A stretch of DNA of 64,000 nt from positions 48,206 to 112,205 of the forward strand of contig DBFSET010000008.1 of the NCBI GenBank assembly GCA_048416615.1. The letters are read 5' to 3'. The translations under genes were made by a program, and so were the position numbers. Positions 1-64,000 of the stretch are shown here, one piece after another (positions within the stretch are counted from its first letter, which is position 1; each line of letters starts with the position of its first letter). The stretch is from Collinsella sp. GTDB lineage: Bacteria; Actinomycetota; Coriobacteriia; Coriobacteriales; Coriobacteriaceae. The notes beneath the pieces are model-generated. The model saw only the letters and a list, made by a program, of their open reading frames with translations, was not told the origin of the DNA and made no database searches.

Positions 1-959
1 TCCTTCTCCTTGCCAAGGAACAGCCTGGCATATCTTTGCGCATATTCGCGAAGCTCCTTCAGCAGGCCCTCGGTATCCCCATCGTAGTCATCAGCGAAAT
101 AGCGTTTGAACTCGTGGTAGGCCTCGTTTTCTTTCGGCATCCTATTGGGAACCTTGAGCCACAGCCAGTACCAGATAAATGCATTGAACTCTTCTTCGCC
201 GCCTTTTCCGAACAAACACTCGAGCGGATGCCAGTAGCCCTCGTAAAGCTTGGTCTGCTCGTCGTTGGGAAGCGACATAAGAACGTAGTTACGAATGAGG
301 TCAATAGGCGTGAGCGGCTTGCCCTTGGAATTCATGGACTCAAATATGAGCTGGGCATTATCAACGCCAGCGGTGAGCTTAGTGTCGATGACCTGCACGC
401 GGTTTAGCCCCGCCCAAAGCCTTGCAGGGTCGAATGATTTCCCGTGCATCTTCTCGCGGAAGAACGCATGGTTCTCGACGATCCGATCCGATTTTTCATC
501 TGGCACGGGAGACCCAGACACGATGGAGAACAGCGTCTCTTTATCGTCCTGCGAGAGCACCAGCTTGTAGCGCGCCAGACCGTTGTAGTCATCATCGTTA
601 AAGAGGTAGTTCTTCCGCAGCGCTGAAATCTTGAGATCGCCAAGGAAGCCGGCCTTGTCGGGGTTGCTCTCCAAATAGTCAGCCAAAGCTGCAATCATCA
701 ACGAAAACGTCGTCATGCGCTGCTGCCCGTCAATCAGAAGCACGCGCGAAATACTCGTGGCAGAGCTCTCGGACTCGGGGATATAGAGCATCGACCCCAC
801 GAAGTGCGACACGCCATCACGACCCGCTCGCATAACGTCCTCCCAAAGCACTTCGCACTCTTTTACGCTCCACGAGTAAACTCGCTGGTACACAGGAATG
901 ACGAACTGCATCTTCGCCACGCCCATAAGGTCGAGTAGATTTGCCTCGGTTGCTTTCAT
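1..959 (-). CDS. DUF262-domain protein (GmrSD/ParB-like NTPase family), N-terminal part; gene runs off the left edge
   Basis: Absent from the ORF track because there is no stop in the window. My own reverse-strand translation from ATG (959-957) gives MKATEANLLDLMGVAKMQFVIPVYQRVYSW...RVLLIDGQQRMTTFSLMIAAL...IFESMNSKGKPLTPIDLIRNYV. These are the three DUF262 signature blocks (IPxYQRxYxW, DGQQR[LM]TT, FExxNxxGxxLxxxDLI[KR]N). GGGAG lies 9 nt upstream of the ATG. Confidence 0.85.
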   Translation of the reverse strand, partial: MKATEANLLDLMGVAKMQFVIPVYQRVYSWSVKECEVLWEDVMRAGRDGVSHFVGSMLYIPESESSATSISRVLLIDGQQRMTTFSLMIAALADYLESNPDKAGFLGDLKISALRKNYLFNDDDYNGLARYKLVLSQDDKETLFSIVSGSPVPDEKSDRIVENHAFFREKMHGKSFDPARLWAGLNRVQVIDTKLTAGVDNAQLIFESMNSKGKPLTPIDLIRNYVLMSLPNDEQTKLYEGYWHPLECLFGKGGEEEFNAFIWYWLWLKVPNRMPKENEAYHEFKRYFADDYDGDTEGLLKELREYAQRYARLFLGKEK

Positions 960-1411
960 TTGCGCTTGCTCCCTTTTCTTGTTTTACGTCACCTACCGTC
1001 AGTCCTCCACTGAACGGAGGGCGCTAAAGACGAGAGCATCGAAGCGCTGAAGCAACCGGGATGCTCATATCACTAGATTTTACAACGTAGGCAAACGCTG
1101 ACGCCGTCATGGTGGCGCGCAATCGTTGCACGCCACTCCCCAAAATCATCCGATATCAAAAGACCGACACTTGTGTATGTCTTTTGACATTGCCACAGTC
1201 TTACGGGCATCTTGCCTCATATGCCAAGAGCGGACTTCTGGATCGCTGCCTCTCCCGCCTAAAGGAGCTTGACAAGAACTGATCGAAGGGCAAATAAGAC
1301 ATCGAGCAAGTCACCGTCGCGCTCATCGCGCCTCACAAAAAGATGGGCAAGCACGGCGTCATCTTGATCGATGGCGATACTGGCAGGGAATTGTAGCCAG
1401 ATCGCCCGGAC

Positions 1412-3775
1412 CTATTCGCCGCCCGATGCTAACAAGCTGCTGAGCGACTCGCGCTCAGCAGCGGCGCCAACGCGCTTCTGCATCTTCTCGATCTGTTCAA
1501 GTGTTGAGGACAAATACTTGAGACCCTTCTTCAGTTGCTTAAGCAACCTGTCATCCCTGCGGTCCCCCTTTCCATTCTCCTTCTCGACATCTTCCTCAAC
1601 ACCAGCGATGCTACGCTGCACGGCCTCGGCCGCCTTCCGCACCAAAATGGCCCCTTCATGCGGACAACGGTCAGTTGCTACATCAAGAAAAGCAAGGAGC
1701 CTCGAACATTCGACGAGCACGAATTGCGCGTAGTTCTCCCCCATCGATGCCGCCAAGGCAACGCCGCCGGAACCCAATAGACCAAGCGCGGCGCCGCCGC
1801 CCGTAATCAAAGCAGTGCCACCGGCCATGCCCATGCCGCCGGCGGCCAAGGCCCCACCGCCAGCTGCAGCAAGGCTCGCATTGACAAGCGCAGCCTCGTG
1901 AAGGCCGACAAACGAGCCTCCGAAGATACCGACAGCAATATCCGGAGCGAGTACCGCGGCCGCCCCTCCTGCGCCTACGGCCGCCGCCACGACAATGACG
2001 CCACCCACCAAAAGCTTTGGCAATGTACCTGAAAGCTCGCGGAAGCGTGTCCCGCAACGTTTCTCGAGAGAACGTATGGCATCCAAATCAACCGCGTCTT
2101 GTCTCCTGGGAAATTCGTGTTTAACCCAAGATCCACTCTCCTTCAAACCTTTATATTCCTTCTTCTCTTCATCTCCCATCTGGGAATAGAGGCGAAACTC
2201 GACTAACTCCTGCGCAACCAGCAAGGCGCGTACCCTACCGCCTCGCTGCCGCGAAATAGCCTCAAGGGCTCCGTACGCGTCTTCCTCGCTCAAAAAGTAG
2301 CCGTCTGCATCAATGCCTAGGCCATCCGCGAGCGAATCCTGCCACGCGCGGGCCCAGCTCCTCTTTTGCCCTTTGCGCACTTCGTTCTTCTCGTTCCTGC
2401 AATCGTAGTTGATGGCGACAAGCTTCAGCGAGAAGGCAATCCTCGTCGTTTCTCTATCTAGGCTATAAAAGTGGAATCCATCGAAGATATCCTGGCGGCG
2501 CCTGGCGCGCTCAGCCCAGGCCTCGGAAATTTCCTCCGCCATATAGCCCCAGTCAGCATGGAGGGCAAACGCAAGGCGTCCAACTCCGACGTAGTTTATT
2601 CTCATGAAGAGCTTCTGGGCGAAAACGACCTTGTTCCCCTCGCATTCGATACCCGCCCTAACTGCTGCCGTCGCCAGATTTGCCAGAACGAACGAAGTGC
2701 TCGCAACCGTGACCATGCGAGTGAGGGCCCTGCTGTTGTAGGGCATGAAATGCGAAGCCTGGAGCTTGCGCAAGCCGGAGGCATCACTCACTTCGCAACG
2801 TTCTAGCTCGGCCTTGAGCCTTGAAAGCATGTAGAGACAACGAACGATAACCTCGTTGGCCACGACTGCTGGCACCTGGCTTAAAGCCTGATCGAGAAGA
2901 CCGACTTCCGTCCGAAGGTCGAAGCGAATGGGCTTGCCGTCCTCGGTTTTGAACGCCGTTCCGTTAAACAGCTTTGAGATCCATTGTTGAATGCGAATAT
3001 CCTCGCCCTTATAGGCAATCTGCATGTCTTGAAAAACGGGCAGGGAGGAGAGCTCCTTTAGCAGGGACAGCACGACGCCGGGAATGCCCGTCCCCTTACC
3101 GGGGTTTGAACTAGACCCCGCCATGTCGCTCACGAGATGCATCGCCCAGAACAGAGTGCCAAACGCGATCTTCTCTGGAACGTTCCTGCCTACAAGAGGG
3201 CAGTCGGGATCGAAGGCGGCGGCAGGCAGGTCAAAGGCGACAAACCTGCCGGCCGTATCGGTACCATAGCCTTTGCACGTGAATTGCGAGAGGATCGAAC
3301 ACGCAAGGCCAACCAAGCTCGGGTGGTGCGAGAAATCCCGCAGATGATGTTGGAGCCCGCCGCCAAACTCAGCAGTTAGCTTGTCCGTGGCAAGAGGAAA
3401 CTCTTTCTCTAGAAAGCGAATAGCGTCTTCTAGAGTTGCATCCGCCTTTGTCATACCCGCAGACTTGGCAATCGTAAGAACGAATTTGCCAACCTTCTCG
3501 TCGCCCCACTCTTTGGCACCCTCTAGGTTGAAGTCTTTCTGCCAAAGGATATTCAACGCGCCCGTGAGGAGCCCGCTAACGGCTGCAAGTTCATAGTCGA
3601 GCTTCGTAGCCTTTTCAGCCTGAGGGTCAAAATCAAAGAGGACCTCCTCCCCATCGGGAGCGTCCTTAAAACCAACCAGCACGGCGCTACCGTTCAGCGG
3701 CACAGATGTAACTTTGGGCAGTTGAGGCATGGCGTAAACTATCTCGCCAGCACTAAAAACAAGTTCGTCTGCCAT
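1412..3775 (-). CDS. large uncharacterised protein with Gly/Ala-rich hydrophobic (glycine-zipper-like) block and charged C-terminal tail
   Basis: ORF track gives 1412..3937 (841 aa, GTG start). I prefer ATG at 3775 (Met55) because AGGAGG lies 8 nt upstream (caGGAGGaagccgatATG). No family recognised. Roughly 1739-2014 encodes a ~92-aa block (LLVGGVIVVAAAVGAGGAAAVLAP...AAAGGGALAAGGMGMAGGTALITGGGAALGLLGSGG). It is followed by a charged heptad-like tail (LLKQLKKGLKYLSSTLEQIEKMQKRV). No competing long ORF on either strand. Confidence 0.75.
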   Translation of the reverse strand: MADELVFSAGEIVYAMPQLPKVTSVPLNGSAVLVGFKDAPDGEEVLFDFDPQAEKATKLDYELAAVSGLLTGALNILWQKDFNLEGAKEWGDEKVGKFVLTIAKSAGMTKADATLEDAIRFLEKEFPLATDKLTAEFGGGLQHHLRDFSHHPSLVGLACSILSQFTCKGYGTDTAGRFVAFDLPAAAFDPDCPLVGRNVPEKIAFGTLFWAMHLVSDMAGSSSNPGKGTGIPGVVLSLLKELSSLPVFQDMQIAYKGEDIRIQQWISKLFNGTAFKTEDGKPIRFDLRTEVGLLDQALSQVPAVVANEVIVRCLYMLSRLKAELERCEVSDASGLRKLQASHFMPYNSRALTRMVTVASTSFVLANLATAAVRAGIECEGNKVVFAQKLFMRINYVGVGRLAFALHADWGYMAEEISEAWAERARRRQDIFDGFHFYSLDRETTRIAFSLKLVAINYDCRNEKNEVRKGQKRSWARAWQDSLADGLGIDADGYFLSEEDAYGALEAISRQRGGRVRALLVAQELVEFRLYSQMGDEEKKEYKGLKESGSWVKHEFPRRQDAVDLDAIRSLEKRCGTRFRELSGTLPKLLVGGVIVVAAAVGAGGAAAVLAPDIAVGIFGGSFVGLHEAALVNASLAAAGGGALAAGGMGMAGGTALITGGGAALGLLGSGGVALAASMGENYAQFVLVECSRLLAFLDVATDRCPHEGAILVRKAAEAVQRSIAGVEEDVEKENGKGDRRDDRLLKQLKKGLKYLSSTLEQIEKMQKRVGAAAERESLSSLLASGGE

Positions 3776-4148
3776 ATCGGCTTCCTCCTGCAAACGCGTA
3801 AAATCAGATTGCTCTACGCCGCCAAATCCCTCTTCGTAGAAGTATTCGAAAATCTCGGTGATGCAGTTGCTCAGAACCTCGTCGGGATAGTTCGCCACTG
3901 GCAGCCTATACACCTCATTGTGCACGATGACGCACACAGCGTCACGGGTCTCTGCCTATCTGTTCAGCGAATCATGTTAGCAAGCCGCTCTTCAATAATG
4001 GAAGCCATCTCGATGTCCACGCTCTTGACCTGCTTGGTCCCAGCGAGTGTCAGCGCGTCCTTGAGTAGGATCCCAAACGCAGTCTTCTGCTGCTGATCCT
4101 AGAATCCTTCGCGCAACCATTCCGTCTGCTTGTCGCCAAATGAGCCTC

Positions 4149-4883
4149 CTACCTCCCCTCTGCCTTCAGCCTCAGCAGCAGGTCTCCCAGCTCGGGGCAC
4201 TTGTTGGAAAGGCGCGTCTGGGGTCGCTCGCCCATCCCCCACCGCTGGCGGACTTCCTGGGCGCACGGGCTCACGTGATAGTCCCCGTCCATCACCTGCT
4301 TGAGCAGCTTGGCGGTCACGCGCGCATCGGCCAGGGCACTGTGGGCGTGGCCCGTTGACTCGTCGAACTCGATGCCAAACCACGTTGCCGCGTCGCCTAA
4401 CGAGACGCGCCCGTGGCTACCAATGTCCATGATCGAGGTGTAAAACGCCTGCAGGTCGGCCCAGTCCGTAGGAAATGCGGAAAGGTCGATGTGCTTTGCC
4501 TGGCACTCGGTCAAAAGCTGTCGACGGTCCGTCCCGCTCCAACAGACCACTTGGGCGGAGTAGCGACCGATCCAATCGCTGAGCCTTTTGATCACCACAT
4601 AGAGCGGATCGGCCATCGCGGTATCCACCGCCGATATCCCCGTAAGCTCGCGAACGGGAAACGCAACGCCTTCGGTAAATTCCGTCTGCACAAACTGTGA
4701 GAACTCGCCCATAACGTTGCCGTGGTAATCGAGCTTGACGGCACCGACCTCGATAATCTCATTGCGCAGTCCACGGCGCTGGCGCTGCTTTGGCACCGGC
4801 GCAAACTCAAAGTCCAGCACGATCTGGCGCGCAAAGTTCGTCGTATCGATAGCCGAGATACACGGCGTCTTTTCAGCTGACAC
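4149..4883 (-). CDS. DEDDh-type 3'-5' exonuclease (KapD/ERI-1-like)
   Basis: 244-aa ORF. Exo I motif IVLDFEF (D-x-E) and Exo III motif HSALADARVTAKLL (H-x4-D) read directly from the translation. Confidence 0.85.
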   Translation of the reverse strand: MSAEKTPCISAIDTTNFARQIVLDFEFAPVPKQRQRRGLRNEIIEVGAVKLDYHGNVMGEFSQFVQTEFTEGVAFPVRELTGISAVDTAMADPLYVVIKRLSDWIGRYSAQVVCWSGTDRRQLLTECQAKHIDLSAFPTDWADLQAFYTSIMDIGSHGRVSLGDAATWFGIEFDESTGHAHSALADARVTAKLLKQVMDGDYHVSPCAQEVRQRWGMGERPQTRLSNKCPELGDLLLRLKAEGR

Positions 4884-5338
4884 GGTTAGGGCCTTTCTCC
4901 GTCAACTGCCGCTTGCTACATAGGCGGCTACATTGCCGTAAGGATAGGCGCCCGTGCGGACATGAAAGTGGGGCGCAATACCATGCGCTGGTCGCACGCC
5001 ATGCAGACGGCCCCAAGAGAATCGCCCGCTCTATTCAAATGCATGAAAAAGATTTAGGCCCGGTGACTTGAATCAGCGGTCATCCCGGGCCCATCAGAGC
5101 TCGTAGAGCTCTTGGTTGCTTTGGTCTCGCTCTTCACGGCGCTTATCGAACTTTCCGAGACACTCAAGCAGCATTCGAAGCATAACAAGTCGCTGCCATT
5201 AAGGCGCTGACCTCTTGACCAAGCAACGGCGCTGCCCAGCTATCACCCTTGGGCCGCCGTCAACTTTATTCTATCCGCGAGCATCTGGTTTACCAAATGG
5301 ATTTTCGGTAAAGGAAGCACGGCACGCCCGCAAAACCA

Positions 5339-6634
5339 CTACGCCCCAAGTGCCGCCATGGGAATCACCGCCACGCCGTCGTCGCGTGTGTAGGCAATGC
5401 TCCCCTTTCCAACCACGACCGCCAAAAACGCCGGCGCGGCATTCTGGGCGGCAGGATTGGAGAGCACTTTCCTCTCCAGCGCCTTGAGATTTCTCGCTCC
5501 ATCGTCTGCTTTCGCATCACTCAGCTTGACCTCGATGGCTCCCCAGCGCCCGTCGTGCTCAACGATCACATCGACCTCAAGGCCCTTCTCATCTCGGAAA
5601 TAATGGACACTGTTGTCGACACCGCCGTAGGTGGAAAGGAACACGCGCATGTCGCGCAGGACGAGATTCTCAAAGAGCATCCCCAGCGTTTGCATATCGC
5701 CAAGCAGCCGCTCAGGGGTAGCCCCCAGCAACGCCGCCGCAAGTGACGGGTCACAGAAGTAGCGCTTGGGGCGCACGCGAACGCGGGCCTTCGAGCGCAT
5801 GGGCGGCTCCCATCCGCACAGGTCCTCGGTCAGCTTGAGCCTGTTGAAGAGGTCCAAGTACGCAGCGATGGTCCTCTCGTCGGGGCCCGCCTCACCGTAC
5901 GAGGCGTCCTTTACGAGCGTCTTGTACGTGACAGCCTGGCTCTCGTTCATGGCAAGAGCTCGCAAAAGGCCGTGTGCAAGCTCGGGCGACATGCCCTCGT
6001 CCAGCACGTTGACGTCGAGCACCGAGTGCACGTACTGGCTTGCCGTCTCTCGCGCAAGATCTTCCGAAAGCCCAAGATTTGCAGGCCAACCGCCCCTGCA
6101 GCACCAGCGGGCGACGTCATCCACCGTGCTCTCGCGACGCTGAGGGGCAAAATCCTCGCCCTTAAAGAGGCTTGCCAGTGACACGAGCGGCTCGCCGTCG
6201 CCCGACTCACACAGGGCCATGGGGCGCATTGACAGACGGGCGATCCTACCCGTGCCGGAATGACGAACATGGCTGCGCTCCTCGCTTTTGAGCGCGGTCG
6301 AGCCCGTGAGCAAAAGTGTCCCCCGTTCGTTGCCGCTCGCGTCCACGAAACGCCGGGCGGCATCCCAAACCTCGGGCACCTCCTGCCATTCATCGACCAG
6401 GTGTGGCGCATCGCCGATGAGCGCCAGGCTTGGGTCGACCTCTGCCGCCGCACGCTGCGCAGGCTCATCGAGCCTGGAGACGCTCGCCGAGCGAGAGAGC
6501 GCCGTCCAGGTCTTGCCGCACCATTTGGGGCCGTTGATCTCCACACAGCCAAACGCCCGCATAAGGGTGTCGAGGCGCTCCTCTATGAGCCGGGGCCTAT
6601 ATCCCTTTTGGGTCAATCTCTTTGGTGCATCCAC
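5339..6634 (-). CDS. AAA-type ATPase with C-terminal DUF4143-like domain ('ATP-binding protein' family)
   Basis: 431 aa, GTG start with GAGAGGGA upstream. Walker A GPKWCGKTW. The C-terminal half carries blocks typical of DUF4143 proteins as I remember them (KRYFCDPSLAAALLG, GMLFENLVLRDMRVF, GLEVDVIVE). Confidence 0.8.
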   Translation of the reverse strand: MDAPKRLTQKGYRPRLIEERLDTLMRAFGCVEINGPKWCGKTWTALSRSASVSRLDEPAQRAAAEVDPSLALIGDAPHLVDEWQEVPEVWDAARRFVDASGNERGTLLLTGSTALKSEERSHVRHSGTGRIARLSMRPMALCESGDGEPLVSLASLFKGEDFAPQRRESTVDDVARWCCRGGWPANLGLSEDLARETASQYVHSVLDVNVLDEGMSPELAHGLLRALAMNESQAVTYKTLVKDASYGEAGPDERTIAAYLDLFNRLKLTEDLCGWEPPMRSKARVRVRPKRYFCDPSLAAALLGATPERLLGDMQTLGMLFENLVLRDMRVFLSTYGGVDNSVHYFRDEKGLEVDVIVEHDGRWGAIEVKLSDAKADDGARNLKALERKVLSNPAAQNAAPAFLAVVVGKGSIAYTRDDGVAVIPMAALGA

Positions 6635-6667
6635 AGACGGCCGTCCCTCTCTATCACGCGATATGCG

Positions 6668-6782
6668 AAATTACGCCATTCTCAATGCTGATTTTACGCT
6701 ACTTTCAATGTAGTTTTTACGCCATGACAGATGTAGTTTTTACGCCATTTTCATTGAAGGTTTTACGCTTGGCATCCTTAGC
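6668..6782. repeat. five tandem 23-bp repeats, exactly phased (consensus about TTTTTACGCCATTTTCAATGTAG)
   Basis: The TACGC core recurs at 6672, 6695, 6718, 6741 and 6764, a period of exactly 23 bp. AT-rich. Lies 35-150 bp upstream of the ATPase start codon at 6634. Confidence 0.9.
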
Positions 6783-6844
6783 GCGACGCTCGCTCAACCC
6801 CTGACCACCGGATTGCCCGAATTCCGGGATGCTGTCTCCGCTCC

Positions 6845-6880
6845 AAACAAAAGGCCCCAGCTCGCGATGGAGCCGGGGCC
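6845..6880 (-). terminator. intrinsic terminator downstream of the xdhD-like gene
   Basis: Minus-strand reading GGCCCCGGCTCcatcgcGAGCTGGGGCC followed by TTTTGTTT, about 70 nt after the stop at 6949. Confidence 0.75.
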
Positions 6881-6948
6881 AAAGGCGCAGCGTATGTAGT
6901 TGATGCTGAGCGCGAACAGCCCATCAGCAATGCCGTCTGCGCCCTACC

Positions 6949-9726
6949 CTACCCGCGGTGACGGGCGCGGCTGTACGGCGTATCCACCATGGGCAGATCT
7001 GGACGCAGCTTGCCGTCAAACGCGCGGTAGGCGTTCTGTACGGCGGGCGCCGTGGGGATCGTTGCGATCTCGCCGATGCCCTTGCCGCCGTATGCCACGG
7101 GCAGCAGCTCGTCCTTTTCCACGTAGATGGCATGGATATCCGGAATCTCGGGCGCACGGAACAGCCCGAGCGTGCCGTACCTGGCCTGGGGTACGCAGTC
7201 CTTGAGCGGCCAGTCCTCGGTAAGCGCATAGCCCATACCCATGAGCACGCCGCCTTCGATCTGGCCCTGGATGGAGATGGGGTTGACCACCTTGCCGGAA
7301 TCGTGCGCAGCATAGACCTCGCTCACGCGGCCGTCATCGTCCAGAATGACCACATGCGTGGCAAACCCGTAGCAGATGTGGCTCTTGGGGTTGGGCACGT
7401 CGGCGCCCAGCTTGTCGGTCGGCTCCAGATACACATAGCCAAACTCGCATCCCTCGAGCGCCTTGATGGCGGCCGCAGGATCCTGAGGATACATGCCCTG
7501 GCCGGCGACGAGCTCCTGAGTGCGCAGCTGATAGGCGCGGCCGTCGTCATACTCGATCTTGACGCCGTCGCCGTGCGCGCTCACGGGAGCGGCGGGCGCA
7601 GGCTTGCCAGCCTCGACGTCAAGCATGGCATCGCGCAGCAGGAAGGCGGCACCGCGTACGGCCTCGCCGGTCACGACCGTCTGACGCGAGCCAGACGTAG
7701 TGCCGGAGTCGGGAGCGTTCTCGGTGGAACACTCGCCGTTGGCGATGCAGCGAAGCGGCAGACCGCAGGCCTCGGCAACGTCTTGCAAAAAGACGGTGTT
7801 GCAGCCCTGGCCGATGTCGGACGTGGCGGCATAGACCACGGCCACGCCGTTCTCGATGCGAATCTTGCAGCGGCCGGCATCGGGCAGGCCCACGCCCACG
7901 CCGGCGTTCTTCATGGCGCAGGCGATGCCGGCGTGGCCGGGATGCGCGTAGTAGGCATCCTTGACCTCGAGCAGCGTCTCCTTAAGCGCCGTGGAGCAAT
8001 CGGCAATCTGGCCGTTGGGCAGAACCTCGCCCGGCTCGATGGCGTTTCGGTAACGAATCTCCCACGGATCCAGGCCGACCTTCTCTGCCAGCAAGTCGAT
8101 CAGGCTCTCGAGCGCAAACTCGGACTGGCAAACGCCAAAGCCGCGGTACGCGCCCGCGGGCGGGTTGTTGGTGTAGTAGCCAAAGCCGCGAATGTCGGTG
8201 TTCTGGTACTTGTAGGGGCCGACGGCATGCGTACAGGCGCGCTCGAGCACCGGGCCGCACAGCGACGCGTAGGCGCCGGTGTCAAAGTTGATCTCGCAGT
8301 CCAGGCCGGTAAAGTTGCCCTCGGCGTCGCAGCCCAGTGTAAAGGTGCCGTCCATGGCGTGGCGCTTGGGATGAAACGCGAGCGACTCGGCGCGCGTGAG
8401 CTTGCACTTCACAGGACGCTGGAACTTATATGCGGCGAGCGCGGCCAGGTGCTGGATGGACACGTCCTCCTTGCCGCCAAAACCGCCGCCCACGAGCATA
8501 GTCTCGACGACCACACGCTCGGGTTCGCTATCCCAGCCAAACATGTGAGCGCACTCTTTACGCGTGTCGTAGGCGCCCTGGTCGGTCGACTGCACCTTGA
8601 CGCCGTTCTTGTACGGGAAGGCGACGGCGCACTCGGGCTCCAAGAAGGCATGCTCGGTAAAGGGCGTGGTAAAACGCTGCGTCACGGTGAACGCGCTCTC
8701 CGCCAGCGCCTTGGCGGCGTCGCCGCGCGTCACGTGACGGCTCTGGCACACGTTGTCCTTGAGCTCCACCGTGTTGCCAAAGGCAAAGAAGCTATCGTGC
8801 AGGCGCGGGGCGTCGGCAGCCCTGGCCTCGGCGATGTTGCGCACGGGCTCCAGCGGCTCGTAATCAATCTTGACGAGCTTCTTGGCCTTCTCGAGCGTCG
8901 CCTCGTCCTCGGCGACCACCAGCACAATGGCATCGCCCACGCAGCGGGTGATGTCGCCCTGGGCGATCATGACGTCCCAGTCCTGGATAAGGTGGCCGAC
9001 CTGGTTGACCGGCACGTCCTCGGCGCGCAGGATGCCCACCACGCCGGGCAGGGCCTCGGCCTTGGAGGTATCGATGGAGAGCACGCGGGCGCGCGGATAC
9101 TTGGAGCGCACGGCACTGGCATAGGTCAGGCCCGGCTGATCGAGCTCGTCGATGTCGTCGGGATACTTGCCCTCGCCGAGAACCTTCTTGCGCACGTCGA
9201 TACGGAAGGCGCGCTTGCCCACGCCGTAGTCATCACCGCGCTCCAGGCCCTCGTCGATCTGCTTTTCGCCGCGGAGCACCGCGGCCGCCAGCGAAATGCC
9301 CTCGATGATCTTCTTGTAGCCGGTGCAGCGGCAGACGTTGCCGCGGATGGCGTACTTGATCTGCTCCTCGGTGGGCTCGGGGTCCTCGGCGATGAGCGCC
9401 GCACCCGCCATGACCATGCCGGGGATGCAAAAGCCGCACTGCACGGCGCCCACGGCGCCAAAGGCGTACACAAAGGCCTCGCGCACGTCCTCGGGCAGGC
9501 CCTCGACGGTCACGATGTTGCGGCCGGCGGCAAGAGCGGTGGTCAGTACGCAGGCCTTCACAGCCGCACCGTCCACGTGGATGGTGCAGGTGCCGCACGC
9601 GCCCTCGGAGCAGCCGTCCTTGGCGGAGTGAATGTGCAGGTCGTCGCGCAGGTAGCGCAGCAGCGGTTTATTTTGGGTCGTCGTGCGCTCGACGCCGTTA
9701 ACGGTAAAAGTGAATTCCTGTGCCAT
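6949..9726 (-). CDS. xdhD: molybdopterin-dependent hydroxylase, fused [2Fe-2S] and Moco-binding subunits (XdhD-like xanthine dehydrogenase family)
   Basis: 925 aa. Two [2Fe-2S] motifs (CSEGACGTCTIHVDG; CGFCIPGMVMA...CRCTGYKKI) are fused to an aldehyde oxidase/xanthine dehydrogenase body (GGGFGGKE). Synteny with ygfK and ssnA as in E. coli. Confidence 0.85.
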   Translation of the reverse strand: MAQEFTFTVNGVERTTTQNKPLLRYLRDDLHIHSAKDGCSEGACGTCTIHVDGAAVKACVLTTALAAGRNIVTVEGLPEDVREAFVYAFGAVGAVQCGFCIPGMVMAGAALIAEDPEPTEEQIKYAIRGNVCRCTGYKKIIEGISLAAAVLRGEKQIDEGLERGDDYGVGKRAFRIDVRKKVLGEGKYPDDIDELDQPGLTYASAVRSKYPRARVLSIDTSKAEALPGVVGILRAEDVPVNQVGHLIQDWDVMIAQGDITRCVGDAIVLVVAEDEATLEKAKKLVKIDYEPLEPVRNIAEARAADAPRLHDSFFAFGNTVELKDNVCQSRHVTRGDAAKALAESAFTVTQRFTTPFTEHAFLEPECAVAFPYKNGVKVQSTDQGAYDTRKECAHMFGWDSEPERVVVETMLVGGGFGGKEDVSIQHLAALAAYKFQRPVKCKLTRAESLAFHPKRHAMDGTFTLGCDAEGNFTGLDCEINFDTGAYASLCGPVLERACTHAVGPYKYQNTDIRGFGYYTNNPPAGAYRGFGVCQSEFALESLIDLLAEKVGLDPWEIRYRNAIEPGEVLPNGQIADCSTALKETLLEVKDAYYAHPGHAGIACAMKNAGVGVGLPDAGRCKIRIENGVAVVYAATSDIGQGCNTVFLQDVAEACGLPLRCIANGECSTENAPDSGTTSGSRQTVVTGEAVRGAAFLLRDAMLDVEAGKPAPAAPVSAHGDGVKIEYDDGRAYQLRTQELVAGQGMYPQDPAAAIKALEGCEFGYVYLEPTDKLGADVPNPKSHICYGFATHVVILDDDGRVSEVYAAHDSGKVVNPISIQGQIEGGVLMGMGYALTEDWPLKDCVPQARYGTLGLFRAPEIPDIHAIYVEKDELLPVAYGGKGIGEIATIPTAPAVQNAYRAFDGKLRPDLPMVDTPYSRARHRG

Positions 9727-9738
9727 GGTGATTCCCTT

Positions 9739-10218
9739 CTACACGCCGGCGGCGATGCCGGTGCGGTCGTGGATGGCGCCATGCGGGCACACAACCGCAC
9801 ACATGCCGCACGACAGGCAATCCGCGCCATCGATATGGGCGCAGTTGTCCTCGATGCGGATAGCGCCGGCGGGGCACTTTTTAGCGCACATTCCGCAACC
9901 GATGCAGCTCGTGTCGCAGATCTTGCGGGCAATGGCGCCCTTATCCGTGTTGTTGCAGCGCACCAGGATGTTCTGGTAGCCGGGAACGAAGGCAATCACG
10001 CGCTGCGGGCACGCCATGCCGCACAGGCCACAGCCCGTGCACTTGGAGCGGTCCACGCGGGCGACGCCGTCGCCCAGTACGATGGCACCGTGGGGGCAGG
10101 CCGCGACACAGGCACCACAGCCAATGCAGCCTTCGCTGCAGCGGGCGTCGCCGCCTGCGGAAGCACAGCCGCTTCCGCAGGCAACGTAGGCCACGTTATG
10201 TTGAATGGATTTGGCCAT
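9739..10218 (-). CDS. 4Fe-4S ferredoxin-type protein with four cluster motifs
   Basis: 159 aa with CIGCGACVAACP, CTGCGLCGMACP, CIGCGMCAKKCP and CLSCGMCAVVCP. Confidence 0.9.
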   Translation of the reverse strand: MAKSIQHNVAYVACGSGCASAGGDARCSEGCIGCGACVAACPHGAIVLGDGVARVDRSKCTGCGLCGMACPQRVIAFVPGYQNILVRCNNTDKGAIARKICDTSCIGCGMCAKKCPAGAIRIEDNCAHIDGADCLSCGMCAVVCPHGAIHDRTGIAAGV

Positions 10219-10229
10219 AAGAGACTCGC

Positions 10230-13229
10230 CTATTTCTTAAGAAGGTACGAATAGTTGTCGCGCACAGCCCTGATGGTCAGGCGGACGGCCTCGGGAAGAC
10301 CGGTGTTGACGGCATCGACCGAGACGGTGCGGACCGTGCCGGCGACGCGGACCTTAAAGTGATCCTCGTCCACGGCCAGGAAGCCCTCGTTCTCGGAGTT
10401 CTCCATGTCCTCCTCGCTCCAGAACAGGGTGAGCTTGTCCTTGTAGGGACGACCCTCCTGGTAGGGGCAGAACACGGCGCAGTTGCCGCACTCGTTGCAC
10501 ATGCCATCGACATGAACGACCTGATGCTTGGCCAGGCCCGGCACCTTAATGGCAACGTTGGCGCGGTTGGGGCACACGTCGCAGCAGACCTCGCACACCG
10601 AGCCGCAGCCCAGGCAGCGGGTCTTGGTGCAGTTGCGCTTGTCGCGGCACAGCGACCCCTTGCGCTCGTAGCAGGTGTCCTCGCGGCCGGCCTGCTCGTT
10701 GCATTCGGCGTACTTGTTAAAGTCCACGCCGGCGATGGCGCGGGCGACCTCGGCGGCGTCGGCAATAGCCTCAACCACGGTGGCAGGACCGCGACGGCAG
10801 TCGCCTGCAGCCCAGACGCCCTCAACACCGGTGGAGGTGGCGGCAAGACGGCCGCGACGGTCGTGCTCGACGCCCGCGGCGTCGTACAGGCTGACGTCGA
10901 TGCCCTCGCCCACGGCGCAGATCACCGTGGTGGCGGGAAGCTCGACGGTCTCGCCCGTGGCGACGGGGCTGCGACGGCCGCTTGCATCCGGCTCGCCAAG
11001 CTCCATAACGTCGCAGGTCAGCACGGCGCCGTTGAGCGCCTTAGGCGCCAGCAGCTCGCAGAACTCAACGCCGTCGGCAAGAGCAAGATCGAGCTCTTCC
11101 TCGTCGGCGGGCATCTGCTTCTTGGTGCGGCGATACACCAGGCGCACGTTCTTCACACCAGCCAGGCGCTTGGCCACGCGAGCCGCGTCCATGGCGGTGT
11201 TGCCGGCGCCAATGACTACGACGTCCTCGCCCAGCTCGAGCTTCTCGCCCTTCTTGGCGGCCTCGAGGAACTCCAGCACGTCAAGCTCGGCGCCCTCGCC
11301 TAAGCCTGCAGAACCGGGCATCCAGGCACCGGTGGCCACGACCACGTCGGTGAAGCCCTGGGCCTTGAGATCGTCGATGGACTCCACGCGGGCGTTGAGC
11401 TGAACCTTGGCGCCAAAGGCAAGGCAGAGCTCGGCGTCGTGGGAGATATCGTCGCTGGCGATACGGAACTCGGGGATCACGTGACGGACCACGCCGCCGA
11501 GCGAATCGCGGGCCTCAAAGATGGTGACGGGCACGCCGGCGCGCGTCAGGAAGAACGCCGTCGCCAGACCGGCCGGGCCGCCGCCGATAACGGCAACGTT
11601 GCGCTCGCCGTCGTTGGCGATGGCCTGGGCGCGCAGCTTGGGCAGCACGGCGGTCATGGCCTCGCGGGCGGCCTTGAGCTTGCTGGCGCGGATCTGGGCA
11701 CCCTCGGGCTCGTAGAACGCACGCTCACAGGCACGACCGCAGGGATGCGGGCAGATGGTGCCGGTAATGAACGGCAGGGCGTTGCGCTCGATGATGATGT
11801 TGAGCGCATCCTCGTAGCGGCCCTCGTCAACAGCCGCCAGGTAGGCGGGAATATCCTGCTGGATGGGGCAGCTCGTGCGGCACGGCGTGGTAAAGCAGTC
11901 GGAAAGCGGACTCTTGCCGGCGACCTTGCGGTCGGGCAGCGGGCGCAACGGCTTCTTGTAGAGCGAGTTGGTGAGCGAATCGGCCTGGATCGCGGTTACG
12001 GCCTCGAGCGAGACACCCGCGAACGGCTTGCCATCCAGGTCGGTAAACTCGCCGGCCATCTGACTAAAGCGCTCGTAGCCACCGGGCTTGAGCACGTCGG
12101 TCGCCAGGGTAACGGGCCAAATGCCGGCATCGTACAGGGCGCGGATGTTGTAGACCGTGGCGCCGCCGGAGTAGCTGATGCGCAGCTTGCCATCAAACTG
12201 CTCGGCAATGCGACGGGCGGCCTCGATGGTCAGCGAGAACAGCGAACGGCCGGACATGTACATCTCGGTGGAAGGCAGCTCGTTCCTCGTCACGTCGACG
12301 GGGAAGGTATTGGTCAGCTTGACGCCAAACTCCAGGCCGCGCTCGGCGCACAGGGCAATCAGGCGCTCGAACATGGGCACGGCGTCGGCCCACTGCAGGT
12401 CCTCGCGGAAGTGCGTGTCATCGAAGACGATGTAGTCAAAGCCCAGCTCGTTCAGACGCTGGCGGGCAAACTCATAGCCCAGTAGCGTGGGGTTGCACTT
12501 GATGTAGGTGTTGAGGCCCTTCTCGGTGATCAGATAGGTCGCGATGCGCTCGATCTCCGCCGGCGGGCAGCCATGCAGCGTGGACTCGGTAATGGAGTTG
12601 GAGACGCGCGCCGGGATGGATTCGACAAATGCGGCGTCGACATGCTCAAACTTGTCAAGGTTAGCGAGCGCCCACGTGCGGCACTCGTTCCAAACCTCGG
12701 AGCCGCTGGCGTCCTTCATGCCCTCGATGTAGGCGTCGACCTTGGGGCTCTTGATGCCCTCGAGGTCATAGCCCACGGACATGTTAAAGACAAAACCGTC
12801 CGGGCTGCCCAGGCCGTACTCGCGAGCGATCAGGTGGCAGGCAAACCATGCCTTCACGTACTCGGCAAAAGCCTGCGGAACCTCGAGCTCGGTCGACCAC
12901 TCGCAGTTGTAGCACTCGTCCTGCGCCACAATGCAGGGCTTGTTGACGCACTTGGAGAGCTCCTCGCCGTCCATAACCTGAACGGTCTTGAGCTCAAAGA
13001 AGCGGGAACCGGCCACGTAGGATGCCACGATGTTTTGGGCAAGCTGCGTATTGGGACCGGCGGCCGGGCCAAACGGAGTCTCGATGCGCTCGTCAAAAAT
13101 GGGAAGCGCGCCCTCCTGGTTGGTCGTGACCATCTTGCGCACGCCAAAGACGGCGCCCTGGGTCTTGTGCTCCTCGATGATCCAGTTCATCAGCTGCGAA
13201 AACGGGATCGGCCTCATGATGTCGCTCAT
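10230..13229 (-). CDS. ygfK: YgfK-like oxidoreductase ('putative selenate reductase subunit YgfK' family): DPD-like barrel + GltD-like flavin/NAD(P) domain + Fe-S
   Basis: The ORF track starts at 13352. I start at Met42 (MSDIMRPIPFSQLMNW) with GAGGAG 6 nt upstream. This matches the E. coli YgfK N-terminus (MGDIMRPIPF, from memory). Dinucleotide folds VAVIGGGPAGLATAF and VVVIGAGNTAMDAARVA; C-terminal Cys clusters. Confidence 0.85.
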   Translation of the reverse strand: MSDIMRPIPFSQLMNWIIEEHKTQGAVFGVRKMVTTNQEGALPIFDERIETPFGPAAGPNTQLAQNIVASYVAGSRFFELKTVQVMDGEELSKCVNKPCIVAQDECYNCEWSTELEVPQAFAEYVKAWFACHLIAREYGLGSPDGFVFNMSVGYDLEGIKSPKVDAYIEGMKDASGSEVWNECRTWALANLDKFEHVDAAFVESIPARVSNSITESTLHGCPPAEIERIATYLITEKGLNTYIKCNPTLLGYEFARQRLNELGFDYIVFDDTHFREDLQWADAVPMFERLIALCAERGLEFGVKLTNTFPVDVTRNELPSTEMYMSGRSLFSLTIEAARRIAEQFDGKLRISYSGGATVYNIRALYDAGIWPVTLATDVLKPGGYERFSQMAGEFTDLDGKPFAGVSLEAVTAIQADSLTNSLYKKPLRPLPDRKVAGKSPLSDCFTTPCRTSCPIQQDIPAYLAAVDEGRYEDALNIIIERNALPFITGTICPHPCGRACERAFYEPEGAQIRASKLKAAREAMTAVLPKLRAQAIANDGERNVAVIGGGPAGLATAFFLTRAGVPVTIFEARDSLGGVVRHVIPEFRIASDDISHDAELCLAFGAKVQLNARVESIDDLKAQGFTDVVVATGAWMPGSAGLGEGAELDVLEFLEAAKKGEKLELGEDVVVIGAGNTAMDAARVAKRLAGVKNVRLVYRRTKKQMPADEEELDLALADGVEFCELLAPKALNGAVLTCDVMELGEPDASGRRSPVATGETVELPATTVICAVGEGIDVSLYDAAGVEHDRRGRLAATSTGVEGVWAAGDCRRGPATVVEAIADAAEVARAIAGVDFNKYAECNEQAGREDTCYERKGSLCRDKRNCTKTRCLGCGSVCEVCCDVCPNRANVAIKVPGLAKHQVVHVDGMCNECGNCAVFCPYQEGRPYKDKLTLFWSEEDMENSENEGFLAVDEDHFKVRVAGTVRTVSVDAVNTGLPEAVRLTIRAVRDNYSYLLKK

Positions 13230-13378
13230 AATGAGCTCCTCTCTGTAACGCCCGGCGAGACCGCGCGACGGGCGCAAATACGGTGTAGCGCTAGCACAGC
13301 GCCGGCGACCCCGCGGAGGTCGCCTATACGCGCGTCGGATGCGGCGAAACATCCGACGCGCGTGAATCTACTTGTGAA

Positions 13379-14734
13379 TTAGTAGGTGCGATCGTTGAGC
13401 GTGCTCCAGAGCTTCTTGGACTCAGCCATGGTCCACGCGTTGATCTTGTCCTCATCAATCCCAACGAACTCGCGATCCTTGTACAGGACGCGGCCGTTGA
13501 TAATGGTGGTGCGGCAGTTTTTGCCCATCATGCCAAAGAGCATGTGGCCGTCGATGTTCTCCTCGCTCAGCGGCGTAAAGGGCTTGTAGTCCATAACGAT
13601 AACGTCGGCGGCAGCGCCGGCCTCGAGCACACCAAGCTTGCGATCGAAGTACTTGCTCGCCATCTTGGCGTTGTTCTCAAACAGCATCGTCATGGCCTCG
13701 CACCAGCCCACGTTGAGCATGGCAGCGTTGTGGCGCTGAATGATCAGGAAGACCTTAAGGCTCTCGAGCATATCGTGGGTGTAGGCGTCGGTACCCATGC
13801 ACACGGGGATGCCGCGGCGGAAGAACTCGAGCACGGGGGCGCAGCCCACGGCGTTGCCCATATTGGATTCGGGGTTGTTGACCAGCCAGGTGCCGGACTC
13901 CTTGACGATATCCATCTCGGCAGGCGTCACGTGGATGCAGTGGCCCAGCATGGTGTCGGGACCAAGCAGGTTGTGCTGCAGCAGGCGCTCGACGGGGCTG
14001 ATGCCACCGCGGTTGAGGCGGGAGTCCCACACGTCATTCATGCCCTCGCACACATGGATGTGGAAGCCGGTCAGGCCGTTGTTGGCCTCGGCCATCTTGT
14101 CCATGGTCTCGTCCGACAGCGTAAAGGTGGCATGCCCGCCAAACATGGCAGCGATCATGTGGTTGTCGTTATCGCGACGCTCCTTGGCGGCCCACTGGGC
14201 AAATTCGGCGTTCTCGGCAATGGCCTGGTCGCATTTTTCCTGGCCACGGCGATCGGAAACCTCGTAGCACAGGCACGAACGCATGCCCAGCTCCTGAGCC
14301 GCATCCTTAATGGTAAAGAGGCTTCCCGGGATCTCACAGAAGCTCGCGTGATGATCGAAGATCGTAGTGACGCCATCGCGGATGGAGTCCAGAATCGTGG
14401 CATAGGCGCTGGCCTTGGTGCCGTCGAGCGTCAGGTTGTCGTCGATCTTCCACCACTGCTGCTCAAGATTCTCCAGGAAGTTGGTGGGGTTGCAGCCCTT
14501 AATGGCAAGGCCGCGGGCCAGACCCGAGTAGATGTGGGTGTGGCAGTTGATGAGTCCAGGCATGATGAGGTTGCCCTGGGCATCGACGTACTCGGCATCC
14601 GGGTACTTGGCCTTGAGCTCTCGCTCGGGGCCCACTTCGACGATCGTATCTCCGTCAATGGCGACCGCACCGTTTGGAATGAACGGGGTCTGAGCGTTGC
14701 GGGTAAAAACGGAACCGTTAGCGACCAGAAGCAT
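13379..14734 (-). CDS. ssnA: SsnA-like metal-dependent amidohydrolase
   Basis: Start at Met7 of the ORF-track protein (GAAGGGAG 5 nt upstream). HxH motif NCHTHIYSG. About 451 aa. Adjacent to ygfK as in E. coli. Confidence 0.8.
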   Translation of the reverse strand: MLLVANGSVFTRNAQTPFIPNGAVAIDGDTIVEVGPERELKAKYPDAEYVDAQGNLIMPGLINCHTHIYSGLARGLAIKGCNPTNFLENLEQQWWKIDDNLTLDGTKASAYATILDSIRDGVTTIFDHHASFCEIPGSLFTIKDAAQELGMRSCLCYEVSDRRGQEKCDQAIAENAEFAQWAAKERRDNDNHMIAAMFGGHATFTLSDETMDKMAEANNGLTGFHIHVCEGMNDVWDSRLNRGGISPVERLLQHNLLGPDTMLGHCIHVTPAEMDIVKESGTWLVNNPESNMGNAVGCAPVLEFFRRGIPVCMGTDAYTHDMLESLKVFLIIQRHNAAMLNVGWCEAMTMLFENNAKMASKYFDRKLGVLEAGAAADVIVMDYKPFTPLSEENIDGHMLFGMMGKNCRTTIINGRVLYKDREFVGIDEDKINAWTMAESKKLWSTLNDRTY

Positions 14735-14929
14735 GGATGCTCCCTTCAACATCAGAGGCGGGGTTTGACACCTCTGACATGGCGGAGTGCGAAGCGCCGG
14801 CCTACACCGGAAACGGGCCCTCTCCCGTCAACGCTTCACCAAAGGGACAAACCCTTTGAAGTGCGGCTTGGCGCCGCATGGCGTCGGCAGACGAGGCGAT
14901 GCGTCCGCCGACGAATAGCACCGAATTGG

Positions 14930-16324
14930 TTACTTCTTGCTCTCGGGCAAGACCAGATCCACGGCAGCGTCCTTGGCAGCATCGATGTGCTGAGCCACGA
15001 CCGGCGTCTGCGGAAGGATCAGGTTAAGGACAATGGCCATGATGGCGGTGGGGGTTACGGCATTGGAGCCGATGACGGTGGACACCCAGGCGGGCATACC
15101 CTCGCCGGCAAGGCAACCGCTGGCCATCCAGATACCCAGGCCAAAGACGACGGAGGTGCCGACGATAGTGGTAGTGCGCTGCGTGAGGCCCTCGCGGGTG
15201 AACATGCGCACGCCGTTCATGGTGATGGTGCCAAAGACGCCGACGGTCGCGCCGCCGATGACGGGCTGCGGGATAGCGGAAAGGACGGCAGAGAGCTGCG
15301 GGAACAGGCCGGCGATGGCAAAGACGGCCGCGATGATCACAAAGACCCACTTGTTGACGACCTTGTTGGAGCAGATGATGCCCACGTTCTGGCCAAGGGC
15401 GCTGGTGGGAAGACCGCCCAGCAGGCCGCCGACCATAGAGGTGAGGCCCTGGGACACGATGGCGCCGGAGAGCTCGCGCTCGGTGGGCATACGGTCGATG
15501 GAACCAAGGCAGGCAGCGGAGACGTCGCCGATAACCTGGATGGCGACCATGGGGAACACGACGGCGAGGGTAATGCAGACCTCGGGATCAAACTCGAGCG
15601 CGTAGGGCATGAGCTTGGGAAGGGCGAAGACCTGAGCGGTGGCGACGCTGGAGAAGTCGATCATGCCAAAGGGGATGGAGACGATCATGCCAACGATCAT
15701 GCCAAAGAACACGGATCCCAGCTTGAGCGTGCCCTTGCCAAAGTTGGCGAGCGCAAAGACCACGGCGAAGGTGATAAGAGCAACGCACCAGGCCTGCGGG
15801 GTGCCCCACAGCGGCGTACCCATACCGCCGGCCATATACTTGACGGCCGTGGGATACAGCGAAACGCCGATGGAGAAGATGACCGTACCGGTCACGACGG
15901 GCGGGAACAGCCACTTGATCTTGCTGTAGGCCAGACCAAAGAGGACCGCGACGGCGCCGCCGACGATCTCGCCACCCAGCAGCGCACCAAAGCTAAAGCC
16001 CGAGGCACCCATGGCCTGCAGGGCCGGCAGGAACGCGAACGAAACGCCCATGACGATGGGCAGGCCGCCGCCGATGCGACGGAAGGGAGCGAAGGCCTGA
16101 AGGGCCGTATCGATCGCCGAAAGAATGAGGGCGACCTGGATGATGTCGGTGCTCTGCTGGCTATTAAAGCCGTAGACGCCGGCCATGATGACCGCCGGGG
16201 TAATGATGCCGGCAAACGATGCCAGTACGTGCTGAAGGGCACACGGGATCATTTCCTTAACGGGAGGCATGCCTTCGCGAGTGAACAGGGCTTCAGTGCC
16301 GTTCGTAACCGTCTCCTGGGTCAT
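14930..16324 (-). CDS. nucleobase:cation symporter-2 (xanthine/uracil/urate permease) family transporter
   Basis: 464 aa and highly hydrophobic, with many Gly-rich TM segments typical of NCS2 permeases. Sits in a purine-catabolic neighbourhood. Confidence 0.85.
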   Translation of the reverse strand: MTQETVTNGTEALFTREGMPPVKEMIPCALQHVLASFAGIITPAVIMAGVYGFNSQQSTDIIQVALILSAIDTALQAFAPFRRIGGGLPIVMGVSFAFLPALQAMGASGFSFGALLGGEIVGGAVAVLFGLAYSKIKWLFPPVVTGTVIFSIGVSLYPTAVKYMAGGMGTPLWGTPQAWCVALITFAVVFALANFGKGTLKLGSVFFGMIVGMIVSIPFGMIDFSSVATAQVFALPKLMPYALEFDPEVCITLAVVFPMVAIQVIGDVSAACLGSIDRMPTERELSGAIVSQGLTSMVGGLLGGLPTSALGQNVGIICSNKVVNKWVFVIIAAVFAIAGLFPQLSAVLSAIPQPVIGGATVGVFGTITMNGVRMFTREGLTQRTTTIVGTSVVFGLGIWMASGCLAGEGMPAWVSTVIGSNAVTPTAIMAIVLNLILPQTPVVAQHIDAAKDAAVDLVLPESKK

Positions 16325-16676
16325 TTGACCACCAATCCTCGAAGTAGTTGTTTTCGCATCTAACGCTCTATTGTGACGCAGTGCGGGGTTGAGGTTGTGC
16401 CTTCATTGCATATCGTATTAAAGATGATTCTCATTCTCAATAATAATTTTTTGTTATCAGACTATTCTTCAGCTGAAATAACGCATTTCCGCAGGTCAGG
16501 AAAGTGTCTGGTCAAAATAGCATCTAACTTTTCTTTTGGTCAACCGTTTACCGCTAAATTCCTACCGTTCGTCTGCATTACGCAATGTACCTGCGGATAT
16601 ACGAGATGATGGGCAGCGTGTTACCATGAGAAAAAATTGTTATGAACATTTCCGATTTCACCCAAAGGAGTTGCCC

Positions 16677-17333
16677 GTGAACGAGACCGTACGTCGCTTT
16701 TTGCCGATGGTCGATTTTCTGGAGCAGATACTCGGCAAAAACAGCGAAATCGTGCTGCACGATTTCTCGGATCCCGACCACGCCATCGTTGATATTCGCA
16801 ACGGCATCGTGAGCGGCCGCAAGGTCGGCGGTCCCGCCACCGATCTGGCACTCAAGATCATGCACGACGCCAAGTATCGCGACCTGCCGTTTATTACGGG
16901 CTACGAGGGGCGCGGTGCCGGCGGCAAGACGTTGGAGTCAGCGACGTACTTTATCCGCGAGAATGACGAGATCGTCGGTATGCTCTGCGTTAACACCGAC
17001 CTCTCGACTGTGCGCTCCATCAACGCCATGGCGCAGCAGCTCATGGCGTGCTTCGACGCGGCGCCGACGCGCACGGAGCCCGCCCCTATCGAGGTCGAAA
17101 GCCTTTCGGAGTCTACACAGGAGCTCATCGACCGCAGCATTGCCGAGTTGCTGAGCGCGCGCGGGCTGGATGTAGCGTCGCTTGGTCAGAGCGACCGCGT
17201 GGACGTCATTCGCCACCTCAACGGTAACGGGGTGTTCATGCTCAAGGGCGCCGTGGCCTGCGCCGCCGCCGCGCTGGGCATCTCTGAGCCCAGCGTCTAC
17301 CGCTACCTGCAAAAAGTCCGCAAGGAAGGCTAA
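16677..17333 (+). CDS. YheO-like PAS domain / HTH transcriptional regulator
   Basis: The ORF track starts at TTG 16536. I prefer GTG 16677 (AAGGAG 6 nt upstream), with ATG 16626 as the alternative. The N-terminus LPMVDFLEQILGKNSEIVLHDFSD...IVDIRNGIVSGRKVGGPATDLALKIM is typical of the YheO-like PAS domain. C-terminal HTH (AAALGISEPSVYRYLQKV). Confidence 0.8.
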   Translation: MNETVRRFLPMVDFLEQILGKNSEIVLHDFSDPDHAIVDIRNGIVSGRKVGGPATDLALKIMHDAKYRDLPFITGYEGRGAGGKTLESATYFIRENDEIVGMLCVNTDLSTVRSINAMAQQLMACFDAAPTRTEPAPIEVESLSESTQELIDRSIAELLSARGLDVASLGQSDRVDVIRHLNGNGVFMLKGAVACAAAALGISEPSVYRYLQKVRKEG

Positions 17334-17377
17334 CGAGCAAAATGGAGTGCGGCTCCACAAGCGATCCGTCACTTGAT

Positions 17378-17417
17378 AAAAGACCCTGCAGCTCGCACGC
17401 GCTGCAGGGTCTTTTTG
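17378..17417. terminator. bidirectional intrinsic terminator between convergent yheO-like and ridA genes
   Basis: AAAAGACCCTGCAGC-tcgcacgc-GCTGCAGGGTCTTTTT: a perfect 12-bp stem flanked by an A-run and a T-run. Confidence 0.85.
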
Positions 17418-17445
17418 CATGTCATGTTTAGTTGTGGCCAACGCC

Positions 17446-17823
17446 TTAGAGAGCGGCAACGACCTCGATCTCGACCAGACCGCCAGCCGGAAGGGCGGCA
17501 ACCTGGAAGGCGCTGCGCGCGGGGAACGGGGCCTCAAACTTGGAGGCGTAGATCTCGTTCACGGCGGCGAAGTCGGCGATGTCGGCCAGGTAGACCGTGG
17601 TCTTGACGACATCGGCAAAGGTAGCGCCGGCAGCGGTCAGCAGGGCCTCGACGTTGGCGAGGGACTGCTTGGCCTGGGCCTCGACGCCCTCGGGCATCTT
17701 GCCGGTCGCGGGATCGATGCCCAGCTGGCCGGACAGGAACACCATGTTGCCGGCCTGGATACCGGGGGAATACGGGCCGATGGCTGCGGGTGCGTTATCG
17801 GAAGACACGACGGTCTTGCTCAT
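17446..17823 (-). CDS. ridA: RidA/YjgF/UK114 family reactive-intermediate deaminase
   Basis: Start at Met26 of the ORF-track protein (AGGAGA RBS). MSKTVVSSDNAPAAIGPYSPGIQAGNMVFLSGQLGIDPATGKM...ARSAFQVAALPAGGLVEIEVVA is a textbook RidA sequence. Confidence 0.93.
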   Translation of the reverse strand: MSKTVVSSDNAPAAIGPYSPGIQAGNMVFLSGQLGIDPATGKMPEGVEAQAKQSLANVEALLTAAGATFADVVKTTVYLADIADFAAVNEIYASKFEAPFPARSAFQVAALPAGGLVEIEVVAAL

Positions 17824-18123
17824 GTTTTTCTCCTTACGATCAATTGAGAGAGCGTGAGCGCGGTGTTCACACCGGGAGGCACAGTTCGGTCTGAACACCG
17901 CGCTTGATTGGGATAGTACTCAAGGTTTCTGTTTGATGCAAGAATATTATCAGCTTGCGAGAATATTTTATCGCCCAACGGTTTCCCCGAACCGCTGAAC
18001 GGTTCTCATGTGGAGCAGCCAGTCCAAGCTGCTGAAGACTTTGTCCTGCTTAGGCTGCGGGCGTCGCCCACCGCAGCGACGCCACTATACTTTTGAATAT
18101 CTGAGCATTTTGAAAGGCAGGAT

Positions 18124-20619
18124 ATGACCGCAACCGCCAGCCGAACCACTAACCGCAGGCCCGAGCTTTTGGCCCCCGCCGGAGGCCCGGAGCCCTTTGC
18201 CGCCGCGCTCGCCGCCGGGGCAGACGCCATCTACTGCGGCATGGGCAGCTTCAACGCCCGCCGCAAGGCAACCAACTTTACCGACGAGGCCTTTGAGCAA
18301 GCCTGCCGCGCCGCGCATCTAGCCGGGTCGCGCGTCTACGTCACGGTCAACATCGTCATCAAGCAGTCCGAGATGGGCGATGCACTGCAGCTCATTCATC
18401 GCTGCTCCACGCTGGGCGCCGATGCCTTCATTATCCAGGACTGGGGTCTGTTCTTTGAGGCCAAGCGCACCATGCCCGGCATCGAGACACATATCTCGAC
18501 CCAGGCGAACATCCACGACGACCGCGGAACTATCTGGTGCCGCGAGCAGGGCGCCGACCGCGTGACTCTCTCGCGCGAGCTCTCCATCGACGAGATCGCC
18601 GCCATTCACAACGCCGCGCCCGATGTGGACCTCGAGGTCTTTAGCCACGGCGCCATCTGCTTTTGCTACTCGGGTCTATGCCTGCTGTCGAGCTTTGCCA
18701 TGGCGGGCCGCTCGGCCAACCGCGGCATGTGCGCTCAGCCCTGTCGCCTGCCTTACGAGCTGATCGACGAGAACGGCCGCTCGCTCTCCCCTGCCGGTCG
18801 CGAGCGCGCGCTGTGCCCGCGCGACACCAACACTTCGCAGCTTGTTCGCCGTCTGTATGACGCCGGCGCCGCATCGCTCAAGCTCGAGGGCCGCATGAAG
18901 GCTCCCGATTACGTGTATTCCATCGTCGACGTGTACCGTCATCAGATTGATGACATGCTTGCCGATGTTTCGACCTCTAAGGATGAGGATGCCGCCCGCC
19001 AGCGACAGCTCAAGCGCTGCTTTAACCGCGACTTTACGCACGCCTACCAAGACGGTACCTCGGGCGACGAGATGATGAGCTACGAGCGCTCCAACAACCG
19101 CGGCCAGATTGTGGGCACGGTGCTGGGCAGCCGCCTGGCCAACCGCGATGTACGCGGACTCAAGCCCGACGATCGCCGTCGCCGCGCCGCCATCGCCCGC
19201 ATTGAGCTGTTTGAGCCCGTGGGCAAGGGCGACCTGCTGGAGCTCCGCCACGATAACGAGTTTGACCAGTTCCTGACCACCATCGCCGCCGATGATGCCG
19301 CTGCCGGCGATGTTATCGAGTGTCGCGTGCCCCGTAGCATGCCCGAGGGCTGCCGCGTGCGCGTGATTCGAAGCCAGCGCGCCATTGACGCCGCCGGCGC
19401 CGCGCTCAAGCGCGATGTGCTGCGCCGCCGCGCCGTAGACGTGTCCGTTGTGGCACGTCTGGGCGAGCCGTTTACTGTCACACTCACCTGCTGTGACAAC
19501 GCCATGCTCACCGCTACCGCCACGGGCTTCATCGTCGAGGCCGCCAAGACCCGCGCCGTCGAGGCGGCAGACCTGGTTGAGCATGTGGGCCGCATGGGCT
19601 CCTCTCCCTTTGAGGCCGCGAGCTTTGACGTTTCGCTCGACGCCGGCTGCGGTATGGGCTTCTCCGCCGTGCACAAGGTGCGCGCCGCCGCCTGTAAAGC
19701 ATTGGAGGAGGCCATTCTGGCGCCGTACGAGGAGCGCGCGAAAACGCTCGAGCTGCCGGCGATTGTAACCAGTGATTCCCGCCCCGCGCCCGAGCACTAC
19801 CGCGATGAGCCGCAAATCTGCGCCACCGCCACCTCGCTCGAGGCCGCCGAGGCCGCTCGCGCCGAGGGTGTAACGCGCATCTATATGACCACCGATGCGC
19901 TCGAGGCTGTCGGACTCTCCCCTGCCGATGCATTTGACCAGGGTATCGTGCCCGTACTCGACGAGGTCTGCCGCGCCGTCGACCACGTACGCGTCGACCC
20001 GTGGGTTGTTGCCGGCGCTACGGTCGCTATTGGCAACATCTCTGAGCTTGCCCTGGCCGCCCAGGTTGGCGCCACGGCCGAGATTCGCTCTTGCCTGCCG
20101 GTGCACAACACGCCCTGCATGGAGGCGCTTGCCGAGCGCGGAGCCGGTGCATTTTGGCTCTCGCCCGAGATCACGCTCGACGAGATTGTCTCGCTCGGCG
20201 CCGCCGCGCCCGCGACTCTGGGCATCACCGTCTTTGGCCGCCCGCGCGTCATGACAAGCGAGCATTGCATTCTGCAAGTTGCCAACGGCTGCATCCACGA
20301 TTGCGCCAACTGCCGCCTGCGTGCCCGCAAGCTCTCGCTCAAGAATATCGACGGCAAGGTCATGCCCGTACGCACCGACATCCATGGCCGCTCTCGCTTG
20401 TACGACGCCTACCCCATCGACCTCACGCCTCAGGTTCCACAGTTACTCGATGCCGGCGTGCGCCGTCTTATGGTCGACGGAACCCTGCTCGAGGCCGATG
20501 AGATCGCCCGTGCCGTCGCTCGCGTCCGTCGCGCCGTCGAGGCGGCTCAAGCCGGCCGCAAGCCCGCCGCCCGCCTGCGCGGCGCCACCTCGGGCTGCAT
20601 GTTTGTGGGAATCAGCTAA
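18124..20619 (+). CDS. peptidase U32 family protein (collagenase-like / RNA-hydroxylation-associated family)
   Basis: 831 aa. N-terminus RPELLAPAGGPEPFAAALAAGADAIYCGMGSFNARRKATNF...AGSRVYVTVN is typical of U32 (PrtC/YegQ/RlhA-like) proteins. GAAAGG RBS. Confidence 0.85.
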   Translation: MTATASRTTNRRPELLAPAGGPEPFAAALAAGADAIYCGMGSFNARRKATNFTDEAFEQACRAAHLAGSRVYVTVNIVIKQSEMGDALQLIHRCSTLGADAFIIQDWGLFFEAKRTMPGIETHISTQANIHDDRGTIWCREQGADRVTLSRELSIDEIAAIHNAAPDVDLEVFSHGAICFCYSGLCLLSSFAMAGRSANRGMCAQPCRLPYELIDENGRSLSPAGRERALCPRDTNTSQLVRRLYDAGAASLKLEGRMKAPDYVYSIVDVYRHQIDDMLADVSTSKDEDAARQRQLKRCFNRDFTHAYQDGTSGDEMMSYERSNNRGQIVGTVLGSRLANRDVRGLKPDDRRRRAAIARIELFEPVGKGDLLELRHDNEFDQFLTTIAADDAAAGDVIECRVPRSMPEGCRVRVIRSQRAIDAAGAALKRDVLRRRAVDVSVVARLGEPFTVTLTCCDNAMLTATATGFIVEAAKTRAVEAADLVEHVGRMGSSPFEAASFDVSLDAGCGMGFSAVHKVRAAACKALEEAILAPYEERAKTLELPAIVTSDSRPAPEHYRDEPQICATATSLEAAEAARAEGVTRIYMTTDALEAVGLSPADAFDQGIVPVLDEVCRAVDHVRVDPWVVAGATVAIGNISELALAAQVGATAEIRSCLPVHNTPCMEALAERGAGAFWLSPEITLDEIVSLGAAAPATLGITVFGRPRVMTSEHCILQVANGCIHDCANCRLRARKLSLKNIDGKVMPVRTDIHGRSRLYDAYPIDLTPQVPQLLDAGVRRLMVDGTLLEADEIARAVARVRRAVEAAQAGRKPAARLRGATSGCMFVGIS

Positions 20620-20634
20620 CCGAAAGGCTTACAC

Positions 20635-21294
20635 GTGAACGAAGAACCTCAAGTCCTCTACTGCGATGCCTGGCTCATGGCCATCGACAAGCCCGCCGGC
20701 ATGATCGTCCACGGCGACGGCACCGGTGAACGCACACTTACCGACTACGCCAGCGACCTGCTGCTGGCGATGGGCGACGGCTTTGCCGCGACCGACATGC
20801 AGCCGCTCAACCGCCTGGACCGCAACACCACCGGCGTTGTGCTGTTCTCGCTCGACAAGCAGACGCAACCCGCTTTTGACCAGATGGTCATCGACCACGC
20901 CTTCGAAAAGCACTATCTGGCGCTCGCCGAGGGCAAGATCGACTGGAACGAAAAGCTCATCGACAAGCCCATCGCCCGCGACCGCCACGACAGCCGCAAG
21001 ATGCGCGTCGGTGCCAGCGGCAAGCCGTCGCAGACGCGCGTGAAGGTGCTCAAGCGCCTTAAGAGCCGTCGTGGCCTGCCCACGCGTTCGTATATCGATG
21101 TTGAGCTGCTCACCGGTCGCAAACACCAGATCCGTGTGCACCTGGCCAGCGAGCGTCACCCCCTGGTTGGCGACGACCTGTACGGAACGCCGCGCCCCTG
21201 CGGCCTGATGCTCCACGCCCACAGCGTGTCCTTCACGCATCCCGTAACCGGCGAGCACATCCACATCGAAGCCCCCTGCCCCTGGGAGCCCTAA
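20635..21294 (+). CDS. RluA-family pseudouridine synthase
   Basis: 219 aa. Catalytic block NRLDRNTTGVVLF and the HQIRVHLA motif. Starts 15 nt after the U32 gene stop. Confidence 0.9.
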   Translation: MNEEPQVLYCDAWLMAIDKPAGMIVHGDGTGERTLTDYASDLLLAMGDGFAATDMQPLNRLDRNTTGVVLFSLDKQTQPAFDQMVIDHAFEKHYLALAEGKIDWNEKLIDKPIARDRHDSRKMRVGASGKPSQTRVKVLKRLKSRRGLPTRSYIDVELLTGRKHQIRVHLASERHPLVGDDLYGTPRPCGLMLHAHSVSFTHPVTGEHIHIEAPCPWEP

Positions 21295-21333
21295 ACCACC
21301 ACAATGGGGACAGGCACCTTTGTGGTGGTTTTG
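21293..21333 (+). terminator. terminator-like hairpin after the rluA-family gene (left copy of a 41-43-bp direct repeat)
   Basis: AAACCACCACAA-tggggacaggcacct-TTGTGGTGGTTTTG begins inside the stop codon of the gene. Confidence 0.7.
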
Positions 21334-21360
21334 CCGCAATGGCCCAGCCACGGTCCCAAA

Positions 21361-21580
21361 ATGTCTCGATCTGTAACAGTTAGAACCCATTTTCCGGTCT
21401 ATCTGTTACAGATCGAGACATTCGAATCCCCCTCAAGGAAAAATCTCAATCTGTAACAGTAACTCGGCAAAATCAGTCCCAGATGTTACAGATTGAGACA
21501 AAGGGACGGCGCGGTTCGGAAGTATCTCAATCTGTAACACCTAGCCCACTTTTAACGGTCCAGTTGTTACAGACGTAGAC
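21361..21580. repeat. array of three ~80-bp units, each a 15-19-bp-stem hairpin built on TCTC[G/A]ATCTGTAACA
   Basis: Arms at 21361-21379/21403-21421 (19 bp, perfect), 21444-21458/21484-21498 (15 bp, perfect) and 21523-21539/21565-21580 (degenerate). The six arm copies alternate in orientation with about 40-bp spacing. Confidence 0.9.
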
Positions 21581-21596
21581 AAACCGGTAGACAACG

Positions 21597-21634
21597 AAAG
21601 CGGTAACGCCCGTGATGGACGTTGCCGCTTTTCT
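21597..21634 (+). terminator. plus-strand terminator-like hairpin inside the spacer
   Basis: AAAGCGGTAACG-cccgtgatgga-CGTTGCCGCTTTTCT. The one non-Watson-Crick pair is T.G, a wobble only in a plus-strand RNA. Confidence 0.5.
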
Positions 21635-21661
21635 ATTGAGAAAACTACTCGGTTTCCGTTG

Positions 21662-21704
21662 CTAACCACCACAATGGGGACAGGCACCTTCGCGGTGGTT
21701 TTGG
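21662..21704. repeat. right copy of the direct repeat (near-duplicate of 21293-21333)
   Basis: CTAACCACCACAATGGGGACAGGCACCTTCGCGGTGGTTTTGG versus CTAAACCACCACAATGGGGACAGGCACCTTTGTGGTGGTTTTG. Confidence 0.9.
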
Positions 21705-21724
21705 CCTTAGCCCGTCCCCTGCTG

Positions 21725-22471
21725 TTAGACCGTGATGACGTTGTCCATTGCCCGGTACTTGGCGGGAACCTCGCCTGCGGTAATAATCGTTGCGTCGCGG
21801 AAGTCCGCGAACTTGATGGGCGCCACCATGCCAAATTTACTGGCGTCCGAGATTACGAAGCGCTTGGCCGTATGGCGCATCGAGATACGCTTTACTTGCG
21901 CCTCCTCGATATCGGGCGCCGTGAAGCCCTGCTCGGCTGCAATGCCGTTAGAGCCCCAAAAGCCACAGTTGAAGTTGTAGCGGTCTAAGGTTGCCAAGGC
22001 ATCGGGGCCAACGAGCGCCTCGGTCTCGGGTTTGAGCTCGCCGCCCAGCACCACGGTACGCATGCCGCGCAAAGCAAGGCGCTGAGCATGGAGCACGGAA
22101 TCGGTCACATAGGTGACATCTTCAAGGTGTGGAAGATGCTCGATGAGCCTGAGCGTCGTCGAGCCCGAGTCGATGTATACAAAGCTCTCAGGCTCCACAA
22201 GCGCCGCCGCACGGGCGCAGATACGCTCCTTGTCGTCGTTATGGAGGTCGCTGCGCTCATTAAGCGTTAGGTCGCGCGTCACGTGCGCGCGCTCAAGACT
22301 CGTCGCCCCACCGTGGACCTTGGCGATACGGTGCGCTCGGTCGAGCGTCTGCAGGTCGCGCCGAATGGTAGACGCCGTCACGCCCAGGGCCTCAGCAAGC
22401 TCCGGCACGGTAACCGAGCCGGCCTGCTGCACCATCGACACGATCGCATTGAGCCTATCTTCCGCAAGCAT
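21725..22471 (-). CDS. DeoR-family transcriptional regulator
   Basis: 248 aa. N-terminal HTH RLNAIVSMVQQAGSVTVPELAEALGVTASTIRRDLQTLD plus a DeoR-type C-terminal sugar-phosphate sensor domain. Confidence 0.9.
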   Translation of the reverse strand: MLAEDRLNAIVSMVQQAGSVTVPELAEALGVTASTIRRDLQTLDRAHRIAKVHGGATSLERAHVTRDLTLNERSDLHNDDKERICARAAALVEPESFVYIDSGSTTLRLIEHLPHLEDVTYVTDSVLHAQRLALRGMRTVVLGGELKPETEALVGPDALATLDRYNFNCGFWGSNGIAAEQGFTAPDIEEAQVKRISMRHTAKRFVISDASKFGMVAPIKFADFRDATIITAGEVPAKYRAMDNVITV

Positions 22472-22474
22472 CGC

Positions 22475-23554
22475 TTACTCCTCCTCGGGGTACACGACTC
22501 CCCAATCGGCGCGGAGCTTGGTCATAAGCTCCATTACATCAGAAGCATAATCCAGCAGCTCGCACTTGGAGTCGTCGCCGGCAACGGCCTGCTCGAGGTC
22601 AGCCATCTCGTAGCACAGGGCATAAGCCTCGGTGCCCGCGGCGACCTCCTCGCGATGACCGTCCGCGGTCCACACGATCGTCGCGTGATCGGCGCGCGGA
22701 TACTCGTTGACCTCGATATAGCACTTGTCGAAGCTGATGACCGAGCGCTTGGGCTGCTTGGAGTGGAGCGTAAGGCTCACAACACCCAGCTGCTGCTCGG
22801 CGTTACGGCAGACAATGCCGCCCGCAACGTCGACACCTGTCTCACAGGTGTTGCCCAGAGAGACGACCTCCACGGGTTGACTGGCCATAAACAGGCGCAT
22901 GACAGACAGGGCATACACGCCAATGTCGAGCATGGCGCCGCCGGCGAGACTACGGTTGTAGAACCGGTTGGTCAGGTCCCCGTACTCCTTATGGCTGCCA
23001 AAGTTGAGCTGGGCGAGGTTCATGCGACCAAAGTCGCCCGCATCCATGCGGCGGCGCAGCTCCTGATACAGCGGCATGTGAAGCACCGTGGTGGCGTCCA
23101 TAAGGACGACGTTGTGCTCGTCGGCGATGGCACGCGCCTCGTCGAGCTCAGCGGAATTGAGGGTAATGGCCTTCTCGCAGAGCACGTGCTTACCAGCTGC
23201 CAGAGCGGCTCGCAGGTAGGTGATATGCGTGTTGTGCGGCGTGGTGATATAGACGGCGTCGATGTCCGGATCGGCGTAGAGGTCCTCGACCGTCTCGTAC
23301 ACCTTCTCGACGCCATACTGCTCGGCAAAAGCCTGGGCTTTGGAAAGCGTACGGTTGGCGACACCCGCGAGCTTGCGGCCGGCCAGCGCGAGGGACTGGG
23401 CCATTTGGTTGGCGATAACACCGCACCCGATCACTGCCCAGCGAAGCTCGGGAGCCGTAAAAATGTCGTTTGGGAACGGCTGATTCTGGACCGAGGCAAA
23501 CGCCGCCTTTGCGGCTGCCTCGGCGTCGAGCGGAGCCTGTTTGGAATCTGCCAT
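22475..23554 (-). CDS. Gfo/Idh/MocA-family NAD(P)-dependent oxidoreductase
   Basis: 359 aa. Rossmann N-terminus LRWAVIGCGVIANQMA and the EKA motif (HVLCEKAIT) typical of the family. Confidence 0.85.
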   Translation of the reverse strand: MADSKQAPLDAEAAAKAAFASVQNQPFPNDIFTAPELRWAVIGCGVIANQMAQSLALAGRKLAGVANRTLSKAQAFAEQYGVEKVYETVEDLYADPDIDAVYITTPHNTHITYLRAALAAGKHVLCEKAITLNSAELDEARAIADEHNVVLMDATTVLHMPLYQELRRRMDAGDFGRMNLAQLNFGSHKEYGDLTNRFYNRSLAGGAMLDIGVYALSVMRLFMASQPVEVVSLGNTCETGVDVAGGIVCRNAEQQLGVVSLTLHSKQPKRSVISFDKCYIEVNEYPRADHATIVWTADGHREEVAAGTEAYALCYEMADLEQAVAGDDSKCELLDYASDVMELMTKLRADWGVVYPEEE

Positions 23555-23838
23555 GATGTGCCTCCTGAGTCATCGGAAGTCCTTCATTTCTAACAACCCT
23601 ATAGTCGCACAATTGCGCGCGTATCTGCTCGTGTTTGCGTATTTATTTGCTTATCGGTCATTATTTAGCCATAGTTGGCAGATGTTTGCGCGGCTATGCG
23701 CATTGTCGCGCAAGGCTATGCGCGTAAATGCGCATGCGACGATCCTTGTGAAACATAAAGGGACGGAACACCAAAGCCCTAAAAGACAGACCCAGCTGTA
23801 TTACTTCACCCCTCTGGGGGCATCAGACATCAAAGGAT

Positions 23839-23997
23839 CGTCCCAAACTGCCGGCACATAGAGACTGTCCCCCCAACGACTGGTCATTTAAGTCTGTCCC
23901 CAATGAATGGTCGTCCCCAGCTGCCGACAGAAAATGAACGCCCCCAGGTGCCGGCATTTCAACGGCCACTCATTTAAGTCTGTCCCCAATGAGTAGG
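23839..23997. repeat. degenerate tandem duplication (two units of about 73 and 86 bp)
   Basis: CATTTAAGTCTGTCCCCAATGA occurs at 23885-23906 and 23971-23992. CGTCCC[C]A[A/G]CTGCCG starts each unit (23839, 23912). Confidence 0.7.
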
Positions 23998-24001
23998 GAT
24001 A

Positions 24002-24034
24002 GAAAAAGGCCCGGGTGCCGTGGCATCCGGGCCT
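24002..24034 (-). terminator. intrinsic terminator immediately after rplX
   Basis: Minus-strand GGCCCGG-atgccacggca-CCGGGCC followed by TTTTT, about 30 nt after the rplX stop. Confidence 0.85.
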
Positions 24035-24062
24035 TTGCTGGCAACTTGATGTTGCGGGCAGC

Positions 24063-24368
24063 TTAGAACTTGTGGCCGCACTTCTTGCAGACGCGCAGCT
24101 TGTTCTTGCCGTCCTTCTCGTGACCGACGCGGGTAACCTTACCGCACTCGGGGCAGACGAGATTGACGTTGGAGGCGTCGATGGGAGCCTCCTGCGAAAC
24201 GATGCCGCCCTGCTGGTTGGCAGCGTTGGGCTTGACGGCCTTCTTGACGACCGAAACGCCCTCGACAACGACCTTGTTCTCGGCGGGGAGAGCACGCAGG
24301 ACAACGCCCTGCTTGCCGCGATCCTTACCAGAGAGAACCTGGACCTTATCGCCCTTCTTGATATACAT
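24063..24368 (-). CDS. rplX: 50S ribosomal protein L24
   Basis: [24 protein letters not shown]... contains the KOW motif; operon context. Confidence 0.97.
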
Positions 24369-24381
24369 ATATCTCCCCTAA

Positions 24382-24750
24382 CTACAGGGTCTCGGGAGCG
24401 AGCGAGACGATCTTCATGTACTTCTTGTCACGAAGCTCGCGAGCGACAGGCCCGAAGATACGGGTGCCGACGGGCGAACCATCGTTGTTGATGACAACGC
24501 AGGCGTTCTCATCAAAGCGAATGTAGGAGCCATCCTTGCGGCGGATCTCCTTAACGGTGCGAACGACGACGCAACGGACAACGTCCTTCTTCTTGACGTT
24601 GGCGCCAGGGGTAGCCTCCTGGACAGCACCGATGAACACATCGCCGATGCCTGCATAACGACGCTTGGAACCGCCAAGCACCTTGATGCAGCGAATCTTG
24701 CGAGCGCCGGAGTTGTCGGCGACGTTCAGCATGGTTTGCATCTGAATCAT
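24382..24750 (-). CDS. rplN: 50S ribosomal protein L14
   Basis: [33 protein letters not shown]... Confidence 0.98.
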
Positions 24751-24868
24751 GGTAGATGTTCCTCCGAACTAAGAACCGAAGAGAGGTGCGCAGCCTTTAT
24801 GCGGCCCGTGGTATGCAAGCCAGGCATACGCACATCTTCGGAAACGTACAAGTCGTAAGAGCGACTGC

Positions 24869-25129
24869 TTATTTAGCGCGCTCGACGACCTCGATGAGGC
24901 GCCAACGCTTCATCTTGGACATAGGACGGGTCTCCATAACGCGGACGGTGTCGCCCACGCCAGCCGTGCACTCCTCGTCGTGAGCGTGCAGCTTCTTGGA
25001 GCTGGTCATCATCTTGCCGTACTTGGGGTGACGCTTGCGCTCGGTGATGGTGACAACGATGGTCTTGGCACCGGAGACGGAGGTAACGACACCCGTACGG
25101 ACCTTACGCGAGTTACGCGAATCAGTCAT
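24869..25129 (-). CDS. rpsQ: 30S ribosomal protein S17
   Basis: RKVRTGVVTSVSGAKTIVVTITERKRHPKYGK...RPMSKMKRWRL. Confidence 0.97.
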   Translation of the reverse strand: MTDSRNSRKVRTGVVTSVSGAKTIVVTITERKRHPKYGKMMTSSKKLHAHDEECTAGVGDTVRVMETRPMSKMKRWRLIEVVERAK

Positions 25130-25145
25130 GTTCTCTCCTTAGGTC

Positions 25146-25361
25146 CTACTCGGCGACAGCGGACTTCTCCGCTGCGATCTCGCGGGCGCGCTGCTCCGTG
25201 AGGACGCGAGCGATGTCCTTCTTCACGGTGTTGACGCGAGCGGTGTTGTCCAGCTGGCTGGTGGCCATCTGGAAACGAAGGTTAAAGAGCTCGGCGCGCA
25301 TTTCCTTCAGCTTCTCAACGAGCTGAGCGTCCGAGAGCTCACGAATCTCTGCGGGCTTCAT
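25146..25361 (-). CDS. rpmC: 50S ribosomal protein L29
   Basis: [31 protein letters not shown]...; 1-nt overlap (TAATG) with rplP. Confidence 0.96.
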   Translation of the reverse strand: MKPAEIRELSDAQLVEKLKEMRAELFNLRFQMATSQLDNTARVNTVKKDIARVLTEQRAREIAAEKSAVAE

Positions 25362-25864
25362 TAGTTCTCCTCCTTGGCGGCGGCGGCGTCCTCAGCAGCC
25401 CACTTGGCCTCGAGAGCGGCCTCCTCAGCCATCTCCTTCTCGATGCGCTGCTCAGCGTTCTTGGCAGCAACAATCTTGGTCTTGATGGGAAGCTTGTGCT
25501 GTGCAAGACGCAGAGCCTCGCGAGCGACCTCCTCGGGCACGCCCTTGACCTCGAACATGATGCGGCCGGGCTTGACGACGGCCACCCACTCCTCGGGGTT
25601 ACCCTTACCAGAACCCATGCGAGTCTCGGCAGGCTTCTTGGTGATGGGCTTATCGGGGAAGATCGTGATGTAGACACGACCGCCACGCTTCATGTAGCGG
25701 GTCATGGCAATACGAGCGGCCTCGATCTGACGGTTGGTGATCCAATGGGCCTCGAGAGCCTGGATACCAAACTCGCCGAAATGCAGCTCGGTATTACCCT
25801 TGGCCTGGCCCTTCATGGAGCCACGCTGCACCTTGCGGTGAAGAATACGCTTAGGGGCAAGCAC
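25361..25864 (-). CDS. rplP: 50S ribosomal protein L16 (with about 36-aa Ala/Glu-rich C-terminal extension)
   Basis: [24 protein letters not shown]...[24 protein letters not shown]; GTG start overlapping the rpsC stop. Confidence 0.97.
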
Positions 25865-26574
25865 TACTGACCCCTCCTCTCGGAGTTACGACGACGAGGA
25901 CGGGAAGAGCCCTCGAGTGCAGGGTTGGGAACTGGCTGGCCCGGGAGCTTCTCGCCCAGGTAGATCCAGACCTTCACGCCGCAAGCGCCCATGGTGGTGC
26001 TGGCGACAGCCGTGCCGTAGTCGATCTTGGCACGGAGGGTGTGCAGAGGCACGCGACCCTCGCGGTACCACTCACGACGGCCCATCTCGGCGCCGCCGAG
26101 ACGACCGGAGCACTGGATACGGATGCCCTTAGCGCCGGCCTTGCGGGCGGACTGGACAGCCTTGCGCATAGCGCGACGGAAGGCAACGCGGCCCTCGAGC
26201 TGCTCGGCGATAGACTGAGCAACGAGGTTGGCGTCGAGCTCGGGGCGCTTGATCTCGACAACGTCGACGGAGAGCTGGCCCTTGGAGACGCCAGCGACCT
26301 TCTCGAGCTCGGTACGGAGGGTATCGATCTCGGCACCCTTCTTACCGATGACAACGCCGGGGCGAGCGGTGAGGATGATGACCTTCACCTTGTCGCCAGC
26401 GCGCTCGATCTCGACGCGGGAGACAGCTGCGCGGGAAAGACGCTTCTCGAGGTACTTGCGGATCTCGAGATCGTTACCGAGGGTCTTAGCGTAATCCTTC
26501 TCTGCGAACCAGCGGGAGCGCCAGTTCTCGGTAATGCCAAGACGGAAGCCGGTGGGGTAGACTTTCTGACCCAT
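25864..26574 (-). CDS. rpsC: 30S ribosomal protein S3
   Basis: [29 protein letters not shown]... Confidence 0.98.
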
Positions 26575-26580
26575 ACAGCT

Positions 26581-26952
26581 TTACGCCTCCTTTCGAGGAG
26601 CAACGACGACGGTGATGTGGGAAGTACGCTTCAGAATGCGAGAAGCGGAACCCTTGGCGCGGGGACGGATGCGCTTAAGCGTCGGACCCTCGTCAACATA
26701 GGCAGCGGCGACAACCAGGTTGTCGGCACGCAGACCGTTGTTGTTCTCGGCGTTCGCAACGGCGGAACGGAGAACCTTCTCGACATCCACGGCGACGGCG
26801 CGGTCGCAGAAGTGGAGGATGTCGAAGGCCTGAGCGACAGGCTTGCGGCGGATCAGATCGACCACCAGGCGGGCCTTGCTGGGGGAAACACGCACGTACT
26901 TAGCGACGGCGCGAACCTCGGTGGCCTCAGTTTCAATAGACTTAGTTGCCAT
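26581..26952 (-). CDS. rplV: 50S ribosomal protein L22
   Basis: [34 protein letters not shown]... Confidence 0.97.
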
Positions 26953-26966
26953 TTACGGTTAACCCC

Positions 26967-27227
26967 CTATTTGGCCTTGTGGCCACGGAACGTACGAGTC
27001 GGCGCGAACTCGCCGAGCTTGTGACCAACCATGGACTCGGTAACATACACGGGCACATGCTTGCGGCCGTCGTGGACGGCGATGGTGTGACCAACCATCT
27101 CGGGGAAGATGGTGGACGCGCGGGACCAGGTCTTCACGACGTCCTTCTTGCCAGCCTCGTTCATCGCGGTGATACGCGAGAGAAGGCGAGTCTCCACGAA
27201 CGGGCCCTTTTTGAGACTTCTGCTCAT
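26967..27227 (-). CDS. rpsS: 30S ribosomal protein S19
   Basis: [19 protein letters not shown]...[23 protein letters not shown]. Confidence 0.98.
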
Positions 27228-27259
27228 AAGTGCTTTCTCCTAAAACTCGGTATCCGAAA

Positions 27260-28090
27260 TTACTTCTTACGGCGACGAATGATGTGCTGGTTCGAGACCT
27301 TCTTCTTCTTGCGCGTACGAAGGCCCTTCGTCGGCTTACCCCAGGGGGTAACGGAGGGACGACCAGAGGTGTGGTTCTTGCCCTCGCCACCGCCGTGCGG
27401 GTGGTCGACAGGGTTCATGACGGTACCGCGGACGGTCGGGCGCACGTTCATGTGACGCTTACGGCCGGCCTTGCCGATGACGATGTTGGAGTGATCGGCG
27501 TTGCCGACCTCACCGACGGTGGCGCGGCAGGTAACGAGGATGCGGCGCATCTCGGAGGAAGGCATACGGACGATAGCGTACTTGCCCTCCTTACCCATCA
27601 GCTGGCAGGAGTTACCGGCGGAACGGGCGATAGCAGCGCCCTTGCCCGGCTGGAACTCGACGGCGTGGATGAGCGTACCGACGGGGATGTCGGCGAGGGG
27701 CAGAGCGTTGCCCGGCTTGATGTCGGCGTCAGAACCGGACATGATGGTCTGACCGACCTCGAGGCCCTTGGGGGCCAGGATGTAGCGCTTCTCACCGTCA
27801 GCGTAGTGCAGCAGAGCGATGCGAGCGGAACGGTTCGGATCGTACTCGATCGTGGCAACCTTGGCGGGCACGCCGTCCTTGTTGCGCTTGAAGTCGATCA
27901 CGCGGTAACGACGCTTCACGCCGCCGCCCTGGTGGCGGGTGGTGATGCGGCCGTTGTTGTTACGACCGGCCTTCTTGGGCAGGGGCTCGAGAAGAGACTT
28001 CTCGGGCTTGGTGCAGGTGATCTCGGAGAAGTCGGAGATCGTCTGCCAACGCCTACCAGCGGAGGTCGGCTTAAGGTGCTTTACAGCCAT
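27260..28090 (-). CDS. rplB: 50S ribosomal protein L2
   Basis: The ORF track extends to 28165. The conserved N-terminus [14 protein letters not shown] is Met26, so the start is 28090. ...HPHGGGEGK present. Confidence 0.97.
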
Positions 28091-28269
28091 TACAATCCCT
28101 TTCAATAGGAATCCGTTAGCCATCGCAGACAGGGATTCGAGGTTCTGCCTCGGGTGCGATGACACCGGACGTATACACGGCTCCGGGCGTGTCCATTTTA
28201 TACGCCCAAAACCTTGAGCTCTCGCCTCCCCTATTTGGGAGGCATGAGCTCACTCAACAGCAGCGAGTC

Positions 28270-28557
28270 TTAGGCCTGGTTGCCAAAGACCTCGATGGTG
28301 TCGCCCTCGGCCAGCGTGACGATGGCCTTCTTCCAAGAACGGGTCTTGCCGGCGACATAGCGCACGCGCTTGGTCTTGGGCTTGACCGTCAGGGTGTTCA
28401 CGCGAACGACCTTGACGCCGAAGATCTCCTCGACAGCGTCCTTGATCTGATACTTGTTAGCATCCTTGGCGACCTCGAACGTGTACTTGTTCTGCTCCAT
28501 GCCGGAGAAGGAACGCTCGGACACGATCGGACGGATGATGATCTCGTGGGCGGTCAT
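28270..28557 (-). CDS. rplW: 50S ribosomal protein L23
   Basis: IIRPIVSERSFSGMEQNKYTFEVAKDANKYQIKDAVEEIFGVKV. Confidence 0.97.
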   Translation of the reverse strand: MTAHEIIIRPIVSERSFSGMEQNKYTFEVAKDANKYQIKDAVEEIFGVKVVRVNTLTVKPKTKRVRYVAGKTRSWKKAIVTLAEGDTIEVFGNQA

Positions 28558-29184
28558 TTAAGCAAGCACCTCCCCGAAGTGAGCGGCGATGTCGGCGGGC
28601 ATCAGCACGGCGTTGTTGTTGACGAGATCGTAGGTGTTGGCCTCGTCGGCAGTGATGATGAACGTCTTGGGAATGTTGCGGAACGACAGGTAGGCGTTGA
28701 CGTCCTCATCGCGAACGATGATGGTCAGACGCTTGCCCTCAAGGCCGAGAGCCTTGAGCATGGCAACGGCAGCCTTGGTGGAAGGCTTCTCGAAGCCGTA
28801 GTCGTCGACGAGCACAAGCTCGCCATCGGCCAGCTTGGCGGACAGCGCAGAGCGCATAGCCAGCTTGACCTCCTTGTTGTTCATACGCTTAGCGTAGGAA
28901 CGGGGCTTGGGGGCGAAGACAACGCCACCGTGACGCCACTGGGCAGCACGGATGGAACCCTGGCGGGCACGGCCGGTGCCCTTCTGACGCCAAGGCTTCT
29001 TGCCGCCACCGGAAACCTCAGAGCGGCCCTTAGCGGACTGGGTGCCCTGACGCCAAGAGGCCATCTGGCACTTGACGATGTGGTGCATAACGTGGATGTT
29101 CGGCTCGATGCCGTACACCTCAGCGGCGAGCTCGGCCTCGGCGACCTTCTTGCCCTCGCTGTTCTTTACTTCAAACTTTGCCAT
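28558..29184 (-). CDS. rplD: 50S ribosomal protein L4
   Basis: ...GGGKKPWRQKGTGRARQGSIRAAQWRHGG... Confidence 0.97.
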   Translation of the reverse strand: MAKFEVKNSEGKKVAEAELAAEVYGIEPNIHVMHHIVKCQMASWRQGTQSAKGRSEVSGGGKKPWRQKGTGRARQGSIRAAQWRHGGVVFAPKPRSYAKRMNNKEVKLAMRSALSAKLADGELVLVDDYGFEKPSTKAAVAMLKALGLEGKRLTIIVRDEDVNAYLSFRNIPKTFIITADEANTYDLVNNNAVLMPADIAAHFGEVLA

Positions 29185-29230
29185 TTAAGTGTTCTCCTTG
29201 GTATGACGCTGGGCTAAATGGGCTGGGCCC

Positions 29231-29851
29231 TTAGGCCATACGGATGGCGACGAGACCATTCTTGGCACCCGGGACAGCGCCCTTGACCAAGATGAGGTTC
29301 TGCTCGGCATCGATGCGGACAACGGAAAGGTTCTTGACGGTAACGCGCTCATTACCCATGTGACCGGCCATCTTGACGCCCTTGAGGACGCGCGCAGGAT
29401 AGGCGCACTGACCGATAGAACCGGGGTGACGCTGGAAGTGAGAACCATGCGTCATAGGACCGCGGCGCTGACCCCAGCGCTTGATGCGACCCTGGAAGCC
29501 CTTACCCTTGGAGGTACCGATGACGTCGACCTTCTCGACATCAGCGAAATCAGCGACGGTGACGACCTCGCCGACCTTGTGCTCCTCGCCGTTCTCGACG
29601 CGGACCTCACGAAGGAAACGGACAGGCTCGACGCCAGCCTTGGCGAAGTGACCAGCCATGGGCTTGTTCACGTTCTTGGCCTTGATGTCGCCGAAACCGA
29701 TCTGGACGGCGTCATAGCCGTCGGTTGCCTGAGTTTTAACCTGCGAGACAGCGCAGGGGCCAGCCTGGATGACCGTGACGGGAACGACGTTGTCGTCCTC
29801 GTCCCAAACCTGGGTCATGCCAATCTTGCGGCCGAGAATCATGCTGATCAA
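29231..29851 (-). CDS. rplC: 50S ribosomal protein L3
   Basis: M(TTG)[20 protein letters not shown]...; the alternative ATG start is at 29842. Confidence 0.96.
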
Positions 29852-30104
29852 GATATGATCCCAACTCTCGCGTGGTCTTGGGACAATGCGTACACCACCG
29901 AGCGTACGCCCCTAGAGGACCACTACTTACACGACGTGCTCCCCAGCCTTGTATTGCGTCCGGACTACCTGACAACCCTATTAAGCAGGCATTTTGTCCA
30001 GCCAGAATACTCCCCTGGTTTCACACAGCTGTTTAGTATACACGGCTGCGGGCGTATCCATCGAGATTCATATTTCACTCACATTGTTTACGCAGGTAAA
30101 GTGC

Positions 30105-30279
30105 GTGGCACGTTCCCAGTGTGCGGCGGAGGGGGCGGGCCTGAGACATATTAAGGTTGCTGCTCTACAGTCCTGCTCACGACGGAGAGCACATTAAGTG
30201 CTCTCCTGTTCGTGCGGAACTCGCGACAACCTTAATATGTCTCAGGCCCGCCCCCTCCGCCGCACACTGGGAACGCCAC
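30105..30279. repeat. long-stem hairpin element, copy 1 of 3 (49-bp perfect arms + 67-nt conserved core)
   Basis: Arms 30111-30159 and 30227-30275 are perfectly complementary. The core 30160-30226 (CTGCTCTACAGTCCTGCTCACGACGGAGAGCACATTAAGTGCTCTCCTGTTCGTGCGGAACTCGCGA) is homologous to 47434-47500 and 60397-60460. Confidence 0.92.
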
Positions 30280-30318
30280 GTTGATGTCTGCTTAACTCTG
30301 CTCGCTCAGCTAATTACT

Positions 30319-30936
30319 TTATTGGGGGTCCACTATTTGCTGGAGGGTGAACTTGCATTGCATTGGCTCGCCTTCTGCTTGTGGCTTTGCCTCATCGAAA
30401 TCGAAGATCATGATGGCGCAGTTGGGGAGTTTTGTTGGGAGCTCGAAGCCCTCTGGGGCTGCAGCCTTGATGAATTGGCGGCTGGCGCTGCCGTGGCTTA
30501 CTGCTAGGAGGGTTTCTATGCCCTCGGCGCCCATGAGATTGGTGAGGGTGGCTACCATGCGTTCTTGCAACGCTTTGCTTCCCTCTCCTCCAAAGGGGAC
30601 CAGATCTTCGCCTGGATCCCAGACGTCGGTGGGCAGCGCGTCGTGCGGGCCTTCCTCGAAGGTTCCATAGCAGCGCTCGATGATGCCTTCGCAGGGCTCG
30701 ACTGCTGCGTCCGCGCCAAGGAGTTCGGTTGCGACGAGCTGAGCTGTGTCCATGGCTCGACCCAAAGGCGACGAGACCACTTTGTCGGGGACAACGTCGT
30801 GGGCCTTGAGCCATGCGGCTGCCATTCCCGCTTGTTTGCGGCCAAGGTCGGTCAGCGGCGAATCGCAGCGGCCCTGGACCAGCTTTATAACGTTGAATTC
30901 CGTCTGGCCGTGGCGGAGTAGATATAGACGCTTCAT
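30319..30936 (-). CDS. histidine phosphatase (phosphoglycerate mutase-like) family protein
   Basis: MKRLYLLRHGQTEFNVIKLVQGRCDSPLTDLGRKQA: RHG catalytic motif; 205 aa. Confidence 0.9.
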   Translation of the reverse strand: MKRLYLLRHGQTEFNVIKLVQGRCDSPLTDLGRKQAGMAAAWLKAHDVVPDKVVSSPLGRAMDTAQLVATELLGADAAVEPCEGIIERCYGTFEEGPHDALPTDVWDPGEDLVPFGGEGSKALQERMVATLTNLMGAEGIETLLAVSHGSASRQFIKAAAPEGFELPTKLPNCAIMIFDFDEAKPQAEGEPMQCKFTLQQIVDPQ

Positions 30937-30975
30937 ATTCTCCCCTTCTGTATAACTTGCTTTGCAGGCGCAGCC

Positions 30976-32136
30976 CTACTCGTGGGTATGGCCTACGTAG
31001 TCTTCGTCGATCGTAATCTTGGCAATCGACTTGGGGTATTCCGATTCGACTCGTTGTGCCAGCGCGTGCTTTACGTCTTCGGCGCTCATCGCCAAATCCG
31101 AGGGGCGCACGCAGTCGAAAATCACATTGGTGTGCGTAGGACCCGGCACACAGCGCAGGTCATGAATCGAGAGGCGACTATCGATCTCCTGAGCCATTGC
31201 GTTAATGCGCAAACGCATGCTCGCCACCTTGGGATCGTCGGTCACGATGGGATCGTAATGGAGCGTGACAATCATGCCGTCCTCGTCCCTAAACGCCTGC
31301 TCGATGTTATCGAGCGTGTCGTGACTTTCCATCGGGCTGGCTTCGGCCGCCATCTCGGCGTGAGCGCTTGCGAACTTCCTGCCCGGGCCATAGTCGTGAA
31401 CCATCAGATCGTGAACGCCCAAAACGCCGGGATAGCTCATGATCTTGTCTCGAATGTGCTTGACCAGCTTAGGATCGGGCGTCTGGCCCAAAAGCGGGCT
31501 CACCGTATCCTGGATGAGTTCAAAACCGCTCCAGCCAATATAGGCACCAACGGCAAGGCCGACCCAAGCGTCAAGGTTGATGCCCGTCACCTGCGAAACA
31601 ATTGCGCACGCCAGCACGGCGCCCGTGGCAAGGACATCGTTCTTGGAATCCTGCGCGGTCGCATGCAGCGTCTCGGACTCAATGCGATCGCCGAGCTTTT
31701 GGTTGAGGGCCGCCATCCAGAGCTTTACGACCATCGAAAGCACTAGAACTGCCACCAGGGCAAGCGAGAACTCGACAGGTTCGGGGTGGATGACGCGCTC
31801 GACCGAGGACTTCACCAGCTCAACGCCAATCAGCAGCACGAGTGCCGCCACGACCAGACCCGAGAGATACTCGTAGCGACCGTGGCCGTAAGGATGCTCG
31901 GGGTCGGCCGGCTTGCTCGCCAGCTTAAAGCCCAGCACGCTCACGATATTCGAGCTGGCATCGGACAGGTTGTTCATGGCATCCGCCACAATCGAAACCG
32001 ATCCCGAAACCACACCAATTGCACCCTTCGCAGCACAAAGCGCAACATTGACGACAATACACACCATGCCAGCTAACGTGCCCACACGCGCACGATCGCC
32101 CTGTGCGCGCCTAACAATCCACTCGACCATCTGCAT
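30976..32136 (-). CDS. cation diffusion facilitator (CDF) family metal efflux transporter
   Basis: 386 aa. IVADAMNNLSDASSNIVSVLGFKLASKPADPEHPYGHGRYEYL is the CDF signature region. Six TM segments plus a cytoplasmic C-terminal domain. Confidence 0.9.
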   Translation of the reverse strand: MQMVEWIVRRAQGDRARVGTLAGMVCIVVNVALCAAKGAIGVVSGSVSIVADAMNNLSDASSNIVSVLGFKLASKPADPEHPYGHGRYEYLSGLVVAALVLLIGVELVKSSVERVIHPEPVEFSLALVAVLVLSMVVKLWMAALNQKLGDRIESETLHATAQDSKNDVLATGAVLACAIVSQVTGINLDAWVGLAVGAYIGWSGFELIQDTVSPLLGQTPDPKLVKHIRDKIMSYPGVLGVHDLMVHDYGPGRKFASAHAEMAAEASPMESHDTLDNIEQAFRDEDGMIVTLHYDPIVTDDPKVASMRLRINAMAQEIDSRLSIHDLRCVPGPTHTNVIFDCVRPSDLAMSAEDVKHALAQRVESEYPKSIAKITIDEDYVGHTHE

Positions 32137-32209
32137 CCGCCCCCACGGTACTACTTATATATCTATTGCTCAAACGGATTGTAGTGTAGCCACTTTGTCC
32201 CCCAGATAC

Positions 32210-32239
32210 AAAAAGGCCGCGCCCACACGGGCCGCGGCC
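32210..32239 (-). terminator. intrinsic terminator after the PTS EIIC gene
   Basis: Minus-strand GGCCGCGGCCC-gtgt-GGGCGCGGCC followed by TTTTTG. Confidence 0.8.
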
Positions 32240-32279
32240 TTGGAATGTGACATACGGGACTGCCCCTTTGTCGATCGAT

Positions 32280-33494
32280 TTATGCGCTTGCCTCGGCCAC
32301 GCTCTTCGAGGTTTCGGGCAAATCGGCTCCATCCCCCGCCGCCCGCCCCTTCGCCGGCACCACGCCAAAGCAGTAGCTCAGCGCCGCAGACACCGCAAAT
32401 GCCGTGCCGCCGGCAGCGCAGCACCACAGCAGGTTCGAGATGCCGCCCGTGGCAAAGCCAATGACCATGAGGACATTCGTCATGCCGATGGTATAGGCCG
32501 TAACGTGGCCCACGGCCGCAACAAGGCCTCCGACGGCGCCGCCAATGGCCATGTACGTCAGGCACCTGCCATATTTAAAGCCGCAACCGTACAGCGCCGG
32601 CTCGCTTACGCCGCCAAGAATACCCGAGATTGAATAGCCCAGCATGAGTGCCTTCTCGTCCTTATCCGCAACGCGGAGCGACGCGCCAAAGGGCATGCCC
32701 CAAACGGCGAACGTCGCCATCGTCGCGGCGATCAGGATGCACGAATCCGTTCCCACACTCATAAACTGAGCATAGGCAAGCGATAGGACAACGTTGCTGA
32801 CGCCTGCAATCTTAAGAAACTCCCAACCCGCGGCAAGCCCCATGAGCGTGAGCAGCGACACGATGCCACCGGAATTGCCAAGCATAAACATAAGCTGGCC
32901 CAACAGCATGCCCAGATAGCTGCCCGCCGGCGCCGTAATACACAGCGAAACCGGAACCATGACAAGCATGGTCGCAAACGGAACGAACGAAAACGCCACG
33001 GCCTTAGGGATAACGCGCTGAAAGAAACACTCCACTCGCCATAGCACGGGCACCGAGATGAGAACCGGAATAACAGTCGTCGTGTAATCGTTGACCGGCG
33101 CGGGAAGCAGACCATACACGGAAGTCATCGATGCCCCCGTCGTCGATGCGGCATCGACGAGCTTAAGCAGATCGGGCGCAATCAATACGCCGCCCAGCAT
33201 CATGCCTAGCTGCTCCGAGCAACCGAGCTGGCGGGCGGCCGCCCAACCAAGATAAATGGGCAAAAAGTAGTAGCCGGCGTTATAGAGCCAACTGTAGAAC
33301 AGGCGATAGATATCGGAATCGGCAGACCACAGGCCCAGCATGCCTTCGCCCATAATGACGGCGACGGTGCGGAACAACGCCGCGCAGACAATAAACGGCA
33401 GCGCCGACATCATGCTTTTGGACAGATAGTCCACCACGGCCATGGCGTTTGATGAAACCGACGTTGTAAACGAGGTGTTAGAAACTTGTAGCAT
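32280..33494 (-). CDS. PTS transporter subunit EIIC (glucose/beta-glucoside-type), no EIIB/EIIA in the window
   Basis: The ORF track extends to 33794, overlapping accDA. I start at Met101 (MLQVSNTS...) with a GAAAGG RBS. Polytopic membrane protein with the GVSEPALYG block (cf. GITEPxxFG in EIIC). Confidence 0.85.
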   Translation of the reverse strand: MLQVSNTSFTTSVSSNAMAVVDYLSKSMMSALPFIVCAALFRTVAVIMGEGMLGLWSADSDIYRLFYSWLYNAGYYFLPIYLGWAAARQLGCSEQLGMMLGGVLIAPDLLKLVDAASTTGASMTSVYGLLPAPVNDYTTTVIPVLISVPVLWRVECFFQRVIPKAVAFSFVPFATMLVMVPVSLCITAPAGSYLGMLLGQLMFMLGNSGGIVSLLTLMGLAAGWEFLKIAGVSNVVLSLAYAQFMSVGTDSCILIAATMATFAVWGMPFGASLRVADKDEKALMLGYSISGILGGVSEPALYGCGFKYGRCLTYMAIGGAVGGLVAAVGHVTAYTIGMTNVLMVIGFATGGISNLLWCCAAGGTAFAVSAALSYCFGVVPAKGRAAGDGADLPETSKSVAEASA

Positions 33495-33534
33495 GGAACG
33501 CCTTTCCCAATATGACATGCGGGCTGTCCCTTTG

Positions 33535-35259
33535 TCACATCGTGCGGTATCGACCGATTGCGCGGTACTTTTCGTAGCGGAGGTTTGTGAGGGTCGCGTC
33601 GTCGAGCTGCCCAAGCGTATCGAAGGCATCAAATGCCGAGGACATGACGGCACCGGCGATCTCCTCATGCGACAGGCCCTTATCGTCAACAATGCCGTCG
33701 ATGATGCCGAGCGCCAGCAGATCGGGGGCCGTGAGCTTAAGCGCCTCGGCGGCCTCATCCGCACGCTCGGTATCCTTCCACAGGATCGACGCACAGGCCT
33801 CGGGGCTCACGACTGAATAGGCCGAGCTCGAGAGCATCAGGATGCGGTCGGCCACGGACAGCGCCAGCGCGCCACCAGAGCCGCCCTCGCCTGTCACCAC
33901 CGAGACAATCGGTGTCTTAAGGCCGCTCATCTCCATGAGATTCTGGGCAATCGCCTCGCCCTGGCCGCGCTCCTCGGCACCGATGCCGCAAAACGCGCCC
34001 GAAGTATCGACCAGGCACAGAACCGGTCGACCAAACTTTTCGGCCTGGCGCATAAGGCGACGCGCTTTGCGGTAGCCCTCGGGATGTGCCATGCCAAAGT
34101 TGCGACGCATGCGCTCTTTGGTCGTGGTGCCGCGCTCGATGGCGATGACCGTTACGGGGCGCCCGTCTTTCCAGCCAATGCCAGCCACCACAGCGGCGTC
34201 GTCGCCAAAGTAGCGGTCGCCGTGCAGCTCCACAAATCCATCCAGGCCCAGCGAGATCATCTCGCCTGCCGTGGCGCGATCTGCCGAGCGGGTCTGTTTG
34301 ACAATCTCGAGCGCGGTTTTTGGTGCGCCCGAGCGCTTGAACAAGTGTCCCAGCTTTTTGCCGTGGCGACCCGTATGCACAATCTCGTGCGGTGCCCCCA
34401 GGCCGGGCGCGTGCCCTTCGTGCAGTGCCAGCAGCTCGCCTACCGTGAGCGCAATCTCGCCACGCGGAACAACGGCATCGCAAAAGCCGTGCTCCAGCAA
34501 AAACTCGGAGCGCTGGAATCCCTTGGGCAGGCGCTTGTGCATGTTCTGCTCGATCACGCGCGGGCCGGCAAATGCCGTCAGGGCATCGGGCTCGGCCAGG
34601 ATAATATCGCCCTCCATGGCAAAGCTCGCGGTTACGCCTCCGGTCGTGGGGTCGGTGAGCACCGTGATATACAGACCGCCCGCCTCGCTGTGGCGCCTAA
34701 CCGCCGCAGAAATCTTGGCCATCTGCATAAGCGATGTCACGCCCTCTTGCATGCGCGCGCCGCCCGAAACGGTAAAGCCGACAACTGGCAATCCAAGCTC
34801 GGTCGCTCGCTCAAATGTGCGACAGATCTTCTCGCCCACCACGGAACCCATCGAGCCCATCATAAAGTTGGCGTCCATAAAGAAGAGCGCGGTATCGCAA
34901 CCGCAGATTTTGCCCCTGCCGCACACAACGGCGTCGCGCTCGCCCGAACGCTCGCACACGCTCTTAAGCTTGTCGGCATAGCCGGGAAACGAGAGGAAGT
35001 CCTCCGACGCCAGATTGGCATCCCATTCCTCAAACGTGCCCTCGTCGACCGTCATGCGCATGCGCGCGCGACCGCTCACGCGAAAGTGTTTGCCGCAACG
35101 AGGGCAGACCTCGAGGTTGTCGTGCAGGCGTGCTTCATCGATCACGCGGCGACACTCCGGGCACTTGATAAACACGTGGCGCGCGGGAAACTCGGCGCAC
35201 GACTCGGTCATCGGCCCCTCGAGGACGTTGACCGTCTTTGCTTTTCTATTCATCAGCAT
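33535..35259 (-). CDS. accD: acetyl-CoA carboxylase carboxyltransferase, fused beta (AccD) and alpha (AccA) subunits
   Basis: 574 aa. AccD zinc ribbon CPECRRVIDEARLHDNLEVCPRCGKHFR at the N-terminus; the AccA-like half follows (GMAHPEGYRKARRLMRQAEKFGRPVLCLVDTSGA). Confidence 0.92.
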   Translation of the reverse strand: MLMNRKAKTVNVLEGPMTESCAEFPARHVFIKCPECRRVIDEARLHDNLEVCPRCGKHFRVSGRARMRMTVDEGTFEEWDANLASEDFLSFPGYADKLKSVCERSGERDAVVCGRGKICGCDTALFFMDANFMMGSMGSVVGEKICRTFERATELGLPVVGFTVSGGARMQEGVTSLMQMAKISAAVRRHSEAGGLYITVLTDPTTGGVTASFAMEGDIILAEPDALTAFAGPRVIEQNMHKRLPKGFQRSEFLLEHGFCDAVVPRGEIALTVGELLALHEGHAPGLGAPHEIVHTGRHGKKLGHLFKRSGAPKTALEIVKQTRSADRATAGEMISLGLDGFVELHGDRYFGDDAAVVAGIGWKDGRPVTVIAIERGTTTKERMRRNFGMAHPEGYRKARRLMRQAEKFGRPVLCLVDTSGAFCGIGAEERGQGEAIAQNLMEMSGLKTPIVSVVTGEGGSGGALALSVADRILMLSSSAYSVVSPEACASILWKDTERADEAAEALKLTAPDLLALGIIDGIVDDKGLSHEEIAGAVMSSAFDAFDTLGQLDDATLTNLRYEKYRAIGRYRTM

Positions 35260-36589
35260 AGAGATGCCCCATCAGATCGGTGTGGTACATGCCCGACAAG
35301 AACTCGTCGTTTGCCAGCACGTCGAGCTGAAGCTCGCTGTTTTCGCTCACGCCCTCAATCACGAGCTCGCCCAGGGCCGAGCGCATCTTGCGAATGGCGC
35401 CGTCACGCGTGGGCGCACACACGATGAGCTTGCCGAGCATGGAGTCGTAGTACGGCGGAACTTTCGCACCGGTAAACATGGCGGAATCCCAGCGCACGCG
35501 CGGACCACCCGGCACACGCAACGCGGTGACCGTTCCGCATGACGGCAGAAAGTCCGGCGTTTCGGCATTGATGCGGCACTCCATGGCGTGGTTGCGGACC
35601 GGCATGTCCTCCTGCTCAAAGGGCAGAGGCTGGCCGGCTGCCACGCGCAGCTGCCACTTGACCAAGTCGGTATCGGTCACAAACTCTGTAACCGGATGCT
35701 CCACCTGCAAGCGCGTGTTCATTTCCATAAAGTAGAAATTGCCGTCGTCCGAATACAGAAACTCGATGGTACCGGCTCCTTCGTAGCCGACGGCACGAGC
35801 CAGGTCACGCGCTGCCTTGTGCATGCGAGCACGAATGTCGTTGTGTCCGTCGAGGCACGGCGCGGGACTCTCTTCGATCAGCTTTTGGTTGCGACGCTGG
35901 ACCGAGCACTCGCGCTCGCCGAGCGAAAATACATGGCCCTGCTTATCGGCCATAATCTGCACCTCAACGTGGTGCGCCGGCGCGACGAACTTCTCCATGT
36001 AGCACTCGCCGTCGCCAAAAACGGCCTCGCCCTCGGCACGCGCCTCGATGAACGCCTTTGCCGCATCTTCCACGCGCTCGACCTTGCGAATGCCGCGACC
36101 GCCACCGCCCGCGCGCGCCTTAATGAGCACGGGACAGCCAATGCGCTCGGCCTCGGCCGTCGCCTCCTCGGGACTTTTGAGCAAATCGCAGCCCGGCACG
36201 ATGGGCACGCCCGCCGCGGCAGCCGTTCGGCGTGCGGCGTCCTTGTCGCCCATGCTGTCGATCACCTCGGCCGAAGGACCGACAAAAGCCAGGCCATACT
36301 TGTCGCAGTCGCGTACAAAGCTCGCCTTCTCGGAAAAGAAGCCATAGCCGGGATGAATTGCCTTAACTCCCGACTTTACGGCACAGGTGAGCACAGCATC
36401 GTCGTTGAGGTAGCTCTCGGCAAGACGCGGACCGCCGATGCAATACGCCTCGTCGGCAAGCTGCACGTGCAGCGCGTCCGCATCGGCCGTGGAATAAACG
36501 GCGACGGTCTTGATGCCCATATCGCGGCACGCGCGGATAACACGGACCGCGACTTCGCCGCGGTTGGCGATGAGCACTTTGTCGAACAT
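35246..36589 (-). CDS. accC: acetyl-CoA carboxylase biotin carboxylase subunit
   Basis: The ORF track extends to 36808. The conserved N-terminus MFDKVLIANRGEVAVRVIRACRDMGI is Met74, with an AAGGAAGG RBS. Confidence 0.96.
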   Translation of the reverse strand: MFDKVLIANRGEVAVRVIRACRDMGIKTVAVYSTADADALHVQLADEAYCIGGPRLAESYLNDDAVLTCAVKSGVKAIHPGYGFFSEKASFVRDCDKYGLAFVGPSAEVIDSMGDKDAARRTAAAAGVPIVPGCDLLKSPEEATAEAERIGCPVLIKARAGGGGRGIRKVERVEDAAKAFIEARAEGEAVFGDGECYMEKFVAPAHHVEVQIMADKQGHVFSLGERECSVQRRNQKLIEESPAPCLDGHNDIRARMHKAARDLARAVGYEGAGTIEFLYSDDGNFYFMEMNTRLQVEHPVTEFVTDTDLVKWQLRVAAGQPLPFEQEDMPVRNHAMECRINAETPDFLPSCGTVTALRVPGGPRVRWDSAMFTGAKVPPYYDSMLGKLIVCAPTRDGAIRKMRSALGELVIEGVSENSELQLDVLANDEFLSGMYHTDLMGHLYADE

Positions 36590-36599
36590 GAAGCCTTCC

Positions 36600-37031
36600 T
36601 TAACTTTCGTGCATGAGTGCAAAAGACATGTCGGCGCGGCAACAGACCTCACCGTTGACGCTTGCAGTACCCGTCGCAAAGCGGAACGGCCCGCGCGCAC
36701 GCGTGATGGAGCACACCAGATCCACCGTATCGCCCGGGCGCACCGGACGCTTAAAGCGCACCTTGTCCAGACTCGTGTAGAACGGCGTCGCGCCGCGCGC
36801 CTCCTCATCGCCCATCAGCAGCACGCAGCAGTTTTGGGCGAGCATCTCGCACTGGATCACGCCGGGGACCACCGGGTTTCCCGGAAAATGCCCCTGCAAA
36901 AAGTATTCGTCGCCCGTAATCGTGATCTTGCCGTGGGCCTCGTCGCCCACCAGCTCGGCTTCGTCGAGCAAAAGCATCGGCTCGCGATGCGGTAACAGCT
37001 TCTTGAGCTCTTCTTTGTTCATGGATATCAC
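36600..37031 (-). CDS. fabZ: 3-hydroxyacyl-ACP dehydratase FabZ
   Basis: LLPHREPMLLLDE...GHFPGNPVVPGVIQCEMLAQ. Confidence 0.95.
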   Translation of the reverse strand: MISMNKEELKKLLPHREPMLLLDEAELVGDEAHGKITITGDEYFLQGHFPGNPVVPGVIQCEMLAQNCCVLLMGDEEARGATPFYTSLDKVRFKRPVRPGDTVDLVCSITRARGPFRFATGTASVNGEVCCRADMSFALMHES

Positions 37032-37505
37032 CTATCCGATCCTCATGAGGCAGCTGCCGAACTCCACGAGGTCGCCGTCGGCCACGCAGATCTCGAGCAC
37101 CTCGCCGTCTGCCTCGGCCGTCACCTCGTTGAGAACCTTCATGGCCTCGATAATGCAGAGGGTCTCGCCGGCCTTGACCTTAGAGCCCACGTGCACAAAC
37201 GGCTCGTCGCCCGGCGCCGGGGCAGCATAGAAAACGCCGACCATGGGAGCGGTCACCTCGGTGCCCTTGGGCTCCGGTGCGGCGGCAGGTGTCTGCGCGG
37301 CGGGCTCCGGTGCGGCAGGCGCGACTGTGGGAGCTGCAACTGGAGCGGCCATAGCGCTCGGCATGGGCATGGGCACGGCAACCGGCTGTGCGGCGCTCGC
37401 GCGCTCGAGTTCGACCGCGGTGCCATCGGGCTCCTCAACGCGCACGCGCGTGAGGCCGCGGTCCTCCATAACATCGGCTATCTCGGCAAGTCTTTTGGAA
37501 TCCAT
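37032..37505 (-). CDS. accB: acetyl-CoA carboxylase biotin carboxyl carrier protein
   Basis: Ala/Pro-rich linker and biotinylation motif CIIEAMKVLNEV. Confidence 0.95.
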   Translation of the reverse strand: MDSKRLAEIADVMEDRGLTRVRVEEPDGTAVELERASAAQPVAVPMPMPSAMAAPVAAPTVAPAAPEPAAQTPAAAPEPKGTEVTAPMVGVFYAAPAPGDEPFVHVGSKVKAGETLCIIEAMKVLNEVTAEADGEVLEICVADGDLVEFGSCLMRIG

Positions 37506-37508
37506 GCT

Positions 37509-38756
37509 CTAGCTCCTCGTATATCTACGCAGCGCGATGGCGGCGTTGTGCCCGCCAAAGCCTAGGTTGGTCGAAAGCGCCCAGGTAAGGTCGGCGCGAA
37601 CTGCGCGATTGGGCGTGTAGTCAAGATCGCAGGCGGGATCGGGCGTGCGGTAGTTAATGGTCGGCGGCACCACGCCCTGCTCGAGCGCCATGGCGCAGGC
37701 CATGACCTCGATGGCGCCCGTGGCACCGATCATGTGGCCGGTCATCGACTTAGTCGACGAGACGTGCGCGGCGCGCGCCGCGTCCTCGCCGAGCGCACGC
37801 TTAATGCCCGCCGTCTCGGACGAATCGTTGAGCTTGGTCGAGGTGCCGTGGGCATTGATGTAGAGACCCTCGGAAGGCCTGACGTCGCCCTCGGTCACCG
37901 CCAGCGATATCGCGCGGGCAATGCCGGCAGCCTCGGGATCAGGACTCGTGATGTGATAGGCATCATCGGTGTTGCCGTAGCCCACGACCTCGGCATAAAT
38001 GTGCGCACCGCGCGCCTGCGCATGTTCCATGCTCTCGAGCACGAGCACGCAGGCGCCCTCGCCCATCACAAAGCCGTCGCGGTCTGCATCGAACGGACGG
38101 CAGGCCGTCGCGGGATCGGGGTTGGTGGTCAATGCACGGCAGGACGTAAAGCCCGCAACGGCATCGGGGATAATTGCAGCCTCGGCGCCGCCCGCGAGGA
38201 TCGCGTCGGCATAGCCGTGCTTGATGGCGCGGAACGCCTCGCCCACCGCATGGGCCGAGGTTGCGCACGCGGTCACCACGGGCAGGGTCGGGCCCTTTGC
38301 CTTGTGGCGGATTGCGATATTGCCCGATGCCATGTTGGGGATCATCATCGCGATCATATAGGGCGATGCGCGGCGGGGCCCACGTTCGGCAATCGTATGG
38401 ACGTTGTCGACGAGCGTCGTCATGCCGCCCACGCCCGAGCCCACGTAGACGCCCAGGCGCTCTCGATCGATGGCGCCTTCGACATCAAAGCCCGCATCGC
38501 GCATGGCCTCGTCCGAAGCCGCCATCGCAAACTGAACGCAGGGGTCCAGATGCTTTGCATCACGCTTGCCAAAGTACTCGTTGCCGTCAAAGCCCTTGAC
38601 CTCGGCCGCTACCTTGACGGCAAACGCATCGGTATCGAAGTGCGTAATCGGGCCGATGCCGCACGTGCCAGCGCACATTGCCGCCCAGGTGGCAAGCGCG
38701 GTGTTGCCGAGCGGCGATACGGCACCTATGCCGGTGATTGCAACTCTCTGTTCCAT
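37509..38756 (-). CDS. fabF: beta-ketoacyl-ACP synthase II
   Basis: MEQRVAITGIGAVSPLGN...; active-site region ACATSAHAVGEA; C-terminal GFGGHNAAI. The ORF-track TTG start at 38774 is less likely than ATG 38756 (GAGGAG 6 nt upstream). Confidence 0.95.
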   Translation of the reverse strand: MEQRVAITGIGAVSPLGNTALATWAAMCAGTCGIGPITHFDTDAFAVKVAAEVKGFDGNEYFGKRDAKHLDPCVQFAMAASDEAMRDAGFDVEGAIDRERLGVYVGSGVGGMTTLVDNVHTIAERGPRRASPYMIAMMIPNMASGNIAIRHKAKGPTLPVVTACATSAHAVGEAFRAIKHGYADAILAGGAEAAIIPDAVAGFTSCRALTTNPDPATACRPFDADRDGFVMGEGACVLVLESMEHAQARGAHIYAEVVGYGNTDDAYHITSPDPEAAGIARAISLAVTEGDVRPSEGLYINAHGTSTKLNDSSETAGIKRALGEDAARAAHVSSTKSMTGHMIGATGAIEVMACAMALEQGVVPPTINYRTPDPACDLDYTPNRAVRADLTWALSTNLGFGGHNAAIALRRYTRS

Positions 38757-38795
38757 CATGGTCTCCTCATCCAAGCCGTTCTTCGGCCCTGGTTT

Positions 38796-39569
38796 CTACA
38801 TCGCCATTCCGCCGTCGACGCGTATGACTTCGCCCGTAATGTAGGCAGCCGCATCGCTCACTAAAAATCGCACCACACCGGCCACCTCTTCGGGCTGCGC
38901 CATACGCTTAAGGGGAATCTGCTCCTCGGTTACCGTACACACCTTCTCCGAGAGCTTTGCCGTCATATCTGTCTCGACAAACCCGGGGGCGACCGCGTTC
39001 ACTCGTACACCGCGGGGCGCAAGCTCGCGCGCCACCGCCTTGGTCAGGCCGATCACGCCCGCCTTGGAGGCAGCGTAGTTGGCCTGCCCGGCATTGCCCA
39101 TCAGGCCCACAACCGAGCTCATGTTGACGACGCAGCCGCCGCGCTGGCGCATAAAGGTCTTGGTGAGCGCACGCGTCGTGTTAAACGTTCCTTTAAGATT
39201 GACATCGAGCACGCGATCGAAGGCGTCATCGCCCATGCGCATGAGCAGGCCATCGCGGGTGATGCCAGCGTTGTTGACGAGCGCCCAAATGGAGCCAAAG
39301 TCGTTGAGGACCGCTTCCACGCACGCGTTGACGGCAGCGGGGTCGGCCACGTCACATTGATATGAGCGCGCCGTGGCGCCAGCCGCCTCGCAGGCGTCGC
39401 ACGTCTCGCGCGCCGCATCGACGCTGCCGGCATAGACGACGGCGATATCGTAGCCATCCTCCGCCAGACCGATAGCGCAGGCGCGGCCGATACCCCGCGA
39501 GCCGCCCGTGACCAGTGCCACGCGACGTGAGTCGTTGCGCTCGAGCGCGCCATTGTTCAAGTTGCCCAT
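38796..39569 (-). CDS. fabG: 3-oxoacyl-ACP reductase
   Basis: SDR fold VALVTGGSRGIG...YAASKAGVIGLTKAVARE; position in the fab cluster. Confidence 0.93.
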   Translation of the reverse strand: MGNLNNGALERNDSRRVALVTGGSRGIGRACAIGLAEDGYDIAVVYAGSVDAARETCDACEAAGATARSYQCDVADPAAVNACVEAVLNDFGSIWALVNNAGITRDGLLMRMGDDAFDRVLDVNLKGTFNTTRALTKTFMRQRGGCVVNMSSVVGLMGNAGQANYAASKAGVIGLTKAVARELAPRGVRVNAVAPGFVETDMTAKLSEKVCTVTEEQIPLKRMAQPEEVAGVVRFLVSDAAAYITGEVIRVDGGMAM

Positions 39570-39599
39570 GTCATTCCTTTCGGGTTACAGCCCTGTGGA

Positions 39600-40526
39600 C
39601 TATGCGAGCTCGTCGGCAATAGCTGCGACCTGCTCGGCCGTCTCGCACGAATACACACGAACGTCGCTCAACGTACGCTTGATCAGGCCGGACAGCGTTT
39701 TGCCGGGGCCGACCTCAATAAATGTGTCGATGCCTTGATCCTGCAGAGCATGCAGCGTATCGACCCAGCGCACGGCATTGCTCACCTGATTGGCCAAGAC
39801 ATCCGATGCCGTCTGGGGGTCCGCCGGATAGGGCGCCGCTGTCATATTTGCCAAAACAGGAATGAGCAACGGGGACGGCGCGTGACCGGCCTCAAGATAT
39901 GCGGCAAGGCCACAGGTCGCCTCGGCCATATAGGGGCTATGAAATGCACCCGACACCGCGACCTTCATGGCGCGGCCGCCAGCCTCTTTTACTAGGACGT
40001 CGAGGGTCTGCAGCGCATCGGGCGCTCCGGCCACAACCGTCTGCTGGGGACTGTTGTAGTTGACCGGCCAGCAGTCCTCGCCGGCCTGCGCAGCCAGGTT
40101 CTCGACTTGCGCAGCATCAAGTTTGATGACGGCACGCATGCCGCCAGGGTGACGCTCGGCCGCCGTGGCCATCAATGCCGCGCGCTCACACACGAGCTCA
40201 AAACCCGCTCGCGTATCGAATGCCCCCGCAAAGCTGAGTGCAGCGACCTCGCCCAGCGAGAATCCCGCACAGGCGGCAGGCACCACGCCGCGCTCGCGCA
40301 GGGCGACGGCGACAGCCAAGTCGTGCACGAACACGCAAGGCTGCGTGTTCTCGGTCTGCGAGAGCTCCTCCTTGGAGGCGCTCCGGCACTGCTCGCTCGT
40401 CCCCGGGCGCACCTCGTCGGCAATGGCGAACACCTCGGCGGCCGCCGGCGATGTCTCGATCAAGTTGACGCCCATCGCGGGGTGCTGGGCACCCTGGCCG
40501 GCAAACAAAAACGCTACGCCACCCAT
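39600..40526 (-). CDS. fabD: malonyl CoA-ACP transacylase
   Basis: MGGVAFLFAGQGAQHPAMG...GFSLGEVAAL (GxSxG). ATG 40526 is preferred over GTG 40532. Confidence 0.94.
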   Translation of the reverse strand: MGGVAFLFAGQGAQHPAMGVNLIETSPAAAEVFAIADEVRPGTSEQCRSASKEELSQTENTQPCVFVHDLAVAVALRERGVVPAACAGFSLGEVAALSFAGAFDTRAGFELVCERAALMATAAERHPGGMRAVIKLDAAQVENLAAQAGEDCWPVNYNSPQQTVVAGAPDALQTLDVLVKEAGGRAMKVAVSGAFHSPYMAEATCGLAAYLEAGHAPSPLLIPVLANMTAAPYPADPQTASDVLANQVSNAVRWVDTLHALQDQGIDTFIEVGPGKTLSGLIKRTLSDVRVYSCETAEQVAAIADELA

Positions 40527-41458
40527 GCGCACGCACCCTTCAGGACGTGCTCGGCGCCATCGACCAGGTCGTCAACGATTTCGCGTGCGCTCTGGCGCTC
40601 GTTGACCATGCCGGCAATCTGTCCACACAAAAACGAACCCTCTTCGTAGTTGCCGTCCTTGGCGGCCTTACGCAGCGCACCGGTTCCCATAGCACCGAGC
40701 TCCTCGGCACTCGCGCCGGAACCCTCGCTCTTGGCATAGGCGTTGGTGAAGGGGCTCTTGAGGGCGCGCACTGGATGTCCCGTCGAGCGACCGGTCGCAC
40801 GCGTTGAAGTGTCGTTGGCCTTCAGGACCATCTCTTTGTACTGCTCCGAGACGGTGCACTCGTCTGCGACCAGAAAGCGCGTACCCACTTGCACGCCTTC
40901 GGCGCCCAGCATAAAGGCGGCCGCCACGCCGCGGCCGTCGGCAATACCGCCGGCGGCCACGACGGGAATGTCAACCGCATCGACGACCTGCGGCACCAGT
41001 GCCATCGTCGAGGTCTCGCCAATATGGCCGCCCGATTCGGTACCCTCGGCAACAACCGCCGTGGCTCCACGACGTGCCACGAGGCGCGCCAGCGCCACCG
41101 AGGCAACGACCGGGATGACCTTGATGCCCGCCTCGTTCCACGCCTTCATGTACTTGGCGGGATTGCCGGCGCCCGTCACGACGACCGGCACTCGCTCGTC
41201 AATCACGACCTGTGCAACCTCGTCGGCAAACGGGCTCATGAGCATGACGTTCACGCCAAAGGGCTTATCCGTCTTGGCGCGCAGCTCATGAATCTGGTCG
41301 CGAAGCCAGTTGGCGTCGGCGTTCATGGCCGCGATGATGCCTAAGCCACCCGCCTCGGACACTGCGGACGCCAGCGAGGCATCGGCAATCCAGGCCATAC
41401 CGCCCTGGAACACGGGCTTTTCGATGCCGAGCAGCTCACAGAGAGGAGTCTTGAGCAT
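40514..41458 (-). CDS. fabK: enoyl-ACP reductase II (FMN-dependent, nitronate monooxygenase fold)
   Basis: MLKTPLCELLGIEKPVFQGGMAWIADASLASAVSEAGGLGIIA; fab cluster position between acpP and fabD, as in streptococcal/clostridial clusters. Confidence 0.9.
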   Translation of the reverse strand: MLKTPLCELLGIEKPVFQGGMAWIADASLASAVSEAGGLGIIAAMNADANWLRDQIHELRAKTDKPFGVNVMLMSPFADEVAQVVIDERVPVVVTGAGNPAKYMKAWNEAGIKVIPVVASVALARLVARRGATAVVAEGTESGGHIGETSTMALVPQVVDAVDIPVVAAGGIADGRGVAAAFMLGAEGVQVGTRFLVADECTVSEQYKEMVLKANDTSTRATGRSTGHPVRALKSPFTNAYAKSEGSGASAEELGAMGTGALRKAAKDGNYEEGSFLCGQIAGMVNERQSAREIVDDLVDGAEHVLKGACAWVA

Positions 41459-41460
41459 CT

Positions 41461-41697
41461 CTACTTCTCCAATGCCGCCTCGACCGTATCGGCGAACTCG
41501 CCGACCGTCTTGGGGTTCTCCTCGGTATCGAGCTGGATGCCAAACTCGTCCTCGACGGCAACGAGGATCTCGACGGTGCCCAGGCTGTCGAGACCAATCT
41601 CCTCGAGCGTGGACTCGGGCTTCATCTCGACATCGTCAAGACCGGCGGTCTCGCGGATAACGTCGCAAACGCGCTCGAAGGTCTTCTGATCTGCCAT
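41461..41697 (-). CDS. acpP: acyl carrier protein
   Basis: 78 aa; phosphopantetheine site LGLDSLGTVEI. Confidence 0.96.
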   Translation of the reverse strand: MADQKTFERVCDVIRETAGLDDVEMKPESTLEEIGLDSLGTVEILVAVEDEFGIQLDTEENPKTVGEFADTVEAALEK

Positions 41698-41748
41698 GGT
41701 AGTTCTCCTTTGGTTGTGCCCTAGGGCGTTTTTATTTCCTATGTGCGA

Positions 41749-42708
41749 CTACTTCCAACGAAGCAGATAGCCACCTATATCCAGACCGGCGCCAAATCCA
41801 ACCAAGGCGATGGTGTCGCCTGTGTGAAGTGCACCGGCGTTTGCCAGCCGGTCGAGGGCAAGCGGAATGCATGCGCTCGAAATGTTGCCGGTCTCGCGCA
41901 ACGTGCGAACCACGCGCTCGTCCGGCACGCCCAGGCGCTTGACCGCCTGGCTCAGGATTCGCTCGTTAGCCTGATGGAATACAAAATGATCGATGTCTTC
42001 GACCAAAATGCCCGCATCGATCGCAAGCTTATGGACCGTGTCGCAGATGGCGTTGACGCCGAACTTGAACACGCGGCGGCCATTCATGGACAGCACGCTC
42101 GCGCTATCTGCGGAAGCCTTAAACGGCGAGGTACCGACCAGACCGGGAACGCGCAACGTCTCGACGTCGGGCGCCGTCGAAAGCTCAACGGCAAGGGGGT
42201 TGTCTCCCCCAGCTTCAATCACTGCGGCGCCTGCCCCATCGCCAAATAGCACGCAGGTGGCACGGTCGGTCCAGTCGAGCGCGCGCGTCATCTGCTCGGC
42301 AGCAACAACAAGCACGCGCTCGGCACGGCTGCGGGCGATATAGCCCTCGGCGACATCGAGCGCAAATACGAAGCCGGCACAAGCCGCCGAGACATCGAAG
42401 GCAGGGCACGTCGCGCCTAGTCGCTCAGCAACGGCACACGCCTCAGCGGGAACAAGGTGGTCACCCGTCGTCGTCGAGCAGACGATCAGATCCAGCTGGC
42501 TCGCGTCGATTCCGGACACCTGGAGTGCCCGCTCGCTCGCCGCTACCGCAAGGTCGTCAAGTGACTCGGTGGTGCAGACGTGGCGGCTCTTGATACCTGT
42601 GCGAGTAAAAATCCACTCATCCGAGGTATCGAGGAACTCAGACAGCTCGTCATTGGAAACACTGCGCTCAGGAAGTGCCGAACCTGTTCCAAGAATCGTG
42701 AAACCCAT
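41749..42708 (-). CDS. fabH: beta-ketoacyl-ACP synthase III
   Basis: The ORF track extends to 42765. Met20 (MGFTILGTGSALPERSVSN) has AAAGGAGG 6 nt upstream. Active-site region DVSAACAGF. Confidence 0.95.
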   Translation of the reverse strand: MGFTILGTGSALPERSVSNDELSEFLDTSDEWIFTRTGIKSRHVCTTESLDDLAVAASERALQVSGIDASQLDLIVCSTTTGDHLVPAEACAVAERLGATCPAFDVSAACAGFVFALDVAEGYIARSRAERVLVVAAEQMTRALDWTDRATCVLFGDGAGAAVIEAGGDNPLAVELSTAPDVETLRVPGLVGTSPFKASADSASVLSMNGRRVFKFGVNAICDTVHKLAIDAGILVEDIDHFVFHQANERILSQAVKRLGVPDERVVRTLRETGNISSACIPLALDRLANAGALHTGDTIALVGFGAGLDIGGYLLRWK

Positions 42709-42884
42709 CACTAACCTCCTTTGAGTTGTTGACGTGTTTACATCGACCAAGAGAGGATAACGCATTTCAGTCTTTGTTGACGTGTTAACATTAAATTGTC
42801 CAAATGCGACAAAGGCTTCACATTGTGTCTATCTCTCGACACCATTGCGTCATTCACTTATTCAATAAGGAGGTAGCAGCCGCT

Positions 42885-43661
42885 ATGGATGCCCAATTAA
42901 CGATTGTCGACGTAACCGGATCGACCAACGATGACCTGCTCGAGGCAGGAAAACAGGGTGCGCCGCACGGCACAGGACTTGCCGCCCGCGCGCAAACGGC
43001 AGGACGCGGCCGGCGCGGCCACAAGTGGGATTCAACCGCCGGCAACCTATTGCTTTCGATTGTCCTGCGTCCATGCGTTAATCCCGCAAAGTACTCTGGT
43101 CTTGCCGCCGTCAGCGGCCTAGCGGTGCTCGAAGCACTCGAAAAGCAGGGTCTTGCAAACGAGATTGGCCTCAAATGGCCCAACGACCTGGTCGCGCGAG
43201 GACGCAAGCTCGGCGGCATTCTGGTCGAGGCCGCACGCGATAACGAAGGCAAACCTTTCGCCGTCTGCGGCATTGGTGTCAACGTAAACTACACGCCCCA
43301 AGAGGTGCCCGATGGCGGCCTGGCGGCAATTGGCCTCTCGGACCTCAACGAGAGCGTTCCCGCCGTCGACATGCTCCTCGATGAGGTCTATCACGCAGTT
43401 ATAGACGCTGTAGATACCTGGGCAGAGCGCCTCAACGCCATGGAAGAAAACGCCGGTCCGCTCGCGCCCGTCCACGACGAATATATCGCTCACCTCAATT
43501 GGATCGGGAAGCACGTTATCGCCCGCTCCCCCGCTGGAGACGAGCTGGCACGAGGCATATTTAGAACGGTCGACGATTGCGGCCGCGCATGCATTGAGAC
43601 CGAGAGCGGCTTGTGCGTCTTCCACTTCGAAGAAGCATCCTTGCGCCCCCTGAGCGAATAG
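42885..43661 (+). CDS. birA: biotin--[acetyl-CoA-carboxylase] ligase (no N-terminal HTH)
   Basis: Start at Met28 (AAGGAGG RBS). GRGRRGHKWDS (GRGRxGRxW-type biotin-binding loop) and LKWPNDL. Confidence 0.92.
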   Translation: MDAQLTIVDVTGSTNDDLLEAGKQGAPHGTGLAARAQTAGRGRRGHKWDSTAGNLLLSIVLRPCVNPAKYSGLAAVSGLAVLEALEKQGLANEIGLKWPNDLVARGRKLGGILVEAARDNEGKPFAVCGIGVNVNYTPQEVPDGGLAAIGLSDLNESVPAVDMLLDEVYHAVIDAVDTWAERLNAMEENAGPLAPVHDEYIAHLNWIGKHVIARSPAGDELARGIFRTVDDCGRACIETESGLCVFHFEEASLRPLSE

Positions 43662-43711
43662 GGCGCCGCAGCCGCCGGCTCGGCAGACGAATTCGCTATC
43701 CCAAAATCTAA

Positions 43712-43756
43712 ACTCAAAACAAAAGGGCCCCGCTACCGTAACGGCAGCGGGGCCCT
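43712..43756 (-). terminator. intrinsic terminator after rpsJ (also closes birA on the other strand)
   Basis: Minus-strand GGGCCCCGCT-gccgttacggt-AGCGGGGCCC followed by TTTTGTTTTG. Confidence 0.85.
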
Positions 43757-43777
43757 TTAAGCTATGAGCGATATCGC

Positions 43778-44086
43778 TTAGAGCTTGATGTCGATGTCGA
43801 CGCCAGCGGGGAGGTCGAGACGCATGAGCGAATCAACGGTGCCCGAGGTGGGGTCGAGGATGTCGATGAGGCGCTTGTGGGTGCGCATCTCGAACTGCTC
43901 ACGGGAGTCCTTGTTCACGTGCGGCGAGCGGATAACCGTGTACAGGTTGCGCTCGGTGGGCAGGGGGACAGGACCGGAAACGCGAGCGCCGGTCTTCTGA
44001 GCGGTCTCGACGATGAGCTTCGCGGACTGATCGACGACCTCGTGATCATAGCCCTTGAGGCGAATGCGGATCTTCTGGGTAGCCAA
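43778..44086 (-). CDS. rpsJ: 30S ribosomal protein S10
   Basis: [29 protein letters not shown]... Confidence 0.98.
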
Positions 44087-44147
44087 CTTAAACCTCCAAA
44101 GAGTGCGAGAGATGTTCTCGCAGGATTACGTAACAGGGAGCTCGAAC

Positions 44148-46247
44148 TTAGGCGTTCTTGCTCATGACCTCGTCCACGATGGACTTGGGCGCAGGCTCAT
44201 AAGAGTCGAACTGCATCGTGTAGGATGCACGGCCCTGGGTCTGGGAGCGAAGGTCGGTAGCGTAACCGAACATCTCGCCCAGCGGCACCTTGGCACGGAT
44301 GAGCTTGCTGTTCTTACGATCCTCCATGCCCTCGATCTTGCCGCGGCGACCGGAGAGGTTGCCCATAACGTCGCCCATGTACTGCTCGGGGGTCTCGACC
44401 TCGACAGCCATGATCGGCTCGAGCAGCTGCGGATCGGACTTCTTGAGGGCGTCCTTGATAGCCATGGAACCGGCGATCTTGAAGGCGGCCTCGGAGGAGT
44501 CGACCTCGTGGTAAGAACCGTCGAACAGGGTGACCTTAACGTCGAGGACCGGGAAGCCGGCGATAACACCGGTGTTCAGGGCCTCCTGGATGCCCTTGTC
44601 GATGGACGGGATGTACTCCTTGGGCACGACGCCGCCGACGATAGCGTTGACGAACTCGTAGCCGAAGCCCTCCTCCATCTTCTCGAGCTTGATGACGGCG
44701 TGGCCGTACTGACCGCGACCGCCGGACTGACGGACGAACTTGCCCTCAGCCTTCTCGACGTCGTGACCAGCGGTCTCGCGGTAGGCAACCTGGGGCTTAC
44801 CAACGTTAGCGTCAACCTTGAACTCGCGGAGCAGACGGTCGACGATGATCTCGAGGTGCAGCTCGCCCATGCCGGCGATGATGGTCTGGCCGGTCTCGTG
44901 GTTGGTGGACACCTGGAAGGTCGGGTCCTCCTCGGCGAGCTTGGTCAGAGCCAGGGACATCTTGTCCTGCTCGGCCTTGGTCTTGGGCTCGATGGCAACG
45001 TCGATAACGGGCTTAGCGAACTCAATCTTCTCGAGGACGATCTCCTTGCCCTCGGCGCACAGGGTGTCACCGGTGGTGGAGTTCTTGAAGCCGACGCAAG
45101 CGACGATGTCGCCGGCGGCAGCGTCGTCACGGTCGATACGCTCGGCGGCGTTCATCTCGAGGATGCGGCCGAGGCGCTCGCGCTGACCGTTGGAAGCGTT
45201 GACCACGTAGGAGCCGGACTCGGCACGGCCGGAGTAAACGCGGACATAGGTGAGCTTACCGACGAACGGGTCGGTCATGATCTTGAAGACCAGGCCGGAG
45301 AAGGGCTCGTCGAAGGAAGGATGACGCTGAATCTCCTCGCCGGTGTCCGGATCGGTACCGGTGACGGCCTCGACGTCGAGCGGGCTGGGCAGGTAGTCGA
45401 CGACAGCGTCGAGCAGCTCCTGGACGCCCTTGTTCTTGTAGGCGGAGCCCACGAAGACGAGGTTGAGCTCGTTGGCCAGAACGCCCTTGCGCAGAGCAGC
45501 CTTGAGCTCCTCGACGGTGAAGTCCTCCTCCATGAGGATCTTCTCCATGAGCTCATCGTCAAAGCTGGCAGCAGCATCGAGGAGCTCCTCGCGCTTGGTG
45601 GCAGCGATGTCGGCGAACTCAGCCGGGATCTCGTCCATCGGCTCGGGGTAGGTCATACCCTTCTCGTCGGCCTTGAAGTCCCATGCAGTCATGGTGACCA
45701 GGTCGATGACGCCCCAGAAGTTGTCCTCGGCGCCCATCGGGACCTGAGCGGCCACGGCGTTAGCGTCGAGACGATCCTTCATGGTCTCGATAGCGTTGAA
45801 GAAGTCAGCGCCCACGCGGTCATACTTGTTGATGAAGGCGATGCGGGGAACGTTGAAGGTAGAAGCCTGACGCCAAACGGTCTCAGACTGGGGCTGAACG
45901 CCGGCAACGGCGTCGAAGACGGCGACAGCGCCATCGAGGACGCGCAGGCAGCGCTCGACCTCGGCGGTGAAGTCAACGTGGCCCGGGGTGTCGATGATCT
46001 GGATGCGGTAGTCCTTACCGTCCTTGTTCCAGAAGCACGTGGTAGCAGCGGAGGTAATGGTTACGCCGCGCTCCTGCTCCTGAACCATCCAGTCCATGGT
46101 GGCAGCGCCCTCATGGACCTCACCGATCTTGTGGGTCTTACCGGTGTAGTAAAGAATACGCTCGGTCGTGGTGGTCTTACCGGCATCGATGTGGGCCATG
46201 ATGCCGATGTTACGGGTATCGGAAAGCTTGTACTTAGGCTTAGCCAT
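44148..46247 (-). CDS. fusA: translation elongation factor G
   Basis: [24 protein letters not shown]...[10 protein letters not shown]; 699 aa. Confidence 0.99.
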
Positions 46248-46266
46248 GTTAGTTCCTTACCTTAAC

Positions 46267-46740
46267 TTACCAACGATAGTGAGAGAACGCGCGGTTGGCC
46301 TCGGCCATCTTAAAGACGTCCTCACGCTTCTTGACGGAAGCGCCCAGGCCGTTGGAAGCGTCGAGGATCTCGTTGGCGAGACGCTCGGCCATGGTCTTCT
46401 CCTTGCGAGCGCGGGAGAAGTTGACGATCCAGCGGATACCCAGAGCGGTGGAACGACGGGAGTTGACCTCCATCGGGACCTGATAGGTAGCGCCACCGAC
46501 ACGCTTGGGCTTAACCTCGAGCGTGGGCTTGACGTTGTCCATAGCCTTCTTGAAGGTAGCGAGAGCGTCGCCACCCTCGGACTTCTCGGCAACGATCTCG
46601 AAAGCGGTGTAAACGATGCGCTCAGCGGTGGCCTTCTTGCCGTCAAGAAGGACCTTGTTGATGAGCTGAGTCACCAGGCGGTTGTTGTAAACGGCGTCAG
46701 GCTGAACCTCACGACGATTAGCTGCTGCACGACGCGGCAT
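46267..46740 (-). CDS. rpsG: 30S ribosomal protein S7
   Basis: [30 protein letters not shown]... Confidence 0.98.
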
Positions 46741-46813
46741 GTGAAATCTCCTTAAGTGTCTACCGTGCGGCGCTTAGGCGGCACACGGCGAAAGTATCAA
46801 AACGTTATCTGAC

Positions 46814-47191
46814 TTATTTAGCCTTGGGGCGCTTAGCACCGTACTTGGAACGGGCCTGCATACGGTTCTGGACCGGAGCAGCGTCGTAGGCGCCACGGAT
46901 GACGTGATAACGGACACCAGGGAGGTCACGGACACGACCGCCGCGGACGAGCACGATGGAGTGCTCCTGCAGGTTGTGGCCCTCACCCGGGATGTAAGCA
47001 GTAACTTCGATGCCGTTGACAAGGCGAACACGGGCAACCTTACGAAGAGCCGAGTTCGGCTTCTTGGGGCTCGTGGTGAAGACGCGGGTGCACACGCCGC
47101 GCTTCTGGGAGTTGTGCTGCAGAGCAGCGTTCTTGGACTTCTTGGGCACGGAACGACGGCCCTGGCGAACCAGCTGGTTAATAGTAGGCAA
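46814..47191 (-). CDS. rpsL: 30S ribosomal protein S12
   Basis: M(TTG)[14 protein letters not shown]...[14 protein letters not shown]; GAAGGAG RBS. Confidence 0.98.
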
Positions 47192-47284
47192 AGCGTACTC
47201 CTTCTCGAATGATTCCAGCTTTCTGTAAAGTGCAACGGCTTGAATCGAGGGGTCAGCATCCCCCTACGAAACACGCAGTTCGAT

Positions 47285-47313
47285 AGGATACGTGGCGTTA
47301 GCTGTGCCGTCAA
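47285..47313 (-). promoter_or_regulatory. predicted sigma-70-type promoter of the rpsL operon
   Basis: Minus-strand TTGACG (47313-47308), a 17-nt spacer, then TATCCT (47290-47285). The -10 hexamer ends about 95 nt upstream of the rpsL start. Sequence-only prediction. Confidence 0.5.
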
Positions 47314-47396
47314 CAGACCACGCCACCGGGCGTATCCTAAAATAGCCACATTTCCGCAAAGCCTACACAAAAGGAATCCCCTTCTGTGCGCGGGGG

Positions 47397-47537
47397 CGGA
47401 TTCCCGGGCCGGGCGGCCCAGGGGTTAAGTTTGCTGCTCTACAGTCCTGGCTCGCACGGAGGCCACATTAAGTGGCCTCCGGCTCGTGCGGAACTCGCGA
47501 CAAACTTAACCCCTGGGCCGCCCGGCCCGGGAATCCG
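47397..47537. repeat. long-stem hairpin element, copy 2 of 3 (37-bp perfect arms + 67-nt core)
   Basis: Arms 47397-47433 and 47501-47537 are perfectly complementary. Core 47434-47500: CTGCTCTACAGTCCTGGCTCGCACGGAGGCCACATTAAGTGGCCTCCGGCTCGTGCGGAACTCGCGA. Confidence 0.92.
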
Positions 47538-47702
47538 ACGTGCTCGTTGGGGCAACGCTACCTGCCAAAAAGAGACAGGTTTATTTTGGTCGGTTTTATC
47601 TGGGGAAACGTCGCGCTCCAGCGGTGATCTGCTCTCATCTGTCGCATGGAAATCGGCGGCGTTTTCGGAAGTATATCGCTCAGTCTAACCACCCATTTAC
47701 CG

Positions 47703-47738
47703 CAAAAGAGGCCGCTTCCCCTAGTAGGAAGCGGCCTC
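47703..47738 (-). terminator. intrinsic terminator after the anti-sigma gene
   Basis: Minus-strand GAGGCCGCTTCC-tactagg-GGAAGCGGCCTC followed by TTTTG. Confidence 0.85.
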
Positions 47739-47743
47739 AGACC

Positions 47744-48820
47744 TTACGAATAGACGATGGTAAAGGGTACTTCTGTTTCGGTCTCTCCTGTTGACGTGTA
47801 CCTCGTGCCTTCGAGCGTTACTGAAACCACTTGGTCGACATCAATCAACTTCGTTGGCACCCAAATGTTCTCTCCGCTATTGCGTGCCATCGAAACATAG
47901 AAGTTGTACGCCCCTGCGTCGTCATCTTCGATAATCTGCTCCGATCCATCCTTGTAGGTGACGGTCAGTTTATGATCAACTGCTTCATAGCCCAGATCAT
48001 CGATATGCGTCTGGATGGAAAACGGACTGATCTCGAGAGGCGAGTCATCGGAGCGGAGTTCCTTTGTATCGACGTGCGCTCCGACGTTAAACTCTGGCGT
48101 CGATACCTCGATCACCTTCGCATCCTCACCTTTGCCCTCCGTCCAGCTGATATTCCAGGTGACCGCATGTCCCAAATCTCGCTCGCGATCCCACGAGGCA
48201 AAGTACATCGTGCCATTAATGACTGTGTCGCTTGATGTGTCCTTATCAATTGTGCAGCGTGTGTCAGCCCATTCCTCGCCGAAGTTCATGCTTGGCGTGC
48301 CGATGCCTTGTTCTTCTTCACCATAGAGAACAAGTTCGCCTGTCTCTGCTGCTGGCTTGTAGTAGTTAACTCCATTTGGATTGGACAACGTAAACGTCAC
48401 GGCGCCGCAGCCGTTTTGATCGATAGCCATCTCATGGATATCGAGCGTATAGCCGTTACCCTCGACGGACAGATTAACCTTCTGGACTGCACCCTCCAGG
48501 CTTTGGGGCGCGATACCATCACCAAACTCTCTGGTGTAGGTGTATTTAGTCCCCGATGAGCCACCGTTGGTCCAGGTAATGGAATCCCCATTGCCGTGGT
48601 TTCCCCAGGCTGAGGCAAAATAGCCGGAATTGACAACGGCGTAGGCGACCCCTCCGGTCGCCAGTACTCCGGCAAGACATCCGATTACGGCAACATAGAG
48701 AGGCTTCGCGTGGCCCTTTCGATGAAGCGGCTCACCCGCAGCGGTATTTAGGACACGATCTGCAAGATCGCTATCGGCTTGGATGGACTCGAAGGCCTGC
48801 TTGATTTGATTGGATTTCAC
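47744..48820 (-). CDS. putative anti-sigma factor (single-pass membrane protein with large extracytoplasmic domain)
   Basis: 358 aa. GTG start with a GAGGAGGG RBS. One TM segment (LYVAVIGCLAGVLATGGVAYAVV) follows a short cytoplasmic N-terminus. Lies directly downstream of, and overlapping, an ECF sigma gene. The functional call is by context. Confidence 0.7.
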   Translation of the reverse strand: MKSNQIKQAFESIQADSDLADRVLNTAAGEPLHRKGHAKPLYVAVIGCLAGVLATGGVAYAVVNSGYFASAWGNHGNGDSITWTNGGSSGTKYTYTREFGDGIAPQSLEGAVQKVNLSVEGNGYTLDIHEMAIDQNGCGAVTFTLSNPNGVNYYKPAAETGELVLYGEEEQGIGTPSMNFGEEWADTRCTIDKDTSSDTVINGTMYFASWDRERDLGHAVTWNISWTEGKGEDAKVIEVSTPEFNVGAHVDTKELRSDDSPLEISPFSIQTHIDDLGYEAVDHKLTVTYKDGSEQIIEDDDAGAYNFYVSMARNSGENIWVPTKLIDVDQVVSVTLEGTRYTSTGETETEVPFTIVYS

Positions 48821-49289
48821 GGTCGCCCTCCTCTAGGATGAACTTGAGCTTCGATCTGCCGCGAGCCAAACGCGTTCGAACAGTCGCGGCTGGCACATGC
48901 AATAACTCGCCAATCTCTGAGGTCGAAAAGCCCAGATAGTAATAGAGCATGATGGGAACACGGAATCGTTCCGGAAGTCGCATGACGTCTGACAGGACCG
49001 CTTTGGTCTCATCCTGCACCGCCGAAAGCGAATCGGCCAGGTTCTCAATATCCTCCACACGCCTCCATGGCTTTCGAAAGAGCGATTTGCATTCATTGAT
49101 CGTGACCCGGATAAGCCATCGACGAAGATGTTCCCAACTTTCAAAGTTTCCATCGCTTTTAAGCAACTTAAGAAAGACATCTTGGGCAATATCGTCGGCA
49201 TCGGCACGATCGCGCAGGTACGTCAATGCGATTCGAAACACGACATCCCGGTGATCTTCGACCGCCTGTCTAAATGCCTGTTCTTCCAT
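48771..49289 (-). CDS. ECF-type RNA polymerase sigma-70 family factor
   Basis: The ORF track extends to 49514, across a terminator. Met76 (MEEQAFRQAVEDHRDVVFRIALTYLRDRADADDIAQDVFLKLL) has a GGGAGGTG RBS. Region 4 HTH: STSEIGELLHVPAATVRTRLARGRSKL. Confidence 0.9.
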   Translation of the reverse strand: MEEQAFRQAVEDHRDVVFRIALTYLRDRADADDIAQDVFLKLLKSDGNFESWEHLRRWLIRVTINECKSLFRKPWRRVEDIENLADSLSAVQDETKAVLSDVMRLPERFRVPIMLYYYLGFSTSEIGELLHVPAATVRTRLARGRSKLKFILEEGDREIQSNQAGLRVHPSR

Positions 49290-49455
49290 AATCACCTCCC
49301 GGTGACGGTAATGATTCTTGATGAGGTCCTCACCATAGATACGCTTTGACCGAACGAAATGTTTCAAATTCAAGCAGGAATAACCTACCAAAAAAACCCT
49401 GCCCCTTATTGGCAAGGGATCGACGGAACGCAACAGGTTGAGCATACGCAAGCGA

Positions 49456-49555
49456 GCGGCCCCCAGAGCGTACAAGGTGGCATGAAAAAGGCAGGGCATT
49501 GACCTTTTGGTCATGCCCTGCCTTTTGAATGACAGATTGTAGCTCTGGGGGCCGC
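49456..49555. terminator. nested hairpin: bidirectional terminator inside a 19-bp outer stem, downstream of rpoC
   Basis: Inner AAAAGGCAGGGCAT (49486-49499) pairs with ATGCCCTGCCTTTT (49513-49526). Outer GCGGCCCCCAGAGCgTACAA (49456-49475) pairs with TTGTAGCTCTGGGGGCCGC (49537-49555). Confidence 0.75.
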
Positions 49556-49599
49556 GCAGCGACGGAGATCGCCGCCGTTCGTTAGAACGGCGGAACTAG

Positions 49600-54075
<4,476 letters not shown>

Positions 54076-54081
54076 AGTCAA

Positions 54082-57573
<3,492 letters not shown>

Positions 57574-57806
57574 CAGGTTTTTCCTCCTTCACGGAAATGC
57601 TCGGTGGGTTGGCGAGGCATGGCTTCGCCAGTTATCGCAACCTAATAGTTTATCAGGTACCGACCGTTGGGCAAGAAAAGCCTTGACGCGATTGAGTTTT
57701 TGGAGTAGCAAAGTTTTTCGACAGAAAAGGTGCAGGTAGATGGGTGTGTATCGAACATCTGTTCATATATTTTCTGTGAACAGAGGGCCGGCAATCGCAG
57801 CTCTTA

Positions 57807-57840
57807 TAAAAAACGGGCGCGAACCGAGGTCCGCGCCCGT
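57807..57840 (-). terminator. intrinsic terminator after galU
   Basis: Minus-strand ACGGGCGCG-gacctcggtt-CGCGCCCGT followed by TTTTTT. Confidence 0.85.
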
Positions 57841-57860
57841 AAATATCGTTGCCCGAAGGC

Positions 57861-58778
57861 CTACTTGCGCATCAAGCCGCCGCGCTCGTCGATGGCATCC
57901 CAGAAGGCGCCTGCAAAACGAGGATCGCTTGCAGCCATGAGGGCGTTGGTGGCCATCCAGCCAGACGGGGTACCGGTGTCGTAGCCCGACAGCGGGTCGA
58001 TGACGACGGCATACATGGCCTCGCGATCGAGCGAACGGGCCATGGCGTCGGTCAGCTGGATCTCGCCGCCCTTACCGGCCTGCTGGTCGGCAAGAAGGTC
58101 CATGACCAGCGGGCTCAGCAGGTAGCGGCCGACGATGTACAGGTTGGACGGAGCCGCCTCGGGAGCAGGCTTCTCCACCAGGCCGCCGATGCGCCAAACG
58201 GCACCGGGCTCGTCGTCGGCGGCATTCTCGAAGCCCTCGAGCGAGCCAACGCGATCGCCGGCGATAACGCCGTAGCGGCTGACTTCCTCGGGCGAGCAAG
58301 CAGCGACGGCGATAACCGAAGCGCCACCGTGCTCCTTGGAAACGGCGAGCATCTTGTCGCAGATATCACGGTTAGGCACAACGTAGTCGCCCAGAAGAAC
58401 CAGGAAGTTCTCCCCTGCCACGGCGTCGGCAGCAGAGCGGATAGCATGGCCGAGACCCTTGGGCTCGTACTGATAGCGGAAGTCGACCGGCATACCGCCA
58501 GCGTGGGCGACGGCATCGGCATAGGCGTTCTTGCCGCGCTCGCGCAGCAGGTTCTCGAGCGAACGGTCGGGCTGGAAGTAGCTCAGCAGCTCGGGCTTAC
58601 CGGGAGAGGTAACGATGATGGCGTCATCGACCTCCTCGGGGTCGAGTGCCTCCTCAACGACATACTGAATGACCGGCTTGTCGAGCACCGGCAGCATCTC
58701 TTTGGGCGTGCACTTAGTGCCAGGCAGAAAACGCGTGCCAAGACCGGCGGCGGGGATGATTGCCTTCATATTATTCAA
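57861..58778 (-). CDS. galU: UTP--glucose-1-phosphate uridylyltransferase
   Basis: MKAIIPAAGLGTRFLPGTKCTPKEMLPVLDKPVIQYVVEEA. The start is either TTG 58778 or ATG 58769. Confidence 0.95.
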   Translation of the reverse strand: MNNMKAIIPAAGLGTRFLPGTKCTPKEMLPVLDKPVIQYVVEEALDPEEVDDAIIVTSPGKPELLSYFQPDRSLENLLRERGKNAYADAVAHAGGMPVDFRYQYEPKGLGHAIRSAADAVAGENFLVLLGDYVVPNRDICDKMLAVSKEHGGASVIAVAACSPEEVSRYGVIAGDRVGSLEGFENAADDEPGAVWRIGGLVEKPAPEAAPSNLYIVGRYLLSPLVMDLLADQQAGKGGEIQLTDAMARSLDREAMYAVVIDPLSGYDTGTPSGWMATNALMAASDPRFAGAFWDAIDERGGLMRK

Positions 58779-59019
58779 GGATCCTTTCGCAGGCGCAGAA
58801 TGCGCCCTGTGCGTGCGGCACGGCGGCCGCAGACCAAATTGCGATACCGAAGTATCTTACCGCCGGAGACATACGTCGCCGTAAGGCAAACGCAATTCTT
58901 CAGCAGGTCAACGCAAATTATTGCTCGAATGGTGCAATTTTACGCCCCAGCGGTAACGAGATTGGCACGGCGAAGACAACGGTGTTCTGCGCGCCGAGCA
59001 ATGGGAATGAAGGGCCAAA

Positions 59020-59055
59020 ACAAAAAAGACGGGGCTCGCAATGCGAACCCCGTCT
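59020..59055 (-). terminator. intrinsic terminator after rplL
   Basis: Minus-strand GACGGGGTTCGC-att-GCGAGCCCCGTC followed by TTTTTTG. Confidence 0.85.
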
Positions 59056-59082
59056 GCAAAGAAATCTGGCGAGAAAGCCTGA

Positions 59083-59460
59083 TTACTTGAGGGTGACAGC
59101 AGCGCCAGCAGCCTCGAGCTTCTCCTTGGCAGCCTCGGCGTCCTCCTTCTTGGCACCCTCGAGAACAGCCTTGGGAGCGCCCTCGACGACCTCCTTGGCC
59201 TCCTTCAGGCCAAGGTTGGTGAGCTCACGGACGGCCTTGATGACCTGGATCTTGTTGTCGCCGAAGCCCTCGAGCACGACGTCAAACTCGGTCTTCTCCT
59301 CGGCCTCAGCAGCGCCAGCAGCGGGAGCGGCGACAACAGCGGCAGGAGCAGCGGCGGAAACGCCGAAGGTGTCCTCGATAGCCTTGACGAGCTCGGAAGC
59401 CTCGAGAAGGGTCATTTCCTTAAGAGCATCGATGATCTCATCGGTGGTAAGCTTAGCCAT
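59083..59460 (-). CDS. rplL: 50S ribosomal protein L7/L12
   Basis: Start at Met12 of the ORF-track protein: [34 protein letters not shown]... Confidence 0.97.
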
Positions 59461-59562
59461 TTCTAAGTCCTTTCGGTTTCCGTGTCTGTGCACGGAGATC
59501 AGTTAAAACACGGCGCGAATGCGCCAGGGGTGCGGCGTTGCCGCCGCGGGTGAAAACAGCGA

Positions 59563-60084
59563 CTAGGCTGCCTTCTGCTCGGAGACCTGCTGGATCGAAC
59601 GAGCGAGACCAGAGGAAACGCCGTTGACGCAGACAGCGATGTCGCGAGCGAAACCGGAGATGAGACCGGCGATCTGACCGAGAAGCTGATCCTTGGTGGG
59701 CAGCTCGGCGATAGCCTTAACATCATCAGCGGAAACGGCCTTGCCGTCGGAGATACCGCCCTTGATCTCAAGGACACCCTTGGACTTAGCGGAGAAGTCC
59801 TTAAGGGTCTTAGCGGCCTCGACCGGCTCGGTCTCGTAGAACACATAAGCGACGGGGCCGGCGAGGATCTCGTCGAGCTCGGGCTGCTCCTGGTTCTTGA
59901 GAGCGATCTTGACCAGGTTGTTCTTGTAGACCTTCATCTCGGCGCCGCACTCGCGAAGCTGATGACGCAGCTCCTGAGCCTGCTTAACCGTCAGACCGTT
60001 GTAGTTGACGACGAACAGACCGGCGTTCTCGGCGATACGGGACTCGATCTCTGCAACCTTGTCGATTTTGTACTGCTGGGGCAT
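59563..60084 (-). CDS. rplJ: 50S ribosomal protein L10
   Basis: KIDKVAEIESRIAENAGLFVVNYNGLTVKQAQELRHQLRE...; upstream of rplL. Confidence 0.97.
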   Translation of the reverse strand: MPQQYKIDKVAEIESRIAENAGLFVVNYNGLTVKQAQELRHQLRECGAEMKVYKNNLVKIALKNQEQPELDEILAGPVAYVFYETEPVEAAKTLKDFSAKSKGVLEIKGGISDGKAVSADDVKAIAELPTKDQLLGQIAGLISGFARDIAVCVNGVSSGLARSIQQVSEQKAA

Positions 60085-60300
60085 GAATTACACCTCCTCG
60101 AATTCTTTCCGGGCACGGTCCGCCACAAGGACGTGACGGGGGCATGTCCAAAAAGAAAGCCCCCGCGCTGCATGAGCGACGGGGGCGAGAAGACATATCT
60201 ACTCGACCACCTCGGCTGGCGGGATATCCCATTAAGCTCGCGGGCGATGCCCGTTTGCACCGGCTGTCTCTGGCAGCGGATTCGTGCGTGAACCGAAAGT

Positions 60301-60329
60301 ATTATGGCGGGGACCCCGGCGTCGGTCAA
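60301..60329 (-). promoter_or_regulatory. predicted promoter of the rplJ-rplL operon (followed by a ~210-nt structured leader)
   Basis: Minus-strand TTGACC (60329-60324), a 17-nt spacer, then CATAAT (60306-60301). The -35 lies inside the outer stem of hairpin element copy 3. Sequence-only prediction. Confidence 0.5.
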
Positions 60330-60534
60330 CGGGCGCGAGGATTCGTACACAAACCCTGCATACGCTCCGACCGGGAGGGGCAGGGCGAGTTTTCCGCTCG
60401 GTCAAGTCCTGGGCTCGCACGAAGGCCACATTAAGTGGCCTTCGGCTCGTGCGGAATCTACGGAAAACTCGCCCTGCCCCTCCCGGCCGGAGCTACGTTG
60501 CCTTTGCTGCGAATCCTCGTGTCCGTTGGCCGAC
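60321..60534. repeat. long-stem hairpin element, copy 3 of 3 (interrupted stem, 64-nt core)
   Basis: Inner arms 60371-60396/60461-60486 (26 bp, perfect). Middle stem CGAGGATTCG 60336-60345 / CGAATCCTCG 60510-60519. Outer stem 60321-60332/60523-60534 (one T.G pair). Core 60397-60460. Confidence 0.9.
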
Positions 60535-60589
60535 GCGCCCCACTCATAATGCTTGGGTCGGTGGGCTGATGGTTTTGGGTCCCGTTGGG

Positions 60590-61726
60590 CTATAGGGTTG
60601 ACACGAAATTGGACAGGCGGCGGAGACCTTCGTCCAAATCCTTGTCGGAGACGCAGTAGCTTAGGCGGATGTGGCCTTCGGTGCCGAAACAGTCGCCCGG
60701 GACTAGAGCTACGTTGGCCTCTTTGATGGCTTTGATGCAGAAATCTTCGCTTGTTAGGCCGTACTGTTTGATGCTGGGGAAGGCGTAGAAGGCTCCTGCC
60801 GGTTCCACTACGTCGAGGCCCATGGCGTTTAAGGCTGCGAGCACGCGTTCGCGGCGGGCTCGGTAGACTTTGAGCATGGGGGTTGGGTCGACGGTCAGGG
60901 CTCGGGCTGCGGCGTCCATCTCGAAGGAGACGGCGCTCGATACTAGGTATTGGTGGGCTTTTGCGATCTCGGCGATGACGGGGGCTGCCGCTGCCAGCCA
61001 GCCCAAGCGCCAGCCGGTCATGGCCCAGGGCTTGGAGAAGCTCTCGATAACTACCGTCTGATCGCGAAGCTCCGGGTGGCGCTGGGCAAAGCGCTCATAG
61101 CCATCCACATAGACCAGACGGTTGTACACGTCGTCGCAGACCACGTAGATGCCCGCCCGCTTCGCCACGCGCGCCACGGCGTCGAGCGATGCCGCGTTGA
61201 GGATGCAGCCCGTGGGATTGTTGGGCGAGCAGATGACGATGGCCTTGGTCGCCGGTGTCACGCAAGCACGAAGTGCGTCTTCATCAATCTGGAATTGCGC
61301 AGGCTCCGTATCCAAAAAGACCGCTTTAGCGTGGTTGGCCACGACGATGCTCTCGTACAGGCCAAAGGCTGGCGTGGGGATAATGACCTCGTCGCCGGGG
61401 TTGAGCATAGCCATGAATGTTGCCGACAGGGCCTCGGTCGCGCCGTCGGTCAGGATTACCTCGTCGGCCGAAAACGTAAGACCCGCGTCCCCCATGTAGG
61501 CAGACAGCGCCTCGCGCAGGGCGGGACGGCCGTTGTTGGGCGGATAGTGCGTGTCGCCGCGGCCCAGCGCGGCGGTCACCTCGGCGCAAATCACATCGGG
61601 TGTAGGAAAATCGGGCTCGCCGAGCGCGAGCGCAATGCATCCTGGGTGCTGGGCAGCGAGCGCGTTAATCCGACGGATGCCGGAGGGCTTGAGCGTGGCA
61701 AGCGAGGTATTCATGGGCAGGCGCAT
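60590..61726 (-). CDS. pyridoxal-phosphate-dependent aminotransferase (class I/II)
   Basis: 378 aa. LKPSGIRRINALAAQHPGCIALALGEPDFPTP and SFSKPWAMTGWRLGW (PLP-lysine block). Confidence 0.9.
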   Translation of the reverse strand: MRLPMNTSLATLKPSGIRRINALAAQHPGCIALALGEPDFPTPDVICAEVTAALGRGDTHYPPNNGRPALREALSAYMGDAGLTFSADEVILTDGATEALSATFMAMLNPGDEVIIPTPAFGLYESIVVANHAKAVFLDTEPAQFQIDEDALRACVTPATKAIVICSPNNPTGCILNAASLDAVARVAKRAGIYVVCDDVYNRLVYVDGYERFAQRHPELRDQTVVIESFSKPWAMTGWRLGWLAAAAPVIAEIAKAHQYLVSSAVSFEMDAAARALTVDPTPMLKVYRARRERVLAALNAMGLDVVEPAGAFYAFPSIKQYGLTSEDFCIKAIKEANVALVPGDCFGTEGHIRLSYCVSDKDLDEGLRRLSNFVSTL

Positions 61727-61819
61727 GGCGTTCCTTTCGTAAGGGTTGCACTAGGATAGCGCGGCGAGGCGCTGCCAGACGGTGTAACCTAAACGGAAAC
61801 CAACCGGAAAGGAGGCGGC

Positions 61820-62479
61820 ATGGAGACGACTGCACGCGGCGATGCACCAAAAACGTTGCGAACCATTGCGTATATCAGCATTCCCGATAGCGCCGATCTT
61901 GAGTTTTTGCTCTGGGACCTGCAGGATGCCATCGCCGCCTATGCTCAACTTTCTGGTACCACGCTCCCCCGCCCGATCGATTTGGAAGCGGATGATGCCG
62001 GTGCAGTCGATGGCATCGTGCTGGCCATTGAAGATGTGGCTGACGATGAGACGTTGGCAGCTATCGAGCGGGCGCTTGAGCGCTTTGGCAGTACGGGAAC
62101 GCGCGTCTATGCCGCGATTCGAGCCGCACAAGAGGGCGCTAAGCAGGCGCGCGTGACCGCCGTTCATCTGCACAAGGCATGTGAGCGCCATGACCAATTG
62201 TGGTGTGGCGGCGTTGTCGTCTGTGCCGGCAGCGGCATCGCAGCGCTTCGCCACTCCCCGCGTATGGGCCTCTTGCGCCGGCCATTTTCCGAAGCGATGG
62301 ACAAGCTCGTAGGCGCCGTTCGCATGGGCTGCTCCGTCGAGCATGCGCAGCGACTTGGCGGCGGCAATGCCGGTAGCGTCGACGTCGACGGCATGGTTTG
62401 CGCCGAGCCAGCCGTGCCCGCGCCGATCTGGCGAGGCGTTCTGAAACGTCTGGGCGCCCATTTTCAATCAAATATCTAA
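61820..62479 (+). CDS. hypothetical protein
   Basis: 219 aa. ATG preceded by AAAGGAGG at 4 nt. Preferred over the overlapping minus-strand ORF 61751..62467, which has no RBS. No family recognised. Confidence 0.6.
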   Translation: METTARGDAPKTLRTIAYISIPDSADLEFLLWDLQDAIAAYAQLSGTTLPRPIDLEADDAGAVDGIVLAIEDVADDETLAAIERALERFGSTGTRVYAAIRAAQEGAKQARVTAVHLHKACERHDQLWCGGVVVCAGSGIAALRHSPRMGLLRRPFSEAMDKLVGAVRMGCSVEHAQRLGGGNAGSVDVDGMVCAEPAVPAPIWRGVLKRLGAHFQSNI

Positions 62480-62480
62480 A

Positions 62481-63044
62481 TTAGAGAGCGGCCCAGTCAA
62501 CGGCTTCGTGCCAACGCTCAACAAGACGCTCCAGACGCCAGGCGGCATTGGCGGGACTTGTCGAGGGTAGGACGATGGCGGGCAGCCCGGTGCGTTCTTG
62601 TAGATAGCGCTTGTAGAGCCGGCCAGCTGTACCACCGTTGCATATCACCTGCTCAATGGGAGCCGCGTCGGTAATGCGCTCGATATGTGCCGGCACAACG
62701 TTTTTGATGCTGGCGTCACTCGAACCCTTAATATCGCAGCTCTCGATCACGTCCCACAGGGCCACACCGCCGTTGAGCAGCATGGCCCGCTTGGCGGCAA
62801 TCGAGGCATCGAGCGTCGCGGGCTCACCGCTTGCCAAAGGATCGCCCTCGTTGGGCGGCACGGGCACACCGAGGCACGCGGCCATCACGCGCCAAAAGCG
62901 ATTCTGAGGGTTGCCGTAATAAAAGGCATTGGCGCGCGAAAGCACCGAGGGAAACGACCCGAGCACCAAAACGCGCGAGTGCTGGTCGAACACGGGCTCA
63001 AACCCATGCTCAATATGTTGATAGCCCTCGTCAGACGCTGCCAT
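62481..63044 (-). CDS. uracil-DNA glycosylase superfamily protein, hypoxanthine-DNA glycosylase-like (family 6)
   Basis: 187 aa. VLVLGSFPSVLSRANAFYYGNPQNRFWRVMA resembles the DNA-deoxyinosine glycosylase family as I remember it. The ATG lies 3 nt after the GH13 stop. Confidence 0.7.
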   Translation of the reverse strand: MAASDEGYQHIEHGFEPVFDQHSRVLVLGSFPSVLSRANAFYYGNPQNRFWRVMAACLGVPVPPNEGDPLASGEPATLDASIAAKRAMLLNGGVALWDVIESCDIKGSSDASIKNVVPAHIERITDAAPIEQVICNGGTAGRLYKRYLQERTGLPAIVLPSTSPANAAWRLERLVERWHEAVDWAAL

Positions 63045-63047
63045 GGC

Positions 63048-64000
63048 CTAGGCCCTCAGCAGATAACGCACCTCGTAGGGTGCAAGCTCAAGGGCACCCG
63101 ACAGCTCGACCGTGGGCGCATCGTCGGCAAGCAGGTCGACGAAGGAGCCGCTGAGCTCGCCAGCTCCAAAGGTGTAGGGCTCGTTCACGGCATTGACCGC
63201 CACGAGCACCGTCGCATCGTCGCAGGCGCGCTCGAACAGCAGCTGCTTGTTCTGGATCACCACGTTGCGATAGGCACCGTAGTTGAGGGCACGGGCTGCC
63301 GCGTCGTTTGCCGAGCGCAGGTGCGCGAGCCGCTTGACAAATGCCGTCAGCTCGTTGGGCGCAGGCTCATCGAGCGCAGGACGCAGCGCCCAATCGCCAT
63401 CGGGGCCGCCCTTTTCGCCGGCAATCCCCCACTCGCTGCCATAGTAGACGCATGGGATACCCGGCATACCAAAGAGCATGCCGTAGGCGGGGCGTAGGCA
63501 GGACTTGTCCGTCAGGATGCTCGCCAGGCGCGGCACATCGTGGTTGTCGACAAACGACAGCAGATGCTTGCCGCGATAAATGCACCACGGGTCACCGCCA
63601 AACTGGCGATGCAGCGAGTGGGCAATCTCGAACATGTTGACCGAGTTAAAGCTGGAGTACAGGCCCTTGTAGCACTCGTAGTTGGTGCAGGAGTCGAGCA
63701 TCTCGTCGTTGACGATCTGGTTGTAGTCGCCGTGGAGCGTCTCACCAATCAGCACAAAGTCGGGCTTGAGCTCACGGGTAAAAGTATGTAGGCGGCGCAT
63801 AAAGTCGCGGTCGAGCATATAGGCGACGTCCAGACGCAGGCCGTCGACGCCAAAGACCTCGGCCCAGCGGCGCACGGACTCAAGCAGGTAATCGACCACG
63901 GCGGGGTTTTGCAAGTTGAGCTTCACGAGCTCAAAATGGCCTTCCCAACCCTCGTACCAAAAGCCGTCGCCGTAGCAGGAGTCGCCATCAAAGCTAATGT
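63048..64000 (-). CDS. GH13 alpha-amylase-family glycoside hydrolase, C-terminal part (gene continues past the right edge)
   Basis: GVDGLRLDVAYML (GH13 region II) and FVLIGETLHG (region III). The reading frame stays open upstream of the ORF-track Met (…FDGDSCYGDGFWYEGWEGHFELVKLNL…), so the gene is truncated by the window. Confidence 0.9.
   Translation of the reverse strand, partial: ISFDGDSCYGDGFWYEGWEGHFELVKLNLQNPAVVDYLLESVRRWAEVFGVDGLRLDVAYMLDRDFMRRLHTFTRELKPDFVLIGETLHGDYNQIVNDEMLDSCTNYECYKGLYSSFNSVNMFEIAHSLHRQFGGDPWCIYRGKHLLSFVDNHDVPRLASILTDKSCLRPAYGMLFGMPGIPCVYYGSEWGIAGEKGGPDGDWALRPALDEPAPNELTAFVKRLAHLRSANDAAARALNYGAYRNVVIQNKQLLFERACDDATVLVAVNAVNEPYTFGAGELSGSFVDLLADDAPTVELSGALELAPYEVRYLLRA

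Follow-up and report, generated by a model that had tools for sequence, protein, structure and literature searches.

The three long hairpins of the window analysed here (64,000 nucleotides of Collinsella sp., assembly GCA_048416615.1, contig DBFSET010000008.1, positions 48,206-112,205 of the forward strand) belong to a family of dispersed, intergenic palindromic repeats that is restricted to Collinsella and has not been described before. What is conserved in sequence is an asymmetric centre of ~65 bp together with the adjoining 8-10 bp of arm, whereas the arms themselves are locus-specific and free to change in sequence, with their complementarity retained. Our comparisons strongly indicate that this pairing is maintained on the DNA by template switching or recombination between the arms of one element, and the strong covariation of the stems is also explained by such DNA-level correction. 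The family is akin to the REP/BIME, ERIC and Correia repeats, with an opposite pattern of conservation, and is not an RNA specific to ribosomal protein (r-protein) operons.

Three hairpin elements in the window

Exactly three copies are present in the window. Their arms, 49, 37 and 33 bp long, pair perfectly or nearly so and enclose a centre of 64-67 nt, which bears an ATTAA loop on an apical stem of 9 bp. The parts of the copies are the following:

30104..30280, + strand: copy 1, whole palindrome; covariance model 92 bits; core orientation CTGCTC...CTCGCGA on the + strand
30111..30159: copy 1, left arm; distal part G-rich, centre-proximal part AT-rich (ATATTAAGGTTG)
30160..30226, + strand: copy 1, centre, conserved and asymmetric (type A)
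30184-30192 / 30198-30206: copy 1, apical stem; loop ATTAA at 30193-30197
30227..30275: copy 1, right arm, the 49-nt partner of the left arm
30111-30159 / 30227-30275: copy 1, arms as a pair; 49 nt, 100% complementary, spacing 67 nt
47373..47558, + strand: copy 2, whole unit; centre 47434-47500, imperfect outer pairing; 106 bits
47397-47433 / 47501-47537: copy 2, arms; 37 nt, 100% complementary, spacing 67 nt
60298..60555, + strand: copy 3, whole unit; centre 60397-60460 (type C); 92 bits
60364-60396 / 60461-60493: copy 3, inner arms; 33 nt, 97% complementary, spacing 64 nt
60319-60345 / 60510-60536: copy 3, outer inverted repeat

The arm search returned the 49-bp complementary arms and the 67-nt core that an earlier note had described for copy 1, and the existence of three copies with a common centre, also claimed there, was upheld by a block scan and a covariance model. 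The blocks CACATTAAGTG-N9-TCGTGCGGAA are found at three places of the window, each time on the + strand (0 expected from 100 shuffles), and the model (36 family members, filters off) finds in the window only the three copies at 92-106 bits, the next non-self match reaching 20 bits. The apical stems read as the note had given them, namely GGAGAGCAC, GGAGGCCAC and GAAGGCCAC, each with its exact complement across the ATTAA loop. Pairing extends beyond the arms first recognised: by five pairs in copy 1 (30104-30108 / 30276-30280), imperfectly to about 47373-47558 in copy 2, where the outer limits were taken from a paralogous insertion elsewhere (L112, see below), and to about 60298-60555 in copy 3. 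The invariant blocks of the centre are GTCCTG, ATTAA and GTGCGGAA, all three of which are unpaired. The copy 1 element, arms included, is also present in six other sequences of our collection (L028, L046, L059, L073, L078 and L111).

All copies have one orientation, and each is bounded by the stop of a minus-strand gene on one side and by a downstream operon on the other, as had been noticed before; copy 1 is antisense to the surrounding minus-strand genes. The neighbourhood of the three copies contains:

30319: stop of the minus-strand His_Phos_1 gene beside copy 1; operon side rplC
47744: stop of the minus-strand DUF4179 gene beside copy 2; operon side rpsL
60590: stop of the minus-strand aminotransferase gene beside copy 3; operon side rplJ
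47285..47313, - strand: rpsL promoter-like site, TTGACG-17-TATCCT; ~60-80 nt past copy 2 in the direction of the gene
47560..47589, + strand: hairpin with T-run, ACCTGcCAAAAAGAGaCAGGT TTATTTTGG, directly after copy 2; found by our own scan, fails a stricter terminator scan because its loop exceeds 8 nt
47697..47740, - strand: hairpin with TTTT directly after the DUF4179 gene stop, between this stop and copy 2; fails the terminator scan, with T in only 4 of 8 tail bases
60301..60329, - strand: rplJ promoter-like site, TTGACC-17-CATAAT, 10 of 12 matches; within the outer left arm of copy 3

A mirrored promoter-like copy with a 13-nt spacer can be read by eye in the outer right arm of copy 3, and a sub-threshold match to the L10 leader (60144-60291, - strand) lies just downstream of the rplJ promoter-like site. 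The hairpin with T-run that follows copy 2 likewise follows paralogous copies in two other sequences (L004 and L069), and the layout of stop codon, hairpin with T-run and antisense copy recurs in our own scan at five other antisense loci. At the three copies themselves the terminator scan found nothing, in agreement with the absence of a U-tract stated before; they lack the short GC-rich stem-loop with U-tract that defines an intrinsic terminator. Two further signals were considered and rejected, namely a small ORF from the GTG of the apical stem, whose later 'codons' are variable arm sequence and yield no conserved peptide, and a promoter within the centre or within the AT-rich arm segment, where by-eye matches are weak and the promoter scan found none.

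Family size, genomic sites and host range

An exact-pattern scan listed at least 120 matches, and nearly all of the matches listed belong to Collinsella/Coriobacteriaceae, the remainder being a few unnamed bins and one Methanobrevibacter-labelled contig. Among these matches are 116 elements with arms of at least 15 nt (median 31 nt), 109 of which contain no more than two arm mismatches. They form at least 35 arm groups, or about 25-27 orthologous intergenic loci after merging by flanks, and the elements are 110-260 bp long across the family. Their positions are orthologous across many Collinsella species. Being multi-copy, intergenic, palindromic, non-coding and confined to one clade, the family is a dispersed intergenic palindromic repeat in the broad sense. 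No copy was found in 20 kb around rplJ of four relatives that are more distant, namely Enorma phocaeensis, C. vaginalis, Collinsella sp. zg1085 and an An7-like genome. In at least 13 loci the centre sits at a contig end, i.e. assemblies break there. A phage origin was rejected, as only two matches lie in viral contigs and both represent the host locus downstream of a 726-aa gene.

The tie to r-protein operons proposed in the earlier note does not hold for the family: r-protein sites make up only 3 of about 27 loci among the matches listed, and some 20 loci adjoin unrelated housekeeping genes, the family-wide neighbours including valS, clpX, metK, pnp/rnj, polA, gyrA, murB, HPr and tsaD. The apparent link arose because of the gene content of this window.

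Position, orientation and flanking signals

The placement of the elements follows a rule of orientation, which rests on a simple gene caller of our own with about 20 of these loci confirmed by Pfam: 15 of the 26 loci with an adjacent stop codon lie 5-46 nt past the stop and are all in mRNA sense, and the other 11 lie 35-316 nt past the stop and are all antisense. The distance rule is broken at a single locus, that of copy 1. Some copies sit between convergent genes. A hairpin with a T-run occurs after the + strand hairpin in 12 of 19 sense groups, and between stop and element in six antisense groups. The 20 nt past the 3' arm are modestly enriched in T, with a fraction of 0.32 on the + strand vs 0.21 on the other strand (p = 0.007, n = 27). 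Replication direction was rejected as the determinant of orientation, since valS is flanked on both sides by copies in opposite orientations and three close pairs of copies face each other.

Arms, centre and covariation

In orthologous pairs the identity of arms vs flanks is 0.80 vs 0.82, 0.91 vs 0.88 and 0.97 vs 0.92, and that of the centre is 0.94-0.99, above both. Paralogue arms have diverged to saturation, orthologue arms change at the rate of the flanks, and a single locus can carry many arm alleles. The copy-1 locus, with flanks ~97-100% and arms 60-70% identical, had suggested hypervariable arms; this was rejected because the family-wide arm rate equals the flank rate, and copy 1 is flanked by a gene end and a conserved 5' region. 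A concerted evolution of the centres of one genome was likewise dismissed, as centre types cluster by locus and not by genome. The apical part of the centre has been deleted at one locus in several genomes, the type strain among them, with the hairpin kept; the centre is therefore not indispensable everywhere.

In the pairing statistics of the stems, 97.6% of cells are paired vs 76.9% in shuffles, changes on both sides are seen in 22 of the 33 pairs, and 0 of 500 shuffles reached the observed percentage of pairing or the covariation score. Covariation is seen in the arms, in helix 2 and in the apical stem; in helix 2 of one sequence (L092), for example, CGCAA/TTGCG is replaced by the compensatory TGCAA/TTGCA. 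The covarying stems reported in the earlier note are real, but they do not serve as proof of an RNA structure, given Watson-Crick-only arms, equal strands and an inverting centre. The arm mismatches comprise 12 G·T, 17 A·C and 37 others, and wobble pairs are therefore tolerated no more than other mismatches. Mean fold energies of the two strands are -33.4 vs -33.1 kcal/mol, and neither the mismatch spectrum nor this two-strand folding points to one strand as that of a putative RNA. Strictly Watson-Crick arms, equal folding of both strands and inversion of the centre are thus the signature of palindrome correction at the DNA level. Template switching perfects inverted repeats and inverts their spacers, according to two publications (PMC5941160, PMC8604942). 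Among the four roles or origins that the note had offered, stems that are homogenised fits best.

Inversion of the centre

Two sequences (L101 and L109) carry the centre reverse-complemented relative to the window, with identical flanks. At the copy-1 locus a flipped centre is carried by 6 complete metagenome assemblies, which have three different arm alleles between them, and is found in about 9% of the metagenome assemblies at this site, some of which could reflect assembly ambiguity, the arms of 45-49 bp being near assembler k-mer size; six further 'flipped' contigs are joins to other loci. The isolate genomes L106 (ATCC 25986) and L005 provide a clean case of inversion that is free of this caveat, in which an arm mismatch has changed arms along with the inverted centre. 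At most loci the orientation is fixed in all sampled genomes, and flips occur mainly where arms are longest, chiefly at the copy-1 locus.

A segment present in both orientations between inverted repeats is a property of invertons and is found here. The promoter scan detected none inside the centre; on its reverse strand a weak TTCCGC-17-TAATGT with promoter-like spacing, derived from the two most conserved blocks, can be read by eye. No recombinase gene is present among the neighbour genes scanned, and a search of the literature on Collinsella inverted repeats or invertons yielded nothing relevant.

Spread of the family and comparison with known repeats

One insertion polymorphism was found, and only one: L112:3179-3293 is a paralogue of copy 2, including ~25 nt beyond the arms, and the insertion site is empty in L064, L116 and L118. 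In this single filled/empty pair no target-site duplication is visible, and a short microhomology can be seen by eye. The best explanation is that new copies arise rarely and by copying of the whole unit, not by cut-and-paste transposition. Insertion of the centre into pre-existing hairpins was rejected, because the same arms were nowhere found without a centre and the one insertion carried arms and outer flanks. The conserved terminal inverted repeats of MITEs are absent, as arms and outer ends differ at every locus, and the element is therefore no plain MITE; nor was a transposase found among the roughly 40 neighbouring genes scanned.

Rfam 15 gave 0 matches at gathering thresholds over the whole window, and in E-value mode the three copies returned only background below threshold, of the kind that long hairpins commonly give (microRNA families, Metazoa_SRP at 21 bits, YrlA at 15 bits). 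That the hairpins belong to no named RNA family, as had been supposed, is consistent with this check, in which Collinsella-1, 6S, SRP, Y RNA and r-protein leaders did not reach their gathering thresholds either. Collinsella-1 (RF01700) is a motif from Collinsella and from metagenomes of the human gut, and a candidate RNA (Weinberg et al. 2010, PMC2864571). It differs from the present family in that cmscan, run up to E <= 10, did not assign it to any of the copies.

Closer parallels exist among the palindromic repeats of other bacteria. REP/BIME and REPIN elements of Enterobacteria and Pseudomonas are intergenic palindromes that usually lie past stops and between convergent genes. REP/BIME are co-transcribed, protect mRNA 3' ends and bind gyrase or IHF, REPINs are long hairpins of two inverted REPs, and the hallmarks of both are a conserved GTAG with palindrome arms and a RAYT gene. 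The Collinsella elements resemble them as dispersed intergenic palindromes past stop codons and between convergent genes, but are three to five times longer, and the parts that are conserved have changed places: REP/REPIN arms are conserved (GTAG) and the loop varies, whereas the Collinsella family conserves its centre and has locus-specific arms. An invariant GTAG/CTAC, as in REP arms, is found nowhere in the family, and no RAYT gene was noticed. ERIC (IRU) elements are imperfect palindromes of ~126 bp, present in dozens of copies in transcribed intergenic regions, in either orientation, and confined to one bacterial group without a transposase. They share with the Collinsella family the long palindrome, the many intergenic copies in either orientation and the restriction to one bacterial group; ERIC is, however, conserved over its full length, we found no sequence similarity between the two, and to our knowledge locus-specific, perfectly paired arms have not been reported for ERIC copies. 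Correia (NEMIS) elements of Neisseria are hairpin repeats of 100-155 bp with a central IHF site, which are co-transcribed and cut by RNase III and can supply promoter or terminator activity. They are hairpin-forming repeats of a comparable kind, but are bounded by 26-bp terminal inverted repeats that are conserved, which the Collinsella family lacks, and by a TA target duplication, which is not visible at the one Collinsella insertion found.

The GC-rich hairpin just past the stop and the T-enriched sense tail recall intrinsic terminators, including the U-tract-poor hairpins predicted in actinobacteria. The Collinsella elements differ in their stems of 25-49 bp and their structured 65-nt tip without a standard U-tract, and the same spacers contain separate hairpins with T-runs. 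Perfect but unconserved arms, mirrored changes and a spacer in both orientations are likewise found in plastid hairpin-loop inversions and in template-switched inverted repeats (PMC5941160, PMC8604942). These processes are generic and act at single loci, in contrast to a repeat family whose 65-bp spacer is under sequence constraint.

Possible function and alternative explanations

Judged from sequence, the family may be a REP/ERIC-like transcribed palindromic repeat that acts as a polar transcript 3'-end or insulator hairpin, its centre bound by a putative factor; we infer this function with middling confidence. As our comparisons strongly indicate, template switching copies a change of one arm onto the other, and the same arm-to-arm process occasionally inverts the centre. 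Sense copies would lie in the 3' UTR, where RNA of the + strand would fold into a highly stable hairpin with a U/G-rich tail, in many cases followed by a hairpin with a T-run. Antisense copies would lie beyond the downstream hairpin and before the next promoter, facing backward transcription from that promoter, and this, at a guess, may be the reason why all antisense copies point away from the downstream gene. The element would most likely set or protect the 3' ends of transcripts and act as an insulator between neighbours, such as the three highly expressed r-protein operons, with the conserved centre as a candidate recognition site for a protein or nuclease, e.g. RNase III or a hairpin-binding factor.

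Several observations could alternatively reflect a structured non-coding RNA, either a cis-regulatory 3'-UTR element or small RNAs, with helices selected as RNA and an internal-loop core of ligand, protein or ribozyme type. Such an RNA would account for the covariation of arms, helix 2 (with the compensatory change in L092) and apical stem, for the invariant unpaired blocks GTCCTG, ATTAA and GTGCGGAA, for the strict gene-orientation rule and T-rich 3' tail, and for the hairpin with T-run downstream of many copies. We nevertheless consider it doubtful, because G·U pairs are not tolerated in the arms, both strands fold equally, the centre flips within its locus, the element is antisense to the flanking genes at 11 of 26 loci (at several of which it lies past a hairpin with T-run), one locus has lost the apical part and kept the hairpin, no Rfam family matches, and perfect stems of 49 bp are atypical of functional RNAs. 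Strictly Watson-Crick pairing and equivalent strands would be in keeping with a DNA-level protein-binding or cruciform element, which would present the centre at the tip of an extrudable palindrome to a nucleoid, topoisomerase or hairpin-binding protein and act on supercoiling. A role in supercoiling near strongly transcribed units has been proposed for REP/BIME and gyrase, and the sequence conservation of the unpaired blocks, the AT-rich arm parts beside the centre and the placement of copies just upstream of promoter-like sites of strong operons and between convergent genes would suit this. A symmetric function, however, predicts neither the strict orientation rule nor an asymmetric T-rich tail, and there is no candidate protein; we judge this explanation rather unlikely.

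The occurrence of both orientations at the copy-1 locus, across three or more arm alleles, could also be taken as a sign of an invertible, inverton-like switch, in which the centre carries a promoter or terminator signal and its flipping alters expression of the adjacent operon, e.g. rplC. The reverse-strand TTCCGC-17 nt-TAATGT from the two most conserved blocks would fit, as would the coincidence that copy 1 is both the lone breaker of the distance rule and the main flip locus. Most loci, however, have one fixed orientation in all sampled genomes, flips are found mainly at the longest arms, as for a passive by-product of a palindrome, no copy examined has a recombinase gene beside it, TTCCGC is a poor -35 hexamer in an element where the promoter scan finds none, and the promoter-like sites of the rpsL and rplJ operons lie outside the centre, all of which makes the switch very improbable. 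An ordinary MITE recently spread by a transposase has the lowest probability of all: it would explain the multiple copies, the broken assemblies (at least 13 loci with the centre at a contig end) and the one presence/absence polymorphism, but not the different terminal sequences at every locus, the single insertion without a visible target-site duplication, the sites orthologous across many Collinsella species, paralogue arms at saturation beside orthologue arms at the flank rate, or the lack of a transposase among the neighbours checked. A bolder version of the 3'-end or insulator hairpin, to which we give little credence, would be a polar module of a new type, whose orientation is read by a dedicated Collinsella factor and in which recombinase-free inversion of a long-armed centre, as at rplC, constitutes a heritable switch. 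If true, the state of this switch would decide whether transcription coming from the upstream gene is stopped short of the r-protein operon or runs into it.

Conclusions

The repeat harms public assemblies through contig breaks, chimeric joins and possibly mis-oriented centres, which matters for metagenome-assembled genomes and strain analysis, and its locus-specific arms with multiple alleles could serve as strain markers. Palindrome correction at the DNA level mimics RNA covariation, which calls for caution in motif-discovery pipelines that take compensatory changes as proof. For the proposed transcript 3'-end or insulator hairpin, the strict rule of position and orientation offers a testable handle on function. 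Few Actinobacteria of the human gut are as prevalent and species-rich as Collinsella, and with ~25 fixed sites beside essential genes the repeat probably shapes transcript ends and operon insulation in this genus.

The hairpin family in the window

A repeat search found three elements in the window, each consisting of two complementary arms around a centre of about 65 nt (copies 1, 2 and 3, upstream of rplC, rpsL and rplJ, respectively), and an outer inverted repeat around the third.

Features of the three copies

30111-30159 / 30227-30275: copy 1 arms, 49 nt, 100% complementary, spacing 67 nt
47397-47433 / 47501-47537: copy 2 arms, 37 nt, 100% complementary, spacing 67 nt
60364-60396 / 60461-60493: copy 3 arms, 33 nt, 97% complementary, spacing 64 nt
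60319-60345 / 60510-60536: copy 3 outer inverted repeat
60301-60329, minus strand: rplJ promoter-like site, TTGACC-17-CATAAT, 10/12 matches, within the copy 3 outer left arm
47395-47573, minus strand: Metazoa_SRP Rfam match at copy 2, 21 bits (gathering score 70)

The block pattern CACATTAAGTG-N9-TCGTGCGGAA has three matches in the window, all on the + strand, and none in 100 shuffles. A covariance-model search, proposed in the earlier note and run over the window with filters off, returned copies 1-3 alone (92-106 bits), the next-best match being an unrelated hairpin at 20 bits. The three hairpins form a family with a common core, as that note had claimed, and their 9-bp apical stems and ATTAA loops read as it stated. 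Gene calls agree with the positions it gave: every gene around the copies is on the minus strand, and copy 1 lies past a His_Phos_1 stop and before rplC, copy 2 past a DUF4179 stop and before rpsL, and copy 3 past an aminotransferase stop and before rplJ.

Imperfect palindromic pairing extends outside the perfect arms, in copy 3 out to about 60298-60555. Directly downstream of the rplJ promoter-like site is a sub-threshold L10 leader match. In the outer right arm (60510-60555) the rplJ hexamers are mirrored on the + strand with a spacer of just 13 nt, probably as a dead mirror promoter, which suggests either that the palindrome expanded outward across the promoter or that the hairpin could sequester it.

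An rpsJ-sized ORF of 102 aa past fusA (43778-44086; a candidate by size and position) is separated from rplC (29231-29851) by about 14 kb with cation efflux, phosphatase and other unrelated genes, so that the S10 operon appears to be split in the window, the rplC part now being bordered upstream by copy 1. Between two minus-strand genes (20629-21390 and 21725-22471), inverted and direct repeats on TCTCGATCTGTAACAG cluster at 21360-21547; they resemble an operator array or some further repeat without relation to the palindrome family. The 2628-aa open frame antisense to rpoB/rpoC (49759-57645, + strand) results from high G+C content.

Distribution and anatomy

A two-block pattern scan of species-representative genomes gave at least 120 matches. 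Almost all matches listed belong to Collinsella or Coriobacteriaceae, the others being a few unnamed bins and one Methanobrevibacter-labelled contig. The latter (CAVHBE010000073.1, 4 kb, from a Methanobrevibacter smithii-labelled bin) contains a copy of the usual Collinsella type, flanked as in the contigs L011, L027 and L087, and is evidently a bin contamination. Viral contigs gave just two matches, both representing a host locus. No family copy was found in the 20 kb around rplJ of Enorma phocaeensis, C. vaginalis, Collinsella sp. zg1085 and an An7-like genome; given this and the Collinsella-bound matches, the family appears to be limited to those members of the genus that resemble C. aerofaciens. 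In at least 13 matches the centre lies at a contig terminus, and the repeat thus breaks assemblies.

From the matches listed, 116 elements whose arms measure 15 nt or more were extracted (median arm length 31 nt, range 15-49), 109 of them with at most two mismatches. They fall into 35 groups by arm similarity, which reduce to about 27 distinct loci once groups with the same flanks are merged; a centre HMM added 15 more diverged copies.

In the aligned members the last 8-10 bp of the arm are AT-rich, with a consensus around TAAGGTT, and the centre is asymmetric with invariant GTCCTG and GTGCGGAA blocks. The apical stem has 9 bp around ATTAA and closes with CAC/GTG; loop variants are rare (ATTTA, ATTGA and, on a different stem, a loop of 3 nt). 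This stem occurs in at least nine sequences, each with its exact complement, and a second helix is likewise compensated, with shifting registers (CACGA/TCGTG, GCACG/CGTGC, CGCAA/TTGCG, TGCAA/TTGCA). RNAalifold folds the entire element into a single irregular rod, on which 97.6% of cells are paired, against 76.9% in shuffles, and 22 of 33 pairs have changed on both sides. Neither the percentage paired nor the covariation score was attained in any of 500 shuffles, in keeping with the covariation that the earlier note saw in the stems.

Evolution of arms and centre

Across orthologous pairs the identity of the arms tracks that of the flanks (arm/flank by bin: 0.80/0.82, 0.91/0.88, 0.97/0.92), and that of the centre is 0.94-0.99. 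Within arm-defined groups, differences affect both arms at 280 positions and one arm at 121. At the copy-1 locus, where the flanks are nearly invariant, there are at least four alignable arm alleles, each self-complementary. Centre types sort by locus and not by genome, so that per-site constraint accounts better than copy-to-copy exchange for how similar the centres of old paralogues are. This constraint is not absolute, because at one locus the apical part is gone in several genomes, the type strain among them.

Just one presence/absence difference was found. Downstream of rpoC, between two hairpin/T-run terminators, contig L112 has a copy-2 paralogue (3179-3293) that takes in about 25 nt beyond the arms, at a site that is empty in L064, L116 and L118. 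Comparison with these empty sites revealed no visible target duplication; by eye, a T-run is common to the left junction and the donor. At the same site the window holds another long imperfect hairpin (49440-49570) with arms of about 45 nt and without the family centre. In front of it, immediately past the stop codon, stands a short hairpin, CCGCCGTTC...GAACGGCGG. In L070:1955-2220 a comparable two-hairpin unit takes the place of the left half of a family copy. The hairpin at 49440-49570 may represent a second repeat family, and the site an insertion hotspot.

Inversion of the centre

The centre can invert. In two contigs, L101 and L109, copy-1 flanks and arms surround an exactly reverse-complemented centre. 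The copy-1 left flank, used as a query in metagenomes, gave 120 assemblies, about 64 of them complete and self-consistent, and six of the latter, with three arm alleles, have the inverted centre. Among isolates, C. aerofaciens ATCC 25986 (L106) and CLA-JM-H32 (L005) differ by the exact inversion of a 36-nt centre, along with which one arm mismatch switched to the opposite arm, as expected of inversion with breakpoints in the arms.

Some of the metagenome flips may be assembly artefacts, because arms of 45-49 bp are near the usual assembler k-mer sizes, six further 'flipped' contigs are fusions with other loci, and arms do not match in L089, L134, L135, L207 and L004:6717-6782. These five, like L140, L167, L176, L181, L200, L206 and L241, are public MAG or metagenome contigs that carry arms from different alleles or loci, with breakpoints within the common centre and often at the apical loop; some run on into another locus, L140 lying beside an apparent RNase P RNA (by eye). 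Most of them are probably repeat-caused assembly chimeras, and genuine recombination between copies may be the alternative. In three metagenome contigs of the copy-1 locus (L131, L147, L138) the palindrome is mostly deleted and a partial arm fused to the right flank. Long palindromes are unstable, and these deletions are consistent with such instability or with assembly collapse.

Gene context and polarity

The proposed link to ribosomal protein operons is local to the window, since the neighbours at about 20 loci are diverse housekeeping genes (valS, clpX, metK, pnp, rnj, polA, gyrA, murB, HPr/PTS, tsaD, cstA, a GTPase). Position and orientation, in turn, are tightly linked. With the + strand of the window defining the + orientation of the element, among 26 loci with an adjacent stop codon 15 are sense, with the nearest stop 5-46 nt away on the 5' side, and 11 antisense, with the only or nearest stop 35-316 nt away on the 3' side; the two distance ranges overlap through copy 1 alone (35-43 nt), at whose locus flips are mainly seen. 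Elements hardly ever occur between divergent genes. In our own lenient scan, 12 of 19 sense groups have a hairpin with a T-run beyond the element on the + strand, in most cases 54-122 nt onward; in six antisense groups such a hairpin separates the upstream stop from the element, copy 2 being similar by eye. The 20 nt past the 3' arm have a T fraction of 0.32 on the + strand vs 0.21 on the other (Wilcoxon p = 0.007, n = 27 loci). Replication direction does not set the orientation, as valS is flanked by a copy on either side and the members of three close copy pairs face each other.

Nature of the family and origin of its pairing

These elements constitute a family of intergenic palindromes, restricted to one clade, in which the centre is constrained and the arms are free to vary yet complementary. 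We found no description of the family in Rfam or the searchable literature. They are of the same kind as REP/ERIC/Correia-like repeats, from which they differ by an inverted conservation pattern, documented centre inversion and a clear polarity rule. We infer that the + strand RNA, as a hairpin with a U/G-rich tail, may serve to terminate, protect or process transcripts at their 3' ends, with a putative insulator role ahead of strong promoters, and that the conserved centre would be the recognition site of a putative factor.

Other readings rank lower. An ordinary intrinsic terminator had been dismissed in the earlier note, and a terminator scan indeed gave none at copies 1-3. A plain MITE is rejected on account of locus-specific termini, orthologous positions across species and scanned neighbours among which, as claimed before, no transposase was found; an active MITE, for which the copy downstream of rpoC could speak, is accordingly placed lower. 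So are an invertible switch, despite the inverted centres, and a DNA-binding or cruciform element. A dedicated structured RNA, to which the covarying stems might point, also stands behind: the Rfam scan of copies 1-3 agrees with the earlier statement that they belong to no named family, giving sub-threshold matches only (microRNA precursors, Metazoa_SRP, YrlA at 15 bits), as expected of long hairpins, and none to Collinsella-1 (RF01700). Type C centres, the version in copy 3, presumably have the 10-mer GGTCAGGTCC in common with E. coli 4.5S RNA; this and the likeness of copy 2 to SRP RNA probably reflect a chance resemblance of rod-like hairpins and not descent from SRP RNA.

Unique arm mismatches comprise 12 G·T/T·G, 17 A·C/C·A and 37 others, and wobble pairs are therefore tolerated no better than other mismatches on either strand. 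The two strands of 54 distinct centres fold alike (-33.4 vs -33.1 kcal/mol). Template switching between the arms of inverted repeats has been reported to correct imperfect repeats to perfect ones and to invert the spacer (PMC5941160, PMC8604942). Together with the inversion of the centre, these points strongly indicate that arm complementarity is kept by a DNA-level copying process and not by selection on RNA pairs. The family is also a worked example of how the correction of DNA palindromes yields textbook 'covariation'.
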